NCBI GenBank assembly: GCA_026936335.1
Contig: JAPMXV010000005.1
Location: forward strand, 62,001 to 126,000
Length of the DNA: 64,000 nucleotides
Source of the DNA: Mantamonas sphyraenae STR306
Lineage: Eukaryota > Protista > CRuMs
Direction of reading: 5' to 3'
Part shown: positions 1 to 64,000 of the stretch, in pieces
Layout of the letters: the number at the start of each line of letters is the position of its first letter
Position numbering within the stretch: the stretch's first letter is position 1
Notes under the pieces: generated by a model
The model's input: only the letters and a program-made list of their open reading frames with translations
What the model was told of the DNA's origin: nothing
The model's database searches: none
Made by a program: the position numbers and the translations under genes

Positions 1-3000
1 CAATTGACGACACGAAGCGTCAGAGCCTGCTCCAGGTCGCCTCCGCACAACTCTGGTACGTTCAGTCGCAGCGGCGCACACACGGGGTCTGCCGTATCCG
101 TCACAACCTCTGTGCTGCTCATGCGCTCCAGTTGGCCCATGAGCATGGCCCACACCTCGACACACGAGTTCACGGATGAGGGGAGATCTCGCACCGCAAA
201 CTCGACCTCGATTTCGCCGAAGCGCACGCGGTCACGCACACGCAGCAGATCCTCCAGTTCCCTGCGTTCCGTTTCTTTCAGATGGTGGTGTTTCCCCTTG
301 TCGTGGAGCTCGCGCCTGATGTACTCCTCCTGAACAAGCACAGGCGTGTGGACAAACGCACGCACAACGCCCAGAGTGCCCGAGTTGACATATTTGCCCT
401 TCTTGTCCTTGGCCTTCAGATCCGCGTTGATCAGCGGGAAGCGTGCATTAGTGGACAGCAGCTGTGACAGCGTCACTTCGCAGCGACCAATCTCGTCGTC
501 GGCCGTGTTGCGGTCCCAGTCAAAGCAGCGCACCAACAACGCCTTTTCCATGTCGCCTCCACACGCTTTGTGCAGGTCCAGCGCAAACGTAGCAAACACA
601 GGGTTCAGGTTGGCCTTGACGACCTCCGTGCGGTGCAACTCCGTCCCGTCTGCGTCGCTGATGATCAGGTACGGATCAGAAGACATCAGATCACGCTTGT
701 CCAAGGCCTCGCCGCGTAGTTGGATCACAAGCGAGCCAAGAACGTGGCCATCGGAGTCCACCAGAGCAGTCTGACCACTCATGGCCACATGGGACGCCTC
801 GTGCGACAGTCCTCGATATTGCTGTGCAAGCAACTCGCCGGCAGAAAGTTCGCGACCTGACGAAGACATCGCACGTGCTGCGTGGGAGGAACGGTGAGGA
901 CGGCCTGGCGATCCGCGTCGGCTGCCGCTGCTACGCACTGAACTGGACGAGCCGCGTCGAGCGTCGCCGTGCTCCAACGCATGCGCACGGCCATGGTCGA
1001 CACTGTGACTGCGCTGCACGCGTGCATTGATACACTGGACCAACCCAGAGTTGGTGTACTTGGCCTCGCTTGCGCGCTCGGGGCGAATCAGTTCCATCTG
1101 CACTCCGTCCAGCAGCAGCAAATCCTCAAGCGTGGTGAAACACTGGCCCACCAGTGTCTTGTCGTTGTGCCAACACTCCAGCTTGATCGTCATTTCTGGG
1201 TTGCACTGACACAGCTCGTCAAAGGTGCACTTGATCGGTTCCCACTCTGGGTTGTTGTCGCTCTTGATGGTGTTTGTGCGCACCACCTCCACGTATCGGT
1301 CGCGGGCCTCAAACGCCAGCAGACGCAAGTGGCTACTGTTCTCGCCCATCATGCCCATCTTTTCCAGTCGGATGCCGCAGAAGCTCAGTTCGACAATGTC
1401 GCCCGGATTCTCGGGCAAAGGCACCGCCTTGGATTCGGAGATCACCTGTGTGTTCACCTGCGGCGCAACCTCGGCCACATCCACATTCTGCTTGGCTGCT
1501 ACAACGGCTTGCTGTTCACCCACCTCGATGGCACAGTGCAACATCTGCAGGCGCGTGAGAACAAGTCCCTTTTTCGGGTCGTACATGGGCAGGTGGGCGC
1601 CCTTTTGGTGCTGAACCAGCAGTTTGGACACGTCTGTTTCGTGTTCAGCGTACACCTTCTTCTTGTCGTACAGACGCAGCAGGATCGGGTGCTTGATGTT
1701 GTAGTTGCACAGGCGCTCGACGTCCACCTCCATCGTCGGATAGATGGTCCGCATGCCTGCAATGAGCTCGCCTGTGTCGCAGACTTCCTCATACCCTGAT
1801 GTGGTGGACGACAGCAGCACGACGCGCGTGGAACGCTTCTTGTCCATGTTTGACTCCAGCTGCAGTTTGAGCACGTTGCCCGGGTGCAACTTTACGTCCT
1901 GCGCCTCCAGAATGAGGTCTCCCGACGAGTCCACCTTGGGCAGGTCGTGTCCGGGAACGCTGGACGTGGACGAACGCCCAGAATGGGGGCGGTTTGCGTG
2001 CGAGGCGCTGCTGCTCGTTTTCTCCTCATGCACAGGGGTGGCAGAAATGACCTGCAAGAGGCCGCTGTGTTCGTACTTGTCTCCCTTCTTGGCCTTCTTC
2101 TTCTGGTTGATCAGCTGGAATTCCGGGGTGGTGTCGAGCATCTGCAACACGGTGGCCTGGCAGCGTCCGATCTCCTCATCCTTGGCAATGCTGTTTTGGT
2201 CGTACACCACCACGCGGAACGGTTGCTGCAGATCGTTTGTGTTGAGCTGCTTCATGCTGATGGTGAAGGGTTTCCACACGGGATTCACCGTCTTGTCAAT
2301 GATCTCCGAGGTGTACATCTTTTCCCAGCGGCCAGCATGCATGGCCTCAATGACAAAGTAACAATCCGAGGTGTTTGAGGATGTGTCCAAGCCGTCCAGG
2401 GACTTGCCACGCAATTCGAGCTCCAGCGAACCTGTGCGTAGCTGCTCGCGATCGACCACGCCGGCGGCGGTCACCAGAGTGTGTTGGTTCTGCGCATGTG
2501 CGTGTGTGCTGCCTCGGTGAGATGGACCCGCATGTGTGTTGGAGCCAGTCTTGGACGAGGTTTGCTGCAGCTCCTTGCTGGCCTTCAGCTTGGGTTCGAC
2601 GCGGACAAGCGTCAGCTGGCCGCGTGCGGTGTCGCGCAGCTTCTTCTTGGTCGACTGCTTCTCGAGCAAGGTAAATGTGGCTGCGTCTTGCAGCAGTTGA
2701 CGGAGTGTCACCTGTGAATGTGCACGGTGGGAGGGCGGGTGTGCCAGGGAGAGGGGGCAAACAGGCGTCAGCGGCGAGGTGCGCGCGGTGCAACGGATTT
2801 CTGGTGTTGGGCGGGCTCGGCCTCAGTGGCGAGCAGGACATGCACACTCACCATGCATTCGCCAATGTAGTCGTCTTTGGTGCCCTTGTCCCAGTCGAAT
2901 GCCTCGATGAGAAAGGGCACGTCGGGGTCGCCATCTGGGCACAATTCAGGCACGTTGAGCTGAAACGGAGGCCACGTCGGGTTCAGATCCTTCATCACAG

Positions 3001-3311
3001 GGTCTGTTTGGAACACTATTTTGCTCTTGACCTCGTTGCTGTTCTTGCTGGCCGCGTACACAATGAGGTATCCGTCGCATTTGCCGAGCGTGTCCATCTT
3101 GGGCAGGCCAGTCGCGCGGAACTGGACAACCAGGCCGCCCGCAAGCACATCCCTGTCGGACACGCCCGGAAGCAGCGCTTCTTCCTGGGCCGAGCGGCCA
3201 CTGTGGCGCCGCGAATCGCGTCGAGACTGTGGTGATACGTGTGAGCAGGGTGGTGGATGGTGAAGTGAAGGGAGAGTGTGTGCGGGAAGGCCACCATCGC
3301 AAACGCACCAT
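1..3311 (-). CDS. Multi-C2-domain protein (at least 6 copine-type C2 domains), 3' end runs off the window
   Basis: Model: ATG-only exon 3311-3309, intron GTGCGT..CACAG (3308-3227), exon 3226-2852, intron GTGAGT..CACAG (2851-2712), then an open frame 2711 to 1. Repeated C2 motifs: LPKMDTLGKCDGYL..LNPTWPPF..FDWDKGTKDDYIGEC; VNPVWKPF..YDQNSIAKDEEIGRC; LDKRDLMSSDPYL..LNPVFATF..FDWDRNTADDEIGRC. Confidence 0.8.
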
Positions 3312-3346
3312 CGTCGTGAAGTTGTGTTGGACAGGGCTTCGCAACC

Positions 3347-3817
3347 ATGGACAAGGTGCAAGCATTGGAAAATGAGATTGAAGAGGTGATGCACAGCGTA
3401 GCGGATATCCACCCTGCACCTGAGGCGAGCAACGTCGTCTTGGAGGCAGGCTTTGGCGGCTTGGACGCCGACAGCAGTGGTTTGGCCACATCTACGTCCT
3501 ATGAGACAGCTTTGGAGGACCTGGTGCTGGTGTTGGATATCAAGGAGGTTGAAAAGACCATCGAGAAGCTAAAGTCGAGCAACGCGGAGTTGCTGGAGGA
3601 GGATCCGGAACTGCTGGACGAGGACTTCCGTTTGGCCGTGGAAGAGAACTTGGAGGTGATTGCACGCAGAGAGGCACAGCTCCAGGAGATGCGGGCACAA
3701 CTGGAGGAATTGCAACAGGGCCGAGGGCCAGGCCACTACGCAGGTGTGGAAGAAGTCGAGGAAGAAACGGAAAGGCCAGAGGACGGTGTGGGTGAAGATG
3801 GAGGCATGTGGATGTAG
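3347..3817 (+). CDS. Small acidic coiled-coil protein, possibly Tma17/Adc17-like
   Basis: 156-aa ORF. Core IEKLKSSNAELLEEDPE..FRLAVEENLEVIARRE and short hydrophobic C-terminus GGMWM recall the fungal Tma17 pattern (from memory). Confidence 0.6.
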   Translation: MDKVQALENEIEEVMHSVADIHPAPEASNVVLEAGFGGLDADSSGLATSTSYETALEDLVLVLDIKEVEKTIEKLKSSNAELLEEDPELLDEDFRLAVEENLEVIARREAQLQEMRAQLEELQQGRGPGHYAGVEEVEEETERPEDGVGEDGGMWM

Positions 3818-3934
3818 TGCAGAGTTTATAGATGGACCAATTGGAGACTCGTCGCTTGGTGTCTTGTTGCAGCTGTTGCTGGAGCGCCCCAAGGCAGGCA
3901 ACAAAAGCACAGAATCGAGAGAATCCAACCCCAC

Positions 3935-6900
3935 ATGCAGGTTGCACACGTCCAGCTCAACCTGCGCACGGGCAAACTGGTATCACTGGGCACCATTGAC
4001 GTCGACAAGGCGGAGGAGGTGCCTGTGGTGTCCGAGGCGCCCCCAGACTGGAAGCTGAAGCAACAGATTGCAGATCTGCGCTGGGAGCAGACGCAAGAAG
4101 CAGCCTCTCAGGACACGCCGGGCAGCCGACTGTATCCATCGGGCAGCAGTGACGACGTGGAAGACAGCAGCACCAAGGGACCGGCGGTACGCAAGAACAA
4201 GGCGAGTCGGCAGCGAGAGGAAGCGGCACGCGCCAAGAGAGCCGAGGCACGGGCGCAGGAAGAGGAAGAGAGGCGCATGAAGGAGCTGGAGGCAGCAGAA
4301 AGACGTGCAGAGGCACGTCTGCGCAAGCAAGAGGCAACGGAGCGTGATGAAAGGCGGCGAGAGGCAGCCAAACGTAGGGCGGAGGAGAAGCAGGCACGGG
4401 CGGAGGCGAAGGAACGCGCTGAGCGCGAGAGGGAGCAGCGAGCACGCGATGAGGCGGCAGCGAAGAAGGCACGTCTTGAGAAGCGCATGGAGGAGCAGCG
4501 ACAAGCAGCAGAGGCTCGCAAAACAGCGTCGAGGGCAGGCAAGAGGGCGGGCGGAGAAACGGCCGCCAACTCTACCCAGAGCGCTGCACGCGACCGAAAG
4601 GCTCAAGGTGACGAGAGGACGTCGCAAAAGGGAGGCATGCAGCAGGAAGGCAAGGATGGAGGCGATCAAGACTCGTTCTTGGACGACCTGATGGATCTGG
4701 GGGCCAGCTCGCGACGGGGCAAGGACAGAGGGCTTGCACGCAAGGGCGCTGTGAAGAAGCAAGAGCAGGAGGAGGAAGAATCGGAGGAGGAAAGCGACAA
4801 AGAGCAGCAGTTGAGTGCGTTGGAGCAACTTGCGTCGATGCACATGGAGAGCACGGCCGAGGACGAGCCGGTGGAGATGACGGAAGAGGCAAAGAAGATG
4901 GTTGCCAAGCTGCTGGACGATGGCGAGGAGCTGGAGGCCGACAAAGAGCACACCATGCTGACTCTGGAAGAGCTTGCTGCGGACATCCACGCCGATGACA
5001 GCTTCCACAGCGATGTGGCCGTGCACACACAGGTGGATTCTGGTACGACGGCGCCGATGCAGTCGCCGCGCGTGGTGGAGCAGGCTCCGCAGGTGGTCGT
5101 TGTCGGAGATGCGTCTCCGGGCACACAGGCATCCGTGGCACGCGTGGAGAGCGAGGACGACTCTGGAGCGTCGACCACGGGCGTGCTGGCCGTGCGCAGC
5201 GATCGCAGCGGCACAGCAGACTCGGGCGGGAGCATGGGTGCACAAGGATACCAACCGCTGTACTCAGCGGATCCATTTGCAGAGTTTGAGCACTTTCTGG
5301 CCGAGGCAAACGTGGAAGAGCACAGCATGGAGCTGCGCGAGATCCTGACGTCGCCTGACTTTGAAGTGATGACGCTGGTGTGCTTGGAGATGGAGCGCAC
5401 ATACCAAAGTGTGCTCGTGCACCGGCCGAGCGCATGCCTGGCGACAATGGATGGTGCTGGCTTGGGCGGGGACGGAAAGGGCGGCAGCAGCGGCAGCAGC
5501 AGCAGCAGTGGTAGCAGCAGCAGCAGCAAGGCGCTGAAGCTGCACAACACAGACACACACATGCGAGCAGACGCCAAACAACTGTGCGAAAGCATTGCTG
5601 CGTTGCGAAGCCCGTCGTCCATGGACAAGGAGCTGCAAAAGTCCTTGGACCCGATTCTGCAGCTGTTTGGCAGCGTGGATCTGCAGTGGGATTTCGTGGC
5701 GTCGCTGCTTCGGCGTAGGCTGCTGGAATTCGACGCGTCGTTTGCCTTTGTGTCGCAGCTGGGCAACATGCTTGCCACGCGCATGTTTGCGCTGATGTGC
5801 CGTCAGGACGAGGGAGTGCGAGCGTGGCTGGCCGTTGTGTTGGCCCCGCTCAAGACGCACGTGTATAGTGTGGACACTCTGCTGGAGGTGGATGGCAAAA
5901 AGATCAAGAAAAAGGTGGCCACGGCCAACCGGCGCAAAATCAACGTGGTGCTGGAGGCGTGTGTGGAAAAGCTGCTCAACTCTGTCGGCAGTATGGACGA
6001 GGGTCTGCGGCGCTTTGCCACACATGTGATCAACGACACGTTCAAACGCTCCGTGAGCGTGCGTTATCCCACCCTGTGGAAGCTGTTCTTCGACCACGTG
6101 CTGGTGCCAGCCATTGTGGACCCGGTTGGATACGGCTTGCTGGAGAGCAAGCCAAGCGCCAACATCCAGGGCACGCTGGACATCATGGCCACGGTCATGT
6201 TTGCCTTTGCCAACGACGTGCGCTTCGAGGAAAATGAGCCCATGTACAGCCTGGCGCTTGATCTGGACCACTTCCGTCTTTCGCTGCCGCCTTTCTTTGA
6301 CCGCATTTATCTGGGAGGAGAGTTGGAGGACCCTGTGCACGACGTGAGCATGCCTCTGGACGAGGCCAGCAGTGAGGCGTGTGTGCGGCTGTACACGCAG
6401 CTGAAGAAGGGCTGGCCAAAGATGAGCGCACACCTTCGCAAAGGCCGCAAGTTTGTGAGCACGCAGGACATGGCGACTGCGCACACCACGATGGCACCCG
6501 ATCTTTTCGACCGCTTCCACATGGCCATGCACAAGATCAGCACCAACGTGGACGTGAATGCGCAGCAACGCGTCGTGGAGCAGATTTTGTTGCAGCCGGA
6601 CCTGTCGATTGTGAGTGTGCTGTGCAGCGTGAATCAGGTTGAGGAGCGCAACCACACGATTGCGTCGTCGCTGATCCAGTTGTTTGACAGCGAGCGGATG
6701 CTGATGCATCTTGTGCGCGGATTGAGTGTGGCGACCATTGTGCAAGCGCCGGAGGTGAAAGACTTGTTCATGGGCAACTCTGTGGTGGACTGTCTCATGT
6801 CTTCGCTGGTGTACCAGCTGGCCAAGGGCTATCTGCGGGAGACGCTGCGGTACGAGGCAGAAAAGCTGCTGCAGGAAAAGAACAAGAAGATGTACGTGAA

Positions 6901-7504
6901 CATCCAGAGCAGGGAGGCACGCACTGCAAAAGCAAACAAGAGTGGGCGCGATAGGCTGTTGCACCTCGGCGAGCGGCTGCTTGGAGTGCTGCTGGGCTCG
7001 CTGGACCGTGTGCCGCACCTGGTGCGTGAGATCTTTGCACACATTGTGCACGTTGTGCAGATGCGGCAGGGTGCGACGCAAGAGGACGGCATGACTGTGT
7101 TGATCAACTTTTTCTTTTACCGACTGGTTCTGCCAGCGTTCTCGGAACCGTGGGTGTACGAGATTGTCACGCCCGACCCGGGGTTCTCCGGCAAGAAGGG
7201 GATCACACAGGAGCAAGTGGAGGTGTGCAAGCCGCGCATTAGTCAAATGATTACCCTGTTGACGTACGTGGTGAGCAACCATTCGTCGAAGCACGAGCAC
7301 ATGGCGCCCGTAAACGACCTTGTGCGGCATTTCCACCCGCAGGTGCTGCGTTTCCTGAAGAACATGGCGCGATACCCGATGTATTCGGGCGCGCTGGAGG
7401 ACAGCGAGGTGTTGTTTGACATGACCTCGCGATCGGAGATCCTCGGTTTCTTGATTCCCATCCTGGCGGACAACTTTGCGCTGATGCAGGAGGAGTTTTC
7501 GTAG
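3935..7504 (+). CDS. Protein with charged coiled-coil N-terminus and two tandem degenerate RasGAP-like domains
   Basis: Intronless 1189-aa ORF. Domain 1: LGNMLATRM..LEVDGKK..LFFDHVLVPAIVDPVGYGLL..FANDVRF. Domain 2: LFMGNSVVDCLM..GYLRETL..SLDRVPHLVREI..FFFYRLVLPAFSEP. Confidence 0.75.
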   Translation: MQVAHVQLNLRTGKLVSLGTIDVDKAEEVPVVSEAPPDWKLKQQIADLRWEQTQEAASQDTPGSRLYPSGSSDDVEDSSTKGPAVRKNKASRQREEAARAKRAEARAQEEEERRMKELEAAERRAEARLRKQEATERDERRREAAKRRAEEKQARAEAKERAEREREQRARDEAAAKKARLEKRMEEQRQAAEARKTASRAGKRAGGETAANSTQSAARDRKAQGDERTSQKGGMQQEGKDGGDQDSFLDDLMDLGASSRRGKDRGLARKGAVKKQEQEEEESEEESDKEQQLSALEQLASMHMESTAEDEPVEMTEEAKKMVAKLLDDGEELEADKEHTMLTLEELAADIHADDSFHSDVAVHTQVDSGTTAPMQSPRVVEQAPQVVVVGDASPGTQASVARVESEDDSGASTTGVLAVRSDRSGTADSGGSMGAQGYQPLYSADPFAEFEHFLAEANVEEHSMELREILTSPDFEVMTLVCLEMERTYQSVLVHRPSACLATMDGAGLGGDGKGGSSGSSSSSGSSSSSKALKLHNTDTHMRADAKQLCESIAALRSPSSMDKELQKSLDPILQLFGSVDLQWDFVASLLRRRLLEFDASFAFVSQLGNMLATRMFALMCRQDEGVRAWLAVVLAPLKTHVYSVDTLLEVDGKKIKKKVATANRRKINVVLEACVEKLLNSVGSMDEGLRRFATHVINDTFKRSVSVRYPTLWKLFFDHVLVPAIVDPVGYGLLESKPSANIQGTLDIMATVMFAFANDVRFEENEPMYSLALDLDHFRLSLPPFFDRIYLGGELEDPVHDVSMPLDEASSEACVRLYTQLKKGWPKMSAHLRKGRKFVSTQDMATAHTTMAPDLFDRFHMAMHKISTNVDVNAQQRVVEQILLQPDLSIVSVLCSVNQVEERNHTIASSLIQLFDSERMLMHLVRGLSVATIVQAPEVKDLFMGNSVVDCLMSSLVYQLAKGYLRETLRYEAEKLLQEKNKKMYVNIQSREARTAKANKSGRDRLLHLGERLLGVLLGSLDRVPHLVREIFAHIVHVVQMRQGATQEDGMTVLINFFFYRLVLPAFSEPWVYEIVTPDPGFSGKKGITQEQVEVCKPRISQMITLLTYVVSNHSSKHEHMAPVNDLVRHFHPQVLRFLKNMARYPMYSGALEDSEVLFDMTSRSEILGFLIPILADNFALMQEEFS

Positions 7505-7595
7505 CGAGAGGGCTCCTGCACTGTGGACATAAAGATGCGCTATTCTGTGTTCACTGTTCATTGTTCATTCAGCAATGCTGTCAATGCAAATGCAG

Positions 7596-8411
7596 TCAAT
7601 CAAGGTCTGGAGGCGGGACGGCAACGCTCGCAACTCGCCAGTCCTTGCGACGCTCAAATTCGTCCTCAATGCGCGCGGCGACAGCCTGCAGATGGGAATT
7701 GATGTCGTCTGCATTGTCGGTGCCGTCGGATTTGACTGAGCTGGAGCCTGAAGGGCTGACAAAGGCCAGACCGGAACGGCCGTCGTTGTCGCCTTGGCCC
7801 AAGCGCACGAGACGCTCAAACCAGAACGAGGACTCTTCGTAGAGCATGGGTGCGTTGTCTAAAGTGTCGATGACCTTTTGCACGCCGGCTGTGTCGTTGG
7901 CATCGCACTTGAGGGGCTCGGTGTCGGGTACGTGTGGACGAAGACCGTCAAAGCGGACCTCGACAAGGACGCGCACTGTGTTGTCGGGCATCATGGGCAC
8001 GGTGTTCAGGTAAGCGTCCATGATGCGTGGCTGGTCGAGTTGCATGCGCTTTGTGGCGTGCTCGAAAAAGACATCGAGGCCTTGCTCCTCGTATTCGGTG
8101 ATGACGGCGGACAGGTGGTCAAACATCCACTCTGTGGTCATGCGCTTGAGCAGGGGCAGGTTTCCATGGGCCCAGGTGTCCAGTAAGGTGCGTGAAGCGT
8201 GCAAGCAGGCCTGTTCAAAGGCCACCTGATCGTACTCGGGGTCTTCGCGCTGCAACACAAACGACTGGGCAAGCCACACACGGATGGGCGCAGTCATCTT
8301 GGCAAACAAGCCCTGGCTGCCCGTTTGAGGATCATAGAGGGGGCCAGCACTTGTGTGAAGGGAGCGAACGCGCTGCAAAGCAGCCGTGGTTCGTTTCCGT
8401 CTGGCAAACAT
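7596..8411 (-). CDS. Tim44-like domain mitochondrial protein (MAIP1/Mba1/MRPL45-type)
   Basis: ATG 8411 gives an Arg-rich presequence-like start MFARRKRTTAALQRVRSLH. Then FEQACLHASRTLLDTWAHGNLPLLKRMTTEWMF, SFWFER and terminal WRVASV, typical of the Tim44 C-domain. Confidence 0.6.
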   Translation of the reverse strand: MFARRKRTTAALQRVRSLHTSAGPLYDPQTGSQGLFAKMTAPIRVWLAQSFVLQREDPEYDQVAFEQACLHASRTLLDTWAHGNLPLLKRMTTEWMFDHLSAVITEYEEQGLDVFFEHATKRMQLDQPRIMDAYLNTVPMMPDNTVRVLVEVRFDGLRPHVPDTEPLKCDANDTAGVQKVIDTLDNAPMLYEESSFWFERLVRLGQGDNDGRSGLAFVSPSGSSSVKSDGTDNADDINSHLQAVAARIEDEFERRKDWRVASVAVPPPDLD

Positions 8412-8575
8412 GGTTTGTTTGGGTGGTGCGGGGCAGAGGGGCCCAGACAAGAGTATGGAAGACAATTGGTGGTGGAATCAGGGAGCAAAGGGCTGACCAG
8501 TTGCGCAGAGACACCGTGGAGCGGATTTGAACCACAGAGCGATCGCAGCACCATCGCAACATTCAAAGACCAGGC

Positions 8576-11500
8576 ATGGCGAAGGACGACATTGCACTGG
8601 ACACGTTGCAGGATGGGAAGAAGGTGAACCAGAAGGGCAACGAACCGCTTCTGGCAGGAGAGGGCGTCGGGTCGTCGTCTGGGGCGGGAGCATCGTCGAC
8701 GTCGTCCGGGAAGAGGAACCCGTTTTCGCGCCGGGACAAAGGGAAAGACAAGGCCAGCGAGGAGCAAGCCAACAGCGGCGAGCAGGGAAGTAGCAGTGGA
8801 TCGAGCAGCAGCTCGAGCAGTGGCGGAGGCAAGAAGAGCGGAGGTGGCTTCAAGGGGTTTGTGAACAGCGTGTCGTCGGGCAAGTCTGCAAATGCCGAGG
8901 CAAGCAGCAGCGGCCGCGACGGGAAGGAGGGAGAGAAGAAGCGATCACGCAGGCGAGGACGCGGTGCGGAAGAGGCGGAAGAGGCAGAGGGTGGCTCGTG
9001 GTGGTCTCGTGCCACCAAGGGTCTGCGCAAGAAGGAAACGGCAGACGAGGAGGGAGATGGCGAAGGCGGGTCGAAGAACAAGGCGACCAAGGAGACGTCC
9101 AAGCAGGCATATGTGCTGCCCGACTGGTACCCGAAGCTGCAACTGTTCAAGTTCTACAAGTTGGACACGTATCCTGAGCAGTCGGGCAAAGGAACGTGCA
9201 GGGCGGTGCTGAATGTGCTGTTCTACATCCTGGCGCTCCTTTTCCTGGTGTACGCGTGCTGGGAGTTTGCCATCCAGGCTCCGTCGGGCGAACACGAGCT
9301 GGTGGCATCGAGCAGCCTGTCCTTGGTGGTGAGCCTGCGAGGCCAGTGTGTGAGTGGCGCGTGCCCAGCGTCCACGGCGCAGCTGTACTCGAACTACAGC
9401 GCCGCGGCGTCGCCGAACTGCGGCGCTGGAACGTCCAGCACGTCCCTGTCGTCGCAGGGGGCAGGGGTGTGGAGCTCTGCAGCCAGCTACAGGCTGTGCT
9501 ACACCGAAGGAACAAGCAACGAGGGCGTGGGTCTGGTGATTGACGGCTTTGGCACGGCGCCGGCTGTGTCCTACCGTATGTTTCTGCCACATTTTTCTCT
9601 GTGCCAACGAGGCTGCGCGCGCGGCGAGCTGATCGCAGGGTTGTGACAGGATGGAGAGGCGGCGAGGCACATTCTGACACGCATACTCACATACACACAC
9701 GTATGGACATCTCACAGTGGAGCTGAGCATTGGCAGCAACAAATACCAGATTGCGGTTGCGGCAAACACCGTCAAGACGGTGGTCGTTTCTGCGTTGCAA
9801 ACCGTGACCCTGGGCCACCTTCAGCTGACCGGTGGCACAGAGAACGTGACCGGCACCGTGCAGTACGAGTACTCTGAGCCGAGCGTGACCAACACACGCG
9901 TGCGTGTGAAGCTGGCTCAGTTCGCGGACAAGTTCACGTAAGTTGTAGACTGTGCGTGGCTCTGCGCAGCCTCGCCGTCCTCGTATTCGGGCATGCAAGC
10001 GCGCAGGAGCGACGGGTCACTATGGAGCGGAAGGCTTGTGCAAAGCTTTGTTGCTGCATGTGCAGTGCCAACCGCCGGAAAGAGGGGTGGGGACAAAGAA
10101 GAAGGGGGGAACGGCGGCGGAGGGCTGACATGGAGGGTCTGCGCCCCAACCGCCCTGGCACACACACACACACCAAACACACAGCGAGTACCCCACCAAC
10201 ACTCCCGTGGAGCTTTTGGGTACCCTCGGAGGCGGCCTGTTTATGCTGTTTATGATCCTGATGCCATTTGCGACGCTGTTCCTGTACGTTGCGCCGCGAA
10301 AAGCGCCGCCAATCACACTTCCCGCACCACCACACGCTCTGCACACACACACAAGCGATCAAAGGGCTCACACGGTGGCATTGGGTGACACAGGTACAAG
10401 CAGAGCGACTACGATGACCAGTATGTGCTCAAGTCGTCGCTTCGTCTTCAGAACGCAGGGCTGTCGAGCATCGTGGTGGACTCGTACAGCGACGTGGAGC
10501 GATCTCGTGTGCAACAGCGCATGCTGATGGACTCCAAGGGCCTGACGAACGCTCTGAACAAGGAGGAGAACAGCGACGAGGACGACTCTGCGGACGAGGT
10601 GGACGAAGAGGACCGTGATGAGTTCCGTGTCAAGAGCAACGTGCCGGTGACACCTCTGGGCCGAAGCTTGGCTGCTGTGAACCGTGGACGCGCACAGGTG
10701 CGTAGCTTTGTGGAACAGTTCTGGGTGCAGGCGCTGTACAACGTGCTGATCTTTGTGTTTGTGGTTGGCCTGGGCGTGCTGTTCTTCAACACGGCGCTGT
10801 CGACAAACGAGACAATCCGCGCGGTGCTGATTGTGCTGTTCTTTGTGATCTGCTCCGAGACTGTCCTGCGCGTGTTTGCCGAGGCGCACACGTTCTTCCT
10901 GGACGGGTGGAACATGCTGAACGTGCTGGTGATTGTGCTGTCGGTGGTGATTGCCCCCGTGTTCAGCACATTCTTCTTCCTGCGCTTCATGCGCTTCCTG
11001 CTGAAGCAGACACAGTCTCTGGCTGTGTTCAAGCCGCTGCGCGACATCATCAAGGCTTTGAGTGTGGCGACGCCGCGCGTGCTCGTGTGGGGTGTGCTGC
11101 TGTTTGTGCACGTGTACATGTTTGCTCTGCTGGCCACACAACTGTTTGGCAGTGTAGAGCCGCGCTTCAGCGAGCTGTTTGAAACCATGTACACGCTGTT
11201 CACGCTGCCGTGGATCGGCTCGGAGGCCGCAGCAATCATGACGCACGTCAAGGCGCAGCACGACCAGGGCTGGCTTTTCTTTGTGCTCTACTACGTGGTC
11301 ACCGTGTTTATTGCCTTCAACATGTTTGCGGCGGTGGTTGTGGATGCCATGCTGAGCGTGCGCGAGACCAACGACAACGCAGCTGCGGAAGAGGAGGCGG
11401 AGCGTCGCTTCAAGGAAACTCAGCTGCAGTACCGGGGTCTGCGCGACGATCTGGCTCGCGTGGTGGACAACATCTCCTTCCTGAGCTCATTTATCCGCTC

Positions 11501-12056
11501 GGGCCAGGCTGGCGGCTACGCAGCCAGTGTGGGCGATGCAAGCAGCCGTCACAGCTCCAACATCTCTCACATCGGGTCGACGCTGCACCGTCGCGTGGGA
11601 CGCCCCTCGGTGGCCGGCGCCGTGCAGAAGGCCAAGATTGCAGCCATCTCGGGTTCGTTTGCCAACGACCTGAGCAGCAGCAGCCGCCGCAAGTCGAGCA
11701 TGCGCTCGGACGGCGGCAACGGAGCCATGATTTCCGAAGCAGCCATGGAGGAGGTGCGCAAGGATGTGGCCATCGTGCTGCAGGAGCTGCGTGACCTGAA
11801 GGTGACGTTTGTGGCCGCGGTGATTGGAAAGAACGCAAGCCAATCGTCCACGCGCGAGATGCCCTGCCTGCTTGACGAGGTGCGTCACCTGGACCGCTCC
11901 ATCATGGAGATCAAGGTGCAGAACAACAAGACGGTGGACTCGATGGACGTGGCCACCCGTTCGACCAACGACGTGCTCAAGGAGCTGCGTACGCTGCGCA
12001 GCAAGCTGGCCGAGGTGGAGAGCAAGGTGGGCGGCGGCATGGGCTTTGCACTGTAA
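8576..12056 (+). CDS. Predicted fusion: 2-TM ENaC/DEG/PAC-like module plus single-domain 6-TM cation channel plus coiled coil (993 aa)
   Basis: Exons 8576-9575, 9718-9937, 10185-10283, 10394-12056 joined by GT..CACAG introns with matching phases (1,2,2). Ion_trans segments: FFLDGWNMLNVLVI (S3), FLRFMRFLLK (S4), MFALLATQLFG (S5), WLFFVLYYVVTVFIAFNMFAAVVVDAM (S6). Confidence 0.75.
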
Positions 12057-12163
12057 TTGAGAGAGTGAGTGAGGAGTGAGGTGGAAACGACGACGACTTG
12101 TGGAGGAGACGGCGGCCCGCCGTGGCGAGCATAAAAACCCCAACAATCCAACAACTCTCGACG

Positions 12164-14109
12164 ATGCAGAAAGTCTTGGCACTGACCCTTCTGCTGGTGG
12201 CAGTGGTGGGCCTTGCGTCCGCCAGCGCCGAGCTGAAGAACAAGAAGCACTACTCCACGGAAAGTGAGATGCAGGCGTTGTTCAAGGAGTTTGAGTCCAA
12301 GTACGGCAAGGAGTACGAACACGACCAGGCTCGCCAGAACCGCTTTGAGGTGTTCAAGGTAAGGCGGAACGGGGGAAAGGAGCGAGGGAAGGATGATTGG
12401 GGCAGGTGGGGAAGGTGGCGCGTGTGCGAGGCTGACGCCGGACGTGTGCCCCCATGGCCTTTTTTTCCGGGCCGACCTTGTGTTTCTCGTTTTCTCGCAG
12501 AACAACCTGAAGAAGATCGACATGATGAACAAGGCGGACCCCAGCGGTGTGTACTCTGTGAACGAGTTTACGGATCTGACCGAGGAGGAGTTCCAGCGTC
12601 TTCGCCAGAGCAACTACGCCGAGGTCAGTTGAGGGAAGGGAGGGCCGCGCCGGACGCAATGGCGCTGCTTTTGGCGTACGCGTGGACACAAAAGCGCGTG
12701 AACAGGGGCGCACAGCACTCTGACACAGACAATGGACGCACGCACAGGCCGAGAACCTTATGAACGGCCAGGAGACGCAGGACGTGACCAGCGTGGACTC
12801 GAGCCTGGAGCTGTCTGACGACGACCTGGTTCCCGAGGCATCCGAGGTTGAAGATGGAACCGAGGAGTACGAGTGGGACTTTGACGACGACGTGGCCGAG
12901 AACGACTCGGAGATCTCCGACGAGCAGGACGCAAGCGAGGAGGTGGGCGACCGCGACACCGACGGCTACACGGACGAGTTTGAGAAGTTTGTCCATCTGG
13001 GCGACGAAGTCAAGGCCCCGGCCAACTTTGATTGGCGTGACCAGAAGGCTGTGACCCACCCCAAGAACCAGCTGCACTGCGGTTCCTGCTGGTAAGTGTC
13101 CTTTCCTCACCCTGCCTCCCTTGCCACTGCCTCTCCGCCCGTCTGCCTCCTGCACGCGCGGCATGTGTGTCCAGGGAGAGTTTTTCCACCTTGCCTTTTT
13201 CGCGGCGTCCACTTTCCCGCATGCCACGTGGCGCCTGTGCGTCCATGCCACCTCGACGTGCGCACACGTCCTCTCGGCCGCACGTGCAAAGGATTACACC
13301 TATGCATTGCCGTTCAAGGGTCCTGGCTACGACACAGGGACGCCTCGTTGCAATCGAGTGTGCGCCCGTTTTTTTTCGGCTTTGGATTTTTCCCGCTTGC
13401 TCGCCCCCCCCCTCGTTCCTCGCAAAAAACTGACGCGGGCCGTGGACGGATGTGTGTGTGTGTTCACAGGGCCTTTGCTGCCGTGGGTAACCTGGAAGGT
13501 CTGATGAAGATTCACCAGGGCAAGCTGCAGTCGCTTTCTGAGCAGAACCTGGTCGATTGCGACCACGAGAACCACGGCTGCCACGGCGGTATCCCGTCGC
13601 GCGCGTTCAAGTTTGTGATCAAGAAGGGTGGTCTGATCAAGGAGGACGCCTACCCGTACAAGGCCTCGGTGGGCCAGTGCCAGATGAAGCCTGCGGGCCT
13701 GGTCGCTGGTGCCGACAAGGATCTGCGCGACGGCGTGGACGTGGACGACCGCGACGTCGACTACGGACCCAACTTTGTCAAGGTCAACGTCAAGGGCTGG
13801 ACCAAGGTGCCCCAGAACGAGGACGCCATGGTCAAGTACCTGTACAAGCACGGCCCTCTCGCCGCCGCCATGCACGGCCACGGCTGGCTGCACTTCTACC
13901 ACAGCGGCATCGCTAACCCGCCCAACTGCCCCATGAACCTCACCCACGGTATTGTCATCGTCGGCTACGGTGTGGAGAACGGCAAGAAGTACTGGGTCAT
14001 CAAGAACAGCTGGGGCCCGCTGTACGGCGAGAAGGGTTTCTTCCGCCTTGCCCGCGGCAGCAACGTGTGCAACATCAGCAAGATGGTGTCCACCGCCCTC
14101 GTCGCCTAA
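12164..14109 (+). CDS. Papain-family (C1A) cysteine protease with signal peptide and I29 propeptide
   Basis: Exons 12164-12358, 12501-12623, 12748-13091, 13470-14109. ERFNIN-like RFEVFKNN, VNEFTDLTEEEF, FDWRD, catalytic QLHCGSCW/AF, LTHGIVIVGYG, WVIKNSWG. Confidence 0.95.
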
Positions 14110-14177
14110 GCGCACGTGGTGTCAACCAAGTGAGCACGCAAAAAGAAAAAACTCAAATCCTTTTGTCAGTCCTTTTG

Positions 14178-17100
14178 TCAGTCCTCCTCTCCCTCCTCCT
14201 CATCCCCCTCTTCCTTCTTTTTCTTCTTCTTCTTCTTTTTCTTCACCTTGCGCTTCTTCTTCTCCTTGTCACCCCCGTTGCCGTCATCACCCGCCGGTGC
14301 CGCCTCGTCTTCCTCCTCCCCGTCTCCCCCGTCTCCTTTCCTGTTCGCACTCTGCACCTCCTCCACCGCCTCTCCACCCCCCACTCCTCCTTTTGCCTCT
14401 TCTTCTGTCCCTTCCACCTCGCCCCGTTTCCCGCTCTCCTCATCGCCGTCCTCCTTCGCCTTGACCTTTTTCTTCTTCACCTTCTTCTTCACCCGCTTCT
14501 TCACCCGCTTCTTGTCTCCTCCCTCCTCATCCTCGCCCTCCTTTTCCTCCTCTTCCACCTGCTTCTCATCCTTTTCCTGTCCCTTCTCCACTTCCTCCTC
14601 GCCACTCTCTTTCTGAGACCCGGCCTCTTGTTCCTCTTCCTCCTCTGCACGTTCTTCCCCTCCGCTCCCCTCAACCTCGTTGTCCTCCTCCTCATCCTCC
14701 TCATCCCTCTCATCCTTGCCTCCATCCACGCGCTCCCCAAGCTCCTTTCGCGTGCGGTGGCCTCGAAATACGCTCTGCACCTTGACCGCCGCCTGTTCCA
14801 TCTCTGCGCTCTCCTCCTCCTGCTTGTTCACCTCCTCCCGCCTTCGCTTGGCCTCTTCCCGTCCCTGCTTGCCTCGGAACATGCTCTGCAGCTTCTTGGC
14901 TGCCACCTCCCGCTTCGCCTGTTCCCGCTCAGCATGCTGCTCCTGCGAGTTTGGTTCGTCTCTGTCCATATCCTCCACCACGATCTGCAAGCCACCCCCC
15001 TGGTCCTCCTCCGTTTCCTCCTGTACCGCCGCCGCTGCTGCTGCTGCCGCCGCTGCTGCTTCTTGCTTCGCCTCCAGCGCCCGCTTGCGGTCTTCAAGTG
15101 CACGCAGCTGCTCGTCCAGCGATGCCAACGATTCGTCCACATCCTCATCTTCCGCATGGGGATGACCTCCCTCGCTGCTTTCGTTTCTCACATGCTCTTC
15201 GTTCTCCTCCTCCTCTTCCTCCTCCTCTTCCTCCTCCTTCCTCTGCTTCCTCCGCTTCCATACGCGCTCGCGCCTCGTCCTCTTCAAACTGCCGCGCCAG
15301 ACGCATGTCCTCCAACTGCAGATCCACCTCCCGCTCCAGCATTTCCCGCTCCATTTCCATCTCAAAGTCGCGTTGTCGCCTCGCTGCTGCTGCTGCACGG
15401 CGCTTCGACGGCGACGCCACGTGCACACCTCCCGGCTCGCTTCGTACCACCTGCCGGCCCCGGTTGTCCGGGTACAGCGGGTTCCCCATTGGCCCTGGAT
15501 TGTATGCATACGATGTCTGCTGGTACTCGTCCCCGATGCTGGTGTCAAAGCTGCTCATGGTGTCCTCTGTCCACCAAGACTCGCGTGTGCTGCTGCGCTG
15601 CCGTCCTGGCGGCGAATCGTGCACCTTCATCACCTGCGCTCCGTGCACACTGCTAAAGCTGCCGTTGCCCACCAACGACGACCGCAACCCTTCGCCTCCA
15701 TCCATGCTGTACCGTCCCCCCACGGGTGCAGACGGACGCTGCTGCTGCTGCTGCACGGACGTCATTTGCCCCTGGTAGCCGTAGCCATGTGCGTACGGTT
15801 GTTGCTTCTGCGGTGTCGACGACGACGTATGCACTCCGTAGAAGCCTGCGTGATGGCCGGCGTCGCTCATGTACGACGATTCGTGATCCTGCGCAGCCGC
15901 ATACCCCTCGGGGTCAAATCGGCTTGACGCAGAGATGTCATTGACGCTGCGTTGCAGACGTTTGCGTGCGTCGCGCTGCCTCTTGACCCAGTCTGCTTCC
16001 TGCCATCCTCCCACATCGCCGCTGCCGCTTCCGCCCATTTGCTCCTTCTCATTGCTGCGTCCTGTCACGCGCCACTGCAACACGCACTTGTCGTTGCCTC
16101 CCGTGCTCAACACGTGCTGTCCGTCACCGCTCACGGCCACGTTTGTCACGTGAGAGCTGTGCCCTCGGTACCTGCGCACGAGCTCGTTCTGCCGCACAGG
16201 GAACGGATACGGCATCAACGACACCATACCAAAGTCATCGGCGGCAAGCAACATGGACTTGTCTGCGCTCCTTGCTGCCGCGTTCACGTCGCTTCCGTCC
16301 GCACCCTTCGGCCAGATTCCCTGGACGGGCCAACCGATGATGCACGTCCACGTGTCCCACTCGATGTCCTTCATCACAGACGAAGACGGTACCTGTCGCA
16401 TCGATGATACCTCAACTACAGCACGTTTTCCGCACGCGTACAGAGTGTCAGTCTCCCCCCACTCATCCCTCTCCACTCATTCAACTCACAGTACAGCAGC
16501 TCCCGGCTCGCACAGTTGCTCTGGATGTACACACTGTCCGCACTCCAATCCAAATGGGTCACTGCGCTCGCGTGCCCCTTGAGCATGCCGACCCACTGGT
16601 ACGACTGCGAGACGTCGTACAAATCGATCACCTGGTCATGGGAACCCACGGCAAGGTACTGGCCATCCGGTGAGTACCGCACCACGGTGATGCGGCACTC
16701 ACGGTGTTTAAACCGGTACACCTGCTGCAGCATCTCGCTCTCCAGCACATACACCGTGCCGTCGTCCGAACCCACCGCAAGCACGTCGCCGTCGGGAGCA
16801 AACGCAACGCAACGCGCTCCGCTCTCAAGCGTACACACCTGCAGCGTCTTGCGAAACGGAGCATGCCACACGCGCACGCTTGCGTCGTCGCCCACCGTGG
16901 CAAACATCGAAAACTCTCGGTGGCTTGCAAGTCCCCACAGCTCTCCACGCGCGTGTCCTTGCACCACAATCGACGCGCTGCCTTGGGCCTCGTCAATTTC
17001 CACGATCTCGTTTGCGCGCGTGCCCACGACCACTCGCTCACCACTCGTGGCGATGGCTCGCACACACACCGAGTTGCGCTGCTTCTCGGTTCCCTCACCG

Positions 17101-19507
17101 CCCACTCCCGCGCCCATGCTGTCCTCCACGTAGATGTTCGGCTCCGGATGGTTGCTCAGCAAGAATTGCAGGTCAATCACCTTGATGGGACGCAGCAGAA
17201 AGTTCCAAAACACAAGCTTCCCGCCCTTGCCTCCCGAGATCAGGCCGTCCACCGTCGGCGCAAGCGCATACACGGGTCCCTCAAGCAGGTGGCGATACTT
17301 GCTCTCCACTGTGGCGTTCAGATTCGAGCCAACCCACTTGTAGATGTCTCCATTGCCTGTGCCTGTGAACGTGATGCCGTTGAACGCAGAGCGGCTGTTG
17401 CCGCCCACTTCGTTCCGATCGTCGTACAGCAGGTGGCCCTGCTGCATGCTCGGAAATGCAATGCACAGCAGATCTTGGATCGAACCCACACGCCCAAACA
17501 CACCCTTGCGTGCCTTGAGCATGTGCGACCCGTCCCGTTCGTGTGTTTGCAGCGTCCAGAACTTGACGTGCTTCTTGCCACACGTCACCACACCTCCGCT
17601 CTGCGGATCAAACTTGACCGCAAACACGCGATCTGTCGAGCTTTTGGTGCTGGCCAGCACCTCTTCCTTTGCCCAATCCCACACTGCAAGCGTGTTGTCG
17701 ACGTCCGACGCCACGCTCGCCAGCCTCTTGCCATTTGTGGAGAACGCCAGGCACGAGATGCCCGAGCGGTGGTGTCCACGCAACGTGCCCTTCAGCGACC
17801 CTGTACTCGCCTCCCAGATGCACACGTACGGCTTGGCGCCTGTTTGACCCGTCGCCACAATGTCCAGGTACGGGTGGTACGCCAGGCATGTCACGTCGTC
17901 AAAGTGCCCTGTGAAGAACTGCTGCTGCTGGCTCTCCGTGTCCAGAATCACCCCCAGTTGCGCGGCATGGTAGACCAGGTTGCCCACTCGGTTGATAAAC
18001 ACATTGTCGCGTGCGTCAAACCCGCGGTAACCGTACACGTACTCCAGCTCCAGATCCCCTCCAGGCTCTGGTCCTCTGCATCTCCTTCGCGCCAGCTCGA
18101 CGGTGCAACCAATGTTCCTGTGGCGCTCCTGCCCACCATGGCGTTGTTGTTGTTGGCCCCCGCCCCACTGCTGCTGCTGCTCGCTCCTCCGCCGCTGCCT
18201 GTATCGCTGGACTTGCTGCCCAGTCCATTTCCTCCATGCTTGCGACTCACACGCAGTGCATTGCGAGACGACCGCTTGTTGGGGGACGACGACGACGACG
18301 AATCAGCAGCCTGCGCAAACTGCTGGTTCAGCGATCGCGATGGGGACGGAGACATGCCAGAGCCGCCTCCTTTCCTGATCTCTCTTTCGTTGGGAGTGTC
18401 CATGTACACAACACCACCGTTGGCACTGTTACGCAGAGGGCTCGCCTTGTCTGCACTCCAAGCCGTCTTGCTGCCGCTCTTGCGCTTGCCTTTGGGCCCA
18501 CCTGAGCCCGCCAACGACGTGCGCACACCGCCCTTGCTCCTTTGCGACGCAGGCGTGCCTCCGTTGTTTGCTGCGTACGAGTCTGTCGACGACGGTCGTG
18601 TTTGCTCGTTCAACGGACGCAGCTTGCTCCTCTTCTTCCGCTTGCCATTGCTTCCTGTGCCTCCTTGAGCCCACTCATCGCCGCCTCCCGTACGCCCCTG
18701 TGTGTCGGATTCCCCTCCGTTGCTCTCTCGTGTCCCACGTGTCCCTCCAGAACCGCCCTGGCCCAGCGCCTCGCGCAGCTTTGCGATTTCCTTGTCCTTC
18801 TCGTCGCCCAGCAGCCGCAGCCTTGTTTCAAGCAGCTGGATGCGTTTGTTGCGTTCCCGAATGATCACATCCTTTCGTGCCAACATGCTCTTCAGTCTGG
18901 CCACCTGTGCGCTGTCTCCCTGCTGCGTGCGCGTGTCTACGTTGTCGCTCACGCTCGCCGTCAACCGTTGCTTCCCGCCGCCCATCCCGCTCTCCTCTCC
19001 GTCGTCTTCCTCGTACAGCGCCACCGTCTCCTGTTGTCCGTACTGGCCCTTTCCACTGTGCATCGTCACTCGACGCACGCTCTCGCTCCTTCCCTGGCCG
19101 TACCCGTGCTGCTGCGTGCCTCCCTCCTGAGTCCATCCGCCGCCACCGCCCATGCCAGCTCCACTTGCTGGGCCGCCGTATCCGTCGCCACCGGCCCCTC
19201 CTCCGTATCCTCCGCCTGACCATCCGCCTCCACTGGCCATTCCTTCGTGTCCATAACCGTATCCGTGCTGGGACGGCCCATACTGGCCCTGCACGTGTCC
19301 ATTCTTGGGCTGAGCCCAGCCTTGTCCATAGCTCTGCTGCGATTGCACGTAGTACCCGCCTTGCTGGTTCTGTCCATAGGCCATGTGTCCACCATAAAAC
19401 CTCTGTTGCTGCTGTGCTTGCTGCTGTCGCTGTCCCATGTCTTCTTCATCCTCGTCAAACAGCGAGTGGACCGACTCGTGCACGACCACGCGGTTCCCCC
19501 GATGCAT
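14178..19507 (-). CDS. EML: Echinoderm microtubule-associated protein-like (coiled coil, HELP motif, WD40/TAPE) with C-terminal IQ motifs; two apparent frameshifts
   Basis: HELP motif LELEYVYGYRGFDARDNV; WD40 repeats; WDTWTCIIGWPVQGIWP; YRGHSSHVTNV. Intron 16489-16416. Frame breaks at about 18056-18059 and about 15237 without splice sites. IQ motifs LQSMFRGKQGR and VQSVFRGHRTR. Confidence 0.85.
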
Positions 19508-19678
19508 TGAGTCCTTGCTTTGCACCGACCCGCGCGCCTCTTCACCATGTTTGACCACACCCACACCACACCATCATCCACACAGTCCCTGACCCACGCC
19601 GCCTGCTCTTCATGCCACTCCCTCACCTTCCGGTACTGTGTCGCCGCCCAACCATCCAACCCATCACATCACGCACAC

Positions 19679-20376
19679 ATGAGCTATCAGGTGCGCTTAT
19701 TCATCCCGATTCCAGGCTCCCATTTGCACAACAATTCCGCTGACACCTTCCCGTGCACACACACCCTGCGTGCTCTGCCTGCACCACACGTCAGGCTTCT
19801 GATTCCAAGAAGGAGGAGTACCGAAAGTACCTGGAGCGCAGCGGTGTCATTGACGCCCTCACCAAGGGTACGTGTGCCCATACGCCATCCACCCTGCCCA
19901 TCCACTGCCCATCCACGCCTCCCATGCCCTCCCTTGTCCCTCCTCTTCCCTTCTGCCTTGTCTTTGTGCCTCCCTGCTTTTTCCAGCCGTTGCTCACGCG
20001 CGTTTCCTGACCCCTCTCCCGCCCCCCCTCCCCGTCGCCTCTGTGGCCTCTTCTCACCCTCCTTCTCCCGCCACACAGTGCTGGTCGGCCTGTATGAAGA
20101 GCCCGAGAAGCCCAACAACGGCCTGGAGTACGTTATCCATCTCCCTCGGCTCTCCCGGCCCCTGCGCAATTCCGACCGTTCCCCTCTCGCTCTCGCTAAC
20201 CGCCCTGTACCTTGCCCCTTGTCCTCGCCCACCCCAGTTTCATTAAGCAGTATCTCGGAGCACCCACAGATGTGGACATCGATGCCCTCAAGGCCGAGAA
20301 CGAGTCCCTCAAGAAGCAGGTCGCCGAGCTCAAGGAGAAGCTCGCTGCTGCAGAGGAAGGCGTCGAGGACGAGTAA
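19679..20376 (+). CDS. MYCBP: c-Myc-binding protein homologue (AMY-1)
   Basis: Exons 19679-19690, 19795-19867, 20079-20127, 20238-20376 give MSYQASDSKKEEYRKYLERSGVIDALTKVLVGLYEEPEKPNNGLDFIKQYLG followed by a coiled coil. Confidence 0.93.
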
Positions 20377-20400
20377 ACACACACACACACACACACGCAC
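20377..20400. repeat. (CA)n microsatellite
   Basis: acacacacacacac run directly after the MYCBP stop. Confidence 0.85.
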
Positions 20401-20528
20401 AAAACCCCTTGTGTTCCACACTGTCCCCCCTCTTCCAACCCTCTCCCTCGTCTCAACCTTGTCTTGTCCTCTCTGCGCCGGCCTGGCCACCCCCGTTTCC
20501 TCAGTCTTCGGTCCAGCGAAACCCCCCC

Positions 20529-22229
20529 ATGTCCTCCAACTCGGGCTCCACCCCGCCAACAAGTGCCACCAACCCACACATCTTTGTCCTTGGCGCTGCC
20601 GCCGTTGCTGCCTTCTCTGCCCTCTACTACTACAGCAAGAGCAGCAGCAGCAGCAGCAGCAAAGGCAAAGGCAACGCCGGCAGCACCGCCTCCTCTTCCA
20701 CAGCCTCGTCATCTTCTTCCTCTTCCGCCGACGTCAACACAAGCACCACGTCCACACACACTGCCTCGGGGATTGTGCGCGACACCCAACACCGCCTCAC
20801 GGTGTTCAAGGCCCACATTGTCAACCCGGTGTCTGTGGAACAGGTCGACCTGATTGAGCATGGCATCCTCGGCGTCGATTCCCTCTCCGGCCAGATTCTC
20901 TTTATCGGCGACTTTGACGAGGACCTCGAAGCACTCCAGGAGGAGTTCAACTTTGACCTCCACGACACCGACAACGTACTCTTTGTCGACCTCCACACAA
21001 AGTTTCTCGTGCCCGGCTTTGTCGACACACATGCCCACGCGCCCCAGTACGTCAACTGCGGCACCGGCGGCGATGAGGAACTGCTTGAGTGGCTCAACAA
21101 GTACACTTTCAAGGCAGAGTCGCGCTGCAGGGACACCCACTATGCCCACCGTGTCTACGACCGCACCGTCAAGCGCACCCTCCGCAACGGAACAACCACC
21201 ATTGCCTACTACGGCACCATCCACACAGATGCCACCCTTGTCCTTGCAAAGATCTGTGCTGAGCGTGGCCAGCGTGCCCTTGTCGGCAAGGTCTGCCAGG
21301 ACCAAAACACCCCCACCTACTACATCGAACCCTCCACAGAGGCCAGTCTCAAGGAGACCGAGCGTTTTGTCCACGAGATGCACCTCCGCTACTCCGCCGA
21401 CGGTCTCGTCAAGCCCATCATCACCCCGCGCTTTGCCATCAGCTGCTCTATCCGCGAGATGAAGGGCCTCGCAAGCATTGCCCACCTCCACGACCTGCAC
21501 ATCCAGACACATCTCTCCGAAAACCACGGCGAGATCGAGTACGTCCACGAGCTCTTCCCCAACCAGGAAAACTACACCGCCGTCTACGACCACTGCCAGC
21601 TCCTCACCGACAAAACCGTCCTTGCTCACTGCATCCACCTCAGCGACGACGAACTTGAGCTCATCCACCTCCGTGGCTCCTCCATTGCACACTGCCCTTC
21701 CAGCAACTTCCAGCTCGAATCTGGTGTCCTCGACCTTCACCGCATTCTCGACAAGGACGTCAAGGTCGGGCTCGGCACAGACATCTCTGGCGGCCCTGGG
21801 CCCTCCATGCTCTCCGCCATCCGCCAGGGCATCATTGCCAGCAAGACTTGCCGTGTTCAGGCCCTCGAGCAGCGCCGCAAGGCCCACGAGGACCATCCTC
21901 TCGACGACACCAGCGCCGCTTCCTCCTTCCACGTTCGCCGAAAGGTGCCCGAGGCCCCCGTCCCCGTGGCTCTCGACTACAAGCAGATGTTCTTCCTTGC
22001 CACCCTCGGCGGTGCTCAAGCCCTCGCCATGGATGATGTCATTGGCTCCTTTGAGCCCCACAAGGAGTTTGATGCCCTTGTCATTGACCCCTTTGCGGAC
22101 GATTCCCCCTTTGACGTCTTTGACAAGGACGAGCTCTGGGACATTTTCCAGAAGTTCCTTATGCTCGGCGACGACCGCAACATTGAGCAGGTGTACGTCC
22201 GTGGTCTCCGTGTTGTTGGTGAGCAATGA
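20529..22229 (+). CDS. GDA: Guanine deaminase (amidohydrolase) with N-terminal hydrophobic anchor
   Basis: PGFVDTHAHAPQY, LLEWLNKYTF, GTTTIAYY, ITPRFAISCS, IQTHLSEN, AHCIHL, GLGTDISGG, GDDRNIEQVYV. Confidence 0.93.
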   Translation: MSSNSGSTPPTSATNPHIFVLGAAAVAAFSALYYYSKSSSSSSSKGKGNAGSTASSSTASSSSSSSADVNTSTTSTHTASGIVRDTQHRLTVFKAHIVNPVSVEQVDLIEHGILGVDSLSGQILFIGDFDEDLEALQEEFNFDLHDTDNVLFVDLHTKFLVPGFVDTHAHAPQYVNCGTGGDEELLEWLNKYTFKAESRCRDTHYAHRVYDRTVKRTLRNGTTTIAYYGTIHTDATLVLAKICAERGQRALVGKVCQDQNTPTYYIEPSTEASLKETERFVHEMHLRYSADGLVKPIITPRFAISCSIREMKGLASIAHLHDLHIQTHLSENHGEIEYVHELFPNQENYTAVYDHCQLLTDKTVLAHCIHLSDDELELIHLRGSSIAHCPSSNFQLESGVLDLHRILDKDVKVGLGTDISGGPGPSMLSAIRQGIIASKTCRVQALEQRRKAHEDHPLDDTSAASSFHVRRKVPEAPVPVALDYKQMFFLATLGGAQALAMDDVIGSFEPHKEFDALVIDPFADDSPFDVFDKDELWDIFQKFLMLGDDRNIEQVYVRGLRVVGEQ

Positions 22230-22273
22230 AATGAGGATTTGCACAGCACTGCAGCAGCACCAACCAAACTCCA

Positions 22274-23689
22274 ATGCGCTCAGCCTCCCTCTTCTCCCTC
22301 CTTTTCTTCCTCTTCATCGCCTGGTTCTACTATCGCCAGGTTGTGCACCGCACTGTGCTGCCTCCCATCGTCTGCACCTTGGCCAACGTCCAGCACGACC
22401 ACGCGGCGATCTGGCTCCACGCAAACTCCGACCTCTCCCTGCACGCACGCATCCAAGGTCCACTCCTCAACCACACCCTCCGCCACTCCGTCCTTGCTTC
22501 GACACCATCCACCTTGTCCATACCCTCTCTGCGGCCAAACACAACCTACACCCTCCACATTGCCGCCGACTCTGCACAGCCACCCCTCTACTGCCCTCCC
22601 ATTCACATCCACACCCGTCCACCACCCAACCACCCGTCCCGCGTCCAGCTCCTCTTTGCCTCCTGCGTCATGCCTCTGCCCTGGCCCATGGATGCGCTCC
22701 CAGCCTTTCGCACATGGACACGCTTTGCACAGGAGACCCGTGTTGACGCCTCTCTCGGCCTCATCACAGGAGACAACGTCTATGTCGATCTCCCTAACCA
22801 TCTCCCGCCATCCGAGGCCTATCTCAGGCTGTACGATCACCCGGACTGGCGAACCGCTGCTCAACAACTCCCCCTCGCCCACCAGTACGACGACCACGAA
22901 CTCGCAAACAACTACGATCGTGGCACAGGCACCCAACTATGGAACTCTCACATGAGCGCCTACGACGCCTTTCTGGGCGCTCGCAACCCACCATCGGTGC
23001 GCAAGGGCACTCGGTATTTCAACACCACCCTCGGTGCGGTCGCTCTCTTTGTGCTCGACACGCGCCAGTTTCGCGACTCCAACCATGCAGAAAACACAGA
23101 AGCCAAACAGATGCTTGGCGCACAGCAGTTGGACGACCTCAAGGCTTGGCTGAAAGACACGGATGCGTTTCCCCTGCGCATGGTTGTCTCCTCCGTTGCA
23201 TTGACCCACAACGTCGGTGACATCGGCGATGGTTGGTGGATGTTTCCTCATCAGCGCCAGGACCTTCTTCGCCTCCTCAATGCCCATCAGACCATGGACG
23301 CACGCATCGTCCTGCTCTCCGGTGACATGCATTGGAGCGGCGTGTTCTCCCTCAATCACGGCCACTACGACCCACCCCTGCTTGAATTCAGCGTCTCACC
23401 CCTCGCTGCACCTCTGCCTCTGTCCTCATGGCACACCGTCACAAACTCCACCGTCAACCCGGCCAAACAGATCGGCCCCTTCGCCGACGCAACTCTGTTC
23501 TCCGACGACGCCGGAATGTTTTCTGGCCGCTGGCTCGTCGACACAGCCTCCCCACATGCCACAGCCACCTTTCAGTTGTACAAATATGGGCTCAACTCCC
23601 TTCACAGCCCGGCCCTCGTCCATTCGCACCTCCTTCCACTCCGCCAACCAAACCAATCGCCTGAGGCTGGACGGGAGATCGATGAGTGA
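22274..23689 (+). CDS. phoD: PhoD-like alkaline phosphatase/phosphodiesterase with signal anchor
   Basis: LFASC, GDNVYVD, QYDDHELANNY, LDTRQFRD, MLGAQQLDDLKAWL, LSGDMHW; hydrophobic N-terminus. Confidence 0.88.
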   Translation: MRSASLFSLLFFLFIAWFYYRQVVHRTVLPPIVCTLANVQHDHAAIWLHANSDLSLHARIQGPLLNHTLRHSVLASTPSTLSIPSLRPNTTYTLHIAADSAQPPLYCPPIHIHTRPPPNHPSRVQLLFASCVMPLPWPMDALPAFRTWTRFAQETRVDASLGLITGDNVYVDLPNHLPPSEAYLRLYDHPDWRTAAQQLPLAHQYDDHELANNYDRGTGTQLWNSHMSAYDAFLGARNPPSVRKGTRYFNTTLGAVALFVLDTRQFRDSNHAENTEAKQMLGAQQLDDLKAWLKDTDAFPLRMVVSSVALTHNVGDIGDGWWMFPHQRQDLLRLLNAHQTMDARIVLLSGDMHWSGVFSLNHGHYDPPLLEFSVSPLAAPLPLSSWHTVTNSTVNPAKQIGPFADATLFSDDAGMFSGRWLVDTASPHATATFQLYKYGLNSLHSPALVHSHLLPLRQPNQSPEAGREIDE

Positions 23690-26600
23690 CGGAGAATCAA
23701 AGCGGTTGTCCGATCGCATGTGCAAGTATTTTTGCACCGTCGGTGTTTCACACGACATCAAACCCGAATCCCGTGTCCAACAAGGTCCGTGTCCCTTTGC
23801 CCCCGCGTCTCTCAATCTCTCCACTCGCTTCATCTCCACCCCTGCACGCACACAAACACGCTCGTCGTGCATAGCCATCGCCATCTCTGCATTTATGTCC
23901 ATTTGACGCTCCAATGCCTGTCTGGCGTGTGCGTCACCTTCCTCCTCGCCTCGCTGTGCGCCCTCGGCCACCTTCCCTCCCGCGCACGATTCTTCCTTCA
24001 TCTCAGCCCGGCCTCTCAGCCCGGCCTGCCTTGTCTTCCCTCTCACACAGCCCATCCTCCTCACACTGCCACTGTGCCACACTGCAACGACCCCACACAG
24101 AATCTGTACAATCCCATCCGCTTCAGGTTGTCTTCTCCTCGCGCATTTTGACGCAGTACCCACCCAACCAAAAGAAGGACCCCATCCCTCCGCAGCTGTC
24201 CACCTTTTGCTTCCCCAAGGGTATCCGCCTGTCCACAACTGCCCATGAGCCGACGCTCACCAACCTCGTCCTCACCGACGTCGCCGGAGACAAGTTCTAC
24301 GGTGCCGCCCTTACGCTGTGGGAACCCTTGGACGACGAGCAGTACGAAGCTGTGTTTGAACTGGACGAGCCCGAGATACGCTCAGCCAGCATGGACGTGC
24401 GACGCACCTCCATGGACGGTTCTTCCCTCTCTGCAGACACCAGCAGTGCCCTTTCCACACGAGCCAGCGTCAGCGTCGACGTCTCCTCCACCGCACCGCT
24501 CGCTGTCCTTGTCGAAGAGTCCCCTCGTGCACCCACCACCCAGCATCCCCTCGAAGGCATCCGCAAAGTCACTCCCAGCAAACCTCGACGCTCCGCCCCT
24601 CCAGCCCCTCCCAGCGACGACCAACACGACCCGTCCCTGCCTGTCGACGAGGAAGAGCGCCATAGACGTCGCCTTCTCCACGTGGCTGACGACAGCCCAA
24701 TTGCCTTCCGTTCCCGCTCCAAGTCATATCTCAAGCAGCAGGACGAGTTGCGCGCTGCCGCCGCCGCACAGGAGGAAAGCAGCCAGCCCGACGATTCGTT
24801 CACGCTCGGTGACGACAGCAGCGCAGACGACACAGCTGCCACCACCTCCACTTCTGTCGCCTCTACTGCCTCCCCTTTGCCCTCTGTGGACGATGCAACT
24901 GCCGCAGGCGGCTCTTCCACGCCTTCGTCACCTGCCGACGACGCTCCACGACAACGCCGCACACACACTCGCTCTCGCTCGGAACTGAGTGGACGCGCAG
25001 CACGCCGTGCACGCAGCACAGTGGACATGTCACGCCACAGGAGCAGTGGCCTTTTGCAACCCGAGGACAATGGAAGCGAGCCCGGCGACGATGACGCAAT
25101 CGACAACATCGGCTACGCCGGCGACGAGGAGGGCGCGGATGCACCCGCTTCCCCAGAGGGCACACGCGACATTGCCAGTGCGGACAATATCGAAATCAGA
25201 TTGGAGGAAGCCACTCCAGGGAAGGACACTGCGGCGGCGACGCACTCTGACGACAGCAAGCGCACAGGTGCATCATCGCCCTCTGCTTCGCCACGCGCAT
25301 CACACGAGTCACAACGCAAGCTCGAGCCAATTGCCACGGGCAAGGGTGTCTTGCAACAGCGTTCGCGAAGGCGGTACAAATACCCTGTGCTGTATGCACC
25401 CAAGTGTCTATGCCTGCTCTCCCACCACCCGTCGTACTCGGCCTTCAACGAGTGCCTCCGCAGACTCTACCTGGACATGCAGGAGGCCGAAGAGGACGCT
25501 CGCCGAGGCAGCGTCAACATGACTGTTGCCCTCGACAACCTCATTGCCTATCGCAAGCAGATGACTCTGGCTCGCTTTGTGCACTATCTCGTCCATGTTG
25601 TTCCTGCCGCTCCGTTTGACGGCAACGAACTCGTGCGCTTCAGCATCGGTGCCGACCGACCACCCATCACCCTGTACAATCCCCCTCCCACGGCCTATCC
25701 GCACCTCGACTTTTCCTTGCGCACCTTGTTCAAGTGCATCACCGTGCCCAATGTCATCACCCTCGTCACCTGTATGCTCACCGAGCGCAAGATCGTCCTC
25801 CACTCTCGCAAGCAGAGCCTTCTCACACGCATTGCTGAAAGCCTCCGCTTCCTCCTCTACCCGTTCAAGTGGTCCCAAGTGTATGTCCCTGTTCTCAGCT
25901 ACCAGCTGCTCGACTTTCTCGAAGCCCCAACCCCGTACATCATGGGCATCGACACAGCACACCTCGACGCCATCGCCTACCTCCCGTCCGTCGTCATCTG
26001 CGACCTCGACAACAACACCGTGGACATCCGCACAGCCAGCGACCAGGACGGCCTCGGAGGCGACACTCCGTACTGTCCCATTCCGGAACCAGAAGCAAGC
26101 TCTCTCCAGCAGGGTCTCCTGGAGTTGCTCCAGCCGGAACTCCAGTTTGCCGATCTCGCCTTTGCGCCAAAGGCTGCCAGCCGCTCCCACTTTGCCGTCG
26201 TGGACGACAGCATGGAGTCGCGTGTCGAGTTCAACCTCGCTGTCCAGGACCTGTTTGTGAGGTGCTACTCCTCCCTGCTGGTCAACTACCGCAAGTACAT
26301 CATCTACCTGCGCATCAACCCCAATTTCCCACGCAGGCGCACAGCCCTCTTCAACAAGACCACCTTTCTCAAATCTCTGGGCGACCGTGACCTAGGCTTT
26401 GTCACAGACTTCCTCGAGACCCAGGCATTCCTTTCCTTCATCGAGGAACACCGTTCGCCGCTCATCAACCCTTTCGATTATTACGTGCTCGCTCGCATCA
26501 TGGAGCAGCCCCTGCCCGAAACCAAGCCCCACTTTCACACACGCACCCAGGACCATATCGTCGCCGTGGCAGACGTGGCCAACCACTCGCACGGCCAACG

Positions 26601-29106
26601 CACACGTGACGAGCTGGACGCCCTCGTTGCAAAGGTCAACACACGGCACACAGGCACTGGGGGCAACAACACAAGCGGCCCTTCCAACCAGACTGGCTCG
26701 TCTAGCGGCCCTGCAGGCAGCCTTGCAGCAAGCGCCAGTGACGATGAGTCGTCCCTTGCCGACGACCAATCCAAGCGCCTGTCCACCTCCAGCTCTGTGT
26801 CCCAAGCTTCCTCCGTGTCCCAGAGTGCCCTTACGGCGGCTTTCAACAGCAACAGCGCCCTGTTTCACGAGTCACTGCGCTTCCCAGACGTGGATCCCAA
26901 GCTGGTCGAGGACATGGAGTGGCCCGACGCGCTGCACCACTTTGAGGACGACTTTGTGCCCGAGGCCAATCACATGCCCTTCCCGTCTCGGTACATGCCG
27001 CCCAAGTTCCAGAACGACGAGGACACGGACGACATCGAGGCCGACCTGAACATGATTGACGCCGCAGAGATGCTGGCTCGCTGTTTGGACCGCATTTTCG
27101 GCGGTTTCGGCGTGGACCAGATTACAAACACGGAGATTGTGGAAATCTGCGATCTGTTCAACCTCTCTTCGGGCCGCATGCACTTTGGGCGCATTTTGAC
27201 GCAGCAAAAGTCCAAGGAGGTGACGTCGCTGTCCACGGCAGCGTTCCGCATCCTTGCGCGCTTTGTCAATGCCATGCTGCAGCAGTGCAACGAACACCGT
27301 GACTACTACAGCGCAAACGTCATTGTGGGTCTTTTGTCCACGTTTCACCACTACGAGAATGGTGTGCCGCGCTTCCTACTGTCGCAGGTGAAGGATATCG
27401 ACCTGTTCCGCAACACCGAGTTCTGGGACTATGTGTTCAGTGACAACGTGGCAGGAAAGCTGCAGGAAAACACCGTGGATTCGCAAGAGGCCAAGGAGGA
27501 AATCATCTTCAACGAAATGGGCAGCTTTGCGTACTCCATGCTGAGCTTGGGCGTGACGCTGGAAACAGCCAAGGAGTTTATGAACAAGTGCTGCGACAAC
27601 TATGCGCTGGACGACGAGCGACGCGAGCTGATCATCCAGCTGGTGACAAACATGAGCCATGCCATCATGCTGAGTGAAAGCATGGAGGGAGGAAGCGGCG
27701 GCAGCGGAGGCGAGGATATCGGCGGCGCTCTGGGAGGCGGACAGGGGGCGCAGGGAGACAGTGACGCGGCCGGCAGACAAGGAAATGGCACGGGAGGTGC
27801 TGGAACGGCAGCGGGGTCCTCTGGTGGATCGTCGTCGTCTTCGTCGTCCTCGTCCTCGAACGCATCTACTGGAGGCAAGAGGTCTGGAGGCGAAAAGAGC
27901 CAGGAGGAGGGCGAAGAAAGCGAGTCAAGGTTCAAGTTTGCATTCCATTGGGGCCGCACAAAGGTGGAAAAGGGAAAGAGCAAGGAAGAGGAGCAGACTG
28001 CGGGCGGCGTGGTGTCGACCCAAGACGGACAATTTGAAGTGCACGCGCTCGAGTCGCACGGAGAAGGGATCACGCGCATTGAGATACGCAACGAGGTGTT
28101 TGTGTCGTCGTCGATGGACAGCACGATCAAGGTGTGGGATCTGAAGGAGGCGCGCAAGGTGCGGTCGCTTCGCCAGCACAAGGCTGGGGTCACAGACTTT
28201 CGCTTTCTGACAAACCGTGGGGACACGCTGCTGAGTTGTTCGCGTGACAAAACCTTGAAGCTGTGGGATATCAACAAGAAGAAGCCGCTGCGCACGCTGA
28301 GTGGGCACAAGGGTGGGGTGGAGTGCATTGCGCTGTCGCTGGACGACGTCAACGTGGCGAGCGGGAGTGCGGATAAGACGATGCGGCTGTGGGATGTGAC
28401 GCAAGGAAAGAACGTGGTGACGTGTGTGGGCCACACAGACGTGGTGTCCTGCATCCAGATGGAGGAGGAGAAGCGGAAGCAGGTGTTGACAGGTTCGTAC
28501 GACGGCGTGATTCGTGTGTGGGACATGCGCAGCGGACAATGTGTGCAGAGTGTGGAGGAACACAAGGGTCAGGTGGCGTGCATGGCCATGGACCAAGACC
28601 AGGTTGTGTTCTCAGGCGACTCGTTGGGCGTGGTGCTTGTACACGAGCCACGCATGAACTACGAAGTGGTGCACCGGCTGGAAGGGCACGAAGGAGCTGT
28701 GACCACGCTATTGCCGATTATGTTTGACAGCAAACTGGTGAGTGCAAGTGCAGGCAAACACAACAACCTGATCCAGTGGGATTTGGTTGCAGACAATCCG
28801 CAGAGCGACAACGTCGTGTACTACGAGGGTCACAGTGGCAGCGTGAACTGTGTGGTGTCATCTGGGCCCGACCTGCTTATCAGCGGCTCGTCAGACTCGA
28901 CACTGCGTTTGTGGGACCGGTCCACTGGAGATGCGGGCGGCATGTACGACAGCCTGGGCGAGAGTGTGGCGTGTCTTGCAGCGTCGATGGTACGCGGCAA
29001 GATTGTCAGCGGCGGCGGCGATCGGGGCAAGCTGAAACTATGGCAGATGTCCAAGCTGCGCATGGGTGGCGGCAAGGAGAAGAAGAAGACGGAGGAGAAG
29101 AGCTGA
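23682..29106 (+). CDS. DENN-domain Rab GEF with C-terminal WD40 propeller (SCD1/DENND3-like architecture)
   Basis: Exon 23682 (or 23718)-23784, intron to 24100, then exon 24101-29106. uDENN KYFCTVG and FCFPKG; YAPKCLCLLSHHP; cDENN LTERKIVLHS, LYPFKWSQVYVPVL, LEAPTPYIMG; dDENN FLETQAFLSFI; multiple GH..WD repeats. Confidence 0.9.
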
Positions 29107-29145
29107 GATGGATGGAATGCAATGTTCATGTTTGTGAATGGCAGA

Positions 29146-29146
<1 letters not shown>

Positions 29147-29180
<34 letters not shown>
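29147..29180. repeat. (TG)n microsatellite in a convergent intergenic gap
   Basis: Perfect TG run between the DENN and F-BAR stops. Confidence 0.95.
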
Positions 29181-29181
<1 letters not shown>

Positions 29182-29192
29182 ATGTGATGCGA

Positions 29193-31449
29193 TCAGATGC
29201 GCTGCACGTAGTTTGCGGGCACATAGCCTGTACTGGCGCCGTCTTGGCGGACAATGGTGGCCCATCCGTTGCCGTCGTCTTCAGAGACGAGATCGAAAAC
29301 GTCACCCTCGTTCATGGACACCTCTGCGGGGTCCTGGGCTTCGTAGGCGTAGAGCGCCTGGACACGAGGCACATCTGCGGCTGCGGGTGCCTCGTCGTAC
29401 GGCTGTTCCGCAGTCTGGTCGTACTGCTGGTCGTAAGCGCCCTGATCATAGCCTGTGTCGAAGGAGCCTGGCTCGTAATAGTTGCCCTGGGCATCGACGT
29501 AGCCTCCCTGCTCGTCGTAGTAGCCTCCCTGCTCGTCATACTGCGGTTCCCAGCCGGGGGAAGCGGCAGCGCTGCTACTGCTGCTTCCGGGTTCTGGCTC
29601 AGGCTCAGGCTCGGGAGGCATTTCGCCACCGAGAGCCATGAGCAGCTCGATGGCTGCGTTGAGGTCAGCCTCCATGCCAGAGATCTTGACGTTGATGTCG
29701 GCAATCTCCTTGTTGACCTTGTCGGCCTCCTCCGGGTTGTTGGCGTACATTTGGAGGAGGGACTCCATGCCCGAAATGGTCTTTTGCTCGGCAGCGATGG
29801 CTTTGCGCTTCTTGATGATCTTGTTCTGGCAGCGCTCGATTTTGACGTCGTTGGGCAGCTCGTCCTCGGTGATGACGATGCCGGCCGAGGTGGAGTGTCC
29901 CGTGCCCAGCTTCACCCCGGTCAGGTTTGCAGACAGGAGCACACTCTTGCGATGGTCGGGATAGGACTTTTTGATGACAGACTGGCCGTCTTCGTTGCCG
30001 TGCTGGACAAAGAGGATTTCACCCGGCGGAGTGCTGTCTGTGCGGTTCTCCTGCACAAACTGCAGCAAGTCGGCGCTGACATCGATTGCCTCGGTGTTGG
30101 CCTCCATGGCCGCTGTGCTCTCGGTGTAGGTGGGACCGAGCTGAGAGGTGATTTGCACAAACGTACGACTGAAGGCCTGCAACGTGCGAATGCGTGACGC
30201 CTCAAACTCTTCAAACTGTTTGAGCAGGTGTGGAAGGTCGTTGGTAAAGAACTGCAGCTGCTGTTCGTTGATGAGGACCACGCTGTCGCGGTACTCGGCC
30301 TCGGCTTGTTCCTTTGCCTGCTGCGCCTTTTCTGCATGCTGCTGGGACTATTGGCAAGGGAGGGGCAGGCACAGCGGGTTAGTACATGCATGAAGGAAGT
30401 GCAAGTGACGTGTAACTTTGCGTTTCGGGCGTGTGAAGCTCGCGGGGAAGCGGAGTGTGCCTTTCCATCAGAAACGTACCCTGCGCAGCTTGTCCTCTTT
30501 GGTCTTTGTGCTGGAGCGGTCGCGCTCGTAGGCATGGTCGGCTGCATCGGAAGCCTGTGCAAGGGACTCGTAGTGTTTGCGGACCTGTGGGTGGGCGGAG
30601 GGCAGTGTGAGGACCATTGACAGCGAGAGCAAGGCGCGGGCCGGGAGAAAGGAGGATTTGCCGAGGGGCAGCTGTGGAGACAAGGCGCAACAGGGGAGTG
30701 AGACACACCGGCGTACCTTTTCGTGTTGCTGCAGATCGGCTTCGTACTGTTTGCCTGCCTTGATGCCGTCAGCAACCATGTTCTTGCGCTCGTTCTCCTT
30801 GATTTTGACAAACTCGGTGATGGGACGCACGACGTCGCTGAGAACGAGGTCGGCGTGCGTGCTGTGTGCATCACTGATGATGTCGAGCTGGTCCACAATG
30901 GTGTCCCAGGCAGTGCGCATGGTGCTACACAGCGGCGGGCAAGTGCAGGATGACATGCTGGTGTGAGCGGGTGTGGGAAGGCAGCGAACACGACCGAGAG
31001 GGACGCACAGAAAAGCCACCGGCTGCACGAGGGCCGCTGGACCACGACAGCGCCTGTTTGGGCTCGTGTGCGCACATGCACCGCCTCTACTCACCCTGTT
31101 TCGTTCTCCATGATGATCTTGGAGGAGAAGCGGCCCTTGGAAGCAGCATCCTTGGCCACTTTCTTCAGCGCCTTGCCATACTCGGATTCGATCTCGCTTA
31201 CCTTCTTGAAGAAGGCGGCCACGTCCTTGAAGTTGTTCAGACCCTTGTCCGTGTGATCGCAGAGCATAGGAAAGCCATCCTGTGAGGTGTGCATGGGCGT
31301 GGGCACAGCAACGAGGGCGGGGGGTACCGGGGCGGCACAGGTGTCAGCGACGTTTTCGGCTGTGCAGGCCGGCATGCAGCGGCCACCGGGGCAGACAGGA
31401 CGATGTCGAGTATGTGTGAACCTACCCAAAACTCCGAGGCAAAGTTCAT
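29193..31449 (-). CDS. F-BAR (FCH) plus HR1-like coiled coil plus SH3 protein (CIP4/FNBP1/Toca-like)
   Basis: Exons 31449-31426, 31279-31095, 30924-30717, 30584-30480, 30347-29193. MNFASEFWDGF..FFKKVSEIESEYGKALKKV; SH3 ALYAYEAQDPAEVSMNEGD..GWA..GYVPANYVQRI. Confidence 0.88.
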
Positions 31450-31519
31450 TTTTTTCGTACGAGGAGGTTGCGCTTGAGAGTTGTCGAATTGTGGTGCACA
31501 CCGCCGCGGCGCCGGGCGA

Positions 31520-33528
31520 TCACTTCTTCTTGGACTTGCCCTTCTTGGTTGACTTGGACTTGGAGGAAGAGGAGGCCTTGGTGCTGCTCTTTCCTTTGGT
31601 CTTGCCCTTGCCTTTGGTGGCCTTGCTCTTGCCCTTTCCCTTTACCTTCTTTCCCTTCTTCTTCAGCTTCTCGCCCGCCTTCAATAATCCAGCCAGATGC
31701 TTCATGTGCTCCACACGCTGCCTGGCCTGGTGGCCACGCACCACCGCTTGCACCCTCGTCGCCGCCTCGTCGTACTTCTTGCGCTCTTTGAACTTGGGGT
31801 TCACCGGATCGTCCGGCACAGCCGTACCCTCTGCGATCAGGTCCACCACCTTGTTTGCCCTCCACTTGGCTTCGATGCGTTCTCCGTTTGCGTCTGTATG
31901 GTGGTGAGGAGGTGTGATTTTTGGGTGTCAGTGAGGGGGATTCGCTTCGCCCTGTGGTGTGTCTCGTCTCCCTTCCAAGCTCTCTCCGCCTCCGTCCGTC
32001 TTTGTCTCGTCGCCCTCCTCCTCCTCCTCTTTCTTCTCCTCCTCCCTGTTGCCCCGTGACGAGGTCTCTTTCCTCTGACAACTCACAAAAGTAGCAGCCC
32101 CAGCCGGTGCGTTCTCCGTGCTCCCACTCGCCGATGTACAAATCGCCCTTCCACTGCCCTGAGCCGTACAGTTGCTTGCCTTCGCCGTGGCGTTCGTCTT
32201 CAAACCAGTCGCCGTCGTACTGGTTGCCCTGGTCGTCCACAAAGGTGCCCTTGCCGTGGCGTTTGCCCATGTTCCATTCGCCGTCATACACGGCACCTGT
32301 GGCCCACACCAGCTTCCCCTTGTTGTTGGGGATCCCTCGTGCCACTTCTCCCTCATATCGATCGCCGTTGGGCCACGTCTTGACGCCCTCACCCGTTGCG
32401 CGGCCCTCCTGAAACTCGCCCACGTACAGCGTGCCATCAGCACTGTGTGTGGCGCAGTGGTCACATGCGAGCGTAGTCACACATCCAATCAGCCCCGTTG
32501 TGTGCATGTGAGTGTGTATGTGTGGTGTGCGTGTGTGTATGCGTGTGAGTGTGCGTGTGTGTGAGCGTGTGTGTGTCGACGTGTGTCAGCGTCAAATGCC
32601 AACCAGCGGGTTCCTGCCTCCCACTCCTCCAACATACGACTGGTAGGCACCCTGACCGTGACGCAGTCCATCGACGTATTCGCCCTCGTACTTGTCGCCG
32701 TTGGCGAACCGTTCCTGGCCGTGTCCCCATTGTTTGTTGTCTCGCCAGGCACTGTGAGCCGGGAATGGGAAAACGGTTGTTAGACACCGCGTCGGATGCA
32801 GGGCGGTAAGGAAGGGCAATCGGGCACATGGCCAAGCACATGGCCAGGCACAGATGGCTTGTGTGTGCCTGGCCATGTTGCAACACGCTCGCATGACCTT
32901 GGGTGGGAGCTTGCAAAGGGCAAATGTCTGCCTGCGACGCAACGGCCACCTGCGGTGTGCGTCTTTGCCTCCACAGGCTCCCTCGAGGCAATGCAACGCC
33001 CGATGGGCTGCACAAATGCAACATCGCACATGCAGTTGTGTTTTGCGTGTGTGGAAATCCTCCTACGAGACGTACCCTTTGTACACAGCGTCCTCGGAGT
33101 ACTTGTACGTGCCCTGGCCGTGGCGTTTCCCTTGCACAAAGTCGCCCTCGTACACTTGGCCCGAATTGAAGGTGAACACGCCATAGCCGTGGCGCTTTCC
33201 CTCGACTGGATTCGGTAACACCGGCGTGGATGCGGCCAAACGGGTGTCAGCGGCGCCAAACAAGCAGGGCGGAAGAAACGCACAAACACAAACGAGAGAA
33301 ATGGGCGTTGACGAGTGGTCCTCGTCACGGCGCAGCCGCTGTCCCACGAGAGATGGGGCGTGTGGAAACACATGGACGGCGGGGCACACAGCACATGGTG
33401 GGGGGCAGAGGGGAACGGGCTTGCCTGGGCATGCACACGCGTGTCCACGTACCAATCATGCCCTCGTAAACGCCGTGGGCATCCTTCAGCGAGCCCTTGT
33501 ACGCTTTGGACATGTCCACCTCGGCCAT
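31520..33528 (-). CDS. MORN-repeat protein with IQ motif and Lys-rich tail
   Basis: Five exons joined in frame. Repeats such as YEGDFVQGKRHGQGTY, YDGEWNMGKRHGKG and YDGDWFEDERHGEG; IQ motif AATRVQAVVRGHQARQ. Confidence 0.85.
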
Positions 33529-33541
33529 CTTGCCCACCAAA

Positions 33542-35545
33542 ATGTCATCCAGAGTGCTACTGGACGACGAAGACGACGAAGAAGAAGTCATGGCCGACAT
33601 GGTGGGTTCCTGTGGTTTTGGATTCGTTGCTGGCGGCGGTGCAGACACAGAAAGCCCAGCCATGCGTCGAGTCGTTGTCTCCAACTCGGCCTCTGCGCTG
33701 GACAGGGAGCAGAGCGAATCGCTGACAAAGGACACCGACGATGGAGAGCTGACGGACAGCGACTCGGAAGCGGAGGTCGACGAAGAGGAGAACACGCGCA
33801 ATCACCAGGCTGCTGGCAACGCAGAGAACAGAACGCAACTCAACCAGGTGACCCTGAATGTGGAGGGACGAGGACAAGGCGACGCTGACGCTGACGAGGC
33901 CCACGAGCTGTCTCAGCTGATGGGGAGAGACGGGGTGGGCGCTGGTAATGCCACCGTCGCCGCCGAAGCCGACCCTGGCCAATCATCGGAGCTGGTGAAG
34001 AAACTTCGTGCGGAGCTGAAAACCACGAGCAAGCGCATGCTTGTGGCCATGCTTCTGGCCGGCGTGTTTCTGATGGCCTTTGTCATGGCCGCCGCTATCC
34101 GCCCTGCGCGTGTGCGCGTGGTTCGCCCGCGAATCAGCCTTGACGGATGCACAAACTCCACCACCCAAGAGCTTCTTCCCGGTGTCATGTTGCGCAGGGT
34201 GAGCAAGGACGCGGTGATGGGTCACCTGCGCCACTTGGAGACAATTGCAGGTGCCAACGGAGGCACTCGCGCTGTGGGCCCCGGTTCCAACGCCACGGCC
34301 GACTGGCTGCAGGCTCGTCTTGGTGCCTTGCGACGTGCCGATGGTTCGCCCATGTACACAGTCAGCACGCAAACCTTTCCTGTGGCCACCTTTACGAATC
34401 TGGCAACGCCTGAGATGCACCAACGTGCACCCACACCCACCACCTACACGTACAACACAGACTTTGTGGGCTTGGCCTACGAGGGTTCGGGCAACGTCAC
34501 CGCACAGGTTGCCGTGGCCGCACGCCAGGGCTGCGCAGCGGGTGACTACCCTGCGAGCGTGGCGGGCAAGATTGTGCTGGTCGAGCGTGGCAACTGCTCT
34601 TTCCGAGACAAGGCCACTGCGGGCATTGCCTCGGGTGCCGTCGGGTTGTTGGTGTACAATGACGGCGTAACAGCCGACCGCATGGGTGTTTTTCGAGGCA
34701 CACTTGGCACGCCGACGTCTGTGCCGGTGTTTGGCCTGACGCACGCGCTTGGAATCAGCCTGCGCTCGGTGCTGGCCTCCCAAAACCTCACCATGCACCT
34801 CAAGGCAAACACCACGTCGACGACAGACTACACACGCAACGTGTTGGCTGAAGCCACCGTGGGCAATCCAGCCTCTGTGGTCGTCGTCGGCGCTCACCTC
34901 GACAGCGTCTCTGCCGGTCCAGGCATCAACGACGACGGCTCTGGAACCTCTGTGGTGCTGCAACTGGCCGAAACGCTGGCTGCCTCTACCGACACACTCA
35001 CCATGGCCAACCGTGTGCGGTTTGCATGGTGGGGTGCAGAGGAAGAAGGACTTGTCGGCTCCACATACTACGTGGACACCCTCCCGTCCTCGGAACTGGC
35101 TCGCATCAAAACCTACTTCAACTTTGACATGCTGGGCAGCCCCAACTTCTTCCGCTTTGTGCTCTCTGGAGGCTCCAGCCCCGCCGGTCAGTACCTGCAG
35201 AGTTTGTTTCAGCGCTTCTGGACCGCGTACAACCTGGCCTACGATGTGATCCCACTCAACGGCCGTTCTGACTATTCTGAGTTTGTGAACAAGGGTGTGC
35301 CGGCGTCGGGCCTGGACACGGGCGCCGAGGGCTTGCTGAGCATGTCGCAGCGCGACCGCCGAGGTGCAGGCAGCGCAGGAGCACCCTTTGACAGCTGCTA
35401 TCACCAGTCTTGCGACACTGTGGGCAATATCAACCAACAGGTCATCGGTGAGAACCTGCGCTGTGCCGCGTACGCACTCGAACAGCTTGCCGTGGACACC
35501 AACCTTGGGGCCTCGCTTGCAGGCGGCGCCGTGTCGCTCACGTGA
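33542..35545 (+). CDS. M28 aminopeptidase with PA domain, type II membrane-anchored
   Basis: Intronless. Acidic N-tail, TM MLVAMLLAGVFLMAFVMAAAI, PA domain GKIVLVERGNCSFRDK, Zn-ligand motifs GAHLDSV, GINDDGSG, WGAEEEGL, NFDML, YHQSCDT. Start could alternatively be 33512. Confidence 0.9.
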   Translation: MSSRVLLDDEDDEEEVMADMVGSCGFGFVAGGGADTESPAMRRVVVSNSASALDREQSESLTKDTDDGELTDSDSEAEVDEEENTRNHQAAGNAENRTQLNQVTLNVEGRGQGDADADEAHELSQLMGRDGVGAGNATVAAEADPGQSSELVKKLRAELKTTSKRMLVAMLLAGVFLMAFVMAAAIRPARVRVVRPRISLDGCTNSTTQELLPGVMLRRVSKDAVMGHLRHLETIAGANGGTRAVGPGSNATADWLQARLGALRRADGSPMYTVSTQTFPVATFTNLATPEMHQRAPTPTTYTYNTDFVGLAYEGSGNVTAQVAVAARQGCAAGDYPASVAGKIVLVERGNCSFRDKATAGIASGAVGLLVYNDGVTADRMGVFRGTLGTPTSVPVFGLTHALGISLRSVLASQNLTMHLKANTTSTTDYTRNVLAEATVGNPASVVVVGAHLDSVSAGPGINDDGSGTSVVLQLAETLAASTDTLTMANRVRFAWWGAEEEGLVGSTYYVDTLPSSELARIKTYFNFDMLGSPNFFRFVLSGGSSPAGQYLQSLFQRFWTAYNLAYDVIPLNGRSDYSEFVNKGVPASGLDTGAEGLLSMSQRDRRGAGSAGAPFDSCYHQSCDTVGNINQQVIGENLRCAAYALEQLAVDTNLGASLAGGAVSLT

Positions 35546-35675
35546 ACTCAGCAGGAAGAAGGCGATGAGGCACAGTTGTGGTATGGACTTGCAACAGGTG
35601 GGATTGTAATTGTGTGGGGCGTGGTGTCTTTGTTGTGGCAGTGACACTCTGAAAACCTGAATACTTTGTTGAACA

Positions 35676-38600
35676 TCATCCATCTGCACTCTCGCTGCTC
35701 CCTTCCCTTCGAAACGCAGCCTCCCACACCTTGTCCAGCGGCTTGCGTCTGCGCTTCAGCTCCACTTCCATCTGCGCGTCCCGCAGTGCAGGCGGGAACC
35801 GGAACAGCTGCAGGATGAGCGGGGTCACAAAGAACGCCATGGCCACGCCAAGGACACTCGTAAGGATGATCTGGGTCACTGTGCGTGTCAGCGGTCCCAG
35901 GTACTCGTAGAAGAAGACCGTGACCACAAAGTTGGAGACGCCAGCCAGCAACACGCCGGCACCCACACTGCCCATCATACTCTGCAGACGTTGTTTCAAC
36001 GTGTTGCCCGGGAGCGTGTTGAACGTCAGCACCATATGTGCGGTGAGGTCCATGCCCAGTCCAAACGACGCCACGCCGACCACAAGCACATACGTGGACA
36101 TGGGCACCCCAATCAAGTCCAAGATGCCGTACGTAGATCCTACCAAAAGGACCATGCAGCCCATGACCACCAGCGCAGAGAATGGGTTGATCAGCAACAC
36201 AGCAGACACAAGCCCCACCGCCACAACTGCAAACGCTCCTGTCCACCTCAGCGATTCCACCATCACGTCGATATTCTGCGCCTCTGCAATCTCAAACATT
36301 CCGATCTTGTACGCAATCCCTCCCGTGCCCAGTGCTTTGATCACAGCCGCTTCCAGCGCATATGCCTCCGGCTTGCTCTGTGGCCCTTTGACACGCAGCA
36401 CCAGACGGCTGCGTGCAATCTCTCCCTCTGAGAACGCCACGTCGTACAGCGCCGGGCCCTTTGTCCCCAGCACGGACGCTGCAAAATCCTTCCCGCTGTT
36501 CTTCACCATGCTGCTCCCATTCAACGCAGCCTGATGCGTCCGCAGCCAGCACCGCGACGCCATCCCTTGTACGCGCCATCGCACATCCACCTGGTCCAAC
36601 CGACTGCACAGGTTCAGCACCTGTTGCTGCACCTCTGCCTTGTGATACTCCAGCCCTGGAGGAAGTACCACATCCAACTCGTCAAACCGGTTCGCAAAGT
36701 ACTCGCGCGAATGCTGGTAGTGGGCAAACTCGATGGATCGTCGGGCATTGGACGATTGGTTGCCGATGTCGTTGAATTGGACCAACGCCAAGCCGTACAC
36801 AGCGGCTGCAAAGACCGCAAGCAGCACCAGCGCCGCCACAATGCGGTATGCCCACGTGGTGAGGATGGGGCCCACCATGTGACGCATGAAACGTCCCAGG
36901 ATCGTGGGAACTTCTTGATCATGCGTGATGGCCACTTGACTTCGTTGACTCAGCTCCGAGCGTGCAGACAGCACCTGAACAACCTTTGTGTCCAGCTTGC
37001 TTCCCACTCCATGCGAGTTTGTGTTCTCCGTGACGGTGGGCGACGACGCATGGCCTTCTGTTGCACCCAACGCCGCCACCTCCACATCCGAGGAACGCAG
37101 GTCGTATTCTGAGGGCCCATCATGGACCACAGCTTTGGTGCGCAGCGCGTATGCAGTCTCTGTTCTGCCACGCCATTGTTCCACCTGCAGGTCGAGAGCA
37201 ATCGCAGCCACAAACAACGTCATCTGAAAGGCAAAGTCGAGCACAAGGGCAAGGACCACCACCGTGCAGAACTGGGTGGTTGCCAGCGAGGCGTTATAGA
37301 AGCCTGTGCCAAACACAAGGATGTCTGTGAGTGTGGTCATGAACACGGCTGTGGCTGATTCACCCACGGCACTGGCCAGCTTCTGCTGAGGGGTGCTCGC
37401 CGACGCCCGCCGCACCGCCAGGGTGATCAGAAAGACGTCGTCCAGACCGATGATGAGCACCACACCACACGCAACCAATGAAAACACGTGAAACACTTCG
37501 CCAGTCCATGCGACGATTGACAAGGTGACAAGGAGCGCGGCAAAGACGCAAAACACACCGCTGAGCAAAACGAGGACCTTTCCTCCCACACGTCCGTGGA
37601 ACCCAACCACGAAACTCAGCACAGCCAGGAATGCAGCTGCTGCCACCGAACTGGATGTACCAACAGCAATCAATGGTTCCTGTGACCACGGGCAACACAC
37701 AACATTGCTTGTCAGCCAAAAACACAAAAAAGGGAAATGGGCCACAACACGCAACTCACAGCAAACGTGACCAGCGGCACGAAATCCATGTCCAGAGATG
37801 CCAACCTGTCCTTGACGTCACGCAACAGTGTCGTGAAGTGCCTGCGCATGGGATTGCCCGACACGTCGGAGACCTTTGGACAAACATCGTGTCAGCTAGA
37901 AGGTTCTCTCAAAACGCACGCGGACCTGCACCTACCATGCCCATCTCCCACACCACACGCATCCCCGTGGCCTTCACGATGCTCCCGTTGCTGTTCCTCT
38001 CCACCCCACTCAGCACCTGCGACGTCGGTATCTCGTCATGGCTACCCGCACCCCAACTCCAACTCCCCACAACCACCCTCACTCCACCTTCTTCCCGCTC
38101 CACAACCTCGCTCATGTTCCATCCCGCCTTCCACACCTTGCATCCCCTCACTCCTGCTGCCCCTGCCCCACGCATCTCTCCCCCCCGTCCTCCAACCTCC
38201 ATCCCCTTCTCAGGCGCAACCGGCAGACACGCATCCACAAACCGCACAACCACACTCCCGTTCTCCGCCACCGCCCGGCTTCCCTCCACTGCCGCCCGCA
38301 CCTTCCCCAGCGCCTCAAACCCGCTCGCTGTGTACATGTTTGTCGTCGCCCCCTTCCTTGCCACATATCCCGCCCTAGGGTCGTTCACAGGCGCGTTCGA
38401 CGCAGGCACCAGCACCACATCCACGTAGTTTCGCAGTCCAAACACCTGCCTGTTCTCCATGTACCCTCCATCTCGCACAGGAAGCAGGTCTGTGCTCCTG
38501 TCGTCAATCACAATCCCAGGTGCCGGCACAACAACCGCCACGACCACTGACAACACCCCAAGCACGTACAGCCACGGGTGTGCGTGCACCCGCAGCGCAT

Positions 38601-38700
38601 GGTTGTAGAACAATGCATGCAGTTGCAGGTCTGCTCTCAGACCCAACTGCATCCACCGAGGCGACTTGGCAATCTTTGCTGCCAATCTCGCCGCTCCCAT
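35676..38700 (-). CDS. Patched/NPC1-like sterol-sensing RND-family membrane protein, paralogue A
   Basis: Three exons (introns near 37935-37874 and 37759-37680). SSD motifs IIGLDDVFLI, ESATAVFMTTLTD, FCTVVVLALVLDFAFQMTLF; second half GMDLTAHM. Confidence 0.8.
36151..36668. repeat. Near-identical block 2 shared with paralogue B (39220-39737)
   Basis: Direct repeat at offset 3069; few mismatches apart from one short patch. Confidence 0.9.
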
Positions 38701-38704
38701 CGCT
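37927..38704. repeat. Near-identical block 1 shared with paralogue B (41037-41814)
   Basis: Direct repeat at offset 3110; roughly 8 mismatches seen by eye. Confidence 0.92.
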
Positions 38705-38744
38705 GTTGGTGTTGGTTGCAATTGAGCGTAAAAATGCCGCACGT

Positions 38745-41700
38745 CTATTCGTCTTGGTCAAACTCCCTCATGCTGCGCTTCATGGAAATCGCCCACGACT
38801 CATCCAGAGGGCGCTTCCGATCCTGCAGCTCCAGCTCCATTTGGGCGTCTCGCAGTGCAGGCGGGAAACGGAAAATCTGCAACACCAGCGGGACCACGAA
38901 GAAGGAAAACGCAGCCCCGATGATGGTTGTGACAATGAAAATGAGCACACTGCGAGTTAGCGGGCCAATCTGCTCGAAAAAGAAGCCCGTGACGACAAAG
39001 TTGGACAGGGCCGCAAACCACACGCTTGGGCCCACACTGCCCATCATACTCTGCAGTCTCTTCTTTAGCGTGTTGCCAGGCACCGTGTTGAACGTCAGCA
39101 CCATATGTGCTGTGAGGTCCACTCCCATGCCAAACGCAGCCACACCGGCCACAAGCACGTAGATGGACATTCCAATGCCCAGCAGCTGCAGCATGCCGTA
39201 CACACAACCAAAAATTATCACCATGCAGCCCATGACCACCAGCGCAGAGAATGGGTTGATCAGCAACACAGCAGACACAAGCCCCACCGCCACAACTGCA
39301 AACGCTCCTGTCCACCTCAGCGATTCCACCATCACGTCGATATTCTGCGCCTCTGCAATCTCAACCATTCCGATCTTGTACGCAATCCCTCCCGTGCCCA
39401 GTGCTTTGATCACAGCCGCTTCCAGCGCATAGGCGTCGGCTTTGTGGTGTGGCCCTTTGACACGCAGCACCAGACGGCTGCGTGCAATCTCTCCCTCTGA
39501 GAACGCCACGTCGTACAGCGCCGGGCCCTTTGTCCCCAGCACAGACGCTGCAAACTCCTTCCCGCTGTTCTTCACCGTGCTGCTCCCATTCAACGCAGCC
39601 TGATGCGTCCGCAGCCAGCACCGCGACGCCATCCCTTGTACGCGCCATCGCACATCCACCTGGTCCAACCGACTGCACAGGTTCAGCACCTGTTGCTGCA
39701 CCTCTGCCTTGTGATATTCCAGCCCTGCAGGAAGTACGACCGCAAGTTCGTCAAACGCATGCGGAAACATGGCTGTAGTCGCCACCGAGTGTGCTTTGCC
39801 GATGGAACGCCCCGAATGGGAATCGCTGGTGCCTACAGAATCGATGTTCACCTGCGTGTAGCCGTACACAGACAAAGCCAACAGACCGACAAACACAAGT
39901 GCCGATACAATGCGGAACGCCCATGTGGTAAGGAGGGGACCCACCCAGTGTCTCATCAGCCTGCCCAAGGGTGTAGGTACCTCTTGTTTGGCCAGGGTAT
40001 CCATAGGCATGCTTGCTGTCGAGCGAGGGCTCCAGCCACCCGTGTTGGCGCTGGCCACGGAAATCCTTCCACCCGGTCCGGTTTGCACCCCACTGGCCAT
40101 CCCTGTGGTGCTTGAGTTGGCCCCTGCGTCGCTTTCGTGTCCCACACTTTTGGCATGGCTGTCCACCACCACCTCCACCGAATTGGTCGTGGGCTTCTCC
40201 GCTCGCGTGCTATACGGCGTGCGATCACCGCAGCAGCTGGGACAGCTGTATCGATCCTCACGAAACTCTTCCCAGCGCAGATCCAGAGAGATTACGGCGA
40301 CAAGAAAGGTCATCTGAAAGACAAAGTCGAGCAGCAGAGCGAGGATGACCACGGAACAGAACTGGATCGTGGCAGGCGAGGCGTTGTAGAAGCCTGTGCT
40401 GAAAACGAGGACATCGGTGAGTGTAGTCATGAACACAGCTGTGGCTGACTCTCCCACAGCCGTGGCCAGACGCTGCTGCACGGAACCGGTTGTTGATTTG
40501 CGCACAGCCGAAACGATGACAAACACGTCGTCGACTCCAATGACAAACACCACGCCAATGGCCAACAGTGTGAAAACATGCACGCTGCCGGTTCCCCACG
40601 ACGTCAGGAAGATGGACGTGGCTGCGGAAAGGGCCACATTCACCACGCCGCACAAAAGCACCACCAGCTTGCCATTCCCGTGGCAAGCAAGACCAGCCCC
40701 AACCATAATGGCCACCAGGAAACACATGGCAATCGTGATGCCGCTGGTGCCCGGTTTCAGCACGATTTCCTGCGGTCACGGGAGGAGCAGACGTCAGCGG
40801 CAATCCCGACGGAGCAAACTTGGCCTCCACGCTCCGAACCTCTCCTTTTCACTCACCGCAAACGACACAAGGGCGACAAAATCACCCAAGTTCAATTCGG
40901 CCACTGCCCGTCCAATGCTGTCCAGTAGGAGTGTGCTCTGGGCAGCACACGGCTGTGTGTCGGCGCACTGCGGGGCTCTGGGTCAGCTTCGATTCGCGAA
41001 ATTTGCAACCGTCGTGCGCGGACTCGCCGGACCACTTGCACCTACCATGCCCATCTCCCACACCACACGCATCCCCGTGGCCTTCACGATGCTCCCGTTG
41101 CTGTTCCTCTCCACCCCACTCAGCACCTGCGACGTCGGTATCTCGTCATGGCTACCCGCACCCCAACTCCAACTCCCCACAACCACCCTCACTCCACCCT
41201 CTTCCCGCTCCACAACCTCGCTCATGTTCCATCCCGCCTTCCACACCTTGCATCCCCTCACTCCCGCTGCCCCTCCCCCACGCATCTCTCCCCCCTGTCC
41301 TCCAACCTCCATCCCCTTCTCAGGCGCAACCGGCAGACACGCATCCACAAACCGCACAACCACACTCCCGTTCTCCGCCACCGCCCGGCTTCCCTCCACT
41401 GCCGCCCGCACCTTCCCCAGCGCCTCAAACCCGCTCGCTGTGTACATGTTTGTCGTCGCCCCCTTCCTTGCCACATATCCCGCCCCAGGGTCGTTCACAG
41501 GAGCGTTCGACAAAGGCACCAGCACCACATCCACGTAGTTTCGCAGTCCAAACACCTGCCTGTTCTCCATGTACCCTCCATCTCGCACAGGAAGCAGGTC
41601 TGTGCTCCTGTCGTCAATCACAATCCCAGGTGCCGGCACAACAACCGCCACGACCACTGACAACACCCCAAGCACGTACAGCCACGGGTGTGCGTGCACC

Positions 41701-41810
41701 CGCAGCGCATGGTTGTAGAACAATGCATGCAGTTGCAGGTCTGCTCTCAGACCCAACTGCATCCACCGAGGCGACTTGGCAATCTTTGCTGCCAATCTCG
41801 CCGCTCCCAT
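38745..41810 (-). CDS. Patched/NPC1-like sterol-sensing RND-family membrane protein, paralogue B
   Basis: Same exon layout as A. VIGVDDVFVI, ESATAVFMTTLTD, GVDLTAHM. Confidence 0.8.
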
Positions 41811-41904
41811 CGCTCTGTTGGTTGCGATTGAGCGTGAACGTGGCTCCACACCCAAATCAGAAACAATTCTGTTCCTGTGACATTCATTGTCCAGCCCAGT
41901 TCCA

Positions 41905-44004
41905 TCACATGGCATGCACTCGCACCGATCCCAGACACTGGAGCAGAATGAAGAGCACCACCCACGTGCCCAGGGTGCCAAAGCCCGACGCAATCCAGCC
42001 AAACACGGTGGCGAGCAATTCACGCGCCCCACCCCACCACGACGTGTCGATGTGTTCTTGCACAATGGGGATGCCTGGCGTGTGCGTGCTCTTCTCTGTA
42101 CAACCCTTGTGTGCGCACGCGTGCAACCAACGCACAAAGCGAGCGTTTTCGCTGTCCCGGTCCTCATCGGCCCGGCCCTCGAACCACGCCACCTTTTGCC
42201 CCTCATAATCTACCAGCGCCACATGCAGGCGCTCATTCACATCAGCCAACCCCATTGTCTGCCTGGCCCACTGCTGCCACACGGTCTGCGCGTTCAGCTC
42301 CAGCCACACCGGTTGGAACCGTGCACTTACTCCTCCATGCTGGCTACGAATGAGCCTCATGAAGCGATCGAGGCCGGGCACCTGATGCTCCGAGTCTGTA
42401 GAGCCCTGCCGTGTCCTGCTTGTGTCTGCCAGCAACACCAGACACGGCGACACTGCACGTGTCGTTTCCCGTCGTGCCGTCTTGAGTGTTTGCCAGTGCG
42501 AACTGCGTGAACCTGCGTGACACAGATCCCACTGCGAATCGGCGGTCAATTTGGCAACATAGCGGTATTGCAGCGCCTCCAGACGCGCCTGCAGCGTGGC
42601 GTGGTCCATGCGCCCACGCAACAGCGTCACGGCGTCATTCACGCTGTTGGCTCGCGAATCATACAGACCCTGGTTGCGAATGACCGCCACAGTGGGCAAC
42701 GAGTCGATCTGCAGTCGCTCCAGCAACGTGGCCGCGTGGGGATTGTCTCTGCCCAGGGCCATGCCATTGTTCAAGCGCACAAACCCGAATTCCATCTTGT
42801 GTTGCAGTGCACGAGACACGTGGCGATAAACCAGCGGCACACGTGCCTTGTCCGAAAACAGCAGCACACGCGGCTTGTCGCTGTGATCGTACCCGTCCAC
42901 AAACACTTTTAGTCGCGCTTCCGTGTCCAGCACACTCACGTGATCCTTTGGCACCATTGCCAACGCAAAGTCGTACAACCGACTGGCTGTCATCGGATAC
43001 AGCCCAAACGTGCGCATTTGCTGTGACACAGGGGGGGGAAGGGAGATGTTAGTCGTCCTCTCGTGTACCCATGCCCACACTTCACACACATGCAACCACC
43101 ACGGGTTTGCATGCATTGCAACACAAGGGATGCACAAAGGGGCAGATTGTGGACAAAGGGCAACCGGCTCTCACTCCTCAACGTACTCCGCGGTAGATCC
43201 CAAGGATGGTGGGGATGTTGTGTACACGGAGCCTGTAGGAGACGAGACGGCGGTTCTCATCGGCGTTGATGCGACCCATGTGTACCATGCCCTTGACACG
43301 TGAGTACACGTCCTCCCAGATGGGTGCAAACTCGCGGCAAGGACGGCAACCGTCGCTGTAAACCTCGACAAGCCACACCTGGTCAGCGCCTTCGTCCGAC
43401 ATCACGTAGTAGTCCCAGTTTTCGTGGTTGAGCACAACCGTGTCCGACACAATTCCTTCTGGCGGAGCGTAGCCACCGCCAAAGTTGAAAAAGAATCCTC
43501 CCTGGTGGGTGGAGCGAGGGTAGACCGACGGTGGGTGAAAATGCGCGACGTCAGCAGCGGCGGCGCGGTGAACTTCCGCCAAACGCAGACAACCTGGCCG
43601 CGCGTCCAAAAGTGCCCTCCACACTCTCACACACTTACCCTTTGTTGCCCTTGGTTCCTGCCGTATCCACCATACCCGTTGGCGTAGCCTGCGTTTGCCC
43701 CTTCCTCGTCCCCGTAGCGCTCGTAATTTGCGCGCTTTGTGGCGTCACTGAGCACCTCGTACGCCTCTTTGACTTTGATAAACTGCGCCTCGTATGCCTC
43801 TTTCTGCTGCTTCTGCGCCTTGTCCGGATGCCATTGCAGCACCTTGCGTTTGTACGCGGCTTTGAGTTGCGCGGCACTTGCGCCGGGTTCCACGCCCAGC
43901 GCGGCAAAGTATCCCTTGGGATCGCCCGCTCCTGCTGCAACAGCCACAACCAGGCAAAGGGTGCACACCACGACAGTTGCCGCAAAGATCACCGAGGGCC
44001 GCAT
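41905..44004 (-). CDS. ER DnaJ plus thioredoxin-domain membrane protein (DNAJC16/ERdj8-like)
   Basis: Signal peptide MRPSVIFAATVVVCTLCLVVAVAAG, J-domain QWHPDK..AYEVLSD, Trx WLVEVYSDGCRPCREFAPIW, C-terminal TM; two GT-AG introns. Confidence 0.85.
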
Positions 44005-44070
44005 TGCTTGGAATCGCTGGGACAGGCCTGGCTGGGCCAGCGCCGCAGCGGCCAACACAGAAAACGCAGC

Positions 44071-46368
44071 ATGCTGACCAAGGTACGTTGTGAGGGTGAA
44101 CAACGGGATGAGAAGTGACAGGAGTCAGAGTGACTGACACACCTGTGGCACACAGACTGTGATCCGTCAGTGGAAGGCGGGCACCGACGCAGCGGAGAGC
44201 GGCGACTACACGACCGCAGTGAAAAGCTTCAAGGTAGGGAGGATGCATACCAAAAGAGCTGAGGGGGTGGGACGGAGAGGGGGACGGAAGATGCGGTGAT
44301 GGAGAAGTGTTGACACGAGACGAAAACGCACGCACTCCACACACCCTGCACGCACAGGCGGTCGGGGAGAACGCCAAGATGTGGTACAACATTGCCATGT
44401 GCTCGCTGAAGCAGAATGATGCAACAGGAGCAGTACGTGAGCGGGTGGCGAGGAGGTGTTGGCGGCGGGAGAGAGGCGTGTGGGAGGCGGGAAGTTTGCA
44501 GCTGCGCGGGAGGGAGGAGCTGACACAAGGAGGCTGCGAACCACGTTCCTGCACGGGAACACGTGTATGCATGGCAACACAGTACGATGCACTGGAAGAA
44601 GCCATCGAATGCGACCAATACTTTGCAGCGGCGTACTTCCACAGGGGCCTGCTCAGCCAGGAGGCAGCGGACTACGAGCACGCGATCGCCGACTACGACT
44701 GGGTGTTGACGGTGCGTTTTTCCAGAGTCTCGTGTGTCACGAGGGGGGCATGGTGGAGGGATGACATTGACACTGCGTGGACACACATGTGCCTTGGGTA
44801 CGACTGGGCTCACTTGGATCACATGCACACGCACACAGCTGTTCCGAGACTCGGATTATATTGACTACAACCAGCTCGGCTTGGAATGGATTCTTCGAAA
44901 GTGCGAGACCCTGTTCAACCGTGCTCTGTGCAACTACAATCTGGGAAACACCAGCCTGGCAGCCAACGACCTGAGCGATGCCGCCTCGTGCACCGTCGAC
45001 TCGACACACTACATCATCGGAGAAGCAAGCCGTGACACGAGCAAGCTCGGTTCAGCAAAGGCCTTTACCTGCCTCAACTTTTACATGGCCCCAGAGCTGC
45101 CCGAATCTGGAGGCATTGGCTTCAAGAAACGTGGCACAAGCAACATCTCCTCGAGTGGCAGCCGTGGAGGCAGTAGCGGAGGCAGTAGCGGAGGAAGCAG
45201 CGGCGGAAGCAGTGGCGGAAGCGGCGGCAGCAGCGGAGGCGGAGGAGGCCATTCCCTGCCGCCTCCGCCTCCCAAGAAGGGAGGAAAGCCGTTGCCATCG
45301 CCGCCAGGGCGCAGTGGAGGCAACAGCAGCGGAGGGAGCAGTGGAGGCGGAGGCGGAGGCGGAGGCGGAGGCGGGTACAGCATTGGGTCGGCATCCGGGT
45401 TCACACAGTCGTCTAAGCCGCTGCCGACGCCACCTGGGCGACGCAGCAACACAAGCAGCAATAGCAACAGCAGCAGCAGCATCAGTGGGGGAGGGAGCAG
45501 CTGGGGGAGCAGCGGAGGCGGAGGCAGCAAGCCACTGCCGAGTGTGCCCTCGTGGAAGGCCAAGTCAACGTCGACAACGACGTCGACATCGTCGCGCATG
45601 CAGAGCACGCGTTCGTGGCAAGTGAACAACAGCGGCAGTGGTGGAGGAGGCAGCAGCGAGGTGGTGAACGCCTCGGCTGGCAGCGGGGGGCCGCCGTCCT
45701 GGAAGAGCAGCAACAGCTTTCCCAAACAAGGGCTGAAGGACACATCGTCCAGCACACCGTCGTGGAAGAGCGATGGGCGTCGTGGAAATAGCGGTATGAC
45801 GCCGTCGTGGAAGAGCAGCGGAAGCACAACAAGCGGTAGCGGTGGCGTGACGCCGTCATGGAAGAGCGGAGGTGGAGGCGGGACGACGTCAACGACATCG
45901 ACGTCCAAGTGGGGAGGCGGAGGCGGAGGCGGAAGTGGTGGAGTGACGCCGTCGTGGAAGTCAAGTGGGGGCAGCAGCAGCATGAGGAACACATCGACGT
46001 GGAGAAGCAACAACAACAACAGCACCGCGTCGGAGACGCCGTCGTGGAACAGCAACAACACGAGCAAGAGCGCACGCGCAGGTTCGTCGTGGGGAGGAGG
46101 TGGAGGTGGTGGAGGTGGAGGTGGGGGGGGTGATGCTGGCAAGATGGTGGCCGAGTGGAAGGATTTGAAGAGCCAGTACGATACAGCCAAGGACAACGAC
46201 GATCTGGAGCTGGCCATGGAGCTGCGTGGCAAGGTCAAGACACTGGAGGCGGAGCTGACAAACATGAAGAGCACGTTGCAGGCAAAGTACGAAGAAGCCA
46301 AGGCCAACGATGAGCTGGAAGAGGCCATGGAACTGCGCAAGACAATCAAAGAGTTGGAAGGGATTTGA
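44071..46368 (+). CDS. noxR: p67phox/NoxR-like TPR protein with Pro-rich and PSW repeats and two UVR-like motifs
   Basis: Exons 44071-44082, 44156-44233, 44358-44432, 44583-44711, 44839-46368. VIRQWKAGTDAAESGDY..KMWYNIA..DQYFAAAYFHRG..FRDSDYIDYNQLGLEWILRKCETLFNRA matches the p67phox N-terminal TPR domain. Confidence 0.82.
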
Positions 46369-46439
46369 GGGGCGATGAGCTCAATACACGCTTTTGTGAG
46401 GGATGTTCTGTGCACGCACTGTGGCAGGCAGCGCAAGGA

Positions 46440-47591
46440 ATGTCGGCAAAGCGACGAACAGGAGGGCCAAAGATCAGCAAAGCGAGCCGAGATGGGCGGC
46501 GGACAAGGAGAGAGGAAGAGAGACGGGTTGAGGAGACGGTGGAAGAAACCGTAGAGACAGAAGAGCCGGGGGGACAGGTTGTGTGGGAAGACAACGCAAG
46601 CAACGTCGTGGTTCAAGTGCCCATCGCTGTGCAGGACACATCTGCACAGGACATCCAGGCACTGAAGGACCTGGAACACATGCTGGAGGAGGAGCTGGAG
46701 TATGTGTACAGCAGCATGGAGGAGCTGGACGCAAGTGTGGTCGGCCTGATGCAAACGGGAGGCCGAAGCAGCGAAAGCACAGCTGGTGTCGGAAGCAGCC
46801 ACGGCCACGGACGTGTGCACGCGGGCTCAACAACCAGGCATGTGCAAGGACAGGGACACACATCCATGAGAGCATCCGATCTGCACGCAGGAGTTTCGTC
46901 AGTGAGCGGGTGGAACGGCGGGAGCGGCAGCGTTGGGCTGCGCACCTGGAAGATGGACGCTGCAGCCACGAGCAGTGTGTGGACAGAAGGAGGCAACGAC
47001 GAACTGGGCACCATGTACAACGAGGTGGTTGCAGACACGTTTGGATCGCTCCAGAAGCTGCACATGCTGCGGCAGAAGCATTTGGACGCAAGGCGCGTGG
47101 TGACGAATCGCCTCGAGTCGACGGCCACCACACACAAGGTGATTGCAGACAACCTGACGGCACTGTTTAAGGCCGCACAACACCAACTGTACGAGCAGTT
47201 CACGCAGACGATGCTGTCACTTCAGGAGCTGGAGAAAGACTCGTACGAACAGTTGCAACACACAGACAACCTGCTGAGCGAGCAGACGGCCAAGATCGAG
47301 GATACGATGGAAAAAGTCAACATGCGCTGCCGCCTGGAGAACAAGCAATCGTTTGTGCAGAGCTACCATGCCATGGAGGAGCAGGTCAATCGCACCCTGG
47401 GTATGGATGTGCCTGATCTCGAGCTGCCCGACCAAGAGTCTCTCCTCACCAATGTCCAGTCCTTCAGCTCCTTCCTCACCGCCGTGGTCAAAGGCGAACT
47501 GCCACAAGCACAGTCCCAAGCGGAGACGACGACCACCACCACAACCAACACCAACAACAGCTCAGGGGACGAGCCCCAGCACACCCAATGA
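46440..47591 (+). CDS. Hypothetical coiled-coil protein
   Basis: Intronless ORF filling the gap between neighbours, with a heptad-rich C-terminal half; no family recognised. Confidence 0.65.
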   Translation: MSAKRRTGGPKISKASRDGRRTRREEERRVEETVEETVETEEPGGQVVWEDNASNVVVQVPIAVQDTSAQDIQALKDLEHMLEEELEYVYSSMEELDASVVGLMQTGGRSSESTAGVGSSHGHGRVHAGSTTRHVQGQGHTSMRASDLHAGVSSVSGWNGGSGSVGLRTWKMDAAATSSVWTEGGNDELGTMYNEVVADTFGSLQKLHMLRQKHLDARRVVTNRLESTATTHKVIADNLTALFKAAQHQLYEQFTQTMLSLQELEKDSYEQLQHTDNLLSEQTAKIEDTMEKVNMRCRLENKQSFVQSYHAMEEQVNRTLGMDVPDLELPDQESLLTNVQSFSSFLTAVVKGELPQAQSQAETTTTTTTNTNNSSGDEPQHTQ

Positions 47592-48532
47592 AAGGAGCCA
47601 TTCTCCACCGAGCGTCCATGAGCAGCTCATCTGTGTCCTCCATGGCCACCACACAGGCTCTTGCTGATGCCATGGCATTCTTGCAAGACACAAGCAATTC
47701 GACACAGGACGTGGCCGGCAAGTCAAAGTACGTGCAGGTCAGCAAGCAAAAAGACCTCCCTGTGACCCGACTGCAGGTGTTGGGCATCACCAACGGCTCC
47801 CTGCGCACATTTGCAAAGAAGCTTCGCAGAGAGGCAGGTTTGGATTCCACGGAGCTGCTGCTACCGGTCGTGGACGAGTTGTGGGCCGGCGAGTCTCTCG
47901 AGAGCCAGATTCTCGGAAGCCTGCTGGTGGAGGAGCACACAAAGCGCCTGGGATTGGACGCACTTGCAGAGGATAGTGCTCCCACACTGGGCCAGGCTGC
48001 GTTGTGGCAGATGGCAGACAAGTACGTTGACACTCTGGACCACTGGGCAGCTACGGATCACCTCTGCATGAATGCCCTGTCGCCCATGCCTGTGTTTGAC
48101 CTTTTTGAGTCCGATTTGAGAGCGTGGGCGTCGTCGGACAACACCTGGCGCCAACGTGTGGCGTTGGTGTCTCTGATCAAGGCGGTGAGAACCAATCGAC
48201 AGGCCGTCGACTTTGTGCTCGACTGCATCCGGGACAACATCGACAGCGACCGGTACTACGTTCGCAAGGTGTTTTCATGGATGCTGGCCACCATCAGCAG
48301 GGGTGATCATGCTCATGTGGTCGAACCCTTTGTCGTCGACGTCATCCAACAACGCCAGTTCACCAAGACGGAACTGCGCGATAGCATCACACGACTGGAC
48401 AAGGACACACAGGAGCGGCTCATGGCACAGTATCAGCCGCGGAAGAGAAAGGGAACACAAACAGCATCGTCGGCGAGTTCCAACAGCGAAACCAAGCGGC
48501 AACGCGTGCTCGAGGACGACAACGAAGGCTAA
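47588..48532 (+). CDS. alkD: AlkD-family (HEAT-like repeat) DNA alkylation repair glycosylase
   Basis: LDHWAATDHL, WASSDNTWRQRVALVS, DRYYVRKVFSWML; basic C-terminal PRKRK. Start may be 47618 or 47642. Confidence 0.72.
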   Translation: MKGAILHRASMSSSSVSSMATTQALADAMAFLQDTSNSTQDVAGKSKYVQVSKQKDLPVTRLQVLGITNGSLRTFAKKLRREAGLDSTELLLPVVDELWAGESLESQILGSLLVEEHTKRLGLDALAEDSAPTLGQAALWQMADKYVDTLDHWAATDHLCMNALSPMPVFDLFESDLRAWASSDNTWRQRVALVSLIKAVRTNRQAVDFVLDCIRDNIDSDRYYVRKVFSWMLATISRGDHAHVVEPFVVDVIQQRQFTKTELRDSITRLDKDTQERLMAQYQPRKRKGTQTASSASSNSETKRQRVLEDDNEG

Positions 48533-48594
48533 AATCCATGCCATGGCAATGCATACCCTAAACGCGCTTCCAATCTTCATTGTTCGTGCACTGT

Positions 48595-49871
48595 CTACTC
48601 AGCCAACGCCTCTGGGGTCGAGATGGGGCTGCAGATCATGCTGGTCAACACACGACGGGGTCCACTGAACGGGTTGCGGCCATGCAGGGAGAGGCCGTTG
48701 TCCACCCAAAGGGCGTCGCCGTCGTGCCAGTCGATGGCGACCTTTTCCTCGTCCATCACCTCCATGGCCGCCTCGATCCATTCGTCGGGAAACTCGGACA
48801 AGTCGCCAAACGTGGGCAGCCATGGCGGGTTCTCCAGGTCCTTGTGGGCCAGTGGATGAAGCAACACAATGCTGTTGAACCACGTGGGCACGCCGGTGCG
48901 CTCGTCGTACACGATTCCGTCAAAAGGCTGCGACACAACTTTGACGCGGCCGTCGTCCAGCCACTCCACCGTCTCGTGGCCACTGTACGCCGCACGCTCT
49001 TCAGCCACCTTTCGGTCGTCCGTGTCAAACACCTCCTGCCAGCTGCGCTGCTCCCCAGCCTTTGCAATGTCCTTCTTGTCCTTGATCCAGCGCGTGTAGC
49101 GGACCTGAACACGCGGACGGGAAGAAAGGAGGGGGCAGGGAAGAAAGGGGTACGGACCTTGGGTCAGCCAGACACACACATGCTGTCTCCCTCTCTCTCT
49201 CTCTCTCATACACACCCACACACACACAAGCCTACCTTCTTCTCCTTGATGGCATCCACAAACTCGGGGCAACGCTCCTTGATGCGGTGGAAGAGGCGGT
49301 TGCTGAGGCAAATGGGCGTTTGGCCTCCCTCGGGCGCAGTGGTCTCACAGAAGAACATGAGGGCAGTGGGATAGTTGCTAATGTAGCTGAGCTCATGGTG
49401 GAACGGGATGATGAGTTCCGGGGGCGACTCGGTGGATGTGAAGATGGGTCCGACCACATTGATGCGTGGTCCGCCGCCTCCGTACGTGTCCGGCAGAAAG
49501 TCAAACTGGAACTGGCTCAGGAATTGGTTAAACTCGTCTGCATCCTTGGGACCCAGGGACTGGAACATGATGGCGCCGTGTTTGGCCATGAGCTTGCAAA
49601 GGGCATCCTTTGCAGCGGTGACCCACGCCAGCACATCCTCCAGACTGTGTTCAGCTCCCTTGCTGCTCTCCAGAGACGCAGAGGCGTTGAATGCACTCGT
49701 GGCTGCAATGACGAGCGGATAGCGCACGCCATTGTTGACCTGTTGGCCGTCCACCTCCACTTCCGTCACCTGCAACAGGCCTTTGGCCGCTGCATTGACG
49801 TCGTCAACGCTAAACTTGTTGAACGGATTGTCGTCCATGGTGAGGTCCTTCTCATCGGTATTGCTGCTCAT
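48595..49871 (-). CDS. TauD/TfdA-family 2-oxoglutarate dioxygenase (clavaminate synthase-like)
   Basis: Exons 49871-49236 and 49104-48595. KHGAIMF, IPFHHELSY, FFCETTAPEGGQTPI, WHDGDALWVDNGLSLHGRNPFSGPRRVL. Confidence 0.9.
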
Positions 49872-49895
49872 GTTGCTTGTTTGTTGCCTTTCGGG

Positions 49896-52079
49896 GAAGA
49901 TGTGGTGTGGGAGGGGCAGTTTCCAGCCGAGTGGGATCCCTGCCACCCTCCCTCCTGCCTGTGAGCACAACACCCATGCATGGCCCCTTCCTTCCTTCCA
50001 CTCCCCCCCCCCCCATCCCTCCCACCCCTGCCCATCCATCTGCCTCTCCTGCGTACCCGTTCTCCGAGGCAACAAAACAAAACCGCCTTCCAACGCACAC
50101 ACATGTCGGGCAACAGGGCTGTCTTTCAGACGTTTGAGCAGTATCAAAAGGCGCGTGTGACCTTTGTGCAGGTACGTGGCAGGACAAAGGCGTGGGAAGC
50201 GCTGTGGAGGGTGTGGATAGGGGGGCCGAACAGGGCAAAGATTGGCCTTTGAGGCGACGGCTCGTTTCAGCCGACAAGCGAGTGCACGGGAAGAGGGCAC
50301 GGAGAGAACCAGGAGATGGAATTCCTTGGGTGAAGAGAGAGACGGGGGAAAGGGATGAGAGAGGCATGCGTGCGTGTGTGCGGGATGTGGTGATGTGCAG
50401 AGAGCACAAGAGGGGCGGCTGGGGCGCGACCAACGGCTAGCCGGCGAGGTTTTGGGGCGAGTCCTTCGTTTCCAAGGAGAAGGGAGAGGAGGGGAGATCA
50501 CACACTCACACATGGAAACACAATGGGATGCACACACACGCACATGGCACGTGGATCACACACGCACGCACAAACACACACAGACGGTGGCAGAGCTGGC
50601 AACGCGGCCTCAGAACATCGAGGCTCTGCAAAACGCAGGCGTGCTTCAGCTGCTGCGGCCGCTGCTGCTGGACTCGATCCCGTCGATCCAACAGAGCGCA
50701 GCACTGGCAATTGGACGCTTGGCCAACTACAGCGACGAGATTGCAGAGAGTGTGGTGGCAGCAGACATCCTGCCGCAGCTTGTGTATTCGCTGTCGGAGC
50801 AGAACCGGTTCTACAAGAAGAGTGCAGCGTTTGTGCTGCGTGCGGTGGCCAAGCATTCGCCTGCGTTGGCAACGGCAGTGTTGGATGCAGGGGCATTGGA
50901 TGCGCTGGTGACGTGTTTGGAGGAGTTTGACCCTGGGGTAAAGGAGAGCGCAGCGTGGGCGATTGGGTACGTGGCACGACACAACGCTGAGCTTGCACAG
51001 GCATGCGTGGACGCAGGGGCAGTGCCTTTGCTTGTGCTTGCGCTGCAGGAACCGGAACTGAGTCTGAAGCGGATTGCGGCGTCATCGCTGTCGGACGTGG
51101 CCAAACACAGCGTGGGTTTGGCACAGGCAGTGGCGGACAGTGGAGCGATTGCATTCCTGGCACCGCTGGTGGCGTCGTCGGATGCGAAACTGAAGCGACA
51201 GGTGTGCAGTGCACTGAGCCAGCTGGCAAAACACTCGCTGGAGCTGAGTGAGCTTGTGGTGGAGGGAGAGATCTTCCCGCGAGTGCTGTACTGTCTGAAG
51301 GACCACGACCCGGTGGTGCGTAAGAATGCAGCGACGCTGATCCGCGAGATCTGCAAGCAATCGCCGGAGCTGTGTCAGCTGGTGGTGAATGCAGGCGGCG
51401 TGGCAGCACTGGTGGACTATGTGAGCGACGCAGAGAGCGGAAACGAGCGTCTGCCAGGCATTATGGCATTGGGATACATCGGCGCATTCTCCGAGTCACT
51501 GGCAATGGCAGTGATCGAGTCGAACGGGGTGCCAGCGATTGTGTCGTCGCTGGTGTCTGACGAGGAAGACTACATTGCGGCAGCAGCGGCGTGGGCGCTG
51601 GGCCAGTGTGGAAAGCACTCGCCGCAGCACGCTGGGGCACTGGCAGATGCAAATGTGTTGCCGAACCTGCTGGACAAGGTGAACGACCAGGAGGCGAGCG
51701 AGGACCTGCAGACCAAGTCGCGACGTGCGTTGCGTGCGATCATCGAACGATGCGACTCGCTGGAGGCGCTGGAACCGCTGTTGAGCGAGGCACCGCCTGC
51801 GATTCTGAAGAGTGTGCTGCAACGGTTTGCCAAGGTGCTGCCGAACGACTCGAACGCGCGTCGTGCGTTTGTGTCGTCTGGAGGATTGCAGCAGATCCAG
51901 CAGCTGAACGCAGAGAGCGGATCGAAGTTTGAGGAGCAGATCACACTGATCAACAACCTGTACCCGGACCAGATTGTGAAGTTTTACACGCCTGGGTATG
52001 CGGATGCGCTGCTGGACGAGATTGACCAATACGAGGGGTGAGGAGACGCATGATGTTGATGATGATGAACATTTCCAAA
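49896..52079. repeat. Left arm of 2.2-kb inverted duplication
   Basis: Reverse complement of 57477-59657; paired coordinates sum to 109555 across the CDS. Confidence 0.95.
50103..52041 (+). CDS. SPAG6: SPAG6/PF16 axonemal central-pair armadillo protein, copy 1
   Basis: Exons 50103-50171 and 50584-52041: MSGNRAVFQTFEQYQKARVTFVQ/TVAELATRPQNIEALQNAGV..QNRFYKKSAAFVLRAVAKHS. Confidence 0.97.
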
Positions 52080-52159
52080 ACCAAGTTTGTGTTGTCGTTT
52101 ACTCGCCTGGGGTTTCGGGTGTTTCGACGCAGTCATGCGCTGGTGTGACCAGGGAACCG

Positions 52160-52849
52160 ATGTCGGGTCTGGGCGTGCTTGCAGGAGAGGATTCGCACTG
52201 GTCGGTGGGCGTATTGCAGCGTTCAGCGCTGGTGGGGATTGTTGCTGGAGGGGTGTCCGCCAACTATGCTGTGTTGACCCAAAGGACAAGGGTGATGCGG
52301 TACGGGGTCACCAACGGAGTCAACTGGGTTCTGATCAGCGGGTGCTACTTGAGTGCGTTCACGGGTGGGAACGTCCACACCCACATCGCAGTTGACTGAC
52401 ACGTTTGACTCGTGCACGCCCTCACAGCCATCAAGGAGCTGACAGCAAAGAGCAAAGGAGTGCGGGACGTGGAAAGCAGCGCACTTGCAGGCGGGTTCAC
52501 AGGTTTTCTTTTCTCGCTTTTGTATGGGAACAGACAGCTGGCTGGACCGCTGGCGCTGGGAGGGCTGATGGCAGCAACTCTCGTCGACGTAGGTTACGTC
52601 AACTGGTACCACTGGCAGCGCAACAAGATGCTGCGGGCGCGAGTTGCAGCCGCCGAGTCGCAGGAGGAAATCGACACTCTGGTGGAGAAGGAGAGCCAAC
52701 GACGCGTTGTGGATCAGAAGTACCTTTTGTTTGGAGGGTTGGACCAGATTCGCGAGGGGGATCTGTCCAACAAGGGTGGCTGGTCGTTGCCGGCGTGGTT
52801 TCCGATCCAGGTCAACAACAACAAGCAGGATAACGACGATGAGAGATGA
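52160..52849 (+). CDS. Tim17/Tim22/Tim23-family-like membrane protein
   Basis: Exons 52160-52352 and 52428-52849. Gly-rich TMs; GVRDVESSALAGGFTGFLFSLL resembles the PRAT motif. Confidence 0.6.
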
Positions 52850-52859
52850 ATGCAGTCAT

Positions 52860-53970
52860 TTATCGGCGGTCCTTCTTCTTCTCCTTCTTCTTCTGCTCCT
52901 TCTTGCTGAGGATGATCAGGAGACGCACAAAGATGGCGATGAAATCGAGGAACAGCTGGATGGAGTGGCCAATGTCGTCGCGGTCGCGCGGGTTGGACAT
53001 GATGCGCTCAAGAAGCACCTGGGTGTCAAACACCACGTAGCCCATAAAGATGAACAGACCCAGGTAGAGTTCTGCCTCGAGGTAGGCGCTGGAGCCGACA
53101 AACACGTTCACCAGCGAGAACAGGAGCATCAGGGAGAGCGCAGACGAGCAGATGCCGCCAATGTAGAGGAGGGATCGGCGCTTGGCAACAAGAGCAGCCA
53201 AGGAGAAGCAGCCAAAGATGGCGGTGGTGCCGAGGAAGGCGGTGAGCGGGATGGACGGGTTGAGGGCAAGGCTGAAGTTGAGGAGGGGACCCAGACCCAC
53301 GCCCTGCAGGAAGGCAAAGCCCAGGAAGATGCCCATGCGCTTGCTGTGAGGTGAAAGGGTGGGAGGGGAGGAGAGAAGAGGGTGGGTGGGTTTGCATGTG
53401 TGAGCAGGAGCAGGAGGAGGCCGGGGCAAAGTGGCTTGTCCGGCGAAGATTCCGGACGGTGGGCAAAGCGTTTTCCGGCCTTGCTTTTGCGGAAACTCGC
53501 GGCGTTGACAGTGCTCTGCATGTGCACGAGGTCCACGCTGCGGTCTGGAAGCATGGAAAAACTCACCTGTGGGTGCTCGGAGTGACCTCGATGGACTGAA
53601 GCCACAGCATCAGGCCGATGGAACCAAGAAAGACAAGCAGGCCGCCGCTCATGAAGCCCGTCTGCATCTGGACGAAAGCGCCGGCCGTGGCGGCCAGCAA
53701 GCCAGTAAAGAGCGTGTTGTACACGTTGCCCAGGTGGGCCTGCACCTCATCGGGCCTGTGCGTGCAAGTGGAATATGTGCATGCAGATGCAGGGTGTGAG
53801 CCGAAGTGCACATTTTCCAAACGTGACGTCATTTTCGTGCGGAAGATTCGGCGCCGTGCTGCACTGGGAAGCGGCCAACGCGCAACCTACAGGTCACTGA
53901 ACGTGCCCAGCTTGTCGAAGCTGATCTCTGGAGCTGTGAAGAAGCTCTGTGCAAACTCTGCTGCTGCCAT
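52860..53970 (-). CDS. TMBIM6: Bax inhibitor-1
   Basis: Three exons. VQAHLGNVYNTL, TAFLGTTAIFGCFSLAAL, ELYLGLFIFMGYVVFDTQ, LFLDFIAIFVRLLIIL, Lys-rich tail. Confidence 0.95.
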
Positions 53971-54038
53971 AGATTGCGTTGTTGGCTCTCCCCGGGCAAC
54001 CCACACAAAAGTTCCTTCAAGCTTTCCCCGACACCATC

Positions 54039-55825
54039 ATGGGCAAAGGAGCAGCTGCAGTTGCTGACAAGACTTACACCTGGGAAGAGGTGGCCAAGCA
54101 CAACACGGCCGACTCGCTGTGGATCAGCGTGCGTGGCAGCGTGTACGACATCACAAGCTGGCTGCCCAAGCATCCGGGAGGACAGGACATCCTGCTCCTG
54201 TCGTCGGGCCGCGATGTGACGCAAGTGTTTGAGAGGTAGGTGCTCCTCTGGCCTCCCGTGTGACATGTGCCGGCGTTTGGGGCGCGGCGCGAGATTCTTG
54301 GCCGTCGCATGGGCTCTCCCACATTCCAGACCGGTCTCCAAGGGCCCATCTTGGCCCGTTCGCGCCACACGGCATGTCCGTGCGTCAAAGTTGGGAGCGT
54401 GCATGTGTGGATGCCTCCTTTGGCTGGTAGCATGCCCTGTGCCGGGTGTCTGGGCGCGGCCGCAAACGCGCACGTGGCGCCGCCGTCGGCTGAGAAAAAT
54501 CCACGACTCCGACGGGTCTGCGCTGCACCCTGCCCGCGATCATGGAAACCCTGTGCAAAAAGCACCGCGTGTGTGAAGGCCATGGATGCTGACACACGCA
54601 TCCGGGTGTTGGCACCACACACATACACAGCTACCACCCGCTGCGCGCAGAAGCCACGCTGGAAAAGTTCAAGATTGGCTCGCTGAGCACCACCGAGCTC
54701 ATCACGTTCCCAGACAGCAAGGACAAGGGCCTGTACCCGGCCATGCGCGAGCGTGTGGAGAAATACTTCAAGGACACGAAGCAGGATCCCCGCTGGGCGC
54801 CGTGGCAACAGCTGCGCTACGTGATGATCTACACCATCATCGCGCTGTCGTACTATGGAGCGTTTGTGACCTTCCAGGGCAACACGCTGATGACATACCT
54901 GCTTCAGGTGCCTCTGGGTCTGGGTGCAGCCATGCTGGGCCTCATGCCGATGCACGACAACTCGCATACCGCAAACACCAAGAGCCCGTGGGTCTGGGCG
55001 GCCATGGGTGCCACCCACGACATTGTCAACGGCAGCTCTTTCCTCGTGTGGTTCTACCAGCATGTGCTGGGCCACCATCCGTACACCAACGTTGACGGAG
55101 CAGACCCAGACATCGAAACCACCAAGCAGGATGTCCGCCGCATCAAGCCCCACCAGCGCTGGTACCCCATGTATGTGGTCCAAGCCATGTACGTGCCTGT
55201 GCTCTATGGTGTCCTCGCCTGGAAGACGCGTCTGCAGGACTTTTTCATCCTGTTCTACTACAAGCGCAACGGCGTCGTGCGCGTCAACCCGCTGTCCACG
55301 TACCACGTCTTTATGTTCTTCTTTGGCAAGATCTTCTTTGTGCTGTACCGCATTGTGGCGCCGTGGTACCTGCTGGGCAACAGCTTTGGCACAGTCATGC
55401 TCAGTCTGACCATTTCCGACCTGGTCACCAGCTACTGGCTTGCCCTCACCTTCCAGTCGTCCCACGTGGTCGAGGAGGTCGAATGGCCTCTGCCCGACGA
55501 GAACAACCACATCAACATGGACTGGGCCGAGATGCAGCTCCTCACCACGCAGGACTACGCTCACAAGAACTGGTTCTGGACGACCTTTACCGGCGCCCTC
55601 AACTACCAGGTCACCCACCACCTGTTCCCCGGCGTCAACCAGTACTATTACCCTGAGATTGCGCCCGTCATTCAGGAGGTCTGCAAGGAGTACGGCGTCA
55701 AGTACATGCTGCGCGACACCTTTACCGAGGCGCTTGGCTCGCACATCAACCACCTCAAGAACCTTGGTGACAAGGCTGCTGGTGAGGCCAAGAACAAGGA
55801 GCTGGACAGCAAGAAGACTCAGTAG
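54039..55825 (+). CDS. Front-end (delta-5-like) fatty acid desaturase with cytochrome b5 domain
   Basis: Exons 54039-54235 and 54631-55825. HPGG; His boxes HDNSH, HVLGHH, QVTHHLFP. Confidence 0.93.
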
Positions 55826-55893
55826 AGTGAACCGTGTGTCCAGGTGTCCAGTTGTCTGCACCGCTGCGCGTGTCGGCCCAGTTCCATTTGGCA

Positions 55894-57474
55894 ATGCAAA
55901 AGCGACCTTTCTCCGACTCGTCTTCGTCTGCCTCTGAGGCTTCTTCTGCACCGAAACGGCAGCGGGTGGTTGTTGTGCGTGGAGGGGGCGGGAAGCAAGG
56001 TTCCCGAGAACTCGTCGCTGCAAAGCGAAACATCTCCAGGCCGCGCATTGACCCAAATGCGCCTCAACAGCCCCAATTACGCACCACAAGCGCACTTTCT
56101 ACCTCTTCTTCTTCATCTTCTTCATCTTCTTCATCATCTTCATCCTCTTCCTCTTCATCGTCGCTGTCGTCTGTGCGAAAAGCCAAGCAAACGACGCTCG
56201 CCACACAGCAACAGTTGCAGAAGCTGCAGGCACTGTGTATTGTCGACTTTGAGGCCACCTGTGATTCGCCCGTACAGACGTCGCCGCAGGAGATCATCGA
56301 GTTCCCCAGTGTGCTGCTGGACGTGGAGGACAACGACGTGGTGGCCCAATTCCAAGTGTACGTGCGCCCCACCGTCCACCCAGAGCTTTCGTCCTTCTGC
56401 ACACAGTTCACGGGCATCGAACAACGATGGGTCGACTCTGGGGTGCCCCTCCAGCAGGCCATGCACCTGCACGCCTTCTGGCTCTTCAAGAACGGGTGCT
56501 TGCAACTCGAGCAGCTCCCTGGCGACCTCGATTGGCATGCTCTGGTCGGAGAACTCACATTGAACACAAGCGACGCTGCAGAGGAAGGTGTTGGTTGGAG
56601 CTACATTCGTGATGCGAACGGTGTCGTCGATGAACTGCGGCGAAATCTCTACGCACCGATTGCTGCGATGGATGCGTCCAAAGCAGCGCGTGCCCTCACT
56701 CGCGACGGCCCTGTTGGCAAAAAACGCACAAAGTGGACGTTTGTCAGCGATTCGAGCTGGGATCTGGCTGTCTGTCTGCAGGCAGAGCTGAAGTGGCGCA
56801 AACTGGAACACCCACTGCCCTACAGGACCTGGATCGACGTGCGCAAGGCGTTCCAGCGCCATTTTGACGTCTCTTTGTCAAAGCTTCGTCGAAAGGCAAA
56901 GTCGCTGCAAATGGACGACAGCGGCTACGAGGATGTGGACGAGCGGCGGCACGAAGGTGTCTCCTCGTTGCGGGTCATGCTCAATCACTGTGGCATGCAA
57001 TTCCAGGGGGACGCACACAGTGGCCTCACGGACTCACTGAACATTTGCCGTCTTGTGCAGCATCTCAACACCACGGGGCATGTCTTTCGGGTGGATGGCA
57101 AAATCAGTGATTCGGTCACCTTCCAGGGCAGTGGCAATGGCAGGCGAGACAGCACTGCCTCTGCTTCATCATCCTCATCCTCTATCTCGCCATCGCCGTC
57201 TTTGTCCTCCACCACAGACGGATCAGAGGACAAACCGCGCGCACGCAAGCAGGTCAGCATTGCTTCCATGTTTGGCGTCCCAGAACCAGGTGACAAGTCT
57301 TCCAACAAGGAACAACAGAGTGGCAACGACATCCGCGGCGTGTGCCATTGCGGCGTCCCATGCGCAACACGCACCGTGAAGAAACCGGGCCCCAACCACA
57401 TGCGCGAGTTCCTCTCTTGCGGCAAGTACAGTCAACGGACGGGTGCTGCATGTGAATTCTTCAAGTGGGCGTAG
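55894..57474 (+). CDS. ERI1/ERI2-family DEDDh 3'-5' exonuclease with C-terminal GRF zinc finger
   Basis: IVDFEATC, EIIEFPSV, YVRPTVHPELSSFCTQFTGI, SDSSWDL, HSGLTDSLNI; CHCG..TVKKPGPNHMREFLSC..CEFFKWA. Confidence 0.9.
   Translation: MQKRPFSDSSSSASEASSAPKRQRVVVVRGGGGKQGSRELVAAKRNISRPRIDPNAPQQPQLRTTSALSTSSSSSSSSSSSSSSSSSSSSLSSVRKAKQTTLATQQQLQKLQALCIVDFEATCDSPVQTSPQEIIEFPSVLLDVEDNDVVAQFQVYVRPTVHPELSSFCTQFTGIEQRWVDSGVPLQQAMHLHAFWLFKNGCLQLEQLPGDLDWHALVGELTLNTSDAAEEGVGWSYIRDANGVVDELRRNLYAPIAAMDASKAARALTRDGPVGKKRTKWTFVSDSSWDLAVCLQAELKWRKLEHPLPYRTWIDVRKAFQRHFDVSLSKLRRKAKSLQMDDSGYEDVDERRHEGVSSLRVMLNHCGMQFQGDAHSGLTDSLNICRLVQHLNTTGHVFRVDGKISDSVTFQGSGNGRRDSTASASSSSSSISPSPSLSSTTDGSEDKPRARKQVSIASMFGVPEPGDKSSNKEQQSGNDIRGVCHCGVPCATRTVKKPGPNHMREFLSCGKYSQRTGAACEFFKWA
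56102..56171. repeat. (TCN)n poly-serine repeat
   Basis: tcttcttcttcatct.. encoding a Ser run within the exonuclease N-terminus. Confidence 0.85.
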
Positions 57475-57476
57475 AG

Positions 57477-59657
57477 TTTGGAAATGTTCATCTCATCATC
57501 ATCATGCGTCTCCTCACCCCTCGTATTGGTCAATCTCGTCCAGCAGCGCATCCGCATACCCAGGCGTGTAAAACTTCACAATCTGGTCCGGGTACAGGTT
57601 GTTGATCAGTGTGATCTGCTCCTCAAACTTCGATCCGCTCTCTGCGTTCAGCTGCTGGATCTGCTGCAATCCTCCAGACGACACAAACGCACGACGCGCG
57701 TTCGAGTCGTTCGGCAGCACCTTGGCAAACCGTTGCAGCACACTCTTCAGAATCGCAGGCGGTGCCTCGCTCAACAGCGGTTCCAGCGCCTCCAGCGAGT
57801 CGCATCGTTCGATGATCGCACGCAACGCACGTCGCGACTTGGTCTGCAGGTCCTCGCTCGCCTCCTGGTCGTTCACCTTGTCCAGCAGGTTCGGCAACAC
57901 ATTTGCATCTGCCAGTGCCCCAGCGTGCTGCGGCGAGTGCTTTCCACACTGGCCCAGCGCCCACGCCGCTGCTGCCGCAATGTAGTCTTCCTCGTCAGAC
58001 ACCAGCGACGACACAATCGCTGGCACCCCGTTCGACTCGATCACTGCCATTGCCAGTGACTCGGAGAATGCGCCGATGTATCCCAATGCCATAATGCCTG
58101 GCAGACGCTCGTTTCCGCTCTCTGCGTCGCTCACATAGTCCACCAGTGCTGCCACGCCGCCTGCATTCACCACCAGCTGACACAGCTCCGGCGATTGCTT
58201 GCAGATCTCGCGGATCAGCGTCGCTGCATTCTTACGCACCACCGGGTCGTGGTCCTTCAGACAGTACAGCACTCGCGGGAAGATCTCTCCCTCCACCACA
58301 AGCTCACTCAGCTCCAGCGAGTGTTTTGCCAGCTGGCTCAGTGCACTGCACACCTGTCGCTTCAGTTTCGCATCCGACGACGCCACCAGCGGTGCCAGGA
58401 ATGCAATCGCTCCACTGTCCGCCACTGCCTGTGCCAAACCCACGCTGTGTTTGGCCACGTCCGACAGCGATGACGCCGCAATCCGCTTCAGACTCAGTTC
58501 CGGTTCCTGCAGCGCAAGCACAAGCAAAGGCACTGCCCCTGCGTCCACGCATGCCTGTGCAAGCTCAGCGTTGTGTCGTGCCACGTACCCAATCGCCCAC
58601 GCTGCGCTCTCCTTTACCCCAGGGTCAAACTCCTCCAAACACGTCACCAGCGCATCCAATGCCCCTGCATCCAACACTGCCGTTGCCAACGCAGGCGAAT
58701 GCTTGGCCACCGCACGCAGCACAAACGCTGCACTCTTCTTGTAGAACCGGTTCTGCTCCGACAGCGAATACACAAGCTGCGGCAGGATGTCTGCTGCCAC
58801 CACACTCTCTGCAATCTCGTCGCTGTAGTTGGCCAAGCGTCCAATTGCCAGTGCTGCGCTCTGTTGGATCGACGGGATCGAGTCCAGCAGCAGCGGCCGC
58901 AGCAGCTGAAGCACGCCTGCGTTTTGCAGAGCCTCGATGTTCTGAGGCCGCGTTGCCAGCTCTGCCACCGTCTGTGTGTGTTTGTGCGTGCGTGTGTGAT
59001 CCACGTGCCATGTGCGTGTGTGTCCATCCCATTGTGTTTCCATGTGTGAGTGTGTGATCTCCCCTCCTCTCCCTTCTCCTTGGAAACGAAGGACTCGCCC
59101 CAAAACCTCGCCGGCTAGCCGTTGGTCGCGCCCCAGCCGCCCCTCTTGTGCTCTCTGCACATCACCACATCCCGCACACACGCACGCATGCCTCTCTCAT
59201 CCCTTTCCCCCGTCTCTCTCTTCACCCAAGGAATTCCATCTCCTGGTTCTCTCCGTGCCCTCTTCCCGTGCACTCGCTTGTCGGCTGAAACGAGCCGTCG
59301 CCTCAAAGGCCAATCTTTGCCCTGTTCGGCCCCCCTATCCACACCCTCCACAGCGCTTCCCACGCCTTTGTCCTGCCACGTACCTGCACAAAGGTCACAC
59401 GCGCCTTTTGATACTGCTCAAACGTCTGAAAGACAGCCCTGTTGCCCGACATGTGTGTGCGTTGGAAGGCGGTTTTGTTTTGTTGCCTCGGAGAACGGGT
59501 ACGCAGGAGAGGCAGATGGATGGGCAGGGGTGGGAGGGATGGGGGGGAGAAGTGGAAGGAAGGAAGGGGCCATGCATGGGTGTTGTGCTCACAGGCAGGA
59601 GGGAGGGTGGCAGGGATCCCACACGGCTGGAAGCTGCCCCTCCCACACCACATCTTC
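57477..59657. repeat. Right arm of 2.2-kb inverted duplication
   Basis: Reverse complement of 49896-52079. Confidence 0.95.
57514..59452 (-). CDS. SPAG6: SPAG6/PF16, copy 2
   Basis: Exons 59452-59384 and 58971-57514; protein identical to copy 1 in the ORF translations. Confidence 0.97.
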
Positions 59658-59666
59658 TTGCCACCC

Positions 59667-62032
59667 ATGTCATCTGCGCTCGACCTCATCAGTCCGAGCA
59701 GCAAGAAGGACACAGAACCGCGCTCGCCAGGTGACAACCTGGACCCAGAGCGCAAGGCAGCAAGCCTGCGCTCGACGGCGTCACCGCGAGCACGTCGCAA
59801 TCTAGGCTCCGCTGCATCCTCTGCCAGTGGCAGACAGCCGTCGCGCTCCTCGTCCAGGTCCAGCGCGGCCAATCCGCAGGATAAAAAAGACAAAACAAAG
59901 CTGAGCGAGCTCAAATCCAGCCTCAATCAGTGGGTGAGTTTTCCAAGCGACGATCATTCAACGGTCAACCGCTTCCCAAGCCCTCCCACACTCCCCAGAG
60001 AGTTCTACATCCCGCTCGCTGCCGCCTCAGCGTCGCTTTGGCACGCCAGCTTCCTTTTAAATCCCACATGCACCCTTCCATGCTTATCCAGCACGCACCT
60101 GCGGGCATACAACGGTGCGTTGTTGCGCAAAACGCTGACCCCACTCTTTTGCAACCCGCCGTATTCCGTGTGCCCTTCACCTGCGTGCCGTACCCACAGG
60201 CCGATTCGATTGACGAGTACGAGCAGGAGCGGGCCAACAAGCCAGTGCGCAAAATCAAATCGCTGAACAAGGGCAAGGGCCGCAAGAAACGACACAATCT
60301 GGAGGCCAACCAGTTTGTGGTGGAAACCAAGCCGGAAGCCAAACCGGAGAAGGACAAGGAGCAACTGGAAGACTTGCAGCAAACCTTGCATGCATTTGAG
60401 TTGTACCTGAAGCAGCGTAGCACACAGCAGCGCAAGGACCGGCAACTCTCAGAATATCTCAAAGCCGAACAGGTCATCCACGATGCCGAGGCCAAAATCC
60501 AGGCCAACCGAGAGGCACGCATGGAATACTTCCGCAAGAAGAACGCACGGCAAAAGAAGGAACAGCGCCAGCGGGAAAAGAGGCGACACGAGAAGCGGCA
60601 GCGGCAGCTTGCAGCGCTGCGTGCGCAGGAGGACAGGCGTGCAGCAAGCATGCGTGCGTCGACGGGCATGCAGTCTGTGTCTCGTCCCAGTCCCACGCGT
60701 CCGTCGTCTGTGGCATCGCGTGAGACACAGGAAAGCCGCGATTCGTTCTGGGCCGATGCTGGCCTGGTGGAGCCAGCCACTCCCAAACGCGTGCGCACAG
60801 GCGTGTCTGAACGCTCGCATCGCAACAGCAGCCAACATCGTGGAGGGAAGACGCACAGGGACGATGATGAGGAGGACCGTGACGAAGGGACCAGCGGGGA
60901 CGAAGATTCCGAGCGCCGCGCTGCGAGGCGGAAGGAAGCGGAGCGTGCAGAGCGACTGGAAGCGTTGGAAAAGAAGAGGGAGGCACGCAGGAGGGAGGTG
61001 GAAGAGAACACGTCACGCAAGATCAAGAGCCGATACGGAGGGGAGTACAAGACCCCCTACTCGCACGGCGCCAAGCACACACACAAGCAGAATGGCAGCA
61101 TGTGGGGCAACGAGGCAGGTGAACACCACAAACAGGGCGACGGCGACGATCTGCCGCAGGGCTTCCACAGCGACGCCCTGGATCTGAAAATCAGCCACGA
61201 GACCACAGACGAACGGCAACGGCAGCGGCGACAATTGGTCGAAGCGAAGCGGGTGGCACGCCAGCGTGAAGTGGCCAAGCAGAAGTGGCTCATGTACGAC
61301 CGAGCCAAGAAGCGCAAGAAGGCCATCCTAGACATGATGGCCTCGGGGGACAAGGAGACGCTGGAACGATCCGTGTTTGCCGACGTGGGACCCAAGAAGA
61401 TGTCGTGGTACACCATGGACGATGCCTTGGATACCTCGCTGGCAAGTCCCACCTCGTCGGCACACCTACACGACAAGGAACGGCAGGCACGGCGGGAACA
61501 ACGACTGCGAGAGGAACGTGAAGCCATGCAGGCGTACACTGGAAGCCACGACACCGACGGGGGCCTCTCTGGCTACTACGACCACAGGGGCGACGATGAG
61601 GACGACGATGCAGCGTTCCAGGCACACGTAAAACGGGAAACAGGGTCCAAGACGACCACGAATCAGTCGCAGTCGCCACAGCGGCGTGGAAAGGCACCCA
61701 AATCGATTATGGAGGATTCGTTGGGGCCGGCAGGGGGCACACCGCAGTGGAAACGCAACACAAAGTATGGATTCAAGGTGCAGACGCCGCTCAAGACACG
61801 GGAGCAACTCAAGATGGCCATTCGTGAAGAGGGCGAGTTCATGAGTGAGGAGAAGCGGGCTCGGCTGGAACAGGAAGAGTGGGAGCGACAGGAGGCAGAA
61901 CGCATTGCCAACGATCCGGAAATCCAAGCGGCGGAGCTGAAACGCACACGGCATGCTCCCCTGCCTGGCCAGCCGCTGACCCTTGCACAAGCGTCCACTG
62001 GGCGATTGGGCAGCTCCACACATCGCAAATGA
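59667..62032 (+). CDS. Hypothetical charged coiled-coil protein
   Basis: Exon 59667-59933, intron GTGAGT..CACAG, exon 60200-62032, in frame. R/K/E-rich; no family recognised. Confidence 0.7.
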
Positions 62033-62084
62033 AGAGTTCTGTCCCTGTGGCAATCGCTTGTTTTAGTGTGTTTTCATGTTTGTC

Positions 62085-64000
62085 TCAATTGACGGACGAC
62101 GATGCGATGCCCATGAGACGCATCTGCTCGCGGACGGTAGCGTGGTTTGGCTCCTGTTGCAGGACGCGTTGAAAGCATTGCAAGGCACGGTCTCGGGCAC
62201 CCATGGCTGCGTACAGCACACCCAGATTTGTGTTGATGCCCACGTGGTTTGGATTCAGTTTCAGGCCACGTTCGTACTCCTGCACCGCAGCGGGATACTT
62301 TTTGCGCTCGGCGTAGACAAAGGCCAGCTTTTCGTAGTTGGTGACATTGCTGGGTCGATGTGCAATCAATTGTTTGTACAGCACCTCCAGATCCTGCAGG
62401 GACTTGACCTTTGTCTGGGCACATTCGGCCCCGCGGTGATAGTAGTTCATGCCCGTCCAGGTTTTGCCCAACTTCATGTTCGCCATGCCCATGTGCCGGT
62501 ACACGTTGCAATACTCGGGCCAAATCGCAAGTGCCTCTTCCAAATAGCGCAGGGCGTCCGCCCAACGCTCGTGGCGCAGCTGGATGTTGGCCATGTTGTA
62601 GGCGTTCTTGGCCGAACCCGGAAACGTCTGATACGCACGCACAAACAGCGTCTCCTCCGATTCCCAATCGCGGTTGCGCGTGTCCGAACGCACAGCGTAG
62701 AGAAGCAACACCACAGCCACAGCCAGAAGCAGGGCTGTACGAACGACTCGTGTGCCCGCGGTGGCCTCGTCGGCACGTTCCCACAACTTGACCACCACCC
62801 ACGCCACAAGCATGCAGAATCCCAGCGATGGAATGTACATGAGACGCTCTCCAATAAACGTACCCACGCTGAGAAACACGTGGCTGGCTGGCAGAAACGG
62901 GATTACCATCCATGCCAGGGCAAAGAGAATCAGGCGCACGTCACGAGCGGTAATCGATACGGCCGTGGATCCCTGCTCGTCGTCACTCTCGGTGGTGCTT
63001 TCCTTGTCATGGCTGCCATCGCGGGCGTCGTTGCCACTGCTGGTGGAGCGAATAGCGAGCCAGACAAAGACAAGAGCCACGTACGGGAGGAGCGAGAGCA
63101 GGTTCCGCGGATCGGCAACCGAATCAATCACAGGCAGAGCGTTGTAGCTGTAGTCGGAACAGAGTGTGTCTGGAAACACAAGGAGGCGCAGGTAGTAAAA
63201 GTGAAGGTAGGGGATGGTGAGAATGCGTGTGGGGCGGTCGACAAAGAGGAGCGGGTTGTCGAGGATGCGAATCACACTGACCGGCGTAAACTCGCCCATG
63301 AGGCGCGCTCGCACGTAGAGATAGGCCACACCAGAGGCAGCGAGTGCCAAAATGCGTTTGAACCACACCCGCCATTTGAGAGTGGGCGAGTGCAGCAGCA
63401 CCGCGATCGGGGAGGAGGGAAGTCGTGCAACGAGGCCGTCGTCGTGCAGAAACACGTACAGCAGATCGTATACAGCCAACACACCCAGCATGGTGATACC
63501 TGTCTCTTTGGCAAACACAGAGAGTGTGAAAAAGAGGACAGAGAGTCCAAAGGGTCGCCAGGCGGTGCGTTCTGCAAAGGCGGCCCTCGAGTAGGCAAGG
63601 AGGCCGGCAGCGTAGAACAGCATGCACAGCAGCTCTGCGCGACCGACCACGTTGGCAATGGCTTCGGTGTGGATCGGATGGCCTGCAAACAGAAGAGATG
63701 CAATTGTGGGGAAGAGCAAGGAGGACACAGAGGACGAGGTGGCGTTGACGGCGATCTGTGACACGAAGAACACGAGCACACAGGCGAGGACGTGGGTGAT
63801 GATGTTGCCCAGATGAAAGAAAAAGGGATCGAGTGTGCTTCCGGCCAAGTGATGGTCGAGACGAAGCATGAGAATGGTGATGGGTCGGTACGACTTGTGA
63901 GACTCTCGGTGTGCAATGGGCTGGCCCCAGAAGTCATGCCAGAAGAGCTGCCACACAGAATTGTTCTGCGTAACATCTTTGTTGTTCTTCACCGCAGCTC
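62085..64000 (-). CDS. TMTC: TMTC-family protein O-mannosyltransferase (DUF1736 plus TPR), 5' end outside window
   Basis: HDFWGQPIAHRESHKSYRPIT, HPIHTEAIANVVGRAELL, KETGIT, LDNPL, LCSDYSY, PFLPASHVFLSVGTFIGERLMYIPSLGFC, RNRDW, TPRs. Confidence 0.93.
   Translation of the reverse strand, partial: AAVKNNKDVTQNNSVWQLFWHDFWGQPIAHRESHKSYRPITILMLRLDHHLAGSTLDPFFFHLGNIITHVLACVLVFFVSQIAVNATSSSVSSLLFPTIASLLFAGHPIHTEAIANVVGRAELLCMLFYAAGLLAYSRAAFAERTAWRPFGLSVLFFTLSVFAKETGITMLGVLAVYDLLYVFLHDDGLVARLPSSPIAVLLHSPTLKWRVWFKRILALAASGVAYLYVRARLMGEFTPVSVIRILDNPLLFVDRPTRILTIPYLHFYYLRLLVFPDTLCSDYSYNALPVIDSVADPRNLLSLLPYVALVFVWLAIRSTSSGNDARDGSHDKESTTESDDEQGSTAVSITARDVRLILFALAWMVIPFLPASHVFLSVGTFIGERLMYIPSLGFCMLVAWVVVKLWERADEATAGTRVVRTALLLAVAVVLLLYAVRSDTRNRDWESEETLFVRAYQTFPGSAKNAYNMANIQLRHERWADALRYLEEALAIWPEYCNVYRHMGMANMKLGKTWTGMNYYHRGAECAQTKVKSLQDLEVLYKQLIAHRPSNVTNYEKLAFVYAERKKYPAAVQEYERGLKLNPNHVGINTNLGVLYAAMGARDRALQCFQRVLQQEPNHATVREQMRLMGIASSSVN

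Follow-up and report, generated by a model that had tools for sequence, protein, structure and literature searches.

What does the gene at positions 8576-12056 (+) in the Mantamonas sphyraenae genome encode, given that it appears to place a two-helix (2-TM) module with an ectodomain in front of a six-helix channel of the voltage-gated type, and what could such an 8-TM protein do? Mantamonas sphyraenae is a marine gliding flagellate of the CRuMs and a heterotroph. The window analyzed here is a 64,000-nt stretch of its contig JAPMXV010000005.1. The published genome comprises 25.06 Mb in 78 contigs with 59% GC (PMC10492846), and our whole-genome searches covered 25,061,354 bases in 78 contigs. 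The predicted features of the gene are as follows.

8576-9575 (+): exon 1, with the ATG, a low-complexity cytosolic tail (aa 1-175), the pre-TM1 segment, TM1 and the first half of the ectodomain
9203-9268 (+): TM1 of the 2-TM module (aa 210-231), with basic residues N-terminal of the helix; hydropathy 2.49, predicted helix with pLDDT 81-93
9269-10206 (+): ectodomain of ~183 aa (aa 232-414), interrupted by introns 1 and 2
9576-9717 (+): intron 1, 142 nt, GT-AG, CTGAC at 9674; non-coding score
9718-9937 (+): exon 2, second half of the ectodomain; coding score +28 bits
9938-10184 (+): intron 2, 247 nt, GT-AG, CTGAC at 10125
10185-10283 (+): exon 3, end of the ectodomain and TM2 (aa 415-441) with an LLG-x-x-GG entry motif
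10284-10393 (+): intron 3, 110 nt, GT-AG, branch-like CTCAC; its predicted removal creates the fusion; non-coding score
10394-10724 (+): cytosolic linker of ~110 aa, with an acidic run at 10560-10625 (aa 496-517)
10725-11360 (+): S1-S6 single-domain channel, PF00520, BacNav/EukCat-like, long branch
10974-11024 (+): S4, with R637, R640 and K644, and Q647 in place of the fourth charge
11175-11258 (+): P1-filter-P2, with the degenerate filter residues W713, G715 and E717
11361-12056 (+): post-S6 helix, Ser-rich spacer, C-terminal heptad region (11736-12032) and stop

When spliced in silico, the four exons (8576-9575, 9718-9937, 10185-10283 and 10394-12056) join in frame into 2982 nt that encode 993 aa and a stop, with no internal stop codon. 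The donors of the three introns are GTATGT, GTAAGT and GTACGT, and all acceptors end in ACAG. Branch-like CTGAC is found in introns 1 and 2, and the acceptor of intron 3 is the first AG past its branch-like site. Splicing thus reproduced the model of a first-pass annotation of this DNA, four ORF fragments joined through three canonical introns into 993 aa, and the TM1, TM2, four cysteines, sequons, acidic linker, S1-S6 and C-terminal heptads that it had listed were all located. Hydropathy gives eight TM helices for the whole protein, at aa 210-231, at aa 415-441 and then six within aa 551-762. If the N-terminus is cytosolic, the two helices ahead of S1, an even number, would leave the four cysteines and both sequons outside and the N-terminus of S1 inside, so that the predicted topology of the fused 8-TM protein is self-consistent.

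Whether the module and the channel belong to one gene was evaluated with a 3-periodic Markov model, for which other genes of the same genome served as the training set. In their modelled frames all four exons receive coding scores, and the introns, intron 3 included, receive non-coding ones. The segment 10394-10520, which covers the 42 codons ahead of the first in-frame ATG of the channel (10521), reaches +11.0 bits when read in the channel frame, versus -28.3 and -35.6 bits in the other frames. Among the non-coding controls, 13 of 13 local intron and intergenic segments are negative at the best of three frames, and 20 of 22 post-stop segments score at or below +1.2, the remaining two scoring higher. 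Since the segment 10394-10520 contains no in-frame ATG, it is translatable only via splicing from exon 3. An A/C-rich leader is present upstream of the ATG at 8576, as for other starts in the window, and is absent at 10521. It is therefore very likely, on this reading of the sequence, that the module and the channel form one fused gene.

The case of separate genes, which the first-pass annotation had named through a channel starting at ATG 10521, would require a 2-TM protein terminating after exon 3 followed by an independent channel, and is improbable. It can point to the best 150 relatives, among which a fused homologue is absent, and to the frame of exon 3, which would stay open as far as 10527 if intron 3 were retained. 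However, the stop at 10525-10527 overlaps the channel ATG and leaves no spacer, versus ~110-160 nt between the neighboring genes. Furthermore, the coding signal of 10394-10520 in the channel frame only, the non-coding score of the intron 3 stretch and the missing leader at 10521 all speak against it.

The gene lies among unrelated neighbors. A Tim44-like gene (PF04280) at 7596-8414 (-) is head to head with the start at 8576, the two starts being ~160 nt apart, and a short bidirectional promoter region may thus be shared. A RasGAP-like gene at 3935-7504 (+) gives a weak PF00616 match (E 1.5e-8) and is unrelated to the 8-TM gene. A papain-family protease (PF00112) at 12164-14109 (+) starts ~110 nt past the channel stop, and its propeptide region includes an acidic stretch. 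A link of the 8-TM gene to its neighbors was considered and rejected.

Judged by sequence and by the predicted structure, the C-terminal half is a single-domain 6-TM channel of the voltage-gated superfamily, nearest to BacNav and EukCat. It matches PF00520 in a Pfam profile search (E 1.6e-14), its best PDB sequence match is the bacterial Nav 5hvx (E 8.7e-23), and a search of 1.84 billion representatives ranks BacNav-like and diatom EukCat-like proteins first, with 25-35% identity. A close ortholog was not found among these representatives, a set that returned no protein of this genome and says little on other CRuMs. None of the 150 best relatives has an extra TM upstream of its first channel domain, in agreement with the earlier statement that no known protein joins the two halves. 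The structure of the channel half was predicted with a pLDDT of 91.6 and shows an S1-S6 fold with P1 and P2 pore helices. Structural matches to this model are CatSper 7eeb_C (Z 17.6, rmsd 3.7, 261 aligned), a NavAb chimera (Z 15.8) and 7x5v (Z 14.6). The heptads after S6 are predicted to form a coiled coil which, together with the single S1-S6 domain, is as in BacNav and EukCat. The database also contains six proteins with two tandem EukCat/BacNav-like domains.

In a quick tree, whose rows were chosen by similarity to the query, the query falls amid single-domain BacNav-type rows and apart from the TPC, Cav and CatSper-like domains of the genome, with weak support and no starred set containing the query. 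Its terminal branch is 2.62 versus a median of 0.69. Identity as a TPC or Cav fragment was rejected based on this separation from the genome's TPC and Cav domains. A CatSper alpha ortholog was rejected as well; a single 6-TM domain and the top structural match 7eeb_C are shared with CatSper alpha, but the identity is 16%, the T-x-D-x-W filter is absent here, and the query is not grouped with the CatSper1-4-like subunits in the tree.

A close examination of the hallmark positions, scored against 111 relatives, indicates how far this channel half has departed from BacNav and EukCat. The filter T-x-E/D-x(0-1)-W with its acidic high-field residue is not found. W713, G715 and E717 stand where the relatives carry T (86%), E/D (92%) and W (92%), and the alternative filter register, TLPW, is likewise without an acid. 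The S3 Asp, present in 100% of the 111 relatives, is N616, and the S2 Phe, present in 94% of them, is I592. In S4 only three charges are kept, versus four in BacNav and EukCat; the S2 counter-charge E595 is retained. A further difference from this family lies in the 550 additional N-terminal residues with two TMs. The 'complete S1-S6 domain' of the first-pass annotation thus stands as a fold, but its filter and sensor are degenerate. With the three filter hallmarks, the S3 Asp and one S4 charge gone, the channel half is probably a poor conductor on its own.

The N-terminal module is more difficult to place. Its ectodomain contains four cysteines (258, 263, 282 and 308), sequons at N273 and N376, and 30% beta-forming residues in alternating patterns; it is beta-rich, as had been claimed, at ~183 aa and not 175. 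By sequence pattern, two TMs flanking a beta-rich ectodomain correspond to the layout of DEG/ENaC/ASIC, and the published layout of ASIC and PAC is the same (PMC8809534, PMC9351481). The LLxxxGG motif noted earlier at the TM2 entry is found as LLG-x-x-GG, with 5 of 9 residues identical to AGLLGDIGG, with which TM2 of ASIC1 starts (PMC3854514). By itself, LLG-x-x-GG is a weak indicator, with 242 occurrences across the genome.

Beyond this likeness, the module differs from PAC (TMEM206) and DEG/ENaC/ASIC in a shorter ectodomain and in its fusion to a 6-TM channel, and the hallmarks of both families are missing. The GxS filter in TM2, the pre-TM1 HG and the Cys-rich thumb of DEG/ENaC/ASIC are all absent, the ectodomain having four cysteines in total. 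In PAC, the TM2 lysine K319 sets anion selectivity (PMC9351481); the TM2 of the module (aa 414-441) contains no Lys or Arg. Searched exon by exon, which reduces sensitivity, the module gives no match to PF00858 (DEG/ENaC/ASIC), nor to PF15122 (PAC), for which no positive control responded in the genome search. In the exon-by-exon searches no homologue of the module was found in Pfam, NCBIfam, PDB sequences, a protein word search, metagenome contigs or the organism's own genome. Exon 2 alone gave no usable match, and the single-sequence model of exon 1 (pLDDT 48.6) gave no Foldseek match. The ESM Atlas returned only 0.90 matches to unannotated ciliate clusters (PF27811), which is near chance level.

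ERGIC2/3 proteins (Erv41/46) combine two TMs with a beta domain in the lumen and carry a GG motif at TM2, a layout which the module resembles. An ERGIC ortholog was rejected, as PF07970 leaves the 8576-12056 locus unmatched while recovering a true member on contig C24. A DNA-pattern search for stand-alone paralogs of the module in the genome gave chance matches only, and pattern matches in a BEACH-type protein, Sec24, PP2C and a ClC-like protein, as well as noise, were rejected. One pattern match at C2:407361-407395 (-), x-IGNIGG-RVQLL, resembles the TM2 entry of ENaC. Membership of the module in ENaC/ASIC, PAC or ERGIC, as had been suggested, is thus not established by profile or homologue. 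We regard the chances as evenly balanced that the module has an ENaC/PAC-type fold, and its acting as a conducting trimeric pore seems rather unlikely. As the pore hallmarks of the trimeric families are missing from TM2, the 'two-pore' protein proposed in the first-pass annotation is unlikely.

What could the fused protein do? The explanation we tentatively prefer, while holding it at somewhat less than an even chance, is that it may be an atypical sensor or regulatory subunit resembling PKD1, and not a stand-alone channel, with few copies per mixed tetramer. PKD1L3 has five extra TMs ahead of its 6-TM domain and assembles with PKD2L1 in a 1:3 ratio (PMC8357825). In PKD1 and PKD1L3, as in the 8-TM protein, an ectodomain and extra N-terminal TMs are fused to a 6-TM domain that is atypical and accompanied by a coiled coil, and the two supply our analogy for a subunit occurring once per tetramer (PMC8357825). 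They are not homologous to the 8-TM protein, in which S1 and S2 have no intervening TOP domain, the extra TMs number two versus five, and the channel is Nav-like. Both halves are without pore signatures of their own, yet frames and helices are kept, which suits a subunit of a mixed complex; together with the PKD1L3 precedent, this fit favors a sensor or regulatory subunit.

The channel half would join ordinary single-domain channels through S5-S6 and the C-terminal coiled coil. The 8-TM subunit, present at fewer than four copies per tetramer, would alter selectivity or gating, and the low copy number would remove the mismatch between 3-fold and 4-fold symmetry. Intact potential partners are encoded in the genome, namely two TLEDW channels and four CatSper-like channels, of which the two TLEDW channels would be the nearest candidates. 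More weakly, we infer that the 2-TM module may be a reduced ENaC/PAC-type subunit whose own pore residues are gone, and that it would sense the outside or serve as a handle tying the tetramer to other membrane proteins. Against the PKD1-like subunit, no ortholog is known that would support conservation of the architecture, the degenerate filter also fits a non-selective homotetramer, and the LLG-x-x-GG motif lends little support given its frequency in the genome.

These potential partners belong to a large set of channels. Across the genome, PF00520 is matched 92 times. Several four-domain Cav/Nav-like genes are among these, as are about five TPC-like and at least four PKD2-like ones. The two TLEDW channels (C70 and C73) are intron-containing, single-domain and mutual sisters in the tree; EukCats have been reported in photosynthetic lineages only (PMC6509283), and Mantamonas sphyraenae is heterotrophic. 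Four CatSper-type single-domain channels carry the filters TLDQW (C54), TLDNW (C23), TVDGW (C34) and TQDGW (C6), and apparently represent a full CatSper alpha set, by sequence, in a CRuMs flagellate. Our literature search found no paper linking CatSper with Mantamonas. As these four subunits are encoded elsewhere, the 8-TM protein fills no missing CatSper slot.

A doubtful alternative to the PKD1-like subunit is a homotetramer with a built-in accessory subunit, in which a non-selective, weakly voltage-dependent pore would be ringed by four 2-TM modules. BK beta subunits have two TMs and a glycosylated, Cys-containing loop, and both they and the CatSper accessory ectodomains sit around their channel pore. 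A homotetramer would be consistent with the model, in which S1-S6 are complete and both pore helices, P1 and P2, are present, with the retained S2 Glu and three S4 charges, and with a coiled coil like that of BacNav and EukCat (PMC6509283). However, a Pfam match to CaKB or another accessory subunit is absent, the 110-aa linker is far longer than adjacent packing requires, and none of the 111 relatives offers a counterpart to four filters that lack T, E/D and W.

The linker length would instead be enough to keep the two halves apart, as a coupling of trimer and tetramer would have it. Here, a module with the ENaC/PAC fold would trimerize, by itself or with stand-alone relatives, and the 6-TM part would tetramerize, linking complexes or forming arrays. 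In strand order, in a cysteine pair 19 residues apart and in the residues ahead of TM2, the module may, by eye, resemble PAC. The layout shared with published ASIC and PAC (PMC8809534, PMC9351481) and the ASIC-like TM2-entry motif point the same way. Such coupling is nevertheless unlikely, since the module has no match by profile, sequence or structure, carries neither trimeric pore signature, and yielded only chance matches in the paralog search. Nothing points to lattices or flagella, and the membrane lattice and flagellar role put forward in the first-pass annotation are unsupported, the genome having four separate CatSper-like subunits. A decaying gene, functionless after a chance fusion and relaxed selection, would account for the very long branch, the lost hallmarks and the absent orthologs, but is highly improbable for 993 codons free of stops and frameshifts, with normal codon statistics throughout and intact helices and splice sites.

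The 8-TM layout is known here from the DNA sequence of one genome, and this unusual gene is real and probably fused. To our knowledge, based on a literature search that was not exhaustive, no described protein has a 2-TM ectodomain module ahead of a Nav-like 6-TM domain. Should the module prove to fold like ENaC/PAC, two unrelated channel superfamilies that differ in symmetry would be naturally joined in this protein, which would also bring a PAC/ENaC-type domain to the deeply branching CRuMs; published surveys list heterokonts and filastereans and report no such domain in CRuMs (bioRxiv 2022.06.28.497943). If trimer and tetramer were in fact coupled, a trimeric sensor complex would be physically connected to a tetrameric cation channel. 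If the fold of the module differs, the protein would still be a new, sensor-bearing atypical subunit, in which the PKD1 design would have been reached independently.
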